NCBI GenBank assembly: GCA_965224195.1
Contig: OZ245040.1
Coordinates: forward strand, 1,996,249 to 2,060,248
Length of the DNA stretch: 64,000 bases
DNA from: Nitrosopumilus sp.
GTDB lineage: Archaea > Thermoproteota > Nitrososphaeria > Nitrososphaerales > Nitrosopumilaceae
Direction of reading: 5' to 3'
The position numbers and the translations under genes are program-made. Positions 1-64,000 of this stretch are shown here, in pieces; positions within the stretch are counted from its first letter, which is position 1, and every line of letters starts with the position of its first letter. The notes beneath the pieces are model-generated. The model worked only from the letters and a program-made list of their open reading frames with translations. It searched no databases and was not told the origin of the DNA.

Positions 1-84
1 AGATCCTGCAGCATTAGTTCCCTTAATCACTAATTTACGAGCTCGAAGAATATGTTTCTTAATTTGATAATAGTTAAGCCTCAT
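1..84 (-). CDS. Probable transketolase N-terminal subunit (5' end only, runs off window)
   Basis: Manual translation MRLNYYQIKKHILRARKLVIKGTNAAGS, resembling the transketolase N-terminus just before the GHxG motif. Confidence 0.55.
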   Translation of the reverse strand, partial: MRLNYYQIKKHILRARKLVIKGTNAAGS

Positions 85-186
85 CTGCAACATTATCCCT
101 ACAAATTGAATAAAAATCTACTTCTAAAGAAAACCACTTAATACGAAACTTCAAGAAAAGTAGGGATCTTAATACAAATCACACAA

Positions 187-753
187 TCAAGATCTCAAAG
201 AGAATTCTACTTTATCTAACATAAATTTTAAAAATACAGATAATGGTTTTTTTGTTACATGCTTTGCATTCCATTCCTTAACAAGATCATCATAGAACTT
301 CCACTCAGATGCATCTTTTTTAAGATGACTTACCATCATTTTCTCAAATTCTGCAAGATCCCAATCTACTGGGCACATTATATTGTCCATCTGGATTAAT
401 TTTCCATTTTTCATTGAGAATGGATATGATTTGCACACTCCAGGCTTGAAATCATTTACTGTGCATCTAAAGATGTCTTTAGTTTCTTCAAGGAATTCAC
501 ATCCACCATTTTTTTGTTTCAAGGCAAGATCAACTAGACCTTCTTCCACCTGAATTCCAAGAGAATAATCTTTTGCACCATAAATTTCTAAGAATTTTTT
601 AGGCGCCATCCCCAATCCTGTTGATAGTCTGTAAACATCATGGGCGTTTACAAATATCATATATTCTTTACAACAATCAGTATGACATGATACACAAGGG
701 AATTCTCCAGTTTTAGTATGGCTAGAATCATGATTATCTACAATTAATGTCAT
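187..753 (-). CDS. YkgJ-family cysteine-cluster (Zn/Fe-chelating) protein
   Basis: CxxCxxxCC, GCEFL, C-x7-PxxCxxYPF motifs. Confidence 0.85.
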   Translation of the reverse strand: MTLIVDNHDSSHTKTGEFPCVSCHTDCCKEYMIFVNAHDVYRLSTGLGMAPKKFLEIYGAKDYSLGIQVEEGLVDLALKQKNGGCEFLEETKDIFRCTVNDFKPGVCKSYPFSMKNGKLIQMDNIMCPVDWDLAEFEKMMVSHLKKDASEWKFYDDLVKEWNAKHVTKKPLSVFLKFMLDKVEFSLRS

Positions 754-821
754 AAATAATTAAAATAAAATTCAAGTATTAAGTTTGTAAAATTTTAATT
801 TGATCGTTATTCTATAATATT

Positions 822-1199
822 ATGGAAATTAAGGAAAATATTCCAATCGTATTATTTGATAATCAGTGTTATTTGTGTATGAGATTTGCAAATACAGTTA
901 ATTTTTTTGCCAGAGGTAAAATAACAATGGTAGGGCATTATTCAGAATTTGGGGAAAAAATTAGAAAGAATATTTTGGATGAATCAGCATTGGAAATGTT
1001 TTGGTTTATTAATCAAAAACGAGCATATGGAGGAAGAGCAGCTTTACTTCCTTTGATAAAATCAATTTTATCTAAAAAAACAAGAAAATCACCAATGTCT
1101 AAAATTAATGATGAATGTCAAAAAAATTGTAAAACAGTCAAAGCCGTATTTGTAAGATCAGCAAGTCTGATAACCAGCAGCAAGATAATAGATCTATAG
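822..1199 (+). CDS. DCC1-like thiol-disulfide oxidoreductase (DUF393)
   Basis: N-terminal VLFDNQCYLC (DxxCxxC). Confidence 0.75.
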   Translation: MEIKENIPIVLFDNQCYLCMRFANTVNFFARGKITMVGHYSEFGEKIRKNILDESALEMFWFINQKRAYGGRAALLPLIKSILSKKTRKSPMSKINDECQKNCKTVKAVFVRSASLITSSKIIDL

Positions 1200-1236
1200 T
1201 AAATCTAAATAATACTTTAAAAAAGAGAATTTCAAC

Positions 1237-2706
1237 ATGAAGATAAAAACTGAAAGTTCTGCAAAAAAGAAAACGAGTCTTCTATGTGGATTTGTACTAG
1301 AAAGTTCTAACAAAGTTCTAGGATTACCAAAATTTGACACTAAAACTGCATCGGCAATTAATCAATCTCTAAAAGATATGGAAGGAAAATTAGGTAAACT
1401 TAGCATTATTCCAATACCTGGAAAACCTATACAAAGAATCCTGCTTGCAGGTATAGGGAAAAAAGAGAATCTAACAAAAGATACTATTAGATTTACATCA
1501 GGAAAAATTGCTCAAAAAGCAAGAGAGTTAAAATTATCTGAATTTTCAATTATATCACCACCAAGTTTTGTAACAGACCCAATTTCTGCAGTGTCTCAGA
1601 TCATCGAAGGAACAAAAATGGCTCTTTACAAATTTGAAAAATTCAAGACTGAAAAAATTGAAACTTCACCAAATCTCACCATCATTGTTTCAAAATCAAA
1701 CAAAATTTCAAAAGCTGTCAAAATAGCTGAGATTGTTGCAGATGGTGCGATATTTACTAAAAGCATTGCCAATTTACCTCCAAACGAATGTACTCCTACA
1801 ACATTAGCAAATTTTGCAAAAAGTATGTCAAAGAAAAATAAAATGAAATGTAATATCATTTCAGAACCTGAACTAAAGAAAAAAGGCTTTGGTGGAATTT
1901 CAGCAGTAGGTAAAGGAAGTACCAATCAACCAAAATTAATTATTCTAGAACATAGTCGCGGTAGAAAAAATGACAAACCGATTGTCCTTGTAGGAAAAGC
2001 AGTGACATTTGATACAGGCGGCATTTCATTAAAACCAGGGGCAGCAATGGATGAGATGAAATTTGACAAATGTGGCGGATGTACAGTTTTAGGGATAATG
2101 AAATCTATTTCAGAGTTAAAACTACCAATCAATGTTGTAGGTATTGTTCCTTCAGTTGAAAATATGCCAAGTGGAGAAGCATACAGACCAGGAGATATTT
2201 TAAAATTGTACAGTGGAAAAACAGCTGAAATTCTAAATACAGATGCTGAGGGAAGATTGATTTTAGCTGATGCATTATCGTATGGAGAAAAACATTATTC
2301 TCCAAAAGCAATCATTGATTTTGCTACTCTTACAGGTGCATGTATTGTAGCACTTGGAACTAATGTAGCAGCAATTGTATCAAATGATGAAAAACTAACA
2401 AAGAAAATCAATGATTCTTCCAAAAGAACAACTGAAGAAGTTTGGGAATTACCATTGAATCAAGACTATATGGATATGATAAAATCAGATGTTGCAGATA
2501 TGAAAAATGTTGGAATTGGAAGAGCAGCTGGAACAATCACCGCAGCCGCATTTTTGAAAAATGCAATTGAAAAAACACCATGGACACATATTGATATTGC
2601 AGGAGTTGCATGGACACAAGGAGCTACAAAAGAAAAATCATACAATCCAAAAGGCGCTACAGGTTTTGGTGTAAGATTAATTTTAGATTATTTACAAAAT
2701 TTGTAA
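1237..2706 (+). CDS. pepA: Leucyl aminopeptidase (M17)
   Basis: GKAVTFDTGGISLKP, MKFDKCG, NTDAEGRL signatures. Confidence 0.97.
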   Translation: MKIKTESSAKKKTSLLCGFVLESSNKVLGLPKFDTKTASAINQSLKDMEGKLGKLSIIPIPGKPIQRILLAGIGKKENLTKDTIRFTSGKIAQKARELKLSEFSIISPPSFVTDPISAVSQIIEGTKMALYKFEKFKTEKIETSPNLTIIVSKSNKISKAVKIAEIVADGAIFTKSIANLPPNECTPTTLANFAKSMSKKNKMKCNIISEPELKKKGFGGISAVGKGSTNQPKLIILEHSRGRKNDKPIVLVGKAVTFDTGGISLKPGAAMDEMKFDKCGGCTVLGIMKSISELKLPINVVGIVPSVENMPSGEAYRPGDILKLYSGKTAEILNTDAEGRLILADALSYGEKHYSPKAIIDFATLTGACIVALGTNVAAIVSNDEKLTKKINDSSKRTTEEVWELPLNQDYMDMIKSDVADMKNVGIGRAAGTITAAAFLKNAIEKTPWTHIDIAGVAWTQGATKEKSYNPKGATGFGVRLILDYLQNL

Positions 2707-2708
2707 AA

Positions 2709-2837
2709 TTAGTATCCTCTACTATTTCTATCAGGTGCACTAACATTTGGATTTCTCCAACCATGTTTTTCCATCATATGATTTAGCAGTCGTATATCAT
2801 TGTCACATACTTCTCCACAAACACTACAATTTGGCAT
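2709..2837 (-). CDS. 42-aa C2H2 zinc-finger microprotein (not in ORF track)
   Basis: MPNCSVCGEVCDNDIRLLNHMMEKHGWRNPNVSAPDRNSRGY; CxxC-x12-H-x4-H; fills the gap between pepA and 5S rRNA. Confidence 0.7.
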   Translation of the reverse strand: MPNCSVCGEVCDNDIRLLNHMMEKHGWRNPNVSAPDRNSRGY

Positions 2838-2896
2838 ATCGAATTCACATCAATCCAATTAATTCAATATTAAAAGATTGATTGAAAAGTAGAAAA

Positions 2897-3012
2897 TGCC
2901 AGCACTGTTGCTTCCCAAGAGCTCTCGCATCTTAGTAGCACAACAGCGACATTAGGTTTGACTTCCAAGTTCGGAACGGGATTGGGTCGCACCCTAACGC
3001 TATGGCCGGCTT
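2897..3012 (-). rRNA. rrf: 5S rRNA
   Basis: Reverse strand GCCGGCCATAGCG...CCCGTTCCGAACTTGGAAGTCAAACC...GGGAAGCAACAGTGCTGGC, with 5S hallmark motifs and terminal helix. Confidence 0.95.
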
Positions 3013-3106
3013 GAAAATTGATGTCAAATTCTCATCTATTAACGTAACGCCAGATTTGAGTAATGCTCAAAATAGGTATAAAGCAAAGAAAATATCGAAT
3101 TACAAC

Positions 3107-4894
3107 ATGACTCATAGAGTAGCGGTTTTAGATCAGGATCTTTGTCAGCCACAAAAATGTGGTTTAGAATGTATAAAATATTGTCCAGTCAACAAATCAG
3201 GCGCAGAATGTGTTACTATAAACGAAGAATCAAAAAAGGCTCAAATTGATGAGGACATTTGTAATGGATGTGGAATCTGTGTCAAAGTGTGCCCTTTTGA
3301 TGCAATAACAATTGTCAATTTAGCAAGTGAACTAGCTACAGATAAAATTCATCAATATGGAATGAATTCATTTCGACTTTACAAATTACCTACTCCAAAG
3401 AAAGGTGAAGTTGTAGGACTTTTGGGAAGAAACGGAATGGGGAAAAGTACAGTAGTTAACATCCTATCAGGGAATCTTAAACCAAATTTAGGTAGATATG
3501 AAAATCCACCTGAATGGGATGAAGTTTTAAAACATTACAGTGGAACAGAGCTTAAGCAACATTTTGAAAAGATTGAACAAAAACAAATTCGAGCTTCAAT
3601 AAAACCCCAACAAGTACATCATATTGCTCAAGCGTTTGATGGGACAGGAAAAGAATTACTTGACAAATATGATGAACGAGGAGTATCAAGGGAATTAATC
3701 AAAACATTAGGATTAGAAAACTCAATGGAGCAAAATTTGAAAGAACTAAGTGGTGGTGAATTACAAAGAATTGCAGTTGCAGCAGCAGCATCTAAAGATA
3801 CAGAATTTTACTTTTTTGATGAACCATCTTCATACAACGACGTTTTCCAAAGAACAGGTGTAGCAAGAGTAATACAAAATTTAGCTAAAATTGGAAAAAG
3901 TGTAATGGTAGTAGAACACGATTTAACATTATTAGATTTTCTAAGTGATTATATCGAAGTATTATATGGAGAACCTACAGCATATGGAATCGTTTCAGGT
4001 ATTTTATCTACCAAAGTTGGAATCAATGTTTTTCTTGATGGATATTTACCAAATGAAAATGTAAGATTTAGAGATAAGAAATTTTCTTTTGATGTATCAT
4101 CTTCATCAACTGATATTTTTCAAGAAGGAAGTGATATTCTCACATATCCAAAACTAGAGAAAAGATATCCATCATTTTCAGTAGCAGTTGAGCCTGGAAG
4201 AGTCAGAAAAGGAGAGGTTTTAGGAATAATGGGAGCTAATGCACTGGGTAAAACAACTCTAATGAAAATGATTGCAGGAGTTGAAAAGTCAGATTCTGGC
4301 AGTATTAGTAAAAAAATCAAGATAGCATACAAGCCACAGTATCTCCAAAATGATCTTGATGTAGAAGTTCTTTCCGTATTAGAACAAGCAAATGGAGGTC
4401 AAGTTGAAGAAAGTATGGAAGAAGAACAAATTCTCGACCCATTAAAAATTAAAAAACTATACAATAAATCTATCAAAAAACTTTCTGGAGGAGAATTACA
4501 AAAAGTAGCTGTTGCATCATGTCTATTACAAAAAGTTGATTTGTATGCATTAGATGAACCTTCAGCATTTTTAGATGTAGAAGATAGAATCGCAGTAGCA
4601 AAATTTTTACAAAAGTTTGTACGCTCGTTTGGAAAGTCTGCAATTATTATTGATCACGATTTACAATTAATGGACTTGGTTTCAGATTCAATGATAATAT
4701 TTGAAGGAGAATCAGGTTCTGTAGGAATTGCTACATCGCCAATGCCAAAACCTGATGCAATGAATAGATTTCTCAAATCATTAGACATGTCATTTAGAAG
4801 AGACGAGAAAAGTCTAAGACCACGGGTAAATAAACTAGAAAGCAGATTAGATAAAGATCAAAAAACAAGTGGAAATTTCTACTACAAACATTGA
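3107..4894 (+). CDS. Ribosome recycling ATPase ABCE1/RLI
   Basis: N-terminal 2x[4Fe-4S] domain and two ABC domains; start moved to MTHRVAV because the longer ORF overlaps 5S rRNA. Confidence 0.96.
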   Translation: MTHRVAVLDQDLCQPQKCGLECIKYCPVNKSGAECVTINEESKKAQIDEDICNGCGICVKVCPFDAITIVNLASELATDKIHQYGMNSFRLYKLPTPKKGEVVGLLGRNGMGKSTVVNILSGNLKPNLGRYENPPEWDEVLKHYSGTELKQHFEKIEQKQIRASIKPQQVHHIAQAFDGTGKELLDKYDERGVSRELIKTLGLENSMEQNLKELSGGELQRIAVAAAASKDTEFYFFDEPSSYNDVFQRTGVARVIQNLAKIGKSVMVVEHDLTLLDFLSDYIEVLYGEPTAYGIVSGILSTKVGINVFLDGYLPNENVRFRDKKFSFDVSSSSTDIFQEGSDILTYPKLEKRYPSFSVAVEPGRVRKGEVLGIMGANALGKTTLMKMIAGVEKSDSGSISKKIKIAYKPQYLQNDLDVEVLSVLEQANGGQVEESMEEEQILDPLKIKKLYNKSIKKLSGGELQKVAVASCLLQKVDLYALDEPSAFLDVEDRIAVAKFLQKFVRSFGKSAIIIDHDLQLMDLVSDSMIIFEGESGSVGIATSPMPKPDAMNRFLKSLDMSFRRDEKSLRPRVNKLESRLDKDQKTSGNFYYKH

Positions 4895-5727
4895 CTCGAA
4901 TGTTGAAAAAAGCACTGGAAAATGTGCTTTCAGAGAAAGAAAGTAATGAATTAATTTCTGCTTTTGATCAGATAGGTGAAATAATTATTGTGAGGATTCC
5001 AGATTCACTTCTCTCAAAAAAGAAAATCATTGGAAAAGCATTGTTAGATGATGTAAAAATTGTAAGAAGTGTATTCTATCAAGCCTCTGCTGTAAGTGGG
5101 GATTTTCGAACAAGGGACTTAGAAATACTTGCAGGAGAAGACAATACAGGAACAGAATACAAGGAATTTGGATGTAGATTTACAGTAGATGTTGAAAATG
5201 CATTTTTTTCCCCTAGACTGTCTACTGAAAGAGAGAGAATTGCTAATTTGGTTCAAAATGGTGAGATAATGACTAACATGTTTGCAGGCATTGGAATGTT
5301 TTCAATAATGGCTGCAAAGAAGAAAAAGTGTACGGTATATAGTCTTGATATCAATCCGATTGCTTCAAAATTATGTGAAACAAATATTGGATTAAACAAA
5401 CTTGTTGGAAATATAATTTCAATTAATGGCGATGCGTCAAAAATTATCAAAGAGCAATTGATCAATAAATCCGATAGAACATTGATGTTATTACCTGAAA
5501 GATCAGATGAGTTTTTAGAATCAGCAATAGACACAACCAAAGATGGAGGCATCATTCATTATTATTCACATATTCATGCAGATAAAAAAACAGAAGCAGG
5601 GAAACTTTCAGAAGAACATTATCTTAAAGTCACTCCAGTAAAATCAGAAATATTACATTCAAAAATTGTCAGACCTGTAGGTCCAAGATATTATCAAACA
5701 GTTGTAGATGTTAAAATTTCTAAATAA
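4891..5727 (+). CDS. Trm5/Taw2-family tRNA methyltransferase
   Basis: AFDQIGEIII, FFSPRLSTERER, MFAGIG SAM-binding motif. Confidence 0.88.
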   Translation: MTRMLKKALENVLSEKESNELISAFDQIGEIIIVRIPDSLLSKKKIIGKALLDDVKIVRSVFYQASAVSGDFRTRDLEILAGEDNTGTEYKEFGCRFTVDVENAFFSPRLSTERERIANLVQNGEIMTNMFAGIGMFSIMAAKKKKCTVYSLDINPIASKLCETNIGLNKLVGNIISINGDASKIIKEQLINKSDRTLMLLPERSDEFLESAIDTTKDGGIIHYYSHIHADKKTEAGKLSEEHYLKVTPVKSEILHSKIVRPVGPRYYQTVVDVKISK

Positions 5728-5728
5728 C

Positions 5729-5947
5729 CTAATCTTCAGAAGTAATAGAAGCTGATGAAGGTTTTGTTGTGGCCATTACATACCCAATCCAAGTAATTAC
5801 TCCTAAAATTCCTCCTGCAATCATTAGAACAGATAGTTGTAGTACAATAGGGCTCCATTCAGAAAGCATTAACAAATATGCATAAAGGAAAAAACCACCA
5901 ATACATAAAACAAAAATGGTAATACCCATTACTTTTCGTTTATCCAT
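5729..5947 (-). CDS. Small two-TM membrane protein
   Basis: Two hydrophobic helices; directly downstream of rimI. Confidence 0.75.
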   Translation of the reverse strand: MDKRKVMGITIFVLCIGGFFLYAYLLMLSEWSPIVLQLSVLMIAGGILGVITWIGYVMATTKPSSASITSED

Positions 5948-5967
5948 GGCGAAGAATTTTTTGTGAG

Positions 5968-6477
5968 TTATTTATTGGTTTGAACTAATTCAATTGCCAT
6001 AAGATATGCATCCTCGCCATCTCGATAATAGGCGTTTAATTGTTGTCTGATTGCAAATCCCATTTTTTCATATAATCTGACAGCATCAGTATTACTACAT
6101 CTTACTTCTAAATAGAATTCATCACAATTTCTTAACTGTACACCATTGACAGATTCTTCTACTAGTGCATTTCCTATTCCTTTTCTTCGATGTTCCTCAA
6201 CTACTGCAATAGATACAACGTGACCTTTTTTTACAAAACCTAATTTCTTAAAATTTGAAAAGCCAAATTCAGTTTTACACATAATGTATCCAACATGTTT
6301 GCCTCCAATTTCAGCAATAATGAAAGCCTCAGGTAACTCAGCAAGTAAACTTTCGTAAAAATAATCTGAATAATGTTCAGGTAGAGTTTTTAGATTAATT
6401 TCCATTACAGAAATTAGATCGCTTGGTCCCGCTCTTCGAATATTACAATCCCCTAATTGTTTTAGAATTACTTGCAT
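5968..6477 (-). CDS. rimI: N-alpha-acetyltransferase RimI/Ard1
   Basis: LPEHY, GHVVSIAV..RRKGIG, LEVRxSN..A..LY, YYRDGEDA. Confidence 0.93.
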   Translation of the reverse strand: MQVILKQLGDCNIRRAGPSDLISVMEINLKTLPEHYSDYFYESLLAELPEAFIIAEIGGKHVGYIMCKTEFGFSNFKKLGFVKKGHVVSIAVVEEHRRKGIGNALVEESVNGVQLRNCDEFYLEVRCSNTDAVRLYEKMGFAIRQQLNAYYRDGEDAYLMAIELVQTNK

Positions 6478-6527
6478 GATGGGGCATAGTTTTATCAATA
6501 TTTAATTTTAAACCAAAAGACCATTTA

Positions 6528-7661
6528 ATGGAAAAATATAGTATTAAACAGATGGAGGATCCCTCACAAGAAGATATTATTTCATTAGTTAACTCTATAT
6601 TTCAGGTCAGTGATTTCACTAAAACTGAATTTTCATTAGAATTTAAAATTGAAGATATGGATTTCAAGTCAAAATTTGAAGGATTAGCAAGAAAATTAGA
6701 AGATATGAGATATGTTTGCAAATTAGAAAAGATGGAAGAGGGAGGACTATATGTCATCATTCAGAAATTCACCCCGAAGAAACAGAGAAAGTGGATGAGT
6801 ACATCATGGACTCCAAGAATATTGTTTGTAATTGTTATTTCATTTGTAATGGTAGATGGATACTATAGGACATCAGGTACAAATTCTATTGTAGAAATTG
6901 GAGATCCCCTAGAAATGGCAGCTGTGTATACACTGTCATTATTAGGAATTTTAGGAATTCATGAACTTGGTCATATTATTGCTGCAAAAGCACACGATCT
7001 AAAAACAACATGGCCATATTTCATTCCAGGACTTCCAATAATTGGAATTCCAACATTTGGGGCATTTATTCAATCAAAAGGATTAACGATTAATCGAGAA
7101 ATATTATTTGATGTTGCTATAGCAGGTCCAATTGCAGGATTAGTTATTGCAATAATAGTTTCAATTTATGGTGCATATACTGCGCCAATTTTAGATCCTG
7201 ATATTGCTGCAGGCTTGTTTGAGGAATCAAGATTGATTGAGTGGAATCAAGGAGAGCCATTATTGATGACTGCTAGTTTAGCATTATTTGGTAAAGGTGG
7301 GGCAGGACACGAAGTGATTATGACACCTGTAATGTTTGCAGCATGGATTGGTTTCTTAATTACATTTTTGAATTTATTGCCTGCATGGCAATTGGATGGT
7401 GGACACATGGCAAGAACATTGCTTGGGGTTAAACTTCACAAATATGCAACTTATGGAAGTATGGCAATTCTTGTTTTACTAAACTATTGGTTAATGGCAC
7501 TTTTAATTTTGTTTATGAGTTCAAGAAATCCTAGTGCATCTCCATTAGATGATGTTTCACCACTATCAAGAAATAGAAAACTTGCATATCTTGGAATTAT
7601 TGTATTAGCAGTTTTATGCGCACCTTTACCAACAGGATTTTGGTCAGGTATACTACCTTAA
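6528..7661 (+). CDS. Site-2 protease (M50)
   Basis: HELGH and NLLPAWQLDGGH motifs, multiple TM helices. Confidence 0.93.
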   Translation: MEKYSIKQMEDPSQEDIISLVNSIFQVSDFTKTEFSLEFKIEDMDFKSKFEGLARKLEDMRYVCKLEKMEEGGLYVIIQKFTPKKQRKWMSTSWTPRILFVIVISFVMVDGYYRTSGTNSIVEIGDPLEMAAVYTLSLLGILGIHELGHIIAAKAHDLKTTWPYFIPGLPIIGIPTFGAFIQSKGLTINREILFDVAIAGPIAGLVIAIIVSIYGAYTAPILDPDIAAGLFEESRLIEWNQGEPLLMTASLALFGKGGAGHEVIMTPVMFAAWIGFLITFLNLLPAWQLDGGHMARTLLGVKLHKYATYGSMAILVLLNYWLMALLILFMSSRNPSASPLDDVSPLSRNRKLAYLGIIVLAVLCAPLPTGFWSGILP

Positions 7662-8735
7662 CAATAATCTTGCACCATCAGTAACTACTGCAACTTTTTG
7701 GCGTGGCCCTTGAGTTTTTAGAATATAATCCATAGAATATTTTATACCCTGCATAGAAATCATATTTAATTTCTTAGCATAAAATTCAGGTAAAATTGAG
7801 ACTAGTCCTATTTGAAAATTCTTTTGTATTTCTGAAAGAAATAGTAAATTCTCCATTCCGTCAATGTATTTTGTGGGATTTCGTAATTGTTCTATAGTCA
7901 ATCTATCTTCAATGTATTGTTGAAGGGCATCAGAACCTAAACCACCTTTACATTCAGCAACTAAAATAGCAAGACCGTCTTTTTTAATTGCATTAGAGCA
8001 ATTCCAAAGTGAAGAAAATGAATTTCCAAGATTGTCATTACTTGCATCTTTTCCAGTACTTATCACCATTGTTTTATGTTGACCCACGTCTTTGATAGAA
8101 TTTGATTCTAGAATTTTTGTTGATGCAATAGTTTCTGAAGGATGTCCTATTGAGAAATCAACAATCCCTTCAGAATTTGCAATTATCTCTATTCCTTGAA
8201 TTTCAAAATTATCTGCAAATTTTTTTGCTTCAGTTAAACTTTCAGAGTATTGTCCAGGAGTAGGAAGATTGCCTTGTCTTTTTGCATATGCAGAAAGCAT
8301 TGATTCTTGACCAAATTTTTTGATAAGACGTGTGGAAATAGTCTCATATCCAAATAATCCATTGAATTCCATCTCACCCATGAATACTAGATTTGAATTT
8401 GAAATTCCTATATCCTCAAATTCATTAATTGAACTTCCTTCAGGCAGTCCAGACTTTACTAAATTTAGAATTTTTTTATCAGTTAGGATTTTGGGAAACG
8501 GTTTGGATTTTTGTTCACATAACGTAAACAAAGAAGAGATGATCTTTAGAATAGATTTAGAATTATGTAACACAACAAGTTCCATCGGTTTTGACAAATC
8601 AAGAGTGTTTAATTTTTCATTGATCGCTGAATCATCTAGAATTTTTCCCTCAGAATCAATTTTTTGCTCTAGATTTTCTGCCTTTATATCTAAAACGACG
8701 TCTGTAATTCCATAATTTAACCAAATTTCAGGCAT
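7653..8735 (-). CDS. LarA/lactate-racemase-fold protein
   Basis: N-terminal IWLNYG and C-terminal GxxILVAECxGGLGS, as in LarA-like proteins. Confidence 0.6.
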   Translation of the reverse strand: MPEIWLNYGITDVVLDIKAENLEQKIDSEGKILDDSAINEKLNTLDLSKPMELVVLHNSKSILKIISSLFTLCEQKSKPFPKILTDKKILNLVKSGLPEGSSINEFEDIGISNSNLVFMGEMEFNGLFGYETISTRLIKKFGQESMLSAYAKRQGNLPTPGQYSESLTEAKKFADNFEIQGIEIIANSEGIVDFSIGHPSETIASTKILESNSIKDVGQHKTMVISTGKDASNDNLGNSFSSLWNCSNAIKKDGLAILVAECKGGLGSDALQQYIEDRLTIEQLRNPTKYIDGMENLLFLSEIQKNFQIGLVSILPEFYAKKLNMISMQGIKYSMDYILKTQGPRQKVAVVTDGARLLLR

Positions 8736-8785
8736 ATTTATCACTCAATACAAAACAAAATAAATCCAATGTAGTTAACTTTTGT

Positions 8786-9391
8786 ATGGAATTTGTAAAA
8801 GAGTTTGCAACCTTTTTGCATCAAAATAGCATCATAAAATTTGGGGACTTTACACTAGCAAGTGGAAAAAAGAGTTCGTATTATGTAGATTTGAGATTAG
8901 TACCAAGTTATCCTATTGAATTTAGAAAAATGGTGAAATATCTTGAAAATGAGATTGGGCAAGATATTGGATTAGATAATTTTGATTCAATTGTGTCAGT
9001 ACCCACAGGAGGTTTAGTAATTGCATCAGCGTTGGCAATTGAAACCGTAAAACCGTTAATCTATGTAAGAAGTAAACCGAAAGATTATGGAACATCAAAA
9101 TCAGTTGAAGGTGAAATTCATGACGACATGAAAGTTGTAATGATTGATGATGTTGCTACTACTGGAGGTTCAGTAGTTAATGCCATCAAATCTTTGAAAG
9201 AAGTAAACATTACAGTAAAAGATGCTTATGTGATTGTAAACCGAATGGAGGGGGCGGATGAAGCATTGTTAGAATTAGGAGTCAAAATGCATTCAATTCT
9301 AAATATTTTACAAATTACAGAGGCTTTGTTTGAACAAAATCTCATTGATGCAAGTGTCTTAGAAAAAGTGAAAAAACAAATCAGTAAATGA
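8786..9391 (+). CDS. pyrE: Orotate phosphoribosyltransferase
   Basis: FTLASGKKSSYYVDLR, VMIDDVATTGGS. Confidence 0.96.
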   Translation: MEFVKEFATFLHQNSIIKFGDFTLASGKKSSYYVDLRLVPSYPIEFRKMVKYLENEIGQDIGLDNFDSIVSVPTGGLVIASALAIETVKPLIYVRSKPKDYGTSKSVEGEIHDDMKVVMIDDVATTGGSVVNAIKSLKEVNITVKDAYVIVNRMEGADEALLELGVKMHSILNILQITEALFEQNLIDASVLEKVKKQISK

Positions 9392-9396
9392 GTTTT

Positions 9397-9460
9397 GGCT
9401 GCTCAGTCAAATGCCTTCCAATCATCAATTCAGATATAACTCTGATTCTTCATCGCGGCC
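9397..9460 (-). ncRNA. Probable box C/D guide sRNA
   Basis: Reverse strand GGCCGC-G-ATGAAGA(C)-13 nt-CTGA(D')-AT-TGATGA(C')-15 nt-CTGA(D)-GCAGCC, with terminal stem. Confidence 0.75.
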
Positions 9461-9502
9461 AGATAATTTTTAATTCGCTCATTTTAAAACTAATGGAAAT
9501 AA

Positions 9503-9576
9503 TGGGCCCGAAGGGCTTCGATCCCTTGGCTCACCGGTTATGAGCCGGTTACTCTACCAAGCTGAGTTACGGGCCC
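9503..9576 (-). tRNA. tRNA with CAT anticodon, most likely Ile2 rather than Met
   Basis: Cloverleaf GGGCCCG...ACCGG CTCATAA CCGGT...CGGGCCCA; GGGCCC acceptor stem is typical of archaeal Ile tRNAs. Confidence 0.9.
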
Positions 9577-9617
9577 TAAGCAAAGGAATTTTTTCTCAGG
9601 TATAAAATGTTATGAGA

Positions 9618-10250
9618 TTAACAGTATTCTTCGTAGCAACTATCAAGTAACAAGTTTTGTGCTGAAATTGATTTATCTGCAATTTCAATCAAATTACTCG
9701 AATCAATTGAAAATCTCTCCAAAATATTTCTCCAGGATGCTGCATGTCTAATGTCAGCTTCTGTGTGAAGTTTGAAGTATTCTGTAGCTTCATTGCTAGT
9801 CATTCCATAAAATTCTGCTAAACCATCAAGTTTAGTTTGACTAATTTTTGGAATTTCTTTTTCAAAAGCATACATGGCACAAGCACCACCGTCAAAAGTA
9901 TCCATTAATTGATTCAAGTCGGATACTGCTTTCTGGATTTTAGTTGTTCCAGAATATGAGATTAATTCATCTTCAGATATTCCAAGTTCGCCAGCAAAGG
10001 TAATCCATGATTTAATATGATCAGATTCTTCTTGTTGATTTTCTACCAACTCACCAACTACGGATTCAGGAGATTTTTTAATTATCGGAGTCATAAAGGA
10101 AGGAACTGCTTTTACAAGTTGAAAATATTCTTTTGAATAACCTGCTAGAGATTCCTGGGTTAATTTTCCATCAGACCACATTTGGTAAAATGGGTGTTTT
10201 AGTAAACTTCTTTCTTCTATCATTTCATCAATTTTTTTAATTATATTCAT
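9618..10250 (-). CDS. CADD/PqqC-like heme-oxygenase-fold dimetal protein
   Basis: LLKHPFYQMWSDG, EE-x2-H, YAFE, YFKLHTEADIRH; start moved downstream because the longer ORF overlaps tRNA-Glu. Confidence 0.85.
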   Translation of the reverse strand: MNIIKKIDEMIEERSLLKHPFYQMWSDGKLTQESLAGYSKEYFQLVKAVPSFMTPIIKKSPESVVGELVENQQEESDHIKSWITFAGELGISEDELISYSGTTKIQKAVSDLNQLMDTFDGGACAMYAFEKEIPKISQTKLDGLAEFYGMTSNEATEYFKLHTEADIRHAASWRNILERFSIDSSNLIEIADKSISAQNLLLDSCYEEYC

Positions 10251-10330
10251 GATACAACTCCACAAGAGCCAATAAAAAAATCTTTGTGGTTTACAAAAGA
10301 TTTTATGGTCATAAAAAATAATTTTCATGG

Positions 10331-10406
10331 GTTCCAGTGGTGTAGACCGGTCAAGCATTTTGCCCTTTCAAGGCAAAGATCCCGGGTTCAAATCCCGGCT
10401 GGAGCA
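10331..10406 (+). tRNA. tRNA-Glu(TTC), followed by encoded CCA
   Basis: TTGCC CTTTCAA GGCAA anticodon arm; CCGGG TTCAAAT CCCGG T arm. Confidence 0.96.
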
Positions 10407-10436
10407 CCAAGATTTATTTACGTATGGTAAAGTTTT

Positions 10437-11303
10437 TTGATCAGGCCCATCTTGGACAGGAAAAATATCGAGATAAATCCTCTACTTGAAACTTATGGCA
10501 AGTACATTCAACAAATTGATCAAGCTTTAGAAAATGAATTGGGCATCTATTCTGAATCAGAGTTTATTGAGCCTCTAAAATATTCCCTAGAGGGAGGAAA
10601 GCGAATTAGGCCTATAATTTTGAATTTAGCTGCAGAGAGTGTAGGTGAAATTGATGAAAATGTACTTTCAGCTTCATGTGCTGTCGAATTTCTTCACATG
10701 GAATCAATAATTCATGATGATATTATCGATAATGAAACAATGAGAAGACAAAAGGAGCCATTCCACATCAAATACGGATACAATACAAGTGTACTAACTG
10801 GAGATTTTGTTTTAGGATTAATTCTTGCAATATCATCTAGATTAGATAATGCTAGAATTACAAAAGATTTGGCTACCACTGCTATGCTAATGAGTGAAGG
10901 AGAAATGATTGAAGGTAGATTAGAAACAAGTGAGGACGTAACATTTGATGATTATCTAAAAGTAATTGAATACAAGACTGCAGTGGCATTTCAAGTTGCA
11001 GCTAGAATTGGTGCAATTATTGCAAATGGAACTGAAGAACAAATTGAAGCATTAGATGAATATGGGAAAAATCTTGGAATTGCATATCAAATTAGAGATG
11101 ATTTGTTTGATTGGAAAAATGAGGACAAGTTATTCAATTTATTAATCAAAAAAAGTTCTGATCCAAGAGATGTCTTTAATAAAATGGAAGAGATGTTAAA
11201 AGAATATTCAGAAAAAGCAAGAATGGCATTAAGAAAAATTCCAGATAGTGATGCTAGAATAAATTTAGATAATTTAATTAAATTTACTTCATTTAAGGCA
11301 TAA
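10437..11303 (+). CDS. Polyprenyl (GGPP-type) diphosphate synthase
   Basis: GGKRIRP, IHDDIID..RR, YQIRDD motifs. Confidence 0.93.
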   Translation: MIRPILDRKNIEINPLLETYGKYIQQIDQALENELGIYSESEFIEPLKYSLEGGKRIRPIILNLAAESVGEIDENVLSASCAVEFLHMESIIHDDIIDNETMRRQKEPFHIKYGYNTSVLTGDFVLGLILAISSRLDNARITKDLATTAMLMSEGEMIEGRLETSEDVTFDDYLKVIEYKTAVAFQVAARIGAIIANGTEEQIEALDEYGKNLGIAYQIRDDLFDWKNEDKLFNLLIKKSSDPRDVFNKMEEMLKEYSEKARMALRKIPDSDARINLDNLIKFTSFKA

Positions 11304-12777
11304 GACCTAAACTAATTACTGGAGTTGCAAACTCTACAAATTTGAGTAATGGTTCTGGATATACACCAAATCCTACCAAGAAGATTGTTGAGAAAATCAT
11401 TACAGCAATAATAGATCTTGGTTCTACAACTCTCTTTTCTGTTTCTCCTTCAAAGTACATCTTTCGTGTAAGCCAACCATAGTAAGCAAGAGATAATGCA
11501 CTGTTAAGGACACCTGCAATTGCAAGCCAAGGTGCCCACCATAATGCAGAACTAGCATCTAAAGCACTTCCAAACAACATCAATTTACTCCAGAATCCAG
11601 AAAGTGGTGGAATTCCTGCCAATGCAAATAATGCAATAACTAATCCTAGTGCAGTGATAGGCATTCTTCTTCCTAGCCCTTGTAATTTGTCAATATGTGT
11701 GACTGCAAGTGTTGTGACAATACCTGTAACTGCAATAAATGCAGCACCTTTCATTACAGCGTGATTCATAATTTGATATAACGAACCTTGTAGTCCAAGT
11801 GAGCTGTGTGGAGCTACTGCAAGTCCAATCAAAATGTATCCTGCATGAGCGATACTAGAATATGCCAACATTCTTGAAATGTTCTTTTGCATAATTGCTG
11901 CAACATTTCCAATCGTCATTGTCATTACTGCGATAATTCCAAGAGCCAAAGTCCAATCAAGATTCAAAACAACCATTCCAAGAACTACAATTCTAATAGT
12001 TGCAGCAAATCCGGCTTTCTTGGTTGCAGCTGCTAGTAATGCTGTAATTGTTGGTGGAGCACCTTCATAGGTATCTGGCAACCATTGATGGAAAGGAACA
12101 AGTCCCATTTTAAATCCAAATCCCGCAATAAACATTCCAACTGAAAGTAATGCAAGCGGCAACATGGAAGGATCAAGTGTCGCATAACCTTGAATGACTT
12201 CTCCAATATTTGTAGAACCAGTTAATCCATAAGAAATTGAAATTCCGTAAACTATGATTGCAGATGACAATGCACCAAAGAGGAAATATTTTAGAGCGGC
12301 TTCATTGGAACTTGGATTCTTTTTCATATATCCAACCAAGATATATGTTGGAATACTCATCAATTCCCATGCAACAAACAACATTATCAAATCAGTAGAA
12401 TATGCAACTAGAACCATACCAATTGTAGCCAGTAAAATTAGTGAATAGTAAACTGCAGGTGAGTTATGCTTTCGCATATAATTGAAAGAGCCAACAGTTG
12501 TGAAAATAGCAACAATAAGCATTGCAATTGCAAAGAATCCACCAAATGCATCATCTACAATTACATCTTCAGAAAATAATGCAGATGAAGCAATGTTTTC
12601 TGCATAAAATTGATATCCAACATAACCCATGGATACAATTAATGCTGCAAATGCAATGACTGCATAAAATGAATTTGAGCCTTGTTCTTTTCTTGCGATG
12701 CTGATTATTGGTAGAAGAATTCCAACAGTGCCCAAAATTGCAATTAATATCAATGGAGTTGAGGTAATTTCTAACAT
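11293..12777 (-). CDS. nuoN: Complex I subunit N
   Basis: EAALKYF, FKMGLVPFHQWLPDTYEGAP; operon position. Confidence 0.95.
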   Translation of the reverse strand: MLEITSTPLILIAILGTVGILLPIISIARKEQGSNSFYAVIAFAALIVSMGYVGYQFYAENIASSALFSEDVIVDDAFGGFFAIAMLIVAIFTTVGSFNYMRKHNSPAVYYSLILLATIGMVLVAYSTDLIMLFVAWELMSIPTYILVGYMKKNPSSNEAALKYFLFGALSSAIIVYGISISYGLTGSTNIGEVIQGYATLDPSMLPLALLSVGMFIAGFGFKMGLVPFHQWLPDTYEGAPPTITALLAAATKKAGFAATIRIVVLGMVVLNLDWTLALGIIAVMTMTIGNVAAIMQKNISRMLAYSSIAHAGYILIGLAVAPHSSLGLQGSLYQIMNHAVMKGAAFIAVTGIVTTLAVTHIDKLQGLGRRMPITALGLVIALFALAGIPPLSGFWSKLMLFGSALDASSALWWAPWLAIAGVLNSALSLAYYGWLTRKMYFEGETEKRVVEPRSIIAVMIFSTIFLVGFGVYPEPLLKFVEFATPVISLGLMP

Positions 12778-12790
12778 TTCATCATTTCTC

Positions 12791-14869
12791 CTATATCAAC
12801 AATATCAGGACTACGAATAGTAATCCTGCTCCAAATACGAATAGATATGATTGTGAAACACCAGTTTGAGTTCCTTGAACGACTTTGGCACTCCATCCAA
12901 CTGCTTTTTGGACTCCAGCATTCATACCGTAATCGATAGCGGTCTTTTCAAAGTATCGGAATACTCCTCTTGCAAGCCATAGAGGAGCTACAACAAAGCA
13001 CCAATAGATTATGGCGTTTAGATACCATCTGTTTAAGATGAGTTTGTGAAGTGAGTAAAAGAAAATATTTGAATTAACAAATTTCACAGGATCTACCCAT
13101 CTTCCAATATAGAAGATGTAACCTAGTCCAATTCCTGTAGCAAATGCTACCAATGACGAACCAAGTGCAACTGGATTAAGTCCTTGTAAGAATTCTGGTA
13201 AAATTGATGCTTCATTTGCAACATGTGCTGTATGAATACCAAATGAATGCTCCAAGTATTCAGTGAATAAATGATGTAGTCCTTCTTCTGCAGATAATCC
13301 AATAAGACCAATACCAATTGTTAGTACTGCAAGAATTCCATATGGAATCCACATTGACATTGGTGCTTCATGAATATGGTGTCCTTCTTCTTCCATCTTT
13401 TCAACGTGTTTGCTCTTCTTTCCAAAGAAGACTAGTCCAATCATTCTTGTTGTATAAAATGCAGTGATAACAGCAGTTAGAACAGCAATAATGTAGAGTG
13501 GCATTGCCCATTCATTTCCAGATGTATAAACTGCAGCAAAGACTGCATCCTTACTCCAGAAACCGGTTGTGATAAATGGTGCACCCATTAAACCAAGACC
13601 AGCAGCCCACATGAATGCATAAGTTTTCTTCATTTGTTTTCTCAAGCCGCCCATATCACTCATAAATCTAGAACCAACAATATGCAACAGAGAACCTGCT
13701 GCCATGAACAATGAAGCCTTGAACATTGCATGAGAAATTAAATGGAAAAATCCTGCAGTATAACCATCAACATATTGATGAGACAATCCTGCAACGCCTA
13801 ATGCCATCATCATATAACCAATTTGAGAACCAGTAGAATATGCAAGAACTTTCTTAATTTCGTTATTCACCATACCTTGTGTTGCAAGTAATAATGCAGT
13901 GATAGCACCAACCCAAGCAATAATTTCAAAGAATTGATCAGCCATAATTCCTGCTGCACCTAATGCAAATACAAGTGGACCAATTCTTGCAACCAAGAAA
14001 ACACCTGCTTTGACCATTGTAGCTGCGTGAATTAATGCAGATACGGCAGTAGGACCAGTCATTGCTTCTAACAGCCATTCGTTAAGTGGGAATTGAGCTG
14101 ACTTTCCTATAGCACCACCAAATAGTAAAACAAACGCAGGAACAAGTAGTCCCTCAGCTTGCATTGCAACCGCCCAATCAGTAGAATCCATTAATTCCTT
14201 AAATCCAAATGTACCTGCATACAAGAATATCAAAAGCATACCAGCAATCATCATTACATCACCAACTTTTGTCATGATGAATGCCTTCATACCAGCGTGA
14301 GTTGGTGCATAGTAATCTAACATACCAAGAACAGTTCTACCCTCAACACCTACATGATCTTTCTTTTTATCACGATACCAAAAGCTAATCAAAGCATATG
14401 ATGCAAGTCCTACTCCTTCCCATCCGAAGAAGATTTGTAACAAATTATCAGATAGTACGATTAATTGCATTGAACCAATAAAGAACAACATCCAAAACCA
14501 AAATCTTGTAATGCCTTTGTCACCTTTCATGTAACCTGTACTGTAAATCATAATGAGGAATGAAATCCAGCCAACTACATTTGCCATTATTATTGAAAGT
14601 GGATCTGCTAATACGCCGGCTTTAAGACCAATTGCCTCTATCCACATTATCTGATCATGGATTTCATGAGCCTCCAAAGCCATTGGAAGAAGTGATGCAG
14701 CAGATAATGCACTCATCAAAGCAAATGCTACTGCAACAAAGCCAGTTGCATGTTTTGATAGTTTACCAACACCTGGAATAATTAATGCAGCAGCAAATGG
14801 TAGAATCCAAACCAACCAAGCACTTGCGACTCCAATTTCAAATGGTAATCCAAAAGCTTCTGTTGCCAT
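12791..14869 (-). CDS. nuoL: Complex I subunit L
   Basis: GKSAQFPLxxWLxxAMxGPTxVSALIHAATMV. Confidence 0.96.
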   Translation of the reverse strand: MATEAFGLPFEIGVASAWLVWILPFAAALIIPGVGKLSKHATGFVAVAFALMSALSAASLLPMALEAHEIHDQIMWIEAIGLKAGVLADPLSIIMANVVGWISFLIMIYSTGYMKGDKGITRFWFWMLFFIGSMQLIVLSDNLLQIFFGWEGVGLASYALISFWYRDKKKDHVGVEGRTVLGMLDYYAPTHAGMKAFIMTKVGDVMMIAGMLLIFLYAGTFGFKELMDSTDWAVAMQAEGLLVPAFVLLFGGAIGKSAQFPLNEWLLEAMTGPTAVSALIHAATMVKAGVFLVARIGPLVFALGAAGIMADQFFEIIAWVGAITALLLATQGMVNNEIKKVLAYSTGSQIGYMMMALGVAGLSHQYVDGYTAGFFHLISHAMFKASLFMAAGSLLHIVGSRFMSDMGGLRKQMKKTYAFMWAAGLGLMGAPFITTGFWSKDAVFAAVYTSGNEWAMPLYIIAVLTAVITAFYTTRMIGLVFFGKKSKHVEKMEEEGHHIHEAPMSMWIPYGILAVLTIGIGLIGLSAEEGLHHLFTEYLEHSFGIHTAHVANEASILPEFLQGLNPVALGSSLVAFATGIGLGYIFYIGRWVDPVKFVNSNIFFYSLHKLILNRWYLNAIIYWCFVVAPLWLARGVFRYFEKTAIDYGMNAGVQKAVGWSAKVVQGTQTGVSQSYLFVFGAGLLFVVLILLI

Positions 14870-14872
14870 AAT

Positions 14873-16426
14873 CTAAACCCCCAACACTCCATTCATGTAT
14901 GGAATGATTGTCTTCAAGAAAATATCTGGATAAATACCAACTACAATTGAGAATCCTGCCAACACCATCATTGGAGCAGTCATATACCAACTTCCTTCCT
15001 TCACATGTTCAAGATGTTCTGGAGTTTTTCCAAAGAATACACGTTTTAGCATCCATAACATGTAAGACATTGTAAGAGCTGTTGCAACAAGTCCTAGACC
15101 AAAGGTTACTGCTCTAAGTGTTGAACCTTCTTCAATAGCAGTTTCTAATGCACCGAAAAAGAGAATCCATTCTCCCATAAAACCACTTGTTGGTGGAACA
15201 CCCATAATTGTTAATGCACCAATAACCGCACAGACAGCGGTAATTGGCATTTTTCCTGCCAATCCTCCTAATTTGGAAATACTTCTAGTTCCAACTTTGA
15301 CAATTATAATTCCGGCCATCATGAAAAGAATACCTTTTCCAATTGCGTGTGTTACATACATCATTTCTGCACCTGTAAGACCAAGTACAGATATCGAACC
15401 AATGCCAAATAGGATGTAACCCATCTGACTAATACTAGAATATGCAAGCATACGTTTTAGATCATCTTGCATTAGTGCCATGGCACCACCGTAAATCATT
15501 GTTACAAGACCCCAAATGTGGAACCATATTGAAAGATCTACAAATGTTAATGGTAAAAATTCAACAATTAATCTGAAAAGACCATAAGCTCCAATTCCAA
15601 TCATTGCAGGAGATAGCAATGCACTGATTGGTGTAGGTGCTGAACCGTGAACATATGGAAGCCAAACATGGAACATAAAGACGGCGAGTTTAACTCCTAA
15701 TCCTATTGAAATTGCAACTGCAGAATACATTGCAATATCTGCAGGAATTTCAGATTCTTTGATATCTGCAAAGTCAAAACTTCCAAGTGTAAGACCAATC
15801 ATTAAAAATCCCAATAGTAAAACTACTGCACCTGCATGAGTCCAAAATAAGAACATTAAACCAATCTTTCTTCTAGGACCATCACCCCAAAGGGCTACCA
15901 AAAAGAAACCAGGAATTAGCATAACTTCAAAGAAAATGTAAAATTCAATAAGATTAGTTGATAGAACCGTTCCAAGCATACCCATTGCAAATACAAGGAA
16001 TAGTGCAAAGTAAAGTCCAGATTTAGCATTTACATAATTAGTAAGAGAGGAGGATTCAATGATAGATGTTTGACCACCAGATGATGAAACAATCTTCTGT
16101 TCTTCTTCAAATTGTTCGTGGAATTTATGAACCATGTATGGTTTTGAATAAATTGCCAAGATTGTAGATAAAACGTAAATCATTATTGCAAATGGTGATG
16201 CTAGTCCATCTAACAAGAAACCAAATTCTCCAAACTGTTCAGTCCATGGATAATGTTCCTCGACAGTTCCAGAAAGTGCTGCATTGATTACAAGAATTGT
16301 GGTGTATAACAGAATTGCAAATGTAAACCACATTGCAGGTGTTGGTCCTACTTTTCTTCCAATAATGTATGCAACTGGAGATAAAAGTAATGGTAGGAAA
16401 ACTGCCTGTAATAGCGCGTATTCCAT
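14873..16426 (-). CDS. nuoM: Complex I subunit M
   Basis: FHVWLPYVHGSAP, LAYSSISQMG, SGFMGE. Confidence 0.95.
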   Translation of the reverse strand: MEYALLQAVFLPLLLSPVAYIIGRKVGPTPAMWFTFAILLYTTILVINAALSGTVEEHYPWTEQFGEFGFLLDGLASPFAIMIYVLSTILAIYSKPYMVHKFHEQFEEEQKIVSSSGGQTSIIESSSLTNYVNAKSGLYFALFLVFAMGMLGTVLSTNLIEFYIFFEVMLIPGFFLVALWGDGPRRKIGLMFLFWTHAGAVVLLLGFLMIGLTLGSFDFADIKESEIPADIAMYSAVAISIGLGVKLAVFMFHVWLPYVHGSAPTPISALLSPAMIGIGAYGLFRLIVEFLPLTFVDLSIWFHIWGLVTMIYGGAMALMQDDLKRMLAYSSISQMGYILFGIGSISVLGLTGAEMMYVTHAIGKGILFMMAGIIIVKVGTRSISKLGGLAGKMPITAVCAVIGALTIMGVPPTSGFMGEWILFFGALETAIEEGSTLRAVTFGLGLVATALTMSYMLWMLKRVFFGKTPEHLEHVKEGSWYMTAPMMVLAGFSIVVGIYPDIFLKTIIPYMNGVLGV

Positions 16427-16731
16427 TATCCCTTCAAGCTCCTAAAGTCTGCAATATCGACATTCTGATACATACGATAAGCTACAATGATTAATGACAA
16501 TCCGACTGCCACTTCTGCTGCAGCAATTGCAATTGAAAATAATGCCATGGTTTGACCACCAATGTGAGGTAAGAATCTACCAAATGCAACAATGTTCAAG
16601 TTTGCTGCATTGATAATAATTTCAACTGCAAAAAGCATTCGAATGAAATTACGTTTAACTGCAAGACCATAGATTCCTATGCCCAGTAAGGCAACAGATA
16701 CTAAAGTAAAATCAATTAGCTCGCTGGTCAT
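16426..16731 (-). CDS. nuoK: Complex I subunit K
   Basis: AVEIIINAAN, IAAAEVAVGL. Confidence 0.95.
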   Translation of the reverse strand: MTSELIDFTLVSVALLGIGIYGLAVKRNFIRMLFAVEIIINAANLNIVAFGRFLPHIGGQTMALFSIAIAAAEVAVGLSLIIVAYRMYQNVDIADFRSLKG

Positions 16732-17224
16732 TCTCCACATCCTCTCGTTTTGCTAAAACTAGTGCACCAGTAACAGATCCTGCAAGAAGTAATCCCATCA
16801 AGATTAATGCTGGCCAGTAGTATGTCACAAAGTCAATTCCGATATCCCTAAAGTCAGGGGCAGGCTCATCAGTAGTTATTGTTTTAATTCCAGAATCTAA
16901 GAATACTGCACCTAATGAAATCATAATTATTAACATCAAACCAATACCTGCAAATTTTCTTCGTTTATCCTCAATTTTTTTAAAGATTAATTCTCTTTTT
17001 ACTAACATCACAGTAAACAAAATCAAAACCGCAATAGAACCAACATAAACTGCTATTTGGAATAATGCAACAAATGGTGCATCAAGCAAGAAAAAGAATC
17101 CTGCAATACCACCCAAAGTTCCCATCAAAGCAATAGAACCATAAATCAATGATCTCATTTCAAGTGCTGCAATTGCAGAACCAATAGTAATTACAGTTAA
17201 TGCAAGAAAAACAGCATCAGCCAT
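16712..17224 (-). CDS. nuoJ: Complex I subunit J
   Basis: QIAVYVGSIAVLILF. Confidence 0.95.
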   Translation of the reverse strand: MADAVFLALTVITIGSAIAALEMRSLIYGSIALMGTLGGIAGFFFLLDAPFVALFQIAVYVGSIAVLILFTVMLVKRELIFKKIEDKRRKFAGIGLMLIIMISLGAVFLDSGIKTITTDEPAPDFRDIGIDFVTYYWPALILMGLLLAGSVTGALVLAKREDVENDQRAN

Positions 17225-17714
17225 GTGTTGCACCTCTATCAGAAATTTGTATTTCACTGTCTTGTGCAACGTATGGTTTAACTTGTAATTGAGCAGGAGT
17301 ATAGATTAAACCTTCTTTTGAAAATGAAGATAACTCATAATCATTTGTCATGTAAAGAGCATAAAATGGACATGCATCAACACAAAGACCACAGAAGACA
17401 CATTTTCCATAATCAATTTGTGGCATGATTGATTTTTTATTTTGTTTTTGTTCTTCTGGAACTTTTACCATTGCAATAGCTTCTGCAACACCTTCACATG
17501 CAATCGAACATAATTGACAACCAGTACAATGATCATGGAATAACATATGACGTCCTTTAAGTCCAGCAATACCAACACCTGTAGATGGATCAAATTGATA
17601 TCCATCACCTACAAACTTTAATTTCTCTTCAGGATATCGAAGAGTGAATCTCTTCGTTGCAATGTGTTTAATTCCAGAATTTAATGCACGAATAATACCA
17701 GTTGCAGTTCCCAT
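17217..17714 (-). CDS. nuoI: Complex I subunit I
   Basis: Two CxxCxxCxxxC motifs, TLRYPEE. Confidence 0.95.
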   Translation of the reverse strand: MGTATGIIRALNSGIKHIATKRFTLRYPEEKLKFVGDGYQFDPSTGVGIAGLKGRHMLFHDHCTGCQLCSIACEGVAEAIAMVKVPEEQKQNKKSIMPQIDYGKCVFCGLCVDACPFYALYMTNDYELSSFSKEGLIYTPAQLQVKPYVAQDSEIQISDRGATHG

Positions 17715-19012
17715 TATTGTAATCCTCCTGGTCCTAGCACTCCAGCGTAAAGCAATCCAAGTGCAATAAAGATGTTAACGAAGGCTAATCCAATTAATTT
17801 ACTCCATCCAAGATTCAACAACATGTCAACTCTAATTCTTGGGAAAACACCTCTTGGTAGCAATATGAAGAATATGACACCAGCAGTTTTCAAAACAAAC
17901 CAAAGTGTACCATTAAGCATTTCTTGATCAAATAATGGCAATCCAGGGAATGGGCCTATAGTGACAGGACCCATTTCAATTCCAGTAAGAAGTTCTGCTG
18001 GGAATGGAGGTACCGCCATTGGACCATTCCAACCACCAAGGAAAAGAACTACAAACAAACCTGCAAACGCGTAAAGTTTCAGATATGTTCCTAATTGAAC
18101 AAGTCCATACATCATTCCAGATAATTCAGTTAACCATCCAGCGACAATTTCACTTTCTGCCTCAGGTAAATCAAATGGAATTCTCTCTAATTCTGCAAGC
18201 ATTGTGATAAAGAATACAATAGCACCTACTGGTAAAAATACAATCCATGGAAAGCTAGATTGACTTGCAGCAATTTCAGAGAGATTAAGAGAACCAGTTA
18301 ACATTACTACGCCCAACAAAGATAGAATTAATGGAATTTCAAATGAGACCATTTGGAATAAAGCCCTGATACCACCAATGAATGGGAATTTACTGTTTGC
18401 AGACCATGCAGAAAGAATTGTAATGATTGGGAAGAATCCTATTACCGCAAATACACCAAGTAATCCTAGATCTACATCTGCAACCACCCAACCAGGTGCA
18501 ACAGGAATGAACGCAACAAATGCTGCTGCTGCTGCAACAAAAAGAACTGGAGCTGCCCAGAAAATTGGTTTGTCAGCTTTTGCTGGAATAATAATTTCTT
18601 TTGAGATTAATTTTAAACCATCACCCATTAATTGCAAGATTCCTTCAAACTTTCCACAATAAAATGGACCAACTCTTAATTGTAATTTTGCAAGCATTTT
18701 TCTTTCAACAAAAATTGTACCAGCAGCTAATAATGCTGCAAATCCAAATCCAGGAAATGCCATTACTCTAAAGATATCAGTTGCCATGAATGCTTTTACA
18801 ACAGGAAGAATTCGTGACGGGTCCGCTAACCAAGTTAATGCAAGAAATGGTGTAAGTAACTCACCATCAATTACGGGCATTTCAATAACAAATAGAATCA
18901 TGAAGACTGCAGGAAGACCAACTAAAACTAGAATGAGAATAATCCAGAATATGTTATCAAGTAATGATTTGATAAACTCACTTAGTTTGAATTTTGGTGC
19001 AATAACTGACAT
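17714..19012 (-). CDS. nuoH: Complex I subunit H
   Basis: ERKMLAKLQLRVGP, RIPFDLPEAESE. Confidence 0.96.
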   Translation of the reverse strand: MSVIAPKFKLSEFIKSLLDNIFWIILILVLVGLPAVFMILFVIEMPVIDGELLTPFLALTWLADPSRILPVVKAFMATDIFRVMAFPGFGFAALLAAGTIFVERKMLAKLQLRVGPFYCGKFEGILQLMGDGLKLISKEIIIPAKADKPIFWAAPVLFVAAAAAFVAFIPVAPGWVVADVDLGLLGVFAVIGFFPIITILSAWSANSKFPFIGGIRALFQMVSFEIPLILSLLGVVMLTGSLNLSEIAASQSSFPWIVFLPVGAIVFFITMLAELERIPFDLPEAESEIVAGWLTELSGMMYGLVQLGTYLKLYAFAGLFVVLFLGGWNGPMAVPPFPAELLTGIEMGPVTIGPFPGLPLFDQEMLNGTLWFVLKTAGVIFFILLPRGVFPRIRVDMLLNLGWSKLIGLAFVNIFIALGLLYAGVLGPGGLQ

Positions 19013-20149
19013 TTATCGGTCTGCCTCCACTGGCCAATAATTTAGACTCCAATAAACTGATGGCATGTTACCTAGTTTTTCTCCTTTGAGAAGATTTGGT
19101 AATGCAATCAAATTTCTAAAGGAAGGAACACTCAACTTAACTCTGTATGGCTCCACTTTTCCATCAGAAACAATATAGCAACCCAATGAACCTCTGCCTG
19201 ATTCTACACGCTTGTAAACAGATTCAAGTCCTTTGGTTTTTGGATTTGGTTTTAGTTTAACTCTGACTGAACCGGACTTTGGCATTTTTTGTAAAGCTTG
19301 TCTAATAATATTACAACTTTCCAACATGTCAAGCCATGGGATTTTGGATCTTGCATAAGAATCACCTTCCTTCATTACATTAGTATGAACATCTAATTCA
19401 TCATAGACATCATATGGCTCCTTTACTCTAAGATCATAATCTACACCACTAGCTCGAAGTACAGAACCAGTTGTTCCATATCTAATTGCATCTTGTCTTG
19501 ATAAAACACCAGTGTCTCTAGTTCTTGCAATTAGAATAGGGTTATCATAAAAGATTGCAGCATATTCTTTAATTCGTTTTTCAAAATAGTTTACTTGTCG
19601 CAAACAGACATCTTCAAAGTTTGGTGGTAAATCATTTCTAACCCCACCTGGAACAAAATGTGCATGTGTTACTCTAGCACCAGTCATTTTTTCCATAAGA
19701 TCAATTAAGAGTTCACGATCTCCTGCTGGCCACATAAACATTGTAGAATGACCCAAAAAGATTCCGTAAATTGCAAGCCAGTACATGATGTAGATACATC
19801 GGTTTAATTCAGATGCAATTACTCTAACATACTTTGCACGTTCTGGAACTTCTATTCCAAGTAATTCTTCTGCTCCCAAAACATATGGATAAAGTACATT
19901 ACATGAATCATGAATTACAGGTCTTTCCAAGTGAGGAATATTTGTGATATAGTTTCTATATTCAGCCATCTTCTCCTCACCACGATGAACGTATCCTGGA
20001 TCTGGATCACATGCGACAATGTAATCACCATCAATTTGAACAATAATTCTCATATGGCCTGAACCTGGATGTTGTGGTCCAACATTGAGAGTCATTATTC
20101 TTTCGTCAACTTTTTGGAGTGCTAATCCTGGTGGTAAATTAAAAGTCAT
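19013..20149 (-). CDS. nuoD: Complex I subunit D
   Basis: NVGPQHP, GYVHRGEEK, C-terminal EADR. Confidence 0.96.
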   Translation of the reverse strand: MTFNLPPGLALQKVDERIMTLNVGPQHPGSGHMRIIVQIDGDYIVACDPDPGYVHRGEEKMAEYRNYITNIPHLERPVIHDSCNVLYPYVLGAEELLGIEVPERAKYVRVIASELNRCIYIMYWLAIYGIFLGHSTMFMWPAGDRELLIDLMEKMTGARVTHAHFVPGGVRNDLPPNFEDVCLRQVNYFEKRIKEYAAIFYDNPILIARTRDTGVLSRQDAIRYGTTGSVLRASGVDYDLRVKEPYDVYDELDVHTNVMKEGDSYARSKIPWLDMLESCNIIRQALQKMPKSGSVRVKLKPNPKTKGLESVYKRVESGRGSLGCYIVSDGKVEPYRVKLSVPSFRNLIALPNLLKGEKLGNMPSVYWSLNYWPVEADR

Positions 20150-20151
20150 CT

Positions 20152-20748
20152 CTATCTACCTTTTATTGCAAAGTCCTTTCGAAGTGGAGGTAAGTCTGCC
20201 CAGTCTTCTGGCAAAAGTAATCGTCTATTATCAGGATGTCCTTCAAAGAAAACTCCAAACATTTCAAAAACTTCTCTTTCATGAAATTCTACACTGTAAA
20301 ATACATCTCTAAGAGTTGGAAGACGGGTTGCATCATTTCCAGGAATTGGATTAGTTTCTCTAGTAGCCCTAGTAGCTAAGACTAGAATTTGTCTGGCTAA
20401 GGATGATTCAGTGTAAGACCCAATATGGTAAACAACTTCAATTTCATTATCTTGAGGATAATCTACGCCTGAAACAGATTCAACATGGTCATAATTTAAG
20501 GCATCACGAATGAATTCAGCAACATCGTGTACATTTTCTTTACCAACATTAATTCTCACCCTATCTTCTTTTACAAATCCAACTTCAACTTTATCTCCAA
20601 ATTTTTCAACTATTTTATCAGAAATGCTTTTTTCAAATGCTGGTAACTCCACAGGTGCTGCTTCAGGTTTCTTTGGTGCAGGTTTTGGTGGAGGAGATTT
20701 AACTTCAGGTTTAGCATCTGCAGGAGGATTTTCTGTTTCAGTACTCAT
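20152..20748 (-). CDS. nuoC: Complex I subunit C
   Basis: EREVFEMFGVFFEGHPDNRRLLL, PLRKDF. Confidence 0.96.
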   Translation of the reverse strand: MSTETENPPADAKPEVKSPPPKPAPKKPEAAPVELPAFEKSISDKIVEKFGDKVEVGFVKEDRVRINVGKENVHDVAEFIRDALNYDHVESVSGVDYPQDNEIEVVYHIGSYTESSLARQILVLATRATRETNPIPGNDATRLPTLRDVFYSVEFHEREVFEMFGVFFEGHPDNRRLLLPEDWADLPPLRKDFAIKGR

Positions 20749-21272
20749 TATACAAACTTCCTAGCCTTCATTCTCTTGATTTTTTCTTGCAATAACATAC
20801 ATCCTTGAATAAGAGTTTCAGGTCTAGGTGGGCAACCTGGAACATATACATCAACTGGAATTACTCCGTCAATTCCTGGAAGTACATTGTATGAATCAAA
20901 ATACAAACCTCCAGTAATTGCACAAGCTCCCATAGCAATTACATACTTTGGTTCTGGCATTTGATCGTAAACTAATCTGAGACGTGGTGCCATTTTTCTT
21001 GTAATGGTTCCTTGTACAACTACAAGATCACATTGTCTAAGTGAACCAAATGCTTCAATGATACCAAATCTTTCAACATCATATCGTGGACTTGATGCTG
21101 CACCAAATTCTACACTGCAACAAGCTGTTTCAATATGAACAGGCCAGAGTGACCAAATTCTACCCCAGTTAATGGCATATCCCAATGGTTTATCAATTGC
21201 TTTTTCTAAAATATCTCCTAACTTTCCGATAAAGACATTTGCGTTTTCTGGTGTAACTAAATCTTTAAGCAA
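20748..21272 (-). CDS. nuoB: Complex I subunit B
   Basis: TACCSVE, MGACA, DVYVPGCPPRPE. Confidence 0.96.
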   Translation of the reverse strand: MLKDLVTPENANVFIGKLGDILEKAIDKPLGYAINWGRIWSLWPVHIETACCSVEFGAASSPRYDVERFGIIEAFGSLRQCDLVVVQGTITRKMAPRLRLVYDQMPEPKYVIAMGACAITGGLYFDSYNVLPGIDGVIPVDVYVPGCPPRPETLIQGCMLLQEKIKRMKARKFV

Positions 21273-21312
21273 TCTTATCCCCTATCCTCGTAAATACAAT
21301 TTATATAAAAAA

Positions 21313-21687
21313 CTACCATATTCTTCTTCTCCCAGATTGATACAAAGCAAATGCCATTGCTCCAAACATAATAGCTAAAAATCCCATCATCGGTAAAGTT
21401 GCCATCTTTGGAATTTCTAATAGTGCACTACCCCATGCATACAAGAAAATTGCCATCACATCAAATACTACAAACATCAGAATATACGGATAATACTGCA
21501 TCATGAAATGAGTTCTACCTTCACCAGTTGGAACTTGTCCACATTCCATTGGAAGGAATTTTACTGGATTGCTTCTTTTTCGCGGAGAAATCATTCTTGA
21601 AATAATTAAAGCTGGAGCCATTGCTACTACGGCAAAGCCAAACATCAATACAACGGTACTATAATTGCCCGCTAATTCCCCGACCAA
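21313..21687 (-). CDS. nuoA: Complex I subunit A
   Basis: MECGQ, YILMFVVFDV, three TM helices. Confidence 0.95.
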   Translation of the reverse strand: MVGELAGNYSTVVLMFGFAVVAMAPALIISRMISPRKRSNPVKFLPMECGQVPTGEGRTHFMMQYYPYILMFVVFDVMAIFLYAWGSALLEIPKMATLPMMGFLAIMFGAMAFALYQSGRRRIW

Positions 21688-21800
21688 TTTAGCTTTTCAC
21701 TCCAATTTTTGTATAAAAAGGTATGTTTCGTTTTTGGGATCAATTTTTTAAAAAAAATATTTTTGTAAAGAACTTAATAGGATAACCTCAAATCGCGATC

Positions 21801-22265
21801 ATGTCAGTAAATGTAGGAGATATTGCTCCAGATTTTGAACTTGCAGACACTGAATTAAAACTGAGGAATTTGGATGAATTTAAAGGTGGAAAAATAGTAT
21901 TATCTTTCATAGTCGCAGCAAGTTCTCCTGTATGTGAAGTAGAACTTTGTTCATTTAGAGATTCTTGGAAAGAAATTTCAGATTTAGGAGCTAAAGTCAT
22001 AGCAATTAGTAATGATGGCCCATTTGCAAACAAGGCGTTTGCAGAAAAAAATAACTTTAACTTTCCATTATTAGCTGATTATACTAGTAAAACAATTCGA
22101 GATTATGATATTTTGATGCCAGATTTACTTCACATTAAAGATTACAATGCTGCAAAACGTTCAATTTTCATCATCAATGAAGATGGAAAAATTGGTTACA
22201 AATGGGTTTCAGAAGATCCATTAAAAGAACCAAACTATGAAGAAATTAAAAATTTCTTAAAATAA
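21801..22265 (+). CDS. Peroxiredoxin (AhpC/TSA, BCP-like)
   Basis: APDFEL, SPVCEVELC, RSIFII. Confidence 0.9.
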   Translation: MSVNVGDIAPDFELADTELKLRNLDEFKGGKIVLSFIVAASSPVCEVELCSFRDSWKEISDLGAKVIAISNDGPFANKAFAEKNNFNFPLLADYTSKTIRDYDILMPDLLHIKDYNAAKRSIFIINEDGKIGYKWVSEDPLKEPNYEEIKNFLK

Positions 22266-22270
22266 AAAAT

Positions 22271-22783
22271 TTATTCTATTTCTGCAACAACGTCGCCTTT
22301 AGCAACAGTTCCAGTTTCTTTGACTTTAATTGTTTTTACAACTCCATCTTTATGAGATTTTATAGCAACTTGCATTTTCATAGATTCTAAAATACACACT
22401 ACATCTCCTTTCTTTACAAAATCACCTTCTGCAACAGATATGGATACAACTTTACCAGGAATTTGGCTTTTCAAAGCTAATTGTGCATTGCCAGAACCAC
22501 CTCCACCCGAATTTTTGTAAACAATTTCATCAAAGTGCGTGTGTAAGTTTAGTGTGATTGGAACATTATCAATTACAATATTCATTTCATTTGTAGATTG
22601 ATCCAAATATTTTGCTTTGTGATATTTATTATCTAAAACAAATTCAATTCCATTAGAATTCATTGATATAATTTTTAAATTATGTTCGTTGTCGTTAATT
22701 TTAACTACATAGTCATTATTTCCAAGATTCTCTACAATCTTTCCATCAAATGATTTTTCAATATCTTGTATTTTATAATTCAT
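22271..22783 (-). CDS. accB: Biotin carboxyl carrier protein of acetyl/propionyl-CoA carboxylase
   Basis: ESMKM biotinylation motif. Confidence 0.93.
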   Translation of the reverse strand: MNYKIQDIEKSFDGKIVENLGNNDYVVKINDNEHNLKIISMNSNGIEFVLDNKYHKAKYLDQSTNEMNIVIDNVPITLNLHTHFDEIVYKNSGGGGSGNAQLALKSQIPGKVVSISVAEGDFVKKGDVVCILESMKMQVAIKSHKDGVVKTIKVKETGTVAKGDVVAEIE

Positions 22784-22789
22784 GTATCA

Positions 22790-24277
22790 TCAATCCAGTT
22801 TGTATTTCCAATTAGAATTATTGGCAATACTATTTTGAGCTCTGCTCTTAAAGTATTCAGAATGAATGATTGCTGCTGCTAATGCAGCCTCACTTTTTTC
22901 TTCTTTTTCTTTTTTAAGATCTTCAGTTAGTCTATCAATCATATCATAGCGTTTTAGAAAGTCTGTAGAAAGATCACCATTTTTGTATTCATCAGAATTG
23001 AGAATTGTTTTGTAAAGAGGTATTAAGGTTTCAACTCCCTGAATGTAAAAGTCATTTAGTGCAGCAAGCATTCTTGTTCTTGATTCTTCAAATGTTTGCC
23101 CCCAAGTAACGAGTTTTGCCATAAGAGAATCATAAAATGGAGAAACAGTACAACCAGGATAAAGATAGGTATCACATCTAACACTTGGTCCAGCTGGAAT
23201 TGTAACATCAGGTACAGGTCCTGTGGATGGAGCAAAGTCTAGGAAAGTATCTTCCGCATTAATTCTACATTCAATAGCATAGCCATTCATTTTAAGATCA
23301 CTTTGTTTGAATTGAATTGCCTCACCATTTGCAATATCTAGTTGTAATTTGACCAAGTCTAATCCAGAAACAAATTCTGTAATTGGATGTTCTACTTGTA
23401 ATCTAGCATTAATTTCAATAAAATAAAATTCACCATTATCAGCCCTAAGAAATTCAGCAGTACCCAAATTGGTATACCCTACTGCATCAGCAGCTCTACA
23501 GACAGATTCGCCTACACGTGCTCGTGTTTCTTCATCAACAATAGGTGAAGGAGTTTGTTCGATTAATTTTTGGTTACGTCGTTGAATGGAGCATTCTCTT
23601 TCAAAGATATGTACAGTGTTACCATGAATATCTCTAGCAAATTGATATTCAATATGTCGTGTTTTTTCTAAATATTTTTCTACAAGAATTGCAGATTTGC
23701 CAACGGCTGCAATTGATTCACCAGTAACGGATTCAAAGCCATCTTGCAATTCTTTATCATTAGTTACAATTCGAATTCCACGACCTCCACCACCATATAC
23801 TGACTTTAACATTACAGGGTATCCAATTTCATTTGCAATCTTTTCTGCTTCATCTGCATCTTTTACGAGGTCAGGACTTCCAGGTACTGTTGGAACTTTT
23901 GCTTTAAGCATTGCATCTTTACATTTCATTTTATCTCCACAGAGATTCATAGATTCTGCAGTAGGACCAATAAAGGTAATTTTATTTTTCTCACATAGAT
24001 TTGCAAAATCATCATTTTCTGAAAGAAAACCATAACCTGGATGTACAGCATCAGTTCCTGATTTGTGCATCACCTCAAGAATTTTATCTTGATTAAGATA
24101 TGATTTTGCAGGAGCTGCTTCACCAATATGATATGCTTCAGTAGCTTGTTTGACATGCATTGAATTTCGATCTTCATCAGAATAAACAGCAACTGTCTTA
24201 ATTCCGAGTGCTTTGCATGTTCTAATTACACGTAAGGCAATTTCTCCCCTGTTTGCGATAAGTACTTTTTCAATCAT
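22790..24277 (-). CDS. accC: Biotin carboxylase subunit
   Basis: IANRGEIA, HPGYGFLSEN, RECSIQRRNQK, RLQVEHP. Confidence 0.96.
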   Translation of the reverse strand: MIEKVLIANRGEIALRVIRTCKALGIKTVAVYSDEDRNSMHVKQATEAYHIGEAAPAKSYLNQDKILEVMHKSGTDAVHPGYGFLSENDDFANLCEKNKITFIGPTAESMNLCGDKMKCKDAMLKAKVPTVPGSPDLVKDADEAEKIANEIGYPVMLKSVYGGGGRGIRIVTNDKELQDGFESVTGESIAAVGKSAILVEKYLEKTRHIEYQFARDIHGNTVHIFERECSIQRRNQKLIEQTPSPIVDEETRARVGESVCRAADAVGYTNLGTAEFLRADNGEFYFIEINARLQVEHPITEFVSGLDLVKLQLDIANGEAIQFKQSDLKMNGYAIECRINAEDTFLDFAPSTGPVPDVTIPAGPSVRCDTYLYPGCTVSPFYDSLMAKLVTWGQTFEESRTRMLAALNDFYIQGVETLIPLYKTILNSDEYKNGDLSTDFLKRYDMIDRLTEDLKKEKEEKSEAALAAAIIHSEYFKSRAQNSIANNSNWKYKLD

Positions 24278-24283
24278 ATCTAA

Positions 24284-25831
24284 TCACAAATTGATATTCC
24301 CATGTTTTCTTGGTAATTGTTTTACTCTTTTGTTTTCTAACATTTCGAGTGCTTTAATCAACATAGGTCTTGTTTCAGCAGGATCAATTACATTATCCAC
24401 AGTTCCGTGAGATGCTGCAACGTAAGGATTTTCAAATTTTTCTGTAAATTCATCGATTAACTGTTTTTTTAGTGCTTCAGCATCTTCAGCTTCACTAAGA
24501 TCTTTTCTATACATGATTTTTACAGCAGCCTCTCCACCCAATACGGCACATCGTGCAGTAGGCCATGCATAATTAATGTCAGTTCTGAGATTTTTACTTC
24601 CCATTGCAATGTATGCACCACCATATGCTTTACCAATAACTAAAGTAATTCTTGGAACAGTTGCTTCACAATATGCATAAAGTAACTTACTTCCATGTCT
24701 AATGATGCCATTATGTTCTTGATTTGAACCCGGCATGTATCCAGGGGTATCCACTAAAGTAATGATTGGAACATTAAATGAATCACAGAATCGAATGAAA
24801 CGTGCTGCTTTGTTTGATGAATCAATGTCAAGTGCACCTGCAAGTACAATAGGTTGATTTGCAACAATTCCAACTACCTTACCATTCAGTCTTCCAAAAC
24901 CAACAACAATATTTGCAGCAAACAATTCATGGACTTCAAAGAATTCATGATTATCAACAATTGAGTTTATGATTTCTTTCATATCATATGGTTGCAAAGG
25001 ATTTTCGGGAATGATATTGATCAAATTATGATCCATTCTGTTTGGATCGTCATCAGTTTCAATTTTTGGTGGTGCTTCAGTATTATTTTGAGGTAAATAT
25101 GAAATTAGTTTTTTAATGTAATCCATACATTCGTATTCATTTTGTGCAACAAAATGCGCAACACCGCTTTTTGAACCATGGGTCATTGCTCCACCAAGAT
25201 CATCAAATGAAATTTCTTCTCCTAATACAGTCTTGACAACATCAGGTCCTGTGACAAACATTGTTCCTACTTTTTCAACCATAATTACAAAGTCAGTCAT
25301 TGCAGGAGAGTAAACAGAACCACCTGCTGATGGGCCAATACTTGCAGTGATTTGTGGAATTACGCCAGAAGCTAATTGATTGTGATAAAAGATATCTGCA
25401 AATCCATCAAGACTCATTATTCCTTCCTGAATTCTAGCTCCACCAGAATCCATTATACCAATTATTGGACACCCAGTTTGAACTGCATGATCCATTAGTT
25501 TACATATTTTTTTAGCACCCATTTGACTTAGTGTTCCACCAAGTACAGTGAAATCATAAGCAAAGACAAAGATTTGTCTACCATCTACATTTCCATAACC
25601 ACCAATTACTCCATCGGTAAAAAATTTCTTTTTTTGCATGTCATATTCGTGATAATGATGTGTTGTTAATGGATCAATTTCAGTAAAAGTTCCTTCATCA
25701 AGTAAAAGGTGAATTCTTTCACGAGCAGTTAATTTACCCTTATCGTGTTGAGCCTTAATTCTATCTTGACCCCCACCTTGTAATGCTGTATTATTTTTTT
25801 TAGTATACCCTTCAATCTTTTCAGAATGCAC
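24284..25831 (-). CDS. pccB: Carboxyltransferase subunit of acetyl/propionyl-CoA carboxylase (3HP/4HB cycle)
   Basis: GKLTARERI, DSGGARIQEG, KAYGGAY, C-terminal RKHGNINL. Confidence 0.95.
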   Translation of the reverse strand: MHSEKIEGYTKKNNTALQGGGQDRIKAQHDKGKLTARERIHLLLDEGTFTEIDPLTTHHYHEYDMQKKKFFTDGVIGGYGNVDGRQIFVFAYDFTVLGGTLSQMGAKKICKLMDHAVQTGCPIIGIMDSGGARIQEGIMSLDGFADIFYHNQLASGVIPQITASIGPSAGGSVYSPAMTDFVIMVEKVGTMFVTGPDVVKTVLGEEISFDDLGGAMTHGSKSGVAHFVAQNEYECMDYIKKLISYLPQNNTEAPPKIETDDDPNRMDHNLINIIPENPLQPYDMKEIINSIVDNHEFFEVHELFAANIVVGFGRLNGKVVGIVANQPIVLAGALDIDSSNKAARFIRFCDSFNVPIITLVDTPGYMPGSNQEHNGIIRHGSKLLYAYCEATVPRITLVIGKAYGGAYIAMGSKNLRTDINYAWPTARCAVLGGEAAVKIMYRKDLSEAEDAEALKKQLIDEFTEKFENPYVAASHGTVDNVIDPAETRPMLIKALEMLENKRVKQLPRKHGNINL

Positions 25832-25933
25832 AGTATTCTAAAGCATGAAGGTTTCCTATATTAATTTAATTTGAAATAAACAAGATATGAAATTTTTACA
25901 AAAATTCAAAGATCATTGTTTTTTTTTAGAGTT

Positions 25934-26245
25934 TCAGGAGTTTAGAAGTGGAAATTTCTTCTTTACTGATTTTTGATAAGAGCTAAATGCATCTTTTTCC
26001 TCACTACATTTCTTACAGATGCATAATTGAGAGACATTTGAAATATCACAAATTTTTTGGAATTCACATTGAGGGCAACCTGCAGGAGCCCCACATACTA
26101 TACATTGTAATTCGTTAATTTGGGCACATTTTTCATGTTTAACACCCAAACCTTTTGCCCATAAACCAATTTCATTGACAGGAATTTTTTCATTACAAAC
26201 AATACAAGTTCCAGGAAATTTCATAGGAATTTTTCTCCAACTCAT
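25934..26245 (-). CDS. Cys-rich zinc-binding hypothetical protein
   Basis: Multiple CxxC motifs; overlaps the rfcL stop. Confidence 0.8.
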   Translation of the reverse strand: MSWRKIPMKFPGTCIVCNEKIPVNEIGLWAKGLGVKHEKCAQINELQCIVCGAPAGCPQCEFQKICDISNVSQLCICKKCSEEKDAFSSYQKSVKKKFPLLNS

Positions 26246-27399
26246 TTTATTAGTTCAATCTCCTTTTCAATAATATCCCCAAATGTTTCTTCTAATTCCA
26301 ATTCAAGAGTTTTATTTTTGATACAAAGCAAAACATATGGCAAACATAAAGTTACAAAAGAACTAGAAGACAAATGTAATTTTCTTGCCATAACATTAGA
26401 TAGTGATTTTATTTTTGCACCATCCCAACGAATTCTATTCAGTAAAGGCCACGATAAATTGTATTTGGCATATCTTATTCTATCATCATTTTGATATAAT
26501 TTAATTAAAGTGTCATTCAAATATCTAAGCAATCTCCAATTTTGTGTTTTCATTATTCTTCCAAAAAGCATGTCTGCTGTAGATATTATTTCTAAATATT
26601 TTGCAAGTGTTTGAGTATCTAACTCACTAGTAATAATACTAGAATAGAATGCGTTGATTTTTTCCCTGGGATCAATTTGCATTGAATAAAGAACACTACG
26701 AGCTTCTTCAATTGAATTGGCTTTAAAGAAAGCATTTACTCCATCTTCAACATTCACACTCTCAAAAAATTGTTCAGTTTGAGGATTAAATCCAGTTACA
26801 AAAGACTGGGTAAGATTAATCATTGAACGAATATCACCTTTAGATTTGTTAATTACTTTAATTAAAGAACCAGGACTAAGTTTTGCACTTTGTTTTTTCA
26901 AAATATTTTCAAGATATACTCTTAATAATCTAGGAGGGATTTTTTTAAATTGAATTGTTTTTACAACTTTTTTGATACTTTTCATTTTATCAGAAACATC
27001 GCTGTTTGCAGCAAGAACAATTGGAACTGTAGGTTCTTTTAGAATATCAACAAGTGCAGACGCACCACCATAATCACCCCTACCATGAATGCCATCTACT
27101 TCATCCACAAAAATTATCGGAGTTCCTAAAACACTTACATTTCCTAAAACAGGCATGAGAATTTCATTTATTCTCGATTTACTTCTAACATCACTGGCGT
27201 TAAGTCCAATCATATCATATCCAAATTGTTTAGCAACAAGATATGCTATGGTAGTTTTTCCTATTCCAGGAGGACCTACTAAAAGCAATGGCTTTGTACC
27301 TTTTTTCCATTTTACAAACCATTCAGTTATTGCTGCTCGGGCTTCTTCATTTCCAACCATATCAGAAATTATCTGAGGTCGGTATTTTTCAGACCACAT
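26242..27399 (-). CDS. rfcL: Replication factor C large subunit
   Basis: WSEKYRP, GPPGIGKTT, LNASDVR, DEVDG, GDIRS. Confidence 0.92.
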   Translation of the reverse strand: MWSEKYRPQIISDMVGNEEARAAITEWFVKWKKGTKPLLLVGPPGIGKTTIAYLVAKQFGYDMIGLNASDVRSKSRINEILMPVLGNVSVLGTPIIFVDEVDGIHGRGDYGGASALVDILKEPTVPIVLAANSDVSDKMKSIKKVVKTIQFKKIPPRLLRVYLENILKKQSAKLSPGSLIKVINKSKGDIRSMINLTQSFVTGFNPQTEQFFESVNVEDGVNAFFKANSIEEARSVLYSMQIDPREKINAFYSSIITSELDTQTLAKYLEIISTADMLFGRIMKTQNWRLLRYLNDTLIKLYQNDDRIRYAKYNLSWPLLNRIRWDGAKIKSLSNVMARKLHLSSSSFVTLCLPYVLLCIKNKTLELELEETFGDIIEKEIELIK

Positions 27400-27407
27400 C
27401 AATATTA

Positions 27408-28523
27408 TCACTTAGGAAGTTTAGATTGATACTCTGACCATTTGTTGGCTTTTTGTAATTTATTGTACCAATATTGATTGTAATGTTCAACAGTCAAAAA
27501 TAAGAATTCTAAAAATTCTTTATGAGAAAAATCATCAGGCAGCAATTCAAGTGTAAGCCTTGCATCTTGTAAATACAAATTACTTTTTTCTATAGTAACT
27601 TCGAATCCTTTTTTCACATCATTTGCTAATAATGAATAGTAAAGTGGCCAAGAAGGTATTTTTACAAATCCATTTTTAATAGAATCTTCAATTTCATTTC
27701 CACATCCAACACCTTCAGCAGCTCTTGCCATACCTAAATAGAAAATTTCTCCCAAAGGTCTTTCTGCCAAAGCCATATTTCTTCCAGCAGTTCCCATAAC
27801 GGCACGATATTTTTTGTAAGATAAAGTCATCTCTTCTTCAGTAATTTCAGTTGGTTTTGATTTTAATTTTTCATCTAAATATTGTCCAATTCTTGCATCT
27901 TCAAAACCTGCTTCAAATTCTTTTAAAACTTGTTCACCGCCTTTTGAAATTTTATCTCTAGCCAATTTCAAAATGTATGGATTCATTAGCTTGTAATCAT
28001 CAAGAAATTCTAAATCTTCGTCTTTGTCTACAATTCTATCCATAGGCTCACTTAGATCAATTGCAAGAATATGTCCTTCAACCATATCTTGCTTTAATTG
28101 AGGATCATCTCTTCCAGAATATTCTGCTGCTGCATCAAATAATCCATTAAAAACAGGAAAAGTCATTTTTACAAAATTTGAATTTAAAATTCGGTTTACT
28201 CTATCTTGCATTACTTCAAGACTATCTAATTTGGATTTTATAGGCTCAATTTCAGATGCATTTAAGATAATTTCAGTAGAGCCTACTTCATTACCAAATG
28301 CTTGCTGAGTGGCATTTGGATTAGTATCAGATTGTATCTCATGCAACAACCCTTTTGCAAATCTTTCTGCAAAATTCGGGAATTGTTTTTCAGTTTCTTC
28401 TTTGTATTTGTTAAATAATTTGTAACCTTTAGATTTGAACAAAGCTTGTTTTATAATCTGTTTTCCAGGTTTTGTACTCATCAAAGATTCTTTATTAATT
28501 ACAGATTGATCTTTACCACTCAC
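27408..28523 (-). CDS. Hypothetical protein (371 aa)
   Basis: Long ORF co-oriented with rfcL; no motif recognised. Confidence 0.85.
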   Translation of the reverse strand: MSGKDQSVINKESLMSTKPGKQIIKQALFKSKGYKLFNKYKEETEKQFPNFAERFAKGLLHEIQSDTNPNATQQAFGNEVGSTEIILNASEIEPIKSKLDSLEVMQDRVNRILNSNFVKMTFPVFNGLFDAAAEYSGRDDPQLKQDMVEGHILAIDLSEPMDRIVDKDEDLEFLDDYKLMNPYILKLARDKISKGGEQVLKEFEAGFEDARIGQYLDEKLKSKPTEITEEEMTLSYKKYRAVMGTAGRNMALAERPLGEIFYLGMARAAEGVGCGNEIEDSIKNGFVKIPSWPLYYSLLANDVKKGFEVTIEKSNLYLQDARLTLELLPDDFSHKEFLEFLFLTVEHYNQYWYNKLQKANKWSEYQSKLPK

Positions 28524-28606
28524 AAACGTTAATCTTTTTTATTGTTATTTATGCTTTCAAACTAAAAATTTTCTTCACTTAAATTACGAGCGACTAGATT
28601 ATCAAC

Positions 28607-29407
28607 ATGGAAGTTTTAGATATTCTTCGTGAAGCTTCAAACAGAATTTATGAAAATGTAAAAGATCTTGCCGGAACAGATGATGCTGCAGGAGATTTTG
28701 GTGTGGGGGCAGGTGGGGATATTTCAAGAAACATAGACATTATTGCTGAAAAAACTGTTTTAGATTATCTAAAGGAAATTAATTTTGAATGTGTAGTATT
28801 AGGTGAAGAGTGTGGACGAGTTGAATTATCAGACAAGCCAAAAGGATTTGTCATCATGGATGCAATAGATGGTTCTGCAAATGCAGTACGAGGTGTTCCT
28901 TTTTTCTGTAGTTCATTAGCATTTGCAACAGAAAATAAGCTTAGTTCAATTACCGATGGGGTTATTACAAATCTCTCAAACGGTGAAATGTATTGGGCAT
29001 CTAAAAATAAAGGTGCATTTTATAACAGTAAACAAATCAAAGTTCACAAAAAAGATCCAATCTACAAAATAGTTGGAATTAACACATCAGGTTCATCAAT
29101 TGAACTAATGAATAAATTACATTCAATTTTTGAAAATCATAATCATACTAGACATTTTGGTGCAAATGCACTTGAAATGGCAATGTTTGCAAGAGGATTG
29201 ATGGATATTTTTATTGATTTAAGAGATAAAATTAGAATTCAAGATATTGCTGCAGGATATGTAATTGTTAAAGAGGCTGGCGGGATGTTATTAGATGCTA
29301 ATTTGAATCCACTTGATGCAGATCTAAGTTATGAGACAAGAGTTTCTTTCATTGCAGCTGCAAATCAAGAAATTCTTGATGAAATAATGTCACAAATCAA
29401 TAATTGA
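28607..29407 (+). CDS. Inositol monophosphatase / FBPase class IV
   Basis: LGEECG, DAIDGSANA, DIAAG. Confidence 0.92.
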   Translation: MEVLDILREASNRIYENVKDLAGTDDAAGDFGVGAGGDISRNIDIIAEKTVLDYLKEINFECVVLGEECGRVELSDKPKGFVIMDAIDGSANAVRGVPFFCSSLAFATENKLSSITDGVITNLSNGEMYWASKNKGAFYNSKQIKVHKKDPIYKIVGINTSGSSIELMNKLHSIFENHNHTRHFGANALEMAMFARGLMDIFIDLRDKIRIQDIAAGYVIVKEAGGMLLDANLNPLDADLSYETRVSFIAAANQEILDEIMSQINN

Positions 29408-29540
29408 ATTTTTAGAATAAAAAATTGTAAATTTGTGAATAGTTTGATAATTTATTTGACATTTTTGAGCTTTCAATAGATCCTGTAAGTCAGATACTAA
29501 GAGAAATATATTTAACCAAAGTCAGGAAAAAACTTCTTGT

Positions 29541-30380
29541 ATGGTAACTGAGATGAAAGCGAAAGTCGTCTATAGAGAGATACTCAAAGAGGATCTGGTA
29601 ATCATCAGATTAGTTCCAGAAAAAGGAATGCCAGAATACAAAACAGGTCAATTTTTAACAATAGGTCTTCCAATTCCTTCAGAAAAAAAAGTTGTTAGAA
29701 GAGCATATTCTATAGCATCACATGCAGAAAATAGAGATTATTTTGAATTTGTAATTAGATGGGTAAGAAAACCACTTCCAGGTCGTGTAACTACTGAATT
29801 ATTTTATCTAAGTGTTGGTGATGAAGTTTCGCTTGGTGATCCAACTGGTGCTGCATTACAAATTAGTGATAAGCTACCTAACGGACAAAAAGATAATAGA
29901 AGAATAATTTGTGTAGGTGGAGGTACAGGTTTAGCACCATTCATTGCATTTGCAAAACATTTTCACGATACTAATGATAAACGAGAAGTGATTGTTCTTC
30001 ATGGGGCAAGTTATGTTGATGAGTTAAGCTACAAACGACTATTGACAGATTTAGAATTAGAAAGCGAAAAAGATAGAGACAAATGGAATTTTAGATACAG
30101 AGCAGCAATCAGTAGACCAAAAGAATTCTTTAATAGATCTTGGAATGGTCATGTAGGCAGAGTTGAATCATTCTTCAAACCAGATAAAAAATCAGGATTA
30201 TCGCCAGTTGAAGAAATGGTAGGTGAGGAACTTTCTCCAGAAAATACCATTATCTACATTTGTGGATATCAAGGAACAATTGATGGTGTAATTGACTATT
30301 TAGGTTCAAAAGATTTTGTTACAGAGCATGAGAAAAAACCAGATGGAAGCTTTGGAATCAAGTTTGAATCTTACGGATAA
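29541..30380 (+). CDS. Ferredoxin/flavodoxin-NADP+ reductase
   Basis: RAYSIAS, GGGTGLAPF, YICG, C-terminal ESYG. Confidence 0.92.
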   Translation: MVTEMKAKVVYREILKEDLVIIRLVPEKGMPEYKTGQFLTIGLPIPSEKKVVRRAYSIASHAENRDYFEFVIRWVRKPLPGRVTTELFYLSVGDEVSLGDPTGAALQISDKLPNGQKDNRRIICVGGGTGLAPFIAFAKHFHDTNDKREVIVLHGASYVDELSYKRLLTDLELESEKDRDKWNFRYRAAISRPKEFFNRSWNGHVGRVESFFKPDKKSGLSPVEEMVGEELSPENTIIYICGYQGTIDGVIDYLGSKDFVTEHEKKPDGSFGIKFESYG

Positions 30381-30481
30381 ATAATTTAGAAACAGTAATT
30401 TTCATTTTTGGGATTTAGATTATAATTATACCTAGTAGAATATACCTGTGGATTTTTATATTGATTATTTTTCACCAAAGC

Positions 30482-30649
30482 ATGGCAAAACTCAAGTGTA
30501 ATGATTATGGATTTGAGTGTGAATTTGTAGCTGAAGGAGAAATGGAAGATGTTATTGACAAGTTTAGAACCCACACAGATAACAAACATGGTATAGATTA
30601 TTCAAAAGAAGCAGTAATGCAATTTCTCTTAAGAAAACAAGGATTATAG
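30482..30649 (+). CDS. DUF1059-type small metal-binding protein
   Basis: CNDYGFECEF...H-x3-KHG. Confidence 0.8.
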   Translation: MAKLKCNDYGFECEFVAEGEMEDVIDKFRTHTDNKHGIDYSKEAVMQFLLRKQGL

Positions 30650-30654
30650 TAAAA

Positions 30655-31740
30655 TTAAGCGTCTAGTCTTTTCATTCTAGCAGATAAAACTGGGAGTTCT
30701 TTTTCTATGATTTTCTCTACTGCAGGAACAATGCCTACTCTAGCTTTTACACTTTCTTCATAAAGTTCTGCGATTTGATCTCTGAATAATAATTTGATTC
30801 CAGGAAGTGCGGTGATTCCTTCATCAACAGTTCTTGGATCAGATAAATCTAGAACGAGTGTACCTTTTTTCTTGTCTTCCATAACTAATCGAATTCTTTC
30901 ATATGTGATTAAGAAGTAATCAGAAGTAGTTGCAACAAAAATAATATCATATTTGGCAAACCCTACTAAAACATCGTTAAAATCAACAGGTGTTCCGCCA
31001 AGAATAGTTGTAAAACCAGTAGCACGCTCTAAACTTCTACTAGATACATCAAAATTAACATCTTTTTTCTTCAAAGTTTTCGCAAGCATTGCTGCAGGCT
31101 CACCTGTACCAATTATCAGCACTTTCTTCTTAGAATCAAGTCCTGCTTTTTCATCAACTAATTTAACGGCTATATCACCTAATGAAATAACATCCTTTGC
31201 TATTCCAGTAGTATCTCTCATTCTAATTGCTAATCGTATTACACTGTCAAATAATTTATTTAAAATATTTCCAGAAACTCCAGCACTCTTTGCATTAGCC
31301 AAAGATTGAACAATTTCATCAAAAATTTCTTGTTTTCCAACTACAACAGAGTCTAATCCAGATGCCAATCGTAATAGATGCAGGTAAACATCATCTCCTT
31401 TGTAAACTTCAAGTGTTTGATCAAAGTGATCAATATCAATTCGTTCTAATGCAGAGAGAGATACCCAAGTATCTTTAATTTGGTTTAACACAAGTGCTTT
31501 GCCTTCGGCTCTTCTTGCATCAGGGGAATCTTCAGTTTCTACATTACTTACTGTAAATATTTCTACACGACTTGCTGTTTGAATAATAATACATTCTTCT
31601 ACGCCAGAAATCTTTTTGAATTCTTCACATGCTACAGCAACATCTTTGAAAGTGAATTTTGATAATGTGTGTAATGGAATATTTTTAAAAGTTACACGTG
31701 CATTTAAAACATCAAAAGATACTTGACCCATACCATTCAC
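30655..31740 (-). CDS. Glutamyl-tRNA reductase-like protein lacking the catalytic Cys
   Basis: HemA fold (HLLRLASGLDS, Rossmann domain) but QTASRVE in place of TCNRxE. Confidence 0.85.
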   Translation of the reverse strand: MNGMGQVSFDVLNARVTFKNIPLHTLSKFTFKDVAVACEEFKKISGVEECIIIQTASRVEIFTVSNVETEDSPDARRAEGKALVLNQIKDTWVSLSALERIDIDHFDQTLEVYKGDDVYLHLLRLASGLDSVVVGKQEIFDEIVQSLANAKSAGVSGNILNKLFDSVIRLAIRMRDTTGIAKDVISLGDIAVKLVDEKAGLDSKKKVLIIGTGEPAAMLAKTLKKKDVNFDVSSRSLERATGFTTILGGTPVDFNDVLVGFAKYDIIFVATTSDYFLITYERIRLVMEDKKKGTLVLDLSDPRTVDEGITALPGIKLLFRDQIAELYEESVKARVGIVPAVEKIIEKELPVLSARMKRLDA

Positions 31741-32457
31741 CTATGCATTAATCCTATCCCTACCACCTTTGGCAGTTCTAAAAACATTCATTCCAATAAA
31801 GAAATTTTCATGTAAAGATTCTAAGTAAATAATTTCATTCTCTGTTTCTTTAATTTCTTTTTTAGTTACATCAGGGTTATTTTTTAATTGTTCAAGTTTT
31901 TGTTTGGTTTCTTCTAAAAATGAATCAACAGCACGTTCATAATTTGAAACACCAGCAAATTCTGGACTAAGAACATGTTCAGGAACATAAGCAGGAGTAT
32001 GATCATGATATACCTCTGCTTGTCTAGTGAGGGATTCTTGTTCATCTGCTGAAAGAATTGGTCGTGGGAAACGATCTGCTTTATCTAACCAAAATTCAGG
32101 TTCACCCATATCTCGTCTAAAAATTTCTTCGCCTTGCCTCTTGAATGTATGATCTGATTTTACAGCTGCATCTGCTTTTACTTCAGCTGCAATTGCTTTG
32201 TATTCTTCTTCAGCTGCTGATTCTGCATCTGCTTTAGCTGCTTCTGCTTTGGCAAGAGCTTCTTTTACTGCTAGTTCTGCTTCCTCAACTGCTTTTACAG
32301 CTGCTTCTGCTTTAACAATTGCAGCTTCTGATACTTTAGATTCTTCTGCTGCCTTAGATTCTAGTTTTGCAGTTTCATCCGTAGTTGTATTTTCAGATGA
32401 AGAATCTTCAGTAGTTTTTGCATCCACTTTAGATTCTTTTTTCTCTTCAGACAACAA
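31741..32457 (-). CDS. Hypothetical protein with Ala/Glu/Lys-rich coiled-coil N-terminus
   Basis: Low-complexity N-half and globular C-half; abuts the hemA-like gene. Confidence 0.8.
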   Translation of the reverse strand: MLSEEKKESKVDAKTTEDSSSENTTTDETAKLESKAAEESKVSEAAIVKAEAAVKAVEEAELAVKEALAKAEAAKADAESAAEEEYKAIAAEVKADAAVKSDHTFKRQGEEIFRRDMGEPEFWLDKADRFPRPILSADEQESLTRQAEVYHDHTPAYVPEHVLSPEFAGVSNYERAVDSFLEETKQKLEQLKNNPDVTKKEIKETENEIIYLESLHENFFIGMNVFRTAKGGRDRINA

Positions 32458-32592
32458 ATTTTACTAAAATTGCCTGAATTTTAATATTCTTGTGAGATTC
32501 ATCGACAGTCCATTCCTTTTTCAATAATATTTTCTAGAAATTTAATTCTGATCGATGTAAATGATATCAAAATGTAAAAAATAGAAATAATG

Positions 32593-32611
32593 GCGCCCTC
32601 GGCGGGATTTG
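32593..32611. repeat. att site (displaced tRNA-Asp 3' end, followed by encoded CCA)
   Basis: GCGCCCTCGGCGGGATTTG, identical to 45673-45691. Confidence 0.95.
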
Positions 32612-32809
32612 TGAGATCAGTTTGACCACCTCACAGACTTGGGTGTGAACTTTGATGAATTTAACCACAAAATTTTAGTTCAAATTCAAAGAAATTTTGT
32701 TATACAGAATTAACTGATTTTAGATTTTGATGTGACTACGGTTCAAATTTACCTCTACCATAAATAACACGGGGAATATAGGTACGACTTAACATTTTGT
32801 ATTATTTTA

Positions 32810-32941
32810 GAGGAATTTTCGTTCTAGGAGTAGGATCTGCTTGAGTGGACAGAGACTCAAATTGAGACATCCAGATTTACAAACTATTCTCATGCCATAC
32901 AGTACTCTGTAAGGCAATTAAAAGAAAGTGGAGAAGAGTAG
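32810..32941 (+). pseudogene. Ribbon-helix-helix (CopG/ParD-like) gene remnant
   Basis: DLLEWTETQIETSRFTNYSHAIQYSVRQL preceded by two in-frame TAG codons. Confidence 0.55.
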
Positions 32942-33014
32942 AAACTCAAAAGTTTGGATTTAACAAAACAAATTTTCAATTAATGTTATTAACTTAAGAA
33001 TTTATAATATATCA

Positions 33015-33593
33015 GTGGAAGAGATAAAAGAAGATAGTAAGACTTTTGATAAAATCAAGGTTTTTTATTCAGAAGATGACAAATTGAAGATTTTCGGCGA
33101 GTTGTTAAGTAACAAATCAAGTAGAGACATCATTAAGTTCTTGATTGAAAAGGAGAGGTATACAAATGAGATTGCAAAAAAATTAGAGATTAGACCAAAT
33201 TTAGTAATACATCATCTAAAAAAGATGGAAGAATTAGGATTATTAGAAATTACAGAAAAAAAAATTTCTAAAAATGGTAATAAACATAAATTTTACAAAA
33301 TGATTCCAAATGTGTTCATTTCTCCAAATTATTCAAAACAAGAGTTTGAAAAGAAAGTAATGTTTAAGAAAATTTTCAAACAAGGATTAAAGTTTGCAAC
33401 AATTGGATTAGTGGCTAGTGCGGTTTGGATGGCTGATGTAGTAAAGTTAACAAATACCAAAGAAATTTATCCTGTTCCATTTGGAACTCAAACTCAACAA
33501 TTAGATCCGTTAATTCCAGCTTTAATTATAATAATTATTGGTTTAGTTCTAGAGAGAATTTTTAGTTTAAAAAAAAAGAAAAAAAGGGGTTAG
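33015..33593 (+). CDS. ArsR-type winged-HTH regulator with two C-terminal TM helices
   Basis: YTNEIAKKLEIRPNLVIHHLKKMEELGLL HTH; two hydrophobic segments and a basic tail. Confidence 0.85.
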   Translation: MEEIKEDSKTFDKIKVFYSEDDKLKIFGELLSNKSSRDIIKFLIEKERYTNEIAKKLEIRPNLVIHHLKKMEELGLLEITEKKISKNGNKHKFYKMIPNVFISPNYSKQEFEKKVMFKKIFKQGLKFATIGLVASAVWMADVVKLTNTKEIYPVPFGTQTQQLDPLIPALIIIIIGLVLERIFSLKKKKKRG

Positions 33594-34546
33594 TTGTTGT
33601 TGAACATTTCAACATCTGATTGATCAACTACTGTTGTGGTTTGCCCACAGAAAGAACCTTGAGAACCAGTGGCACTGAAATTATCAGTATCTCCAGTATG
33701 GTATATTGGATCGAAATTTAGATCACCCTGTAGCTCATTACAGTCACTATGTAGATCATAGGTTTCAACTGCAACTAATCCTACTTTCATTGTAGTAGAT
33801 GAATATACAATGTATGAGTCATTAGCTGCTGAATAATCATAGTTTTTCATAGATATTGTCCAATAGTTATTAGATTCACTAATTGTTCCTCTAAGTCTAT
33901 CATCATAATCTGCATCTTCACAAGGAGTTCCCCAAGCATTTCCACCTACATAGACTAGGGCATAAGTTACCCAATCATCACCAGCATCACAATAGGAGCT
34001 ATATCCATGTTGTAATACAGGTTGCAAGATAATACTTGATGAACCAGTTGGCTGAATTGCTGGGAATGAGAAATTAGTTCCACCATCAAAATCTGTTGGT
34101 GCATCTGGTACATTTCAATATGCTCTTAGATATGAAAAATCATTGTTTGCACTGCTTTTGTGTGCAACTTGATTGTATCCATCACCAGCTTCTGCTAATG
34201 GAATAGTGAATAGATTCGTTAATGTTTGAATCCAATCAAATGACGTTTTGATAGTTTCTGATTTTTCTGCTTTTTCTATCATAGCATCGAGGTCTAATAC
34301 TTTCTCTTTTGTTTCAGGATGATCTCTGTAGATAGGCTCCATTTGCTTTATTTCACTTGGTTTAACCCATCCGACACCAGGATACAGTTTGTAGCCTGCT
34401 GCTAGTTTTAGATCTCTTTCTTCGTTTGGTATTGTTAAACTATCAATAACTTTTTCTGCTTGTGCTGTCTGCATTCCAGAGAATGAGGCAAACAAAGCAA
34501 TTGTTAAAGAAGCAAACAATACTGTTTTGATTGTTTTTGATGTCAT
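33590..34546 (-). pseudogene. Secreted protein interrupted by one in-frame TGA (34115-34117)
   Basis: Signal peptide MTSKTIKTVLFAS...AQA; frame continues LRAY*NVPDAP...LQPVLQHG into ORF 33590-34027. Confidence 0.8.
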
Positions 34547-34576
34547 TGATATACACAAAACTATTATGTTAATAAA

Positions 34577-34604
34577 AATTAGTTCAATTTGGATTGAACT
34601 AATT
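34577..34604. promoter_or_regulatory. Perfect 12-4-12 inverted repeat, candidate operator
   Basis: AATTAGTTCAAT-TTGG-ATTGAACTAATT abutting a TATA-like TTTATTAA about 25 bp upstream of the secreted protein start. Confidence 0.65.
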
Positions 34605-35017
34605 CTTTAGTAATAATATAATATATCATCGTATGATTAACTGTACAACGAAGAACATAGAAAATCCAATTGGAAGAATTATCAAAAGTCTAGTTTTCAA
34701 TTACTCAAGCTAAAATTATAAGGTTCATAAGTACTTCAAATCTTTAACTTCTTCAAAGGAATTTGAAGAGTTAGTTTAACATCCTACAAGATCAAACCCA
34801 GTAGAGTTTAAACAATGTGGAACTGTTGAGTTCCACATTTTTGATAGTTCTTAAAAATCAAAAATGGTGTAAACAAATGTCTAGAACCGTTTCTGCACGC
34901 ATATCTACAAAAATGCATAATGAATTAAGAGAAAGATTCTAGGAATATTGTAAAGAATATGTGATTTACTAAGAGAATTTTATGATCTTTTATTATTGAT
35001 AGTTACAAAATATCATC

Positions 35018-35119
35018 ATGAATACTGCACCAATTTGGTCTAGCCCAAAGTGTTCTGATTGTAAAAGAATTAGATGCAGTAAGGGGTGTAACTGTGATTG
35101 TCATTGGAATAGAAGATAA
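35018..35119 (+). CDS. 33-aa Cys-rich microprotein
   Basis: MNTAPIWSSPKCSDCKRIRCSKGCNCDCHWNRR. Confidence 0.5.
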   Translation: MNTAPIWSSPKCSDCKRIRCSKGCNCDCHWNRR

Positions 35120-35125
35120 CCCATA

Positions 35126-35660
35126 CCATTCTATCAAAAGTTACTGCAGAAAGGGTTCGAAAATTCTCAAAGTCAGTTACTAACAAACTATCAAAATTTC
35201 AATAATCCTAACTATGATTATTGGGAACATCCACGCACAAAATAATCATTATTGTTGTAGATTTGTAAAACATCAACAATTATTCCACAACATCACTCCA
35301 CGCATGGAACTCTGTGGATGCGGTGTTTTTGTAAACTTCCATGCGTGGTGACCATTAACTTCCATGCGTGGAAAGTGTGTTTTGATGTGTTATGAGTTGA
35401 CGTTTTATTGTTGACGTTTACAACAGTTGATGTCAACACTATCCAAACGTCCACGCGTGGACATATTTTCATCTTTTGTTGTAGTTTTCCAATAATCCTA
35501 AATCTCATAATTAGGATTATTGTGGATTAGATGGATGATACAATAGATCTAACTCTTATCCATTCTGTCAATAATTACTGCAGAAAGGGTTCGAAAAATT
35601 TCAAAGTCAGGCACAACTAAAATATCATATTTCCAATAATCATAACTAGGATTATTGGAA
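35126..35660. repeat. Non-coding region with a ~100-bp imperfect direct repeat, three related inverted repeats and CCAYGCRTGG palindromes
   Basis: Repeat copies start at 35126 and 35560 (shared TTACTGCAGAAAGGGTTCGAAAA); AATAATC...GATTATT IRs near 35200, 35490 and 35635. Confidence 0.85.
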
Positions 35661-35722
35661 ATTGAGTATTTCTGGTATATCTTAATCTTGAAAATTTTTG
35701 AGGCTTTTCTGTAGAAAAAAAA

Positions 35723-35854
35723 TTATTGAGATACAAATGTTTGACAAGTGCACTCTGAACCATCAGATAGAGTTTTGGAACATTTGCCCTCTGATGGATG
35801 GTCTTTTCTATAATGTGGACAACTGGTGTTACCACATTCGTCATAATCTCCCAT
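35723..35854 (-). CDS. 43-aa Cys/His zinc-binding microprotein
   Basis: MGDYDECGNTSCPHYRKDHPSEGKCSKTLSDGSECTCQTFVSQ; more plausible than the overlapping track ORF. Confidence 0.6.
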   Translation of the reverse strand: MGDYDECGNTSCPHYRKDHPSEGKCSKTLSDGSECTCQTFVSQ

Positions 35855-35964
35855 AATTATACAACAAATTTAATATATTTAATTTTGATCTTGCAATAAT
35901 AGTCAAGTCATAATCAACATAATATCACTAAATAGTTTGTAACAAAATACAATCGATTCTTTTT

Positions 35965-36924
35965 TTGGTTAGATCGCTACAAAATCTGATATTGTCAGAT
36001 AATACAAACATTCATGAGAAAAGCGATAGAGAGGTCTTGATGGTATTATTTGAAGACCTGCAATCAATCAAAGAGAAACTAGGAATAGAAGAAAAACGAT
36101 TTACTGCAATAACGAATTATGAAGGTACAATATCCCACTATGAGGAATTTGCCAAATCTGAACTAAATCTGAATTCGGGTACAATAAAGAACCATGTAGG
36201 TGCTTTAAGAAAATTCTTGGAATTCTGCAATGGTAACATCACAGAAGATATGGTAAAAAATTATCTTGATTCAATGGAACAATCAAGCCAAACAAACCAA
36301 CTCAAAGTACTAAGACGATTCATTAGAGATTATCTAAAACTAGGCAACTGGATAAACGAGATATCATTCAAGACACAGAAAACCAAACTAAAAACTCAGA
36401 AACTACCAAACAATGAAGAACTATCCACATTTTGTACAGAACTTGAAACATTGCAGATGCAGCTAGTATTTTTTATTTGCTTTAATTCTGGTTTGAGGGT
36501 AAATGAGACGTTACAGATAGAGACAGACAAGATGGATTATTCATTAAACTGTATTGATGTATCAGAGGTTCACACAGGTGATACAAAATCATCATGGTTT
36601 GGATTCTTTACAACTCAAACAGCAGAGTATCTTGAGAATTACACAAGTAACAATTATCTTGATGGCAAGATATTTGATGTAACATATGACCAGGTGTATG
36701 CAGAATTCAAGAGAGTAAGTGCGATTACAGGGATAGAACTAACACCAAAATCACTAAGAATGATTTTTGTTGAGAGATGTATTGATGCCAAAATTGATAA
36801 AAATGTGATTGATATTTTTGAGGGTTGAATCCCTAAAGGTGTCCAGTCTAAAATTTATCGTAATTATTCACCTGAGAGATTAAAAGAACATTACAATAAA
36901 GTTGAAGAATTATTGATTTTGTAA
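35965..36924 (+). pseudogene. Second tyrosine recombinase, with in-frame TGA (36826-36828) before the catalytic Tyr
   Basis: SGLRVNE and PKSLR motifs; frame continues FEG*IPKGVQSKIYRNYSPERLKEHY to TAA at 36924. Confidence 0.88.
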
Positions 36925-37097
36925 GTCAATCTTAAAAAAAAATATCATATTGAACAATCTAATTAGATTCATGAATTGATAAAAAGACATATTGATTTAC
37001 TTTTTTAATTATCATCTTAGAATGGATTAGAATTTAACTAATAGTCAACACCTTGTAAAATTATAACAAATAAACTATAATCATGTAATAGTATTAG

Positions 37098-37964
37098 ATG
37101 AAAATAAGAAATAGTATTTTACATCATCCTTTTGCTACAATGATTGCCTTACCCATCATGGAATTTGCAATAATTTGGGGTATTTTATTTCAACCATCTT
37201 CTTCAGATATTTCTGAATATCAAATAGAAATAACAAATGCAATAATCACCTCACTGATAATTGTTTTTTGTGTTTTGATATTGTCACTTTTTGGCTCGAA
37301 AGTAATTGGTAAAACAATTGAAGTAATTTATGAGAAATTAAAGTCAAAAGATTTTATCATGACTTTTGATTCTTATCGATATGCATATCCAATTTATTTT
37401 ATTTTTCTTATAATATTGAGTATGATTATTGTAATCAATTCGAATGTAAATAATATTCAATTAGAAGATAGAATTAAATTATTTATTATTTTTCTATGGA
37501 TGCATTGCATGGGTACAGTTATGATACATTCCAATAGACATACTACATTACTCTTACAAAATAAAAAAAACTGGTTTTTGGCAAAAGCCAATTTTGAACT
37601 AACAAAAAATGCAAAGACTGAGAATAACAAGTTACGTTATTTCACTAGAGCATTGTTAGAACTAGATAATTTTTATAAAAAAAATTGTGGCTTACAAATC
37701 AAAATAAAAATGAAAAACATGATAACAAATGATTTTGTAAAAAATATTGAGCATAGTGAAACAATGAAAAAATATCAAACAATATTTGATTGTGAGAAAA
37801 TATCTTGTTTGCGAATGCAACTACAAAATAATTTTACTAAAAAAGAAGAATGTTTTGCAGCACATCAACCACAACCAAATTATCAAAAAATTTCAATAGT
37901 AATTGCATTATTTTTGTTAGGGATAGTGGGAAGTAAATTTTTGATTGATTTTATATTTATATAA
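37098..37964 (+). CDS. AT-rich multi-TM hypothetical cargo protein
   Basis: Four N-terminal and one C-terminal hydrophobic helices. Confidence 0.7.
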   Translation: MKIRNSILHHPFATMIALPIMEFAIIWGILFQPSSSDISEYQIEITNAIITSLIIVFCVLILSLFGSKVIGKTIEVIYEKLKSKDFIMTFDSYRYAYPIYFIFLIILSMIIVINSNVNNIQLEDRIKLFIIFLWMHCMGTVMIHSNRHTTLLLQNKKNWFLAKANFELTKNAKTENNKLRYFTRALLELDNFYKKNCGLQIKIKMKNMITNDFVKNIEHSETMKKYQTIFDCEKISCLRMQLQNNFTKKEECFAAHQPQPNYQKISIVIALFLLGIVGSKFLIDFIFI

Positions 37965-37992
37965 AAAAGATGTGTGTAGATAATAAAAAAAT

Positions 37993-38328
37993 CTACTTTG
38001 CTAACACTGTTTGTTTTTTCATCAGTTCTATTCTATTGACGTTGATTGTATACTTGTCACGTCCATAAGGCTCAGGTAGTATTGGTATATGTTGACCTAC
38101 CATCTTTATCGTGTCATTTCCAAATTTGTCAATCAGTGAATTTTTTGACTGTTTGTTGAGTGTCCATACTCCTATGGTCTCTTTTTTGTCATTACACTGG
38201 ACTCTTGTCTTTACAGTACTACCAAACCCGTTATCAGGCATCTTTGGCTCCTCAAGAATGATTAATTTTGTGATGCGATTCTCTTTTACAAAATCACCGT
38301 CTAGTTCTCTATCTAATTCTATTTCATT
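37993..38328 (-). CDS. Small beta-rich protein, possible ssDNA-binding protein; 5' end appears frameshifted
   Basis: Frame open for 111 sense codons (EIELDRELDGDFVKEN...WTLNKQSKNSLIDKFGNDT); the ATG after an SD-like GAGGGGGTGA is out of frame by one base. Confidence 0.55.
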   Translation of the reverse strand, partial: NEIELDRELDGDFVKENRITKLIILEEPKMPDNGFGSTVKTRVQCNDKKETIGVWTLNKQSKNSLIDKFGNDTIKMVGQHIPILPEPYGRDKYTINVNRIELMKKQTVLAK

Positions 38329-39276
38329 TCACCCCCTCTTATGTCACACAAGTCACATACGATATGGTGTAATTCAGGATCATTATCATGCATATTCTTT
38401 AGAGAATATGGCAAGATTCCCTTTTTGTAGACCTCTTTGAGTTTGTAATTAATTAATTGTCCAGATACAGAGTTTCCAAAATAATCTAAAAGTATTTTTT
38501 CACATTCTTGTAACGTTAATTTTTTTACATTAACCAAGTATGGACATAGAACTAGAGCAAATATTCTTTTTTTATCATCAGTGATTTTGTTTTGTAGGAT
38601 TTTTTCAATGTATTTTATTTTACCTTGATTAGTAAAATTTCCATTATACCTTTGTTGTTCTAGTTTATGCAAGTGTGCTAAAAATGGCAGATTATTTACT
38701 TGTGGTCTAATGCCATTCCATTCAGAATAATTTTAACCTGTGATTCTTCTTTTGATTTTCCATATAACAATGATTTTTTGTTGTATGAATATGGCACTCT
38801 AATCATACAGGATTTTAAACTTGGATGATTTGCACCATCACATTTTGAATTTGATAGATATCTTTCTGCAAACTGTAAGAATTTTTTAGAATATCAAAGA
38901 TTTGTTTTTGGTGTAGTGTTGTATTTGTAAATGAAATTATATCTATTGGTTGAATTACTGCATAACCATTACCAGTGTCTAGAACCAGAGGTATACCGTT
39001 AATCTCTTTGTGAAATAGTGCTAATGTTTCATTTAGTGCTGTCTTATCATCTAGATCTACAAATATCAAATTAGGTTTTTCTTGATTAATTTCCTCTAGT
39101 CCAAAAGCGGATAATCTGCAATCTATTAGATTAGATTTTACAAAAAATTCTAGTGCTTCTGCTTTAGAGTAAACTTGTACCTGTTTGTTTTCTGTAGCTA
39201 GTGTTGATACGGTTCTTGGGAATTTGCTCTCAAAATGATTCAAGAGGTAATCTAACCCATATTCTATATCTATCAA
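38319..39276 (-). pseudogene. AEP primase fused to a PriX-like domain, split by two 1-bp deletions
   Basis: IFVDLDD and TGNGY AEP motifs, hidden middle frame FLQFAERYL...MIRVPYSYN, C-terminal YIEKILQ..DDKKRIFALVLCPYLVNVK. Confidence 0.75.
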
Positions 39277-41491
39277 GATTTAGTCCTCGCCTCTTTTTGG
39301 TCAAAATATTGAATAGAATGACCTAGTTTTTTATGGAAATTTAATATGCTCTCTTTGTTTATTCCTCTCTCATCAATTCCAAATTCACCAGCATTACAGG
39401 TTGTACATTTGAAATGAGTGTATTTCTTAGATCTATTATCTGACGAATTTTTATCATTTTTTGTGACTGATTTTTTATTTTTTATTTTTTTATCAGAGGT
39501 AGGCAAAGTGCACGTGTCAGACGTGTCAGCGTGCCAACCCTCTTTTTTGTGACTAGATTTACTATTTTGTGACACGTGCATACTATTTTTCTTTGATTTA
39601 TCCGTGTCAGTAGACGTGTCAGTCTTTGAGGATTTTTTATCATTTTTGTCTGATTTGTTAGGTGACACGTTGACACGTGCACCATTTTTCGTAGACGTGT
39701 CAATATTTGGGTCATTTTGTGCCTGATTTTCACTAGTGACACGTTGACACGTTGACACGTCTACTTTACTTTCTAATCTGGATTGATTAGGTGTGCTAGA
39801 AGCTATTTTCAGAATCAATGAGCCACGCTTGAATTTATTATCCCTTGAATTGTATCTGTGACTTGAAATTAGATATCCAGAATTTCTAAATGATTCACTG
39901 AATCGGGTTAGTTGGCCAGATAGTTTTGATTTTGTTTTTGGAAATCTTGAAAGTCTGGATTTACGATCTATGTTTTTACTATCTGCAACTTGTACAGACT
40001 GGTTATAAAGTTCATCAATTGTAATATCAAAAGGTGTTTTTTTATTCTTAAATAAATCTAAAACAATGTCAATTATAGGCCATGTATCAGATGCACCTAG
40101 AGAATTAGAATCTAGATTTTGTTTGTATGCTTCAAGAAATTCAAAGTTATCAAATCCCAAACTTCTAGAAATACATTCACCAAAAACTATAAAATCTGCC
40201 ATTCTTTCCTTAGATGTTATTTCTTTTTTTACACCATCAAAAATATTCAATGTGTTTGATAGAGTGTTAAAACATTGGTCTAACAAATATGGGACTAGTG
40301 AATTTATTTTTTTATCAAACTCTTCTTCTGTAAGTCTTTCATTTTTTGGAATGTATTTGGTTTCATAAAAAACAGACCTCTGCATTAAATCTGGGTATTC
40401 TATATTTGGTGTATCCCATTTAGAATAATTCTTGTCTGAATTTTTAGTATAATTTCTTTTGAATCTTGATATAACTCTCTTTTGATATGTGTGTGTCCTG
40501 TAACTGCACGGCATAGATTATCACTAACTTCATGGTCAAAATAAGAAATATTATCAAAGTTTGACAGATATCTATTATACAGATGAATATTCAAATCATC
40601 AATCTTTTTTGGCATGCTTGCTAAATTCTCAGGGCTTGGGTCAATGATTTTTTTGATCGTGCTAGTCGTCGTACTCTTAGAACTGCCTTGCTCACCATGA
40701 AAAATCATGACTGGTATTGGATAGGATTCTAAGAATAATGATACTAGATGGACTTTGAATAATAATTTATTCTGCTGTTGTATTTTTAATAGATTGCATA
40801 GTTCGTCTAGAGGATTTTTTGATTTTGATTTTTTTGGTTTGACCTGTTCTAATGGACTTGATTTTCTTCTAAATAGAGGGGTATTGTGGTCTATCTTCTC
40901 TATTGAATAGCCGTTTTTGGTAATTTTCACTAGTTCGTATTTATCATTACATAAATCATAAAAAATCTCATTCTCTAGAAAAGCAACTCTACTGAAGATA
41001 TTCTCAATTTTAATCTCATTTACTATAGAATGAGATGTAATAACAGATAATGCAGTTTTGTATAATTCATCACTAAATATTTCACCTGTTGCAGATTCGT
41101 AAACTGATTTAATCCATTGTACAGAATCCCATGAGCCAACCTCTATGGTTTTGTAATGGTTGTTTATCTTAACTAGCGCATATACTCTGTTATGGTCTCC
41201 TGCACTTCTAACTTTTTTTATTATTTGTGATTGCGCAAAATCATAAACTTGTCTAACATTGTTTGCATTATTATCATCATCTTTTGAGATTTTAGATTTT
41301 TCATATTCTGGATTATCTTGTTTGGAATTAAATTTTTTCCATTTACATTTTCCTAAATACTTGTTTTTCTCAATGTGTTCTAGTTGCACTTTAGAACCCT
41401 TAATCATGGAGCCTTGTTTCTCGTGTTTTAGATTTGTACAGATTATCAGATTATCATCAGGGTTTTTCTTATCTGATTTTTTGACTACCAC
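39273..41491 (-). pseudogene. Primase-associated P-loop ATPase/helicase, split by a 1-bp deletion near 40412
   Basis: Walker A GEQGSSKST, Walker B SNFDN; IILNGI continues as TPNIEYPDLMQRS in the adjacent frame; C-terminal CxxC...HxxxxH. Confidence 0.8.
39512..39760. repeat. Array of 12 TGACACGT/ACGTGTCA octamers (10 perfect) inside the ATPase gene
   Basis: Perfect copies at 39512, 39521, 39570, 39614, 39663, 39671, 39695, 39737, 39745, 39753; degenerate copies near 39530 and 39602. Confidence 0.9.
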
Positions 41492-41718
41492 TAAACTTCA
41501 ACTCCAGAAAAATCAGACAATACATCTACAAACCATAAAGGATTACGATGGTCATTTACAAAGTCAATCAGTCCTAGTGAAAATGCGGTTTCTTGTTTTT
41601 CCTTATAACCGTGGTCATATCTTAGATGCCTCTTTATCTGTGAAAGGTCAGATGTGACAGGTTTTGTATGAAATTTGCATCCAAAAACAGGGCATATGCG
41701 TGGTATTATGAGGCTCAA
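41491..41718 (-). CDS. C2H2-like zinc-finger protein
   Basis: CPVFGC...HLRYDH. Confidence 0.7.
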   Translation of the reverse strand: MSLIIPRICPVFGCKFHTKPVTSDLSQIKRHLRYDHGYKEKQETAFSLGLIDFVNDHRNPLWFVDVLSDFSGVEV

Positions 41719-41867
41719 ATAGAGTCACCTGTGGATTTGTGATGTTGTGTAATATGGTATCTTAGGGCATATTGAGAGACAAATCGTTTAGATCTGCCTT
41801 TGATTTTTTTACATATATGACAAAGAATTAGATTAGAATGCTTTTTTGGTGAGATAATCTTACTCAT
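41715..41867 (-). CDS. 50-aa C2H2 zinc-finger protein (not in ORF track)
   Basis: MSKIISPKKHSNLILCHICKKIKGRSKRFVSQYALRYHITQHHKSTGDSI; TTGA overlap with the next gene. Confidence 0.7.
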   Translation of the reverse strand: MSKIISPKKHSNLILCHICKKIKGRSKRFVSQYALRYHITQHHKSTGDSI

Positions 41868-41915
41868 AATATACACTTCCTAAGATGGGATTTGTAAAAC
41901 TTGAAAGAAAGTCCG

Positions 41916-42269
41916 TCAAAACATATCTTTCAAGTATTTTTTTAATTTTATAATAAAAAATAGAGTTTCTAATATCACTGAAAGCAATACTAGAACTCTA
42001 TGGTGTAGGTTTGTTGAACCATTACAGTTGCACTCAACATGTTTCACAATTTCATCAGTTCTGTATCTAGATTCTCTAGCAGATGAGATATTATCTCCAC
42101 TGAGAAATTGATTGAAAAAAATAATGATACCTGTAACAGTATCATTATTTTGGTGTAGGAGTTGCCCATTCATTTCTACAAGTTTGCAAATTTGTCTAAG
42201 ATGTTTCTGAATTTTCAGCATCTGAGATTTCTCTCTTATTACAAATTGAACTAATGAGTTAGAATTCAA
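41916..42269 (-). CDS. Hypothetical protein
   Basis: ORF in the element's leftward operon. Confidence 0.5.
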   Translation of the reverse strand: MNSNSLVQFVIREKSQMLKIQKHLRQICKLVEMNGQLLHQNNDTVTGIIIFFNQFLSGDNISSARESRYRTDEIVKHVECNCNGSTNLHHRVLVLLSVILETLFFIIKLKKYLKDMF

Positions 42270-42280
42270 GAGTTATCCTC

Positions 42281-42469
42281 TTATGATTTTTGTTTGATTT
42301 CTTTTCTAAGTACAGTTAGGTTTTTTCTTGAAAGTTGTACTAGCTGTTTTAGATTGTATTGTTGGTTTTGTTTTTTGTAGTGTAGAATAATGGATGTTAT
42401 GATTTCTGATTTGTAGATTCCAATTTCTTGTATGATTTTCTTTTCATATACAGTAAGTTGAAGATTCAA
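42281..42469 (-). CDS. Small basic hypothetical protein
   Basis: TTG start overlapping the upstream TGA. Confidence 0.55.
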   Translation of the reverse strand: MNLQLTVYEKKIIQEIGIYKSEIITSIILHYKKQNQQYNLKQLVQLSRKNLTVLRKEIKQKS

Positions 42470-42639
42470 TTTTGTAAAACCTCTTCTTTAATTTTAGTTT
42501 CAGAAATGAATCCATCAAAATCAGGGTCATGTTTACAAGAATCACAAACTAAGAATTCATATCAAGAATCATTCAAAATACCTACAAGTTTAATTTTTTC
42601 TGTTTTATGTTCACATGTTCTGTGTATGATCGAACTCAT
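42466..42639 (-). pseudogene. Small zinc-binding protein with in-frame TGA (42562-42564)
   Basis: MSSIIHRTCEHKTEKIKLVGILNDS*YEFLVCDSCKHDPDF...; translationally coupled at both ends. Confidence 0.55.
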
Positions 42640-42791
42640 TATTTTGAACCGCCTTTGGAATTTAGATAAAAGTTCAAAATAATATCAAACTGTTCTACTT
42701 GAGATCTTTTTTCAGTTTTACATACAGAATCAAATTTTTTCTTTGCTTTTGGTCGTATGTTTATACCATCATAAGATTTTATTTCTACCAA
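42639..42791 (-). CDS. 50-aa ribbon-helix-helix (CopG-like) protein, first gene of the replication operon
   Basis: MVEIKSYDGINIRPKAKKKFDSVCKTEKRSQVEQFDIILNFY; strand-helix-helix pattern; TAATG coupling to the next gene. Confidence 0.65.
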   Translation of the reverse strand: MVEIKSYDGINIRPKAKKKFDSVCKTEKRSQVEQFDIILNFYLNSKGGSK

Positions 42792-42795
42792 TATT

Positions 42796-42811
42796 TACAT
42801 ACTAGTATGTA
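42796..42811. promoter_or_regulatory. Perfect 16-bp palindrome, candidate operator
   Basis: TACATACTAGTATGTA just upstream of the RHH start codon, between divergent regulators. Confidence 0.6.
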
Positions 42812-43233
42812 GTATTATATATCTGTAGTCCTACCAAAATTTACTTAACACAAACATTAACAAAAGTCTCAATATGTAAATATATGTAGATTTTAGATCA
42901 TAAAATATGGGAAATAGAGATAATTGGTCATATATCCAAATGCCCAAAACAGTGTTTGAAGAAGTTGAAAAAATGTTAAAATCTGAAGAATTCACAAAAA
43001 TAGGAATTTTTAAACCTAAAGATATTGCTCTTATTCTATTTAGAGATTTCATAGAAAATGGTTCAAGCATATTAGACATCACATCAAAAGTAAAAAGATT
43101 ACAAATTGAAGTAGATACAACAAACAATATACTATACATGATAACTCAAAATAAACTAGATAGGAAAAAATTTGAAAACATAAACCATGAACAAACAATA
43201 GACAAGGAAACTATTCTAAATGATGATAATATC

Positions 43234-44225
43234 TACTTTGTCGAACAAATAACAATCTGATCAACTTTATTTCATAACAATAGCTTTGGATCTCACATTC
43301 TGACCATTCTCATGGTTAACTGGAATCAATACAATGAAAAACTAGTCAGAAGAGGCGAGATCATAATGTCATTTGATGCTATTGATAACTGGCATAAAGA
43401 ATTAGAGGTCATGAATCACAACAAAAGAGGTAGAAAGTTTGACTATCCTGATTCATTCATGAAATTATTGGGTTATGCTAGAATCTATTTTGGATTACCA
43501 TTCAGACAAACAGAAGGAATGATACGTGCATATTGTAATAGAGTTCCAGCAGTTCCTGATTTCACATCAATCCACAAGAGAATAAACAAGCTTGACATCA
43601 AAACTGATGATTCCATTGGAGATAATAATGAAATCATTTTGGCAATTGACAGCACAGGAATCAAGGTTGCAAACAGGGGCGAATGGATGAGACAGAAATG
43701 GCACATGAGGAGAGGATTTCTAAAAATCCATGTTGGTGCCGATGTCAAATCAAAGAAAATAGTTTCACTGAAAATAACAGATGATTCATCCCATGATGCT
43801 GCACATCTGCCAGAACTGGTACAGCAGGCATCACAGAAAGGAAATGTAATCAAGGTTCTAGCTGATGGCGCATATGATTCAGAAAACAACTTCTCATATC
43901 TATATCACAACACAGATGCACTGCCTGCAATCAAAGTTAGAAAGACATCATCTCTCAAAACAAAATGTTATCCGAGAAAGAAATCAGTCTTGGCTCAAAT
44001 GTATAATTTGGATTTGTGGAAGCGCAGCGTCAGCTATGGGGACAGGTGGATTGTAGAGTGTGTGTTTTCAACATTCAAAAGGATGTTTGGTGAGTATGTC
44101 ATGGCTCACAAAAGAAAATACATGGCAAAGGAATTAAAATTAAAAGTCGAGCTGTACAATCTGTTTGCAGGTGCTTGAGGGAATGAAATCAAAAACTAGT
44201 TAGAAATGATTTGTTCGACAGAGTA
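43234..44225 (+). mobile_element. IS5-family element (IS903/ISH1-like), 992 bp
   Basis: 17-bp TIR TACT(T/C)TGTCGAACAAAT; 8-bp TSD ATAATATC at 43226-43233 and 44226-44233. Confidence 0.95.
43312..44178 (+). CDS. IS5-family DDE transposase
   Basis: NWNQYNEKLVRRG, AIDSTGIK, LADGAYD, YGDRWIVECVFS. Confidence 0.95.
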   Translation: MVNWNQYNEKLVRRGEIIMSFDAIDNWHKELEVMNHNKRGRKFDYPDSFMKLLGYARIYFGLPFRQTEGMIRAYCNRVPAVPDFTSIHKRINKLDIKTDDSIGDNNEIILAIDSTGIKVANRGEWMRQKWHMRRGFLKIHVGADVKSKKIVSLKITDDSSHDAAHLPELVQQASQKGNVIKVLADGAYDSENNFSYLYHNTDALPAIKVRKTSSLKTKCYPRKKSVLAQMYNLDLWKRSVSYGDRWIVECVFSTFKRMFGEYVMAHKRKYMAKELKLKVELYNLFAGA

Positions 44226-44361
44226 ATAATATCAATAAACAAGTTAAAATTATTCACAAGGACAACATACCATATTGTACACATGATAAAACTAACAATT
44301 GCATTCATACGTATTATATGATAATACTATCTAAATTAATTAATTTAAAAAAAATGAAAGA

Positions 44362-45630
44362 TTAATTTTCATTATACTTCTTAAGTAATCTAATTTCTCT
44401 TTTCATTTCATTAAATTCTTTTTCTGATTCTTCTTCTAAGTTTTTCATTCTTTCTTGTAGTAATTCTTTTTCTTCTCGTTCTTTCTCTTCTAATTCCATT
44501 GCAGTTTGAAGGTCTAAAGGTTTTCCACATTTTGAACAAGAATTAGATTCAGGTGGATTTGGCATTTCACAAATATTACAAATCTTTGGTGCTTTTGGTT
44601 TATCTTCATTATTAGATTCAATTCCAAAATGTTTCAAGATAGCGTTATCGACATCAGAGTCTGTCAGATGAGTATATCTATCAGGCATCTTTGAATCACC
44701 TACCCAGCCATGTCTTTTCGTCATTTGTGCTTGAGTCATATAATTAGCGGCTTTAGTTGCTGCACTATGTCTAAATAAAGTAAAATGTATTTTTTTGGTA
44801 AATCCAGGATGTTTTCTTTGAGCATTTTTAGCAGATCTAATCAATACCTGACGTGCAGCAGAATAAGTCAAAGGTTTTCCATAATTATTTTTTGTAAGTT
44901 GTGGCCATAATGGAGCATCAGAATTATTTTTGAGAGGATGATTATTCATCCATAATGCTAATTTTGGTGCAGCCTCAATAATTCTAATTGGTCTTTGACC
45001 TGTTTTACCATCCACCTTTAAAATAAATCCATATTTGTCTTGTGATACATGTTTGATTTTTAAATTCAAAATTTCACCAGCCCTAGAACCTGCATCTATT
45101 GCACAATCAATTAATGCTTCATTTCTTGGATTTCTATTACATCCATCCAAAAGTTTCAATCTATCATCAGAAGTCAAAAGATCTTCTCTAGTCAAAGAAT
45201 TTGAAACTTTTTTTATTTTGATGTCTTTGGTCTCTATTGGATCACCAACACTATCTTTACTTCTACTTCCAAGTTTCAACCATCTAAAAAATATCTTTAA
45301 AACTTTTTTATGATCATGACTTGAATGGGTCTCTTTACCTCTTGGGTCTGAATAAGTATCTACAATATTTTTTACTAGTTTTGCAATATCAAATTTTGTT
45401 ACATCATTCCAATTTTTTTCTAACATTCTACTCAAATTCAATAAAGTTTGAATATGCTTATGTCTACCAGCCTTAGAAATTTGTTCTTGAATCATAACCA
45501 TATCATAATTAGTGATTAAATCTAAGTTTTCTGCACTAAATTCTTTTTTTATCAAATTGTATGTAGATTTAATTCTACGATCATAATCATAAATTGAAAA
45601 ACTATCTGATTGTGATGTTCTTTGTTTCAA
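44362..45630 (-). CDS. Tyrosine integrase with C-terminal zinc ribbon (SNJ2-like architecture)
   Basis: GSRAGE, DGKTG, LFRHS, HGW, PDRY catalytic motifs; CxxC..CxxC tail; adjacent to att/tRNA. Confidence 0.93.
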   Translation of the reverse strand: MKQRTSQSDSFSIYDYDRRIKSTYNLIKKEFSAENLDLITNYDMVMIQEQISKAGRHKHIQTLLNLSRMLEKNWNDVTKFDIAKLVKNIVDTYSDPRGKETHSSHDHKKVLKIFFRWLKLGSRSKDSVGDPIETKDIKIKKVSNSLTREDLLTSDDRLKLLDGCNRNPRNEALIDCAIDAGSRAGEILNLKIKHVSQDKYGFILKVDGKTGQRPIRIIEAAPKLALWMNNHPLKNNSDAPLWPQLTKNNYGKPLTYSAARQVLIRSAKNAQRKHPGFTKKIHFTLFRHSAATKAANYMTQAQMTKRHGWVGDSKMPDRYTHLTDSDVDNAILKHFGIESNNEDKPKAPKICNICEMPNPPESNSCSKCGKPLDLQTAMELEEKEREEKELLQERMKNLEEESEKEFNEMKREIRLLKKYNEN

Positions 45631-45673
45631 TGAGTAGTGTAGGTAAAAATAGGGATTTAAACAAGATTATGAG

Positions 45674-45748
45674 CGCCCTCGGCGGGATTTGAACACGCGT
45701 CTCAGCCGTGACAGGGCCGAATTCTAGACCGGGCTATACTACAAGGGC
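45674..45748 (-). tRNA. tRNA-Asp(GTC), integration target
   Basis: CGGCC CTGTCAC GGCTG anticodon arm; one T-stem mismatch. Confidence 0.93.
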
Positions 45749-45844
45749 ACAAATTGTTAGAGTCAAAATGCCAGATTAAAAGTTTCTGTCACAACAAAAT
45801 CTTTTGTAAAAGACTAAATTATACAATTAAGGCATTTTTTACGA

Positions 45845-45918
45845 GGGTCTATGGCGCAGCCAGGTAGCGCACCGGACTTTTAATCCGGTTGTCAAGGGTC
45901 CGAATCCCTTTAGACCCG
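45845..45918 (+). tRNA. tRNA-Lys(TTT)
   Basis: CCGGA CTTTTAA TCCGG anticodon arm; GGGTCTA/TAGACCC acceptor stem. Confidence 0.95.
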
Positions 45919-45936
45919 CTCTCTATTCTTTATTTA

Positions 45937-47394
45937 CTAAATTACTGCTTTAACTTGCTTTTTCAAATCATCAATTGCAGCATTAATTTTGTTTTCTCTT
46001 TGTAACACATTAGATCTGTACTGATTAATTTTTTGAGTTCTATCAGAAATCATTCTTTTTTGTTCATCATATCCTGAAGAACCAAAAGACTTTCTGTCCT
46101 TAAGAGATGAAACAACGGTAGTAGAAGATATGATTTTTAAGACAATCTTATGGTCAACTTTTGTGTCAGCCACAGATTTTTTAATTTCAGACAAGGTTAA
46201 TTTTGAAATAGGTTTTTTTGAATCATATGCCAGTTGAACTAGTATTCCTGAAATTTTATGGATCACTCTAAACGGAATTCCTTCTTGAACTAATTTTTCA
46301 GCAATGTCTAATGCAATTAGATTACTTGACTCTGTAACTTTTTTCATTTGTTTCTCATTTACTTTCAAAGTTAGAAGAATTGATTTTAAAATTAATAATG
46401 CACTGATAGAAATTTTTGATGTAGACCAGATAGATGATTTAATTTGTTGTAAATCTCGCCCATATCCAGATGCCAATCCTTTAACAGTTGTTAAAATTGC
46501 AGTTAGATTTCCAATGACTTCTGCTGTTTTACCTCGTGTAAGTTCTAAAATATCAGGATTCTTTTTTTGAGGCATCACACTAGATGGAGATGTAAATTCA
46601 TCTGATAGTTCAATAAATGAAAATTCAGAAGTAGACCAAATTACAAAATCTTCAGAAATTTTACTAAGATTAGTCATCAAGATAGAAATCATTGCCACAT
46701 ATTCTGCTACAAAATCCCTGGTACTTGTTGCATCAATTGAATTTTCAACCAAACCATCAAAGCCCAACATCTTTGCAGTGCTATGTCTATCAATAGGAAT
46801 ACTTGTTCCTCCAACAGGACCTGCTCCAAGTGGACTTTGGTTTATTCGTTCAAACGTTCCAAATAATCTTTCAAAATCTCGTGTCAAAACATCAGCATGT
46901 GCTAAAAGATAATGAGAAAAAAGACCTGCTTGTGCTTGTTGAAGATGAGTGTATAGTGGCATGATTGTTTTTTGGTGGTTTTTAGCCACGGATACAAGGG
47001 CTTCAATGGTATCTAAAAGACAATTACAAATGATGTTGATATCGTCTCTTATTTTCATTCGAATATCTAAAACAACTTGATCATTTCGAGATCTTGCCGT
47101 ATGCATTTTTCCTCCACTGGCCATTCCAGCTTTTTTTATCACCAATGTTTCAATTAGCTCATGAATATCTTCTGCGCCTGATGAAGCATCAAATTTTTTA
47201 TTTTTCAAACTCTCTAAAGCAGTCAAAATTTTTTTGACATCATTATTTGTTATGATATTTTGTTGAAATAACATCAAAGCGTGAGCTTGGCTTCCAAGAA
47301 TATCATAAAGTGCAATTTCAGAATCATCATTAATTGATGAAACATAATCCAAAGTGATATCACTCAAATCAGTACCAAGACGTGAACGATACAT
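45937..47394 (-). CDS. argH: Argininosuccinate lyase
   Basis: HTARSRNDQV, YTHLQQAQ, SSVMPQKKNPD. Confidence 0.97.
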   Translation of the reverse strand: MYRSRLGTDLSDITLDYVSSINDDSEIALYDILGSQAHALMLFQQNIITNNDVKKILTALESLKNKKFDASSGAEDIHELIETLVIKKAGMASGGKMHTARSRNDQVVLDIRMKIRDDINIICNCLLDTIEALVSVAKNHQKTIMPLYTHLQQAQAGLFSHYLLAHADVLTRDFERLFGTFERINQSPLGAGPVGGTSIPIDRHSTAKMLGFDGLVENSIDATSTRDFVAEYVAMISILMTNLSKISEDFVIWSTSEFSFIELSDEFTSPSSVMPQKKNPDILELTRGKTAEVIGNLTAILTTVKGLASGYGRDLQQIKSSIWSTSKISISALLILKSILLTLKVNEKQMKKVTESSNLIALDIAEKLVQEGIPFRVIHKISGILVQLAYDSKKPISKLTLSEIKKSVADTKVDHKIVLKIISSTTVVSSLKDRKSFGSSGYDEQKRMISDRTQKINQYRSNVLQRENKINAAIDDLKKQVKAVI

Positions 47395-47443
47395 TACCTA
47401 AGGTTCTATAATGGTTATATATAGCAACGATGGTTTTCACGAC

Positions 47444-47767
47444 ATGAGCCAAGATATCAAACTGATGCGAGTTAAAATATTTGATGAGCTATCAAAGATT
47501 GTAGATCCAGAAATTAACACATCAATTGTAGAACTAGAATTAATTGATGAAGTTGATATCAACGACAGTAATGTCAAAGTGGATTTACATCTTACCAGTC
47601 CGTTCTGTCCAGCAGTATTTGGTTTTAAGATTTGTCAAGATGTACATGATAATCTTTTGAAAGTAGATGGTGTAAAAGATGTTAAAGTTAATGTCTCAAA
47701 TCACTTTATGGCTGAACAGATTAACAATCAAGTAAACAATAGCCCAAATCCAAAAAAATTAGGTTAA
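47444..47767 (+). CDS. DUF59/SufT-type Fe-S assembly protein
   Basis: VDPEINTSIVELELI, LTSPFCP. Confidence 0.9.
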   Translation: MSQDIKLMRVKIFDELSKIVDPEINTSIVELELIDEVDINDSNVKVDLHLTSPFCPAVFGFKICQDVHDNLLKVDGVKDVKVNVSNHFMAEQINNQVNNSPNPKKLG

Positions 47768-48519
47768 CTTCTAAAACCTAACATATATCCTCTAAGTAGT
47801 TGAATTCCCATAGCAGGATCAACTCCTTTTGGACATACTTGACTACAAGAACCAGCAAAATGACATCTCCAAATACCATGAGAATCATCAATCACTTTTA
47901 ATCTAGAATCCTTACCCTTATCTCTACTATCAGCAACATATCGATATGCTTGAGCTAATGCTTGAGGTCCAACAAATGATGAATCAGTAGCCATTGTAGG
48001 ACATGCAGAATTACACAAACCACATTTGATACAATTTGCAAATTGGATGTATTGTTCTACTTCTTCAGGAGTTTGTAAGAATTCTTTTTCATTAGATGCT
48101 AGTTCAGAATCATCTCTAATTAGATATGGTTTAATTTTTTGATGAGTATCAAATAATTTTTCAAACTTGACAGCTAAATCACGAATTACTGGGAAATTAT
48201 TCATTGGTTCAACAGTTACAGTGTTAGAATCTAATTCACTAATTTTTGTAAAACATGCTAATCTTGGTTTTCCATTAATTATCATTCCACATGAACCACA
48301 TGTAGCTTGTCTACAAGAATAACGAACCGCTACAGAATGATCAAAATATTTTTTCACATCAAGGATTGCTTCTAGGACGGTTGTCCATTTTTCATATTTC
48401 ACATTAAATTCCATAAATCCACTTGATTTATCATGTTCTGGATTAAATCTTGAAATTTTAAGAATTGCAGATTTTGCGGTTGGTGATTGTTCGTTTGAAA
48501 CACTAGAAACTTGAGCCAT
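47764..48519 (-). CDS. sdhB: Succinate dehydrogenase Fe-S subunit
   Basis: SCRQATCGSCG, CIKCGLCNSACP, CHFAGSCSQVCP. Confidence 0.96.
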   Translation of the reverse strand: MAQVSSVSNEQSPTAKSAILKISRFNPEHDKSSGFMEFNVKYEKWTTVLEAILDVKKYFDHSVAVRYSCRQATCGSCGMIINGKPRLACFTKISELDSNTVTVEPMNNFPVIRDLAVKFEKLFDTHQKIKPYLIRDDSELASNEKEFLQTPEEVEQYIQFANCIKCGLCNSACPTMATDSSFVGPQALAQAYRYVADSRDKGKDSRLKVIDDSHGIWRCHFAGSCSQVCPKGVDPAMGIQLLRGYMLGFRS

Positions 48520-48521
48520 TT

Positions 48522-48866
48522 CTATACCATTCCCATGTTAGTCATAATAATTGTTCTTGAACCATATGCTATTAATCCAATCATTGCTGCAAGACAACCG
48601 TAAGAAACAGCTTTTTCATAAAGTCTTCCTTGTTTTAATTCAAGTAAGATCACTCTTAGTCCATTAAATCCATGAACTGAAAGTAAAATTAGAATTAGTT
48701 CTAACATTATAGCATATGGGACAAATTTATAATTAGCAAGTACATTCTCATATTCTAGAGACTCAGCATAGTTCATTGTGAGGCGCATCAAAATATGAAC
48801 TGCGACTAAAGCCACAGATGCCAAAGCAGTCCCATAGTGAATTTTCATAATTGTACTTTCTTTCAT
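48522..48866 (-). CDS. sdhD: Succinate dehydrogenase membrane anchor
   Basis: Three TM helices, HGFNGLRVIL. Confidence 0.88.
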   Translation of the reverse strand: MKESTIMKIHYGTALASVALVAVHILMRLTMNYAESLEYENVLANYKFVPYAIMLELILILLSVHGFNGLRVILLELKQGRLYEKAVSYGCLAAMIGLIAYGSRTIIMTNMGMV

Positions 48867-48867
48867 T

Positions 48868-49299
48868 TTATTCACCAAACATTACCGCCAAACCATACAT
48901 CATTGCAACTGCTGCAAGAACTATTGCAGAATAAATTCCAATTTTATGTCTATAATTTTGTGATGCTGGATCATATGGATAATCAGGTCTTGCAGGTTTT
49001 CCTACACCCACACCCCCATGTCCCAACATTACTCGAACTCCATTTACAGTGTGAAATACACACATCGCAATCACAATAGACATAATGATGTGTCCTTCAG
49101 TGGTCGAAATCATTTCCATGAAATCATCCCATCCAACTTGACCTCGTAAAATATTACTTGTTTCATAAATATGACCAATAAAATATGCCAATAATCCCAA
49201 TCCACTTAATCTCATTAACAAATATGCAACACGTTCAATTCCATATCGACGAGGGTTGATCATTCCGCCAATGCCTTCTTTATGTTCATCTTGTGGCAT
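48868..49299 (-). CDS. sdhC: Succinate dehydrogenase cytochrome b subunit
   Basis: MRLSGLGL, FHTVNGVR. Confidence 0.9.
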   Translation of the reverse strand: MPQDEHKEGIGGMINPRRYGIERVAYLLMRLSGLGLLAYFIGHIYETSNILRGQVGWDDFMEMISTTEGHIIMSIVIAMCVFHTVNGVRVMLGHGGVGVGKPARPDYPYDPASQNYRHKIGIYSAIVLAAVAMMYGLAVMFGE

Positions 49300-51012
49300 C
49301 TAGTATTTCCTCTCCACTGGCTGATACTTGGTAATTGTGACTGGATGTGTTTTCATTATTGGTTCGTTTGGATCATAATAAGCAAGAGTATGATGTAAAA
49401 AGTTAGCATCATCACGTTTTGGATAATCAGTTCTTGCATGAGCTCCGCGAGATTCTTTTCTATTAATTGCACCAAGCAAGACAATCTCGGCTACTCTAAA
49501 CATAGAGTCAAGCTCCATCACATTTGCAAAATTGGTGTTGTACTCTTTTGCTTTATCATCCACATGTTTCCAAGTCTGTTTCTTTAAATCTCGAATTGTT
49601 TTAAGACCTTCAATCAGATTGGTTTCATTTTTGTAGACATATGCTTTATCATTCATTGTGTCAGTAAGCTGTTGTCTAATTTCATATGGATTAACATCAC
49701 CACTTCCTCTAAAGATTCCATCATAGATTCTCTTTTCTTCAGCTGTAACCATATGATGTGGCCAAGGATTTGTTTGTGGGTTATTTTGTATATAGTCAAT
49801 TGCTAATTCGCCTGTGATTTTACCCCAAACAATACATTCAGACGTCGAATTTGCCCCTAAACGATTAGAACCATGAGCACTGTTACATGCGGCCTCTCCT
49901 GCAGCCCAAACTCCTTGAATTTCAGTTGCACCATCAATGTCAGTATGTAGTCCACCCATCATGTAATGGCATACAGGTCTAATGTCAAGTAAATCCGTTG
50001 CAGGATCTTGACCTGAAAATTTAATAGATATTTCTCTAATTCCACCTAATTTTTCTTTGATTTTTTCATCACCAAGATGTCGTAAATCAAGTTTCATACA
50101 ATCCTCACCAGTTTCATGTTTGAATCCTCGGCCTTCTTGAATTTCAGTCATTATTGATCTTGATACAATATCACGTGGAGCTAATTCCATTTTACCTGCT
50201 GCATATGTTTTCATAAATCGTTCACCCTTGTTGTTAAGAAGATAACCGCCTTCGCCTCTTGCACCCTCAGTGATTAGAATGCCAGACGGTAAAATTCCAG
50301 TTGGATGGAATTGAACAAACTCCATGTCTTTGAGTGCCATACCAGCACGTAATCCCATATCCAAGCCATCAGGAGTTGAAGAAAGAGCATAAGTAGAAAA
50401 GCTGTATAATCTTCCAGCACCGCCAGTTGCAATGATGAGAGCTTTTCCTCTGATAGTGTAAAAATTACCAGAGCCTAATTCAATTGCAGTGACACCCATG
50501 AATCGTTTACCATCATGAATAATTGATGTAACAAACCATTCGTTAAGATATTCAATATTCTCAAATTTTTGACATGTATCATACAAAGTTTGCATTTCAA
50601 AGAAACCGACTTTATCAGATGCATATGTTGCTCTAGGAAAACTATAGCCTCCAAAGTTTCGTTGATCAATTCTTCCATCCTTTCGTCTTGACCATGGCAT
50701 TCCCCAATGATCTAATTGATGAATTTCTTGTGGCATTTCAACACAGAGTCTTTCAGCAACATCTTGGTCTGCAAGAAAGTCACTTCCTTTTACAGTATCA
50801 TAAACATGAGATTCAATAGTATCACCCTCATCCTCAAAAAGAACTGCAGCAGTTCCACCTTCTGCTGAAACAGAATGAGAGCGCATTACTTGGACTTTGG
50901 AGACAACTCCAATTTTGAGATGAGGTCCTTTTTTTGCAGCGGCAATGGCTGCTCGCAGGCCTGCTAATCCAGAGCCACAAATGATCAAGTCAAACTCTAT
51001 GGAATCTGCCAT
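49300..51012 (-). CDS. sdhA: Succinate dehydrogenase flavoprotein
   Basis: RSHSVSAEGG FAD attachment, QFHPTG, HGSNRLGANS, ESRGAH. Confidence 0.97.
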   Translation of the reverse strand: MADSIEFDLIICGSGLAGLRAAIAAAKKGPHLKIGVVSKVQVMRSHSVSAEGGTAAVLFEDEGDTIESHVYDTVKGSDFLADQDVAERLCVEMPQEIHQLDHWGMPWSRRKDGRIDQRNFGGYSFPRATYASDKVGFFEMQTLYDTCQKFENIEYLNEWFVTSIIHDGKRFMGVTAIELGSGNFYTIRGKALIIATGGAGRLYSFSTYALSSTPDGLDMGLRAGMALKDMEFVQFHPTGILPSGILITEGARGEGGYLLNNKGERFMKTYAAGKMELAPRDIVSRSIMTEIQEGRGFKHETGEDCMKLDLRHLGDEKIKEKLGGIREISIKFSGQDPATDLLDIRPVCHYMMGGLHTDIDGATEIQGVWAAGEAACNSAHGSNRLGANSTSECIVWGKITGELAIDYIQNNPQTNPWPHHMVTAEEKRIYDGIFRGSGDVNPYEIRQQLTDTMNDKAYVYKNETNLIEGLKTIRDLKKQTWKHVDDKAKEYNTNFANVMELDSMFRVAEIVLLGAINRKESRGAHARTDYPKRDDANFLHHTLAYYDPNEPIMKTHPVTITKYQPVERKY

Positions 51013-51567
51013 TTTTCAATCAAACTTGCTTTAGGCTGGATAAATATGTAATAGTTGGTAGGCATGATCCAAATTACGTCATGAAACGGCCGGTTCTTCT
51101 CGTGCCACAGAATGGCTGATATGTCCTGCTATTAATTCCAATTTTCAGCTAGAAAATTCATCAGATTTTCATCACCAATCTGGCCAAGCAACTGACTTTT
51201 TTGGTTTAAAAAACATCATTCTAGGCTGTTGCTGTAATTGTTGATACTGCTTATCGCAAACTGAAATGAGTATCGTCCATCCTGTCCTTCAATGTTGCAA
51301 GGGGTATTTTTCTATCAACATCGTAATATTGTATGTATCTGGCATAATTTTATCTACTTCATGTAAAGCCAAGACTGAAAACTTGATCTGTTCATGTATA
51401 AGACTTTAATATTATCCATAAAATCTGATTTTCCATCCATCATTGCCTCTTGAACTTTAGGCCAAAAATGTTCTCGAATTGCACCTAATGGAAAACTATG
51501 ATTTTCTGTTGCTCAAAACGCTAATTCTGCATTGAAAATGGAATATAAAATTATTTGCAATAGAATG

Positions 51568-51679
51568 CTGTAGCAATTTCTTAAATTGACAAAGATGCTT
51601 TTTAGCAGTCCAATTGCCTTTACATCGTCTGTCCACTGGTCCTGTAGCAATTTCTTAAATTGGCAAAGATGCTTTTTAG
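51568..51679. repeat. Repeat-spacer-repeat unit 1 (38/36/38 bp)
   Basis: CTGTAGCAATTTCTTAAATTG(A/G)CAAAGATGCTTTTTAG at 51568-51605 and 51642-51679. Confidence 0.92.
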
Positions 51680-51817
51680 ATTCAAGTGTATAACAATGCT
51701 AGTGTTCAATAGAAAGAAAACATCGATGTGAAAAAAATAAAAAGAACCGATCATTTCATTCTATATTTTTGTAAATTGTATGATCTTTTTTATAGATCCA
51801 AGATCAAAATTGAATTA

Positions 51818-53176
51818 TTGTCATTTATTGAACATAAAGTTGGAAATACTCTTTGGCATGAAATTGCTCATAAGATGTATCCGGATAAAACATCTAGTTT
51901 TAGAGAGGCTATCTCAAATTCTCTTGATGAAGGTTCTTCAAAAATTATTGTGGAAATTCATCCAGATAAAATAACTATTGAAGATTTTGGTGATGGCATT
52001 GATGATATGGACAAGTTTATCATGGTAGGTCATGATGGTAAGTTGCAAAGAGAAAACAAACGTTCAACTATTGGTCAGAAAGGAATGGGGAAACTATCGT
52101 TATTAATACTTGGAGATGAAGTCACTTTTCTGTCAAATAATGGTAGAGTTGGTTATAAATTTCGAATGATAGAAGGGGGTCAATACAGAGAAACTCCTAG
52201 TAGTGTAGATCAATATTTACCTCATAAAGGTACCTTTATTGAAATTCCCAATCCCAAAAAGAGATGGGATGTAGAAAAAGTCAGAGTTTTTCTCAAAAAA
52301 GCATTCTCACTTCAAGTTGCTATGGGGAAAGAAATTATCATTAATAGTAAACCACTCAAAGCTCCAAAATCAATTCAAACAAAAGAGACATTTATCTTGG
52401 CGCTTAAAGGCAATCGTAAAGTTACAGGAAATCTACAAACAGTTGAGAAAAATTATGGTTCAGTCAATGTATATGTCCAACATGTTTTTATCACCAATTT
52501 AATGATTGATCCAGAACGTAAATTTACTGGGTGGGTTAATTGTGATAGTTTAATTCCAACTGCATCACGTTCTGATTTGTATGAAGATGACGATGGAATC
52601 AAAGAAGAATTTATCAAACAAATGATGAAGCATGTTCAGAGATTCCCAAAAGCAAATGAACAAAAACAATCATCACATATGCTAACAGAACAAGAAAATA
52701 TTATGGATAATGTTCTCAAAGAACTCAAACTAGAATTTAGAGGTGAAGTATTAGCTGCAATTGGCAATGTAAAAAAAATGGATGCACAATCAATTAATGT
52801 TGTTGATAGAACAGGAGACCAGAAAATTCAACAAGCAAAAAATCCTCAAGATAATACTAACAAATCGTCTAAAAGAGAGAGAAAAACAAAGTCTGGAGTA
52901 ATATGGAGAAATGCACAATTAGGAAATGAAAAGCCACCTTATTTGTTTAGTTGGCCTAACATAATCATTAGAAATACTACCAATGATATTTACAAATATT
53001 CTACAAAAACTAGTAGTTCTTTAGGTCCCGCAAAGGTGAGATACTTACAATTTTATGCTAGATTAATTGCTACCATGCATCCAGACAAAAAATATTGGAG
53101 TACAGCAGAATTCCTTGATAAAGCAGATAAATATTATAATGTATGTCTAAAATCAGTAGGATATATAGACAATTAG
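51818..53176 (+). CDS. GHKL-superfamily ATPase (MORC/Hsp90-like)
   Basis: REAISNSLD, EDFGDG, GQKGMGK, KGT boxes followed by an S5-like region; start uncertain (frame open from 51728). Confidence 0.88.
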   Translation: MSFIEHKVGNTLWHEIAHKMYPDKTSSFREAISNSLDEGSSKIIVEIHPDKITIEDFGDGIDDMDKFIMVGHDGKLQRENKRSTIGQKGMGKLSLLILGDEVTFLSNNGRVGYKFRMIEGGQYRETPSSVDQYLPHKGTFIEIPNPKKRWDVEKVRVFLKKAFSLQVAMGKEIIINSKPLKAPKSIQTKETFILALKGNRKVTGNLQTVEKNYGSVNVYVQHVFITNLMIDPERKFTGWVNCDSLIPTASRSDLYEDDDGIKEEFIKQMMKHVQRFPKANEQKQSSHMLTEQENIMDNVLKELKLEFRGEVLAAIGNVKKMDAQSINVVDRTGDQKIQQAKNPQDNTNKSSKRERKTKSGVIWRNAQLGNEKPPYLFSWPNIIIRNTTNDIYKYSTKTSSSLGPAKVRYLQFYARLIATMHPDKKYWSTAEFLDKADKYYNVCLKSVGYIDN

Positions 53177-53188
53177 AGAGAAGCTACT

Positions 53189-53590
53189 TTGATGGAAAAT
53201 CCAAAGCAAATATGTTATGTTTGTGATCAAGAAGGTGAAGAAGAACATATTACAGAAAATGATGGCAAAGTGCATGTGTTTTTTATCCATAAAAAAGAAA
53301 GTGGTGCAGGAAGACCTAAGAGATGTGATGGCGGTTATGAAGAAACAGAGGCAGAATTTATGCATGCATTAGAGGAAGGTGATGAATCTGATCAAAAACT
53401 AAAATTAATTGATAATTCAAAAAGAGTTGCAAAAGGCTATTCGCGTATTGCTTTAGAGGCCACTACAGAAGTATTTGTTAAAATGTATATGCATACTTGT
53501 CAAAGATGCAATCACAATTGGATTACCAAAGAACAATTACCTACAGCATGTAATAAATGTACATCACGTACATGGAATATGGCAAAATAA
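53189..53590 (+). CDS. Double zinc-ribbon protein
   Basis: N-terminal CYVC..H..C; C-terminal CQRCNHNW..PTACNKCTSRTW. Confidence 0.8.
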   Translation: MMENPKQICYVCDQEGEEEHITENDGKVHVFFIHKKESGAGRPKRCDGGYEETEAEFMHALEEGDESDQKLKLIDNSKRVAKGYSRIALEATTEVFVKMYMHTCQRCNHNWITKEQLPTACNKCTSRTWNMAK

Positions 53591-53768
53591 TTAATTTCCA
53601 ATAATATTTGAAATTAATTATAATTTATTATTTTACTAAAAAAATACATACACACAGACGCTTTTCAACGATTTAAACAAATTAACTATTTTTGTGATGT
53701 ATTAATGACATAAAATTTGCAGGAAATTTTTCTTAATCTAATCCGCCTTTCTACTGCTTTCTAGAAAC

Positions 53769-54016
53769 ATGTTGGCAAAAATGACAAGTCCACATTCCCC
53801 AATACATTATGAAAGCATACCTTTCAAAAGATAGGAGGAGGCAACAGTATGCAGGTAATGTCGTCACTTCACACCATGAAAGAAATAGGATTAGCATCTT
53901 CTGTTATGGTAAAAAGAGATCCCGGTTCTTTCAGAGAATAGGCTGTAACTTCAGAAGGCAGGGCACCAGTTGACAAACACATATCAAAAGAGCTTGAGAA
54001 ATGCTTCAAGCTTTAA
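53769..54016 (+). pseudogene. Winged-HTH regulator remnant
   Basis: ..SSLHTMKEIGL..RE*AVTSEGR wing motif, with a frameshift and a TAG. Confidence 0.5.
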
Positions 54017-54578
54017 TTTATTTCAAATTTTTATTCTCACTTGTGTTTTGAATATTTCGATTCTAGTCGCTAATTTTTCAGGATTTCTGATTTAGGGTTG
54101 GCACTCTAGAATCTCAATTTTTTTCTCCATAATTTCAAAAATTGACTTTACAGATGAGAGGCATTCTTTAAAATTAAAATTACAAGTTGACGTGATGCCA
54201 TCAGTTACTCTTGATATTTTCAGTCATTTCTTTCTGAAGATCAATTGGTGAAATCAGCTGTTTGCCTAAAACTCCAAGATATTGAAATTTTTCAGATTTT
54301 ATTCTTGAAGCATAATCCTGATCTTGTTCATTTTAAATTTTATTTGCCCATTTGTTAAAGTATTTACAGACTGTTGTGATGTCATGATTTGTCATTTCCA
54401 TAACAGTGTATGCAGATGCAAAAAAGAAACCTGATAAGGGATTTTCATATATTTTGTTATTCCAATGGGTGTTATTGTGAAGATCCTCAGCTTTTTCCAT
54501 TTGAATAATTTGAGAAATTGATTAAAAATTTGTAGTTATTCCCAAGTCTCAACTATCTAAACAAAATATTGATGGAAA

Positions 54579-54824
54579 CTAAGAACGAGATTTGTATAAA
54601 TCTACAAATTCATTATACGAAATTCCAAACAATGGAATTATTTTCTGAGCCAATTCTTTGAATATGGAATTAGATTTTTTTATTGGAATGATAACGGATC
54701 CTGCCCGTTGATAATAAACATAGGCATTTCTATATTTTGAAAATGATTTGTAACCTAGTATTGTAGTAACTACGTAATGGATTTGATTCCAATGATGCGT
54801 TTTTCTTGATTTGGTACGTTCCAT
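54579..54824 (-). CDS. HicA-like protein
   Basis: Helix-LGY-strands-IIP-helix-FGISYNEF pattern; downstream of hicB-like gene. Confidence 0.65.
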   Translation of the reverse strand: MERTKSRKTHHWNQIHYVVTTILGYKSFSKYRNAYVYYQRAGSVIIPIKKSNSIFKELAQKIIPLFGISYNEFVDLYKSRS

Positions 54825-55017
54825 GTCCTACATTCTTTTTGATGGCTTTGTATGCCTGGGGACATGTTTTAAAGTAACCATCTAAAACAATATCCATTTC
54901 TTTTTTCAATTCTTCTTTGGTTTTTGCTTCTGTAAATATTTGTGGAAACTGAACACATTGTCCAATATATCCACTGGAAGTTTTTTCAATATTGTATCCA
55001 ACAGTAGGGGTATTCAT
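54730..55017 (-). CDS. HicB-like antitoxin
   Basis: GYIGQCVQFPQIFTEAKTKEEL matches the HicB N-terminal pattern. Confidence 0.8.
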   Translation of the reverse strand: MNTPTVGYNIEKTSSGYIGQCVQFPQIFTEAKTKEELKKEMDIVLDGYFKTCPQAYKAIKKNVGHGTYQIKKNASLESNPLRSYYNTRLQIIFKI

Positions 55018-55046
55018 ACTATATTTTATAAAATATTAGTTATAAA

Positions 55047-56115
55047 AGATGAGTTGTGCAATTAGTCCAATTTGAGCATAATCTCAACATTTTCTAATCA
55101 TAAGATCCAAAGCTAAGACTGAATTATTTTCAATTCATGTTTAATTACGCAAAACTGGCAAAAAAACCAAAACAATTCCTGTCAATAGCAGGACTAACTG
55201 TTCCACAGTTTGATTCCCTATACAAAGAAATAAAGAAAAATTGCAAAACTGCAGAACAAAAGGGATTATCCAAAAATAGAGAAAGAGACATTGGTGCAGG
55301 ACACAAGTTTGACTTGTCCTTCAAAGGCAGAATTCTAATGTTTTTCATGTACTACAGAATGTACACAACATATGACATGCCAGGGATGACATTTGATTTG
55401 GACAAACCAAACGTAATGAGAAACATCAGATGTTTGGAGCCTGCAGTGAAGCAGTCCATTACAATTGCTGCCAAAAAATATGCAGATTCAAAAGAGATTA
55501 ACGGCATGCAGGAATTGCAGGAATTCTTTCCGGAATTAGTTGCAATCACTGATGGCACAGAACAGCCCATCCCAAGACCAAAAAACAAAAAGAAAAGAAG
55601 GACACGCCATTCAGGCAAAAAGAAAAAGCATGCAGTACAAAATCAAATCGCCATAAATCCTGATGGGATAACAATCCACAAATCTGCACATTCGCCTGGC
55701 AGCCATCATGATTGCAGAATTTACAAATCAAAGCATCCAACATTATCTGAAGGGTTGCTGCAGTCTTATGATCCTGGATGTTTGGGGATGGAAAAAGATT
55801 TTCCAGAACAGGCAAGTGTTTTGCCATGCAAGAAAAAGAAAGGAAAAAAATTGACTGTTACTCAAAAGGAGTGGAACAGGATGCAGTCAAAAATTAGAAT
55901 AAAAGTTGAACATGTCATTGCACAAGTCAAGCAATTTCGGATAAATCGCGATGTGTTTAGAAACAAATTATGCAGATATGATGTGATAAGTGAAATTGTT
56001 TGTGGGACTGTCAGTTTCAAGATTAAATGAAAAGAAGAATTCATTGCAATTCCATAAAATTAAGAATTAAATGACAGAAAAGTTAGATTTTTGCTTGTAA
56101 TTACGCAACTCATCT
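55047..56115 (+). mobile_element. IS5-family (ISL2/IS702-like) element
   Basis: 18-bp imperfect TIR AGATGAGTTG(T/C)G(C/T)AATTA at both ends; TSD not resolved. Confidence 0.85.
55137..56030 (+). CDS. DDE transposase (probably degenerate)
   Basis: TDGTEQPIPRP, HSGKKKKH, GSHHD, RIKVEHVI; the usual D(L/K)GY appears as DPGC. Confidence 0.88.
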   Translation: MFNYAKLAKKPKQFLSIAGLTVPQFDSLYKEIKKNCKTAEQKGLSKNRERDIGAGHKFDLSFKGRILMFFMYYRMYTTYDMPGMTFDLDKPNVMRNIRCLEPAVKQSITIAAKKYADSKEINGMQELQEFFPELVAITDGTEQPIPRPKNKKKRRTRHSGKKKKHAVQNQIAINPDGITIHKSAHSPGSHHDCRIYKSKHPTLSEGLLQSYDPGCLGMEKDFPEQASVLPCKKKKGKKLTVTQKEWNRMQSKIRIKVEHVIAQVKQFRINRDVFRNKLCRYDVISEIVCGTVSFKIK

Positions 56116-56482
56116 AATGTTCTTTCACTGATTCAAGCTGCTGCCTTTTGCAGTGTGGTAAAATGCGGAATTGTTTTGAGCTGCAATTGTAATTCAGTTT
56201 GTGTTTGGTAGTGCGAATTCAAATATGTGGTAAAATACGGAATTGTTTTGAGCTGCAATTGTAGAACAGTCTCAGTTGCAGCATCCAGCCATTCAACAAA
56301 ACTCTCATAATTTTTTGACTCGTACTGTCGGGGACTAGCAGTATGATGTGTTGATGTATTGAAAATGTATGCTTTGATTTTGAATGCAAAACAACGAGAC
56401 ATTCATTTTCTTTAGAATCTGGTGCATGAGGGAGATCATCATGCGTTGGTATTTGTTTTTCATGAAATGGAATGATTCCCAA
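56116..56482 (-). pseudogene. Possible transposase remnant carrying repeat unit 2
   Basis: APDSKEN resembles AYDSxxN; after removing spacer plus one repeat the frame ends HCKRQQLESV, like YxxRxxxES. Confidence 0.4.
56154..56263. repeat. Repeat-spacer-repeat unit 2 (38/34/38 bp)
   Basis: TGTGGTAAAAT(G/A)CGGAATTGTTTTGAGCTGCAATTGTA at 56154-56191 and 56226-56263. Confidence 0.92.
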
Positions 56483-56981
56483 TAATTGATGGATCTGAGC
56501 GGTTAGTTTGATTAATAATCAGGTAAAATATTAATGATTTCTAGGAAGCCACTGTGGGGTTCTGTCACCTAGTGTGATCGGTCATAAAATCTTCATGTTA
56601 ACTGTCGTGAGTTTTGAGATATTTTAAAAAAATTCACTGCAACAGTGGTGATTAAACCAAAATCACTAGACATATCTATACAAAATCCATTTTAGTTCAA
56701 TAGACGTATATTATCTAAGTGCATATGTATTTTCTGCCATATCTGAAGGTCAGCCAGAATTTGATGTGAGAAACATCTTTGGGGTATTAGTACAACTGAC
56801 CCATCTGGCAGTCCAGATAGAAACTACTACAAAATGTTTAATGCTTGGGAAAACATCACAGCATCTCTAAATCTTCAATAGCTCTTCTTTTTTTTATTTC
56901 AAAAATAATTATCTGTATGGATAATGGAATATTGGATTTGATTCAGAATAAAATGTTGAACTTATCCAATACCCTCTAATG

Positions 56982-57089
56982 CGTTGCAACTGATACCAGA
57001 TCGGCAGATCCCAGACAGGAACTTCCGCTAGTAGATCCGTTGCCACAATCTACGTTGCAACTGATACCAGATCGGCAGATCCCAGACAG
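56982..57089. repeat. Repeat-spacer-repeat unit 3 (37/34/37 bp), CRISPR-like
   Basis: CGTTGCAACTGATACCAGATCGGCAGATCCCAGACAG identical at 56982-57018 and 57053-57089. Confidence 0.93.
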
Positions 57090-57343
57090 TCATCACATCT
57101 CTTCTCGTATCGGATTTGTTCTGTGGGCCCATTTCTGGGCTAGGCAAGGAGCCTCAGCACAGCACAACGAACCGGATTGTATTTCCTGCATGGTCTGGTT
57201 TCCGGTGATCTACTACTCTTTCCAAACGAAATGCATGCAGCGGCGTCTCTGTTTTTCATGCGTTCTCAAACGGACATACTGTCGCATCATTGCTTGTCTG
57301 CACAGACTGCCGCAACCACCATAATTTGTCCAAATGATCAGCT

Positions 57344-57505
57344 TTAAGACGGGTTGCCGACAGACTTTCTCAAACACTCGTTGATTACGCTGGAATAGCT
57401 AACAGATTTGTTTCTGGTTTGAATCTGTTTTGCCTGAAGCATTCTTAATTTTTTGTCCAGCGAATCATCCATCATAATTGTGACTCTTTTGCCATGATTT
57501 CGCAT
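57344..57505 (-). CDS. Small ribbon-helix-helix protein
   Basis: KRVTIMMDDSLDKKLR...SYSSVINECLRK. Confidence 0.75.
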   Translation of the reverse strand: MRNHGKRVTIMMDDSLDKKLRMLQAKQIQTRNKSVSYSSVINECLRKSVGNPS

Positions 57506-57539
57506 CTTATTACCATAATTTATCAGTATTCGGTACGAG

Positions 57540-58466
57540 TCATGCAGAATTGTTTTGCCTGTACTTTCTAGATGTGGCAGCAGCAACTGCAACAACAACA
57601 ATGCCCACAGGCAGCACCCCATACATCAGTAAGTTAAGCACGATGACAAACGAGCCGTGCAGTACGACTGAGAGTTCGCTGGCAGGATCTGCCAGACCCA
57701 TCACATTTAACGAGTACATCATTGGGGTAATGTATATCTTGACTGCCTCTCTGAACATGGGATTCTCCCGCTGATAGTCTGAGACTAGTGGCGAGAATGC
57801 ATAATAAAGCGAGTTAAATGACTCCATAAAGATGCCTGCTGACTGTGTGTGAGAGAGCTGGTTGTCCCTTATTTCACGCAGCATCTGGACTTGGGGTGCC
57901 AGTTCTGTTCCGTAGGCAGCTGTGGCAATGAGGCATCCGCCTCCATTGCTACTGCCACCACCATTGCTGTTCTCATCAGTACTCACAGCGGATTCTGCCA
58001 CACATTTACCGTCATGCAAAATTGTACCCAGACCGCACGTCATCTCTTTTGCAGACTCTGGAACATATCCATCAGGCACATCACCACTACTATCATCACT
58101 TTGTTTGACAGTTACAGTACCGCTCATCCACGGCTGCAGCGATGAGAAAAACTCAACAGAGCCGGATTTCACAAAGGTGTAAGAGAATGACCCGTTAGGT
58201 AAAATCACACCTGAATCAAACAGATCACCTGCATCATCATCGAGAATCCTGCCAGATACAACGCCGACAGGATATGACTGTTCATTGTGCCATGTTACGG
58301 TGTCATGCTGGCTTATCTGCATCAGATGGGCAGACCAGCATGTGGCATCCTCCTCACACCCAGGAAAATTATCACTGGCAGCAACAAACACGTCATATGA
58401 TTCAGCATACACCATTCCGACTGGAACAAGCAAAATCAATAAAAGGATGCAGAAAAAATCATACAT
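57540..58466 (-). CDS. Secreted cupredoxin-fold protein with CFI-box-CTERM domain
   Basis: Signal peptide, DTVTW.N, FDSG, PWMSGTVTV; GGGCLIATAAYGTELAPQVQMLREIRD; C-terminal TM. Confidence 0.9.
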   Translation of the reverse strand: MYDFFCILLLILLVPVGMVYAESYDVFVAASDNFPGCEEDATCWSAHLMQISQHDTVTWHNEQSYPVGVVSGRILDDDAGDLFDSGVILPNGSFSYTFVKSGSVEFFSSLQPWMSGTVTVKQSDDSSGDVPDGYVPESAKEMTCGLGTILHDGKCVAESAVSTDENSNGGGSSNGGGCLIATAAYGTELAPQVQMLREIRDNQLSHTQSAGIFMESFNSLYYAFSPLVSDYQRENPMFREAVKIYITPMMYSLNVMGLADPASELSVVLHGSFVIVLNLLMYGVLPVGIVVVAVAAATSRKYRQNNSA

Positions 58467-58490
58467 TGTTAAACCACATCACCAAGTCCA

Positions 58491-61400
58491 TTATTTTAAG
58501 ATGCCCACCATGTAAGACAAGACTGTCTTTAGCTGCTCTACTGAAATCTGATTTTTATATACCATCTCTCCAAAGTATTTCTTTATCCATTTTGGCAATG
58601 ATACGTCAGGTGGCAGGTTATTTGTAATGCCAAGTGACTTTATCAGCTCAGCATCAGTTGCAGAGAATTCAGAGTATCCTGCCCATCTCTTTATCATCTC
58701 ATTTTGCTTTTTGATGGCATCAGTGCTCTGGGTGTTTGATGATGGTGGCAGTTTAATCACCTCATCATCTTGGGCGATGGCTGTCTTTGATGCATCAAGG
58801 CATGTTCCATCATGATTCATTACCTGCTCAGACAGACATGCAAAGGTTCCAGGTTCAGGGTCCATACATAAGCCATTATCCAGCAACAATTTGCCTGCAT
58901 CACATGATGATGTGATATAGTGTCAGATGATGAAGAGGAACTACCGCCTGATGATGAAGAGGAACTACCGCCTGATGATGAAGAGGAACTACCGCCTGAT
59001 GATGATGCAATGTCAGATGATGATGCGGTGTCAGATGAAGAACCTTGCGCATCATTCTGTGCTGTTACAGTCAGAGCATTATGAATGGTAAATGTCAGGG
59101 CATTTCGCCTGTCATCCCATGCATATATTTGAATGTCAGAGGTATCCATTGCTTTGCCAAAGGTTACAGAATAGTCCCATGTTGCAACGCGTACATCAAC
59201 TTTGGTAATACTGACAGACGCATTCTCAATTAGTCCGTTTGGATCAATTATTTTCAGGGAGTTGCTGTTATTATCATTGTTGCCATCATTGTATTTTTTG
59301 TCCCAGACTAGTTTTGTGTCACTGTCACATATTTGGTTGTTTGATATTTGCTTGTTCAAACACAGCTCAACATGAGAGATGCTCTCCCATGACATGTTAT
59401 CGTGCATTGTCAATGATATCGGGATTGATTGGCCTGTCTGTACTAGTACGGGGTTGTCTAGTGTATAATCTAATCGGGATGGCTCTGGAGATATTCCCAC
59501 TGTTCCGATGAATATGGTGTCAGTTCCCCCATCAAAGGAGGTGGGGAATGAAGGCGGAGTGGACTCGGTACTGCTGCCTCCTCCAGAACTACGACCAGTT
59601 CCTGGAATGGTAATGGCATTGTCTGCTACTGGAACTATTTGATTACCTGAAACATCAGATACTGCTCCTTTCAGGATGTCCAGTTGTGGGGTAGTCAGTG
59701 CAATGACTGATTCCCTTTGGGGTGCAGTCAGCTCAATTGATATTGAAGCATTGTTGCCGACAGTTTCAATGCTGGCACCAGTCAGTGAAATATCATTGGC
59801 ACTTGCTGACTCACTGATGAACAGTTTGGATAGGTCAACTGGAGTGGTTAATGTGTACTCGTGGATACTGTTACTGCTGGTACCTACAACAAACATCTTT
59901 GTTCCAGTAGGGTTGAATGCTACACCTGTTGGAAATGATTCCTCGTCAGATACTGAGAAATTGCGTTTATAGTCGGAGGAGGATACGTCAAAGGGAGAAG
60001 ATAATTCGTACTCGTAGATCTTCTCACTTTGAGAATCTACAACAAACATCTTTGTTCCAGTAGGGTTGAATGTTACATCTTTTGGATGCGTGTCCTGTGA
60101 ACCTACTGAGAAATGGTGTGTATAGGAGGAGGAGGATATGTCAAAGGGAGAAGATAATTCGTACTCGTAGACATTCGTACTTTGATAACCTAAAACAAAC
60201 ATCTTTGTTCCAGTAGGGTTGAATGCTACACCTGTTGGATCCGTGTCCTGTGAAGATATTGAGAAATTGTGTGTATAGGAGGCAGTGGATAAGTTAAAGG
60301 GAGTAGTTAATGTATACTCGTAGATCTTTTCATTTTGATAACCTGCAACAAACATCTTTGTTCCAGTAGGGTTGAATGTTACATCTTTTGGATGCGTGTC
60401 CTGTGAACCTACTGAGAAATTGCGTGTATAGGAGGCAATAGATACGTCAAAGGGAGAAGATAATGTGTACTCGTAGATCTTTTCACTTTGAAAATCTACA
60501 ACAAACATCTTTGTTCCAGTAGGATTGAATGTTACGCTTTCTGGTTCCGGGTCCTTGTTAGATACTGAGAAAGAGTTGTCTGTATAGGCGGCAGTGGATA
60601 CGTCAAAGCCCTCGTTTGCTATTATCTCATCAAAAGTTATTGCCAGAACTCCGGTTCCCTCATCTAGTGTTGCTGACTCTAATGTTGGCGGGGTATTATC
60701 AGCAGATGGTGATGGCGGTGTGCCTGCACCATCATTTACTACTGCAAGCATATTAAAGGAGGCAGATACCGGAGATGATTCCACAGTATATTTTGATCCA
60801 ACGGCAGCATATGCAACTACATGTACATTGTATGACTCACCCGGTGTCAGGCCTGTTACCATATATGAGGTGTCATCTACAGTGTCGCCGAGTTCAGAAC
60901 CGTCAGAACTAATGACAGTCACTTGATAAGCCACATCATCAATGGTATAATACTCATTGGCATCCACTGTAGGTGCAGTCCAAGTGATTTCAGCGGCTGT
61001 GCCGTTTATGACATTGACTAAAAGGTTAGTTGGCGCATCAGGTGACGGAGGTGTCGGCATATCAAAGGATACAGCTGCGGTAGGTTGGGAGGATATAGCG
61101 GTTAAATCTGACAACAAGGCTTTTGCCTCTACGGTTACCTGATAAGATTTGTCAAGTATCAGGCCTGTTGCCGTATGTGTGGTAGTGGTGCCGTCAGATA
61201 TGGTATACAGTACGGTGGTGCTAGCAGCAACATCAGTGACATTCACGAGATAGGATACGGAATTAATATCATAAAATGAATTGGCAGGTATTGTAGGTGC
61301 AGTCCAAGTGATTTCAGCGGCTGTGCCGTTTATGACATTGACTGAAAGGTTAGTTGGCGCATCAAGTGATGGCGGCGGCACTACACTGTTAGTTACTGCA

Positions 61401-64000
61401 ATGGCATTGTTTGGTGATGCACCTATTTGATTGCCTGAAACATCAGATACTGCAGCAGATAATATGTCCAGTTCTGGGGTAGTCAATGCAATGACTGACT
61501 GTCTTTGAGATTCAGCCAGCTTGATTTCTATGGAGGTGCTGTTGCCGACAGTTGTAATTCTGGCACCAGTCAGTGAAATATCATTGGTATTTCCTGACTC
61601 ACTGATGAATAGTAGGGATAGATCAACTGGAGTGGTTAATGTGTACTCGTGGACACTGTCACTGCCAATACCTACAGCAAACATCTTTGTTCCAGCAGGG
61701 TTAAATGCTACACCTGTTGGAGATGTGTCCTGTGAAGATACGTCGAAAGTGCCTGTATGGGAGGGATCAGATATGTTAAATGGGGCAGTTAATGCGTACT
61801 CATTGACATTACCATTACTATTACCTATAACAAACATCTTTGTTCCAGATGGGTTGAATGTTACATCTTGTGGAGACCTTTCCTGTGAAGATACTGAGAA
61901 AAGGCGTACAAAAGAGGAGTTAGATATGTTAAATGGGGAAGACAGCGTGTACTCGTTGATATTCCCATTGTCAGTACCTACAACAAACATCTTTGTTCCG
62001 TCTGAGTTGAATGCCACACCTGACGGAGATGTGTCCTGTGAAGATACTGAAAAGTCCCGTATAAAGGTGGGGTCAGATAAGTTAAAGGGAGAAGATAATG
62101 TGTACTCGTAAACATTCTCACTTTGAAAATCTACAACAAACATCTTTGTTCCGTCTGTGCTAAATGCCACATCTGTTGGAAGCGGGTAGTTTGAAGATAC
62201 TGAGAAAAGACGTACAAAGGAGGGGTTAGACATGTCAAAGGGAGAAGACAGCGTGTACTCATGGATGGCACCACTGCTGGTACCCACAACAAACATCTTT
62301 GTTCCGTCTGGGTTGAATGCTACACCTGACGGAGACGTGTCTCTGTTAGATACTGAGAAAGATCTGTCTGTATAGTCAGCAGTAGACAAGTCAAAGCCCT
62401 CGTTTGCAATTATCTCATCAAAAGTTATTGCCAGGATTCCGGTCTCCTCATTTAGTGCGGCTGAATGAAATGTTGGCGGGGTATTATCAGGTGTAACTGC
62501 AGTAGGACTGCCCGGTAATGGCGGCTGTACAGCATTGGTGGTAGTCACGGCATTGTCTGATGCTGCGTCAATGGCGTTTCCTGATATGTCCTGTACGGCA
62601 CCTACCCCAATGTCAAGCCACGGTGTGAGAGAGTTTGCAAGTGCTGTGCTTACCTGGGTTGGGGTCAGCTGAATCAGGATTTCAGTGCTGTTGCCTGCTG
62701 TTTGAACTGCCGCACCGGCAAGCGATGTCTGGTCTGTCTGTCCAGATGCGCTGAGGAACAGCTTTGCCAGGTCAATGCCTCCAGATTGTCTGTTGTCTAT
62801 TCTCTCATCAAATACAATTGTCAGCATGCCAGTACCTGCATCAAATCCTGCAGACACAAAGGCGGGCTTTACAGTATCAGCAGTGACATTCACGGCATTG
62901 TTTGGTGATGCGGTATTAGGATTGCCTGAAACATCATATACTGCTGCTGGCATAATGTCCAGTTGCGGTTCAGTAGAGTTGCCAATTACGTTGGTCCTCT
63001 GCCTCTCAGTTAGGGTAATTGCGATCTCGGCGTTGTTGCCAGTTGTGTCAATGCTTGCACCGGCAAGCGGTGTCTGGTTTACTGTATTGGGTGCGCTAAG
63101 GAACATCTTTGCCAGGTCAATGTCTGAGGACTGGGTGTTGCGTATTATCTCATCAAATTTAATTGTCAGTTTGCCAGTACCTGCATCAAATGTTACAGAA
63201 TACAAATCAGGCCCTAGGTCATCTACAATGACAATGTTACTGTTCATACCCAGCGAGCCAAAGGTCCCCGGAGGGTTTACGCTCAGTACAATTCCTTTTG
63301 GAGGCAGCGTCAGGACGGCATTGGCGTGCGGGAATGCGGCATCGCGAATGGTGCCGCCACTTAGTTCCAAGGAATTCATATCAAGATATTCAAGTTCAGG
63401 CGAGCTGTCACCAGGCTGAATTAAATAAGTAAAATGCAGCGTGTCAGTGTTGTTGCCTGAGGCATAATCAGCTATGCCAAAACCAAAGAGACCGTTGTGT
63501 ACATTCAGAGAGATATTCGGTGTGCCAGTAACAACTACAGGCGCAGAAAAGTGCACAGAGACGTCAATTAGTTCGTAAGTGCCATATGTGCCGTCAACAG
63601 TGTCAGAGGAGACGGCATTTACAACCACCTCCTTTTGCATATACATTACATATATGGCGCCTATGGTGTTTCTAGCGCTGAAATACATGTCTGCACCTAC
63701 TGCAATATCTACAGTGCCATCGCCGTTAAAATCACCAATGCCTGTGACGGATGTGCCGAAGCGGTCATAGTTGGAGAGTGAGGGGATGTTTGGAGTAGTG
63801 TCATCGATTTTTTTGATATTTTTTACGGTGCCGTCAGGATTCATGAACATTACGTAGACGGTACCTCTCTCAGTTCCTCCAGTATCATCATTATATGCAC
63901 CCACTGCAATGTCTGCAACGCCGTCGCCGTTGATGTCGCCAATGTTTGCGATGGATGTGCCAAACTGGTCATTGTTGGAAAGAGCAGCAGGGCCGTTTGT
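58491..64000 (-). CDS. Giant surface protein (FG-GAP repeats, Ig-like repeats, two beta-propeller repeat blocks, two Fn3); 5' end outside window, frameshift near 58910
   Basis: GDINGDGVADIAVGA FG-GAP; ten 51-aa FNPxGTKMFV repeats; APTNL..ITWTAP Fn3; ORF 58491-58889 (LPKWIK tail) continues it in the adjacent frame. Confidence 0.88.
58926..58997. repeat. 3 x 24-bp tandem repeat encoding a Ser/Gly linker
   Basis: GATGATGAAGAGGAACTACCGCCT three times. Confidence 0.95.

What the first reader, a model, noticed from the sequence alone, without database searches (positions are those of the whole stretch)
51568..57089. Three unrelated CRISPR-sized repeat-spacer-repeat units: candidate natural neo-CRISPR arrays
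Seen: within 5.5 kb there are three units with geometry 38/36/38, 38/34/38 and 37/34/37 bp. The three repeats share no evident sequence, each has a short internal hairpin, and no cas gene is recognisable in the window. Known: Cas1-Cas2 inserts a fixed-length spacer and duplicates a repeat-length target, and off-target integration can create single-spacer arrays at non-CRISPR sites. Inference: the shared ruler length with different sequences suggests one integrase repeatedly inserting ~35-bp fragments into neutral DNA. This would be ectopic spacer acquisition recorded in a natural archaeal genome, or an unknown integrase with the same signature.
Basis: partly seen in the sequence, partly recalled or inferred. 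Interest (0 to 1): 0.8.

Follow-up and report, generated by a model that had tools for sequence, protein, structure and literature searches.

The report
Stray CRISPR spacer insertions across genome
The three repeat-spacer-repeat units are real scars of the cell's own CRISPR spacer-inserting enzyme acting at wrong places in the chromosome, and this archaeal genome carries about thirty of them, a rare natural record of such mistakes.

Summary
The three units (38/36/38, 38/34/38, 37/34/37 bp) are in the sequence. They belong to a genome-wide class. Of 68 isolated two-copy direct repeats in the 2.06-Mb chromosome, 28 have a 34-39-bp duplication and a 70-76-bp period.

The window has no cas genes. 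The genome has three CRISPR-Cas loci, each with Cas1-Cas2-Cas4, and repeats of 36 nt (type I-G), 37 nt (I-B-like) and 30 nt. Duplication length matches the canonical repeat length and insert length matches the canonical spacer length.

Eleven units, including window unit 2, have "empty-site" paralogues in the same genome. The gap in each equals exactly one repeat plus spacer. A second species also has the empty site for unit 2.

Seven of 38 inserts copy distant chromosomal DNA, with homology ending at the insert borders. None of 288 canonical spacers does.

A cas1-positive relative has 16 such units in 1.2 Mb. A cas1-negative relative has 1.

This is off-target Cas1-Cas2 integration ("neo-CRISPR"), known from E. 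coli experiments, seen here at natural scale.

The parts
51568..51605 (.). Unit 1, copy 1 of the duplicated 38-bp target (true duplication probably 36-37 bp plus chance extension)
   Evidence: family D2; present with 0 differences in contigs of runs X1, X2 and X4
51606..51641 (.). Unit 1, 36-bp insert (ectopic spacer), source unknown
   Evidence: No match elsewhere in the genome, in the phage records, or for a 22-mer in IMG/VR
51642..51679 (.). Unit 1, copy 2 of the target (1 mismatch to copy 1). It lies in the intergenic stretch between an sdhA-like gene (49300-51012, -) and a HATPase_c_3 gene (51728-53176, +)
56154..56191 (.). Unit 2, copy 1 of the duplicated 38-bp target
   Evidence: family D1; contigs of X1 and X2 cover 56089-56299 with 0 differences
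56192..56225 (.). Unit 2, 34-bp insert (ectopic spacer), source unknown
   Evidence: It is absent from two paralogous copies (C1:1629746-1629471 and C1:1268689-1268968) and from the homologous element of another species (G048)
56226..56263 (.). Unit 2, copy 2 of the target (1 mismatch). The target belongs to a multi-copy element just right of the IS
   Evidence: the paralogues and G048 have one copy, and the gap is 72 bp, one repeat plus insert
56982..57018 (.). Unit 3, copy 1 of the duplicated 37-bp target
   Evidence: family D3, 100%
57019..57052 (.). Unit 3, 34-bp insert (ectopic spacer), source unknown
   Evidence: a 22-mer is not in IMG/VR
57053..57089 (.). Unit 3, copy 2 of the target. 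Homology to G048 (69%) covers the 3' part of this copy and runs on into the right flank, so copy 2 plus right flank is the older contiguous sequence
   Evidence: weak; no clean empty site
55041..56119 (+). Context, not part of the units: an IS element with a DDE_Tnp_4 transposase (ORF 55137-56030), present in many 97-99% identical copies
   Evidence: very high summed depth

Best explanation
Each unit is the product of one off-target, full-site spacer integration by a resident CRISPR adaptation complex (Cas1-Cas2, helped by Cas4). The complex attacks the two strands of a non-CRISPR site one repeat-length apart (about 36-37 bp) and joins a spacer-sized fragment (34-40 bp). Gap repair then duplicates the target on both sides of the insert. 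The result is a single-spacer 'neo-CRISPR' whose repeats are ordinary host sequence.

The type I-G module (Cas4/Cas1 fusion, 36-nt repeat) is the most likely agent, and the 37-nt I-B-like module may contribute. A minor class with about 30-bp duplications fits the third module (30-nt repeat).

The repeats do not resemble the canonical repeats. I therefore infer that the units are not processed into crRNA, which would explain why self-derived inserts are tolerated here but absent from the real arrays.

Shown: geometry, empty sites, distant sources of inserts, resident cas genes, and the contrast between a cas-positive and a cas-negative relative. Inferred: which Cas1 did it, the chemistry, and the lack of expression.
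For: Geometry. A sensitive scan found 1615 close direct repeats, of which 68 are isolated two-copy repeats. Of these 68, 28 have L 34-39 and period 70-76, and only 1 other has L 34-39. With 3 more that have a neighbouring repeat, the core set is 31. The canonical arrays are 90 x 36-nt repeats (spacers 34-42, mode 36-37), 132 x 37-nt repeats (spacers mode 35-36) and 69 x 30-nt repeats (spacers mode 36). Each array lies next to cas1-cas2 and is typed I-G, I-B-like and Cas4-Cas1b-Cas2. Units of 30/36, 30/39 and 29/37 also exist.

Empty sites. For units 1363425, 1541050, 1549643, 1639458, 1692970, 1718775, 1892823, 1973078, 2052402 (window unit 2), 1159163 and 798295, paralogous copies in the same chromosome hold one target copy and no insert. 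The alignment gap equals one period. G048 shows the same for window unit 2.

Insert sources. Seven of 38 inserts match distant chromosomal loci over their full length (0-3 mismatches), with homology ending at the insert borders. These fix the true duplication at 34, 35, 36, 36, 37, 37 and 37 bp.

Shared pool. Insert GC is 0.409, against 0.40-0.42 for canonical spacers and 0.336 for the genome. In relative G009 one ectopic insert overlaps a canonical I-G array spacer by 35 nt.

Selection filter. None of 288 canonical spacers matches the own genome outside the arrays, against 7 of 38 ectopic inserts.

Cas dependence. With the same scan on 1.2 Mb each, G009 has 16 core units among 34 isolated repeats, mode L 36. 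It has two Cas1 genes and arrays of 36-nt and 30-nt repeats. G007 has no Cas1 hit at 99% completeness and has 1 core unit among 14. The binomial p is 0.00014.

Site features. G or C is at 38 of 62 repeat borders against 33.6% expected (p 7.5e-6). This fits the in-vitro off-target rule for P. furiosus Cas1-Cas2 (PMC6698737, passages read).

Other integrases. Only three Cas1 genes are found, all CRISPR-linked, so there is no casposase.
Against: No enzyme was assayed, so the agent is inferred from length match and co-occurrence.

The cas-negative relative G007 still has 1 core-geometry unit, so absence is not complete. It could be inherited or carried in on a mobile element; I did not follow it.

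Only one cas-positive and one cas-negative relative were scanned, each over 1.2 Mb.

No common PAM flanks the 7 self protospacers in either orientation. This is unexpected for Cas4-assisted type I adaptation.

Observed duplication lengths spread over 34-39 bp rather than one value. Part of that is chance extension, but the seven calibrated cases still span 34-37.

The target-site motif is weak. An ATTGAA[AG]C-like end scores at least 6 of 8 in 7 of 31 units against 9.3% of controls, and in 11 of 31 against 13.5%. It is not significant in G009 (3 of 17 and 4 of 17).

Window units 1 and 3 have no empty-site comparator. Thirty-one of 38 inserts have no identified source.
Confidence: 0.9

Rival explanations
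1. An unknown, non-Cas integrase or repair pathway with a 36-37-bp stagger inserts short fragments. The match with the CRISPR repeat and spacer lengths would be coincidence.
For: The agent was not assayed. No PAM is seen at the self protospacers. One unit exists in the cas1-negative G007.
Against: Two independent lengths match the resident arrays: duplication to repeat and insert to spacer. A second, about 30-bp class matches the 30-nt array. G009 has only 36-nt and 30-nt arrays, and its units have mode L 36. A G009 insert overlaps a canonical array spacer. The counts are 16 against 1 between the cas-positive and cas-negative relatives.
Confidence: 0.04
2. Some units are working mini-CRISPR arrays: transcribed, processed and used for defence or regulation, not just scars.
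For: Nothing direct. The units are CRISPR-shaped, and 20 of the 28 isolated core units (those) have identical repeat copies, which shows youth or conservation.
Against: The repeats are unrelated to the canonical repeats that Cas6-type processing needs. They fold no better than shuffles. Every unit has one insert only. Many sit inside ORFs or IS copies. Self-matching inserts are tolerated although canonical arrays hold none.
Confidence: 0.03
3. The units are plain tandem duplications (replication slippage) of about 73 bp, seen as 1.5 copies.
For: The layout repeat-X-repeat is formally 1.5 copies of a 71-76-bp unit.
Against: Empty sites lack the insert as well as the second repeat copy. Seven inserts are copies of distant loci. 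The length distribution is a sharp peak at CRISPR dimensions.
Confidence: 0.01

Closest known systems
Neo-CRISPR arrays from non-canonical spacer integration in E. coli (Nivala, Shipman & Church 2018, Nat Microbiol). The paper is not held. I know it only from passages in bioRxiv 10.1101/148544 and PMC7054753.
   Same: A spacer-sized insert is flanked by a repeat-length duplication of a non-CRISPR target, made by Cas1-Cas2 away from the array.
   Different: That work used type I-E Cas1-Cas2 overproduced in a laboratory strain, detected as rare events by deep sequencing. Natural evidence was called 'circumstantial' in two other species. Here the events are fixed in wild-type archaeal chromosomes: about 30 in G000 and 16 in 1.2 Mb of G009. 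They involve type I-G/I-B modules with Cas4 and have 36-37-bp duplications.
In-vitro off-target full-site integration by Pyrococcus furiosus Cas1-Cas2 (PMC6698737; abstract and passages read)
   Same: Paired attacks lie one repeat-length apart on non-CRISPR DNA. G/C is preferred at the borders. Resemblance to the repeat is otherwise weak. Insert orientation is not fixed.
   Different: That work used plasmids in vitro with a 30-bp spacing. Here the events are chromosomal, in vivo, 36-37 bp apart, and filtered by selection for tolerated sites.
Isolated or orphan CRISPR arrays thought to arise partly by off-target spacer acquisition (Shmakov et al. 2020, CRISPR J). The paper is not held. I know it only from a sentence in PMC13142298.
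   Same: The proposed origin is the same.
   Different: As far as I recall, those are arrays called by CRISPR finders, often with several spacers or repeats resembling the cognate repeat. Here each unit has one insert and a repeat unrelated to the canonical one. I could not check that paper's data.
Virus- or plasmid-borne mini-CRISPR arrays and solitary repeat units
   Same: They are short arrays of one or two spacers away from cas genes.
   Different: Those carry repeats that match a host system so that its Cas proteins can use them. These repeats do not match.
Casposon or transposon target-site duplications (recalled)
   Same: A Cas1-family or DDE enzyme makes staggered cuts that are repaired into direct repeats.
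   Different: In those cases the inserted element is one long self-encoding sequence and the duplications are short. Here the inserts are 34-40 bp and all different, the duplications are 34-37 bp, and the genome has no casposase-type Cas1.

Membership tests
Off-target Cas1-Cas2 integration product (neo-CRISPR) | Target duplication equals the repeat length of a resident CRISPR system | tested here: met
   Observed L is 34-39 (mode 36-37) in 31 core units. Seven calibrated cases give 34-37. Canonical repeats are 36 and 37 nt. G009 has a 36-nt array and mode L 36.
Off-target Cas1-Cas2 integration product (neo-CRISPR) | Insert length falls within the resident spacer length distribution | tested here: met
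   Periods are 71-76 in the units against 70-78 (array A) and 69-78 (array C, plus two outliers at 84 and 85).
Off-target Cas1-Cas2 integration product (neo-CRISPR) | Resident cas1 and cas2 | tested here: met
   Three Cas1 and three Cas2 genes are found, each beside an array.
Off-target Cas1-Cas2 integration product (neo-CRISPR) | An empty site exists with a single target copy and no insert | tested here: met
   Met for 11 units, including window unit 2. No comparator was found for window units 1 and 3, or for units 739057, 1326527 and 1490408.
Off-target Cas1-Cas2 integration product (neo-CRISPR) | Inserts are unrelated fragments taken from other DNA | tested here: met
   All inserts differ. 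Seven of 38 have full-length sources elsewhere in the chromosome. The other 31 are unexplained.
Off-target Cas1-Cas2 integration product (neo-CRISPR) | Occurrence depends on the adaptation genes | tested here: inconclusive
   There are 16 units in 1.2 Mb of cas1-positive G009 against 1 in 1.2 Mb of cas1-negative G007. Only one genome of each kind was scanned, and the count in G007 is not zero.
Off-target Cas1-Cas2 integration product (neo-CRISPR) | Catalysis by Cas1-Cas2 is shown directly | not testable with these tools
   This needs biochemistry or genetics.
Canonical CRISPR array | Repeats belong to the system's repeat family so that the processing nuclease can recognise them | tested here: not met
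   Best identity to each canonical repeat equals that of random sites: 14.3 vs 14.4, 15.4 vs 15.8, 13.2 vs 13.3.
Canonical CRISPR array | Several spacers added at a leader | tested here: not met
   Every isolated unit has two repeat copies and one insert.
Canonical CRISPR array | Transcribed and processed into crRNA | not tested
   No RNA data could be used (see Tried and rejected).
Tandem duplication by slippage | The sequence between the repeat copies is native to the site | tested here: not met
   Empty sites lack it, and seven inserts come from distant loci.

The most novel reading that the evidence does not exclude
In this archaeal lineage the type I-G Cas4/Cas1-Cas2 integrase is leaky enough in the wild to act as a mutagen in its own right. 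It scatters single spacers through the chromosome, breaks genes, adds 24-25 codons in frame to others, and hits IS copies.

Because the resulting units are not expressed as crRNA, they would escape the autoimmune purge that cleans real arrays. They would then preserve an unselected sample of what the adaptation machinery captures. On the present numbers that sample is roughly one fifth self DNA (7 of 38). It shows no PAM, and it may have a hot spot around the orc1/cdc6 origin region.

This would give a natural read-out of self/non-self discrimination at the acquisition step.
Probability: 0.45. Interest if true: 0.85.

Novelty: new member of a known kind. Interest (0 to 1): 0.74.

Why it matters
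Off-target spacer integration has been shown in test tubes and in E. coli that overproduces Cas1-Cas2. In nature it is treated as rare and harmful (PMC13769266 passage; bioRxiv 148544 passage). Two wild archaeal chromosomes here carry about 13-15 fixed events per Mb. This has three consequences.

1. **Fidelity.** It shows that adaptation fidelity can be low in vivo for type I-G/I-B modules with Cas4.

2. **Site specificity.** It supplies dozens of natural off-target sites, many with matched empty sites. These can be used to learn what these integrases recognise.

3. **Self versus non-self at acquisition.** It offers a sample of acquired fragments that was not filtered by autoimmunity. Seven of 38 inserts match the own genome, against 0 of 288 canonical spacers. 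That bears on the old question of how much self/non-self discrimination happens at acquisition and how much by later selection.

It also marks CRISPR adaptation as a source of gene disruption and of in-frame insertions.

My claim that this scale is unreported rests on searches. It is limited because the two most relevant papers (Nivala 2018, Shmakov 2020) and all supplements could not be read.

Tried and rejected
**Empty sites in other species**
- Unit 739057: in four relatives the homology (84-88%) stops at the unit's edge. The gene's N-terminal part differs there, so there is no clean empty site.
- Units 1326527 and 1490408: no orthologous DNA spanning the site in the 60 other genus genomes sampled. 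For 1326527 only two short hits to one flank (G005, G006) appeared; for 1490408 there were none.
- Window unit 1: no relative matched the site. Window unit 3: only a 69% partial match in G048.

**Source of the window inserts**
- There were no hits in 50,697 phage records at E up to 1.
- 22-mers of inserts 1 and 3 were not found in IMG/VR.
- I did not scan the metagenome collection.

**PAM**
- The 3 nt on either side of the seven self protospacers show no common motif in either orientation.
- Canonical spacers gave no own-genome or relative hits from which to derive a PAM.

**Target motif**
- An orientation-aware EM gave a log-likelihood of 172, against 94.6 +/- 6.4 for 30 random sets. Per-position information is at most 0.5 bit, so I report only G/C borders and a weak ATTGAA[AG]C-like end.
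- The 5' repeat-end motifs are not enriched: 0 of 31 vs 7.9%, and 5 of 31 vs 14.2%.

**Location**
- Fifteen of 31 units lie within 100 kb of an array, against 9.3 expected (p 0.024).
- Nine of 31 are flanked by multi-copy DNA, against 14.4% of the genome (p 0.027).
- Both effects are weak.

**Other negative or unavailable results**
- Hairpins in the repeats are no better than shuffles.
- Expression: no RNA holder was listed.
- The second contig C2 (7.4 kb) has no similarity to C1 and no spacer match beyond 14 nt.
- Papers not held: Shmakov 2020 and Nivala 2018. Supplements are closed and may hold natural examples that bear on novelty.

**Curation**
- Of 64 candidates outside the arrays (period 62-80, L 28-50), I dropped 26 by eye because their flanks continue a tandem or coding repeat. 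Examples are the 814087-815455 cluster, 131912, 433387 and 1016493.
- Thirty-eight 'clean' units remain, and 31 of them are 'core' (L 34-39, period 70-76).
- The uncurated automatic count is 28 of 68.

Full report
**1. The observation**

The repeat finder on window 50500-58500 returns the three units exactly as described. Unit 1 is 51568-51605 / 51642-51679 (38 nt, one mismatch, 36-nt insert). Unit 2 is 56154-56191 / 56226-56263 (38 nt, one mismatch, 34-nt insert, with a weaker continuation to 52 nt). Unit 3 is 56982-57018 / 57053-57089 (37 nt, identical, 34-nt insert).

The repeats are unrelated to one another. The remark about internal hairpins does not hold: on both strands each repeat folds no better than dinucleotide shuffles (z -0.6 to +0.8).

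Contigs of public runs carry unit 1 and unit 2 without a difference (X1 and X2, one study, possibly the source sample). A run from a second study (X4) carries repeat 1, the insert and part of repeat 2 of unit 1. The listed contigs break inside the two identical 37-mers of unit 3, so that unit is not bridged in the listed pieces.

**2. The units belong to a genome-wide class with CRISPR dimensions**

The window is C1:1996249-2060248 of a 2.07-Mb, 33.6% GC genome. I scanned every period from 30 to 200 bp, using 12-nt exact seeds extended with mismatches. This gave 1615 close direct repeats. Sixty-eight of them are isolated two-copy repeats with no other repeat within 400 bp.

Twenty-eight of the 68 have a repeat of 34-39 bp and a period of 70-76 bp. 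Only one other isolated repeat has L 34-39. The remaining 39 are spread over L 20-117 and gaps of 1-156 bp.

Adding three units that have a neighbouring repeat gives 31 core units. A by-eye curation of 64 candidates gives 38 clean units when odd sizes are included. Among those are 30/36, 30/39 and 29/37. The 26 dropped candidates lie in tandem or coding repeats.

**3. The genome has the matching machinery, outside the window**

Three large arrays exist.
- Array A: C1:707205-713740, 90 repeats of 36 nt, spacers 34-42 with mode 36-37.
- Array B: C1:941990-946529, 69 repeats of 30 nt, spacer mode 36.
- Array C: C1:1457181-1466783, 132 repeats of 37 nt, spacer mode 35-36.

Each array is next to cas1 and cas2.
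- Array A has a type I-G set: a Cas4g/Cas1g fusion at 715 bits, Cas2, Csb2, Cas3g and Csb1/Cas7g.
- Array C has an I-B-like set: Cas7/Csh2, Cas5b, Cas3, Cas1, Cas2 and Cas4.
- Array B has Cas4, Cas1b and Cas2.

There is no further Cas1, hence no casposase. So duplication length matches repeat length and insert length matches spacer length, for two size classes at once.

**4. Proof that these are insertions with target duplication**

Many units lie in multi-copy elements, which make up 14.4% of the chromosome. The same genome therefore supplies empty sites.

Unit 1639458 lies in an IS copy. Five paralogous copies have one 37-bp target and no 34-bp insert. Pairwise alignments show the same for units 1363425, 1541050, 1549643, 1692970, 1718775, 1892823 (two paralogues), 1973078, 2052402 (window unit 2, two paralogues), 1159163 and 798295. 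In the closely related pairs the gap is exactly one period. In another species, G048, the element homologous to the target of window unit 2 also has a single copy and no insert.

In-silico removal of one repeat plus insert restores longer open frames:
- 739057: 327 + 120 -> 414 aa
- 1228750: 215 + 115 -> 308 aa
- 1490408: 197 + 117 -> 284 aa
- 1639458: 144 + 162 -> 279 aa
- 1363425: 287 -> 324 aa
- 682088 (98 and 108 -> 155 aa) and 1892823 (265 -> 276 aa)

Units with periods of 72 or 75 sit in frame inside open frames of 331, 230, 1136, 176, 127 and 259 aa.

**5. Where the inserts come from**

Seven of the 38 inserts match other places in the chromosome over their full length with 0-3 mismatches. 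These are 173581, 690211, 886994, 898236, 907258, 911485 and 1892823. The similarity stops at the insert borders. This calibrates the true duplication lengths at 34, 35, 36, 36, 37, 37 and 37 bp.

The other 31 have no match in the genome. The three window inserts have no match in the phage records, and 22-mers of two of them are not in IMG/VR.

Insert GC (0.409) equals that of canonical spacers (0.40-0.42) and exceeds the genome's 0.336. In contrast, 0 of 288 canonical spacers match the own genome outside the arrays. I read this as selection. Self-matching spacers in a working array are lethal and are purged. The same fragments in an ectopic unit are harmless because its repeats are not the system's repeats, as shown by identity to canonical repeats equal to random sites. 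The lack of processing is an inference, as no RNA data were usable.

**6. Dependence on cas genes, and a second genome**

Cas1 is found in 24 of 61 sampled genomes of the genus. I ran the identical scan on 1.2 Mb each of two relatives.

G009 has two Cas1 genes, one of them fused. Its arrays have 36-nt repeats nearly identical to array A, and 30-nt repeats. It has 16 core units among 34 isolated repeats, all with different repeats and with mode L 36. It also has one 30/38 unit.

G007 has no Cas1 hit at 99% completeness. It has 1 core unit among 14 isolated repeats (p 0.00014 for 16 vs 1).

G009 lacks a 37-nt array and its units peak at 36, so the I-G module is the best candidate. G000's flatter distribution (36:8, 37:10, 38:7) would fit a contribution from its 37-nt system, but this is not shown.

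One G009 insert overlaps a canonical spacer of its I-G array by 35 nt, plus one base that equals the next repeat's first base. Either both come from the same invader region or the insert was taken from the array itself. Both readings tie the ectopic units to the CRISPR spacer pool.

**7. Site choice**

G or C occupies 38 of 62 repeat borders in G000 (33.6% expected, p 7.5e-6) and 18 of 34 in G009 (36.9% expected, p 0.04). An ATTGAA[AG]C-like octamer, the 3' end of all three canonical repeats, is modestly enriched at one end in G000 but not significantly in G009. An orientation-aware EM finds more signal than in random sets, but it is diffuse.

This resembles the in-vitro behaviour of P. furiosus Cas1-Cas2, which integrates at non-CRISPR sites where G/C lie one repeat-length apart (PMC6698737). 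Units are mildly over-represented near arrays and in multi-copy DNA. Part of that is probably survivorship.

No PAM is shared by the seven self protospacers.

**8. Comparison with what is known, and novelty**

The mechanism is the one described as neo-CRISPR formation in E. coli overproducing Cas1-Cas2. I could not read that paper. A preprint that cites it says natural evidence was circumstantial in two other species, and a review says rare off-target events were detected by deep sequencing. Off-target acquisition is also listed as one proposed origin of isolated arrays (citing Shmakov 2020, not held).

My searches found no report of dozens of fixed single-spacer units in a wild genome or in this archaeal group. 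Unread papers and closed supplements limit that statement.

I therefore file this as a new, natural and unusually rich member of a known kind, not a new kind.

**9. Verdict**

Window unit 2 is proven to be an insertion with target duplication. Units 1 and 3 are assigned by geometry.

What remains open:
- which adaptation module acts
- whether the process is ongoing
- whether the units are silent
- whether the self fraction and the origin-proximal sources reflect true acquisition preferences

Noticed in passing
G000:C1:194940-196151 (outside the window); G009 unit at C1:1800775: Self-derived ectopic inserts point to the orc1/cdc6 region. The source of G000 insert 907258 lies in the Orc1/Cdc6 gene (Cdc6_C 73 bits). 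A G009 ectopic insert maps (33 of 36) to the same gene in G000. Three of the seven G000 self sources lie within 195-235 kb. This may be an origin-proximal hot spot for acquisition. My rough estimate, from no call, puts chance clustering at p about 0.04.
   Followed up: partly
G009:C1:1872101-1872208 and G009:C1:1995542-1995581: An ectopic insert in G009 equals positions 6-40 of a 40-nt canonical spacer of its I-G array, plus the first base of the next repeat.
   Followed up: partly
window 55041-56119: An IS element with a DDE_Tnp_4 transposase has many 97-99% identical copies in the chromosome. By megablast, 14.4% of the chromosome is multi-copy.
   Followed up: partly
G007:C1:660163, 517108, 895902, 897852: The cas1-negative relative has one 38/34 unit (1 mismatch) and three 43-44-bp repeats with 29-31-bp gaps (2-3 mismatches). 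517108 and 897852 are reverse-complement copies of one sequence. These may be old units from a cas-bearing past or units carried on a mobile element.
   Followed up: no
G000: C1:798295, 1619794, 923061, 1129510, 813401, 1277616: These units have a CRISPR-like period (70-80) but unusual duplication lengths (25-49 bp). One of them (798295) has an empty-site paralogue. They may be integration events with a slipped ruler, or decayed units.
   Followed up: partly
G000:C2 (7434 bp contig): The second contig (31% GC) has no similarity to the chromosome and no spacer match beyond 14 nt. I did not determine what it is.
   Followed up: no
window 57000-64000: A GC-richer stretch (0.42-0.47 against about 0.33) holds a 1694-aa repetitive secreted-type protein (58820-63904, -). 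Its 153/306-bp repeats recur in inverted order near C1:530-533 kb.
   Followed up: no
Relatives G044, G067, G006, G060, G070, G014: Cas1 hits in open frames of 409-442 aa occur in several relatives, up to three per genome. They look like casposase-type Cas1. That reading is from recall of such lengths and was not tested. None is in G000.
   Followed up: no
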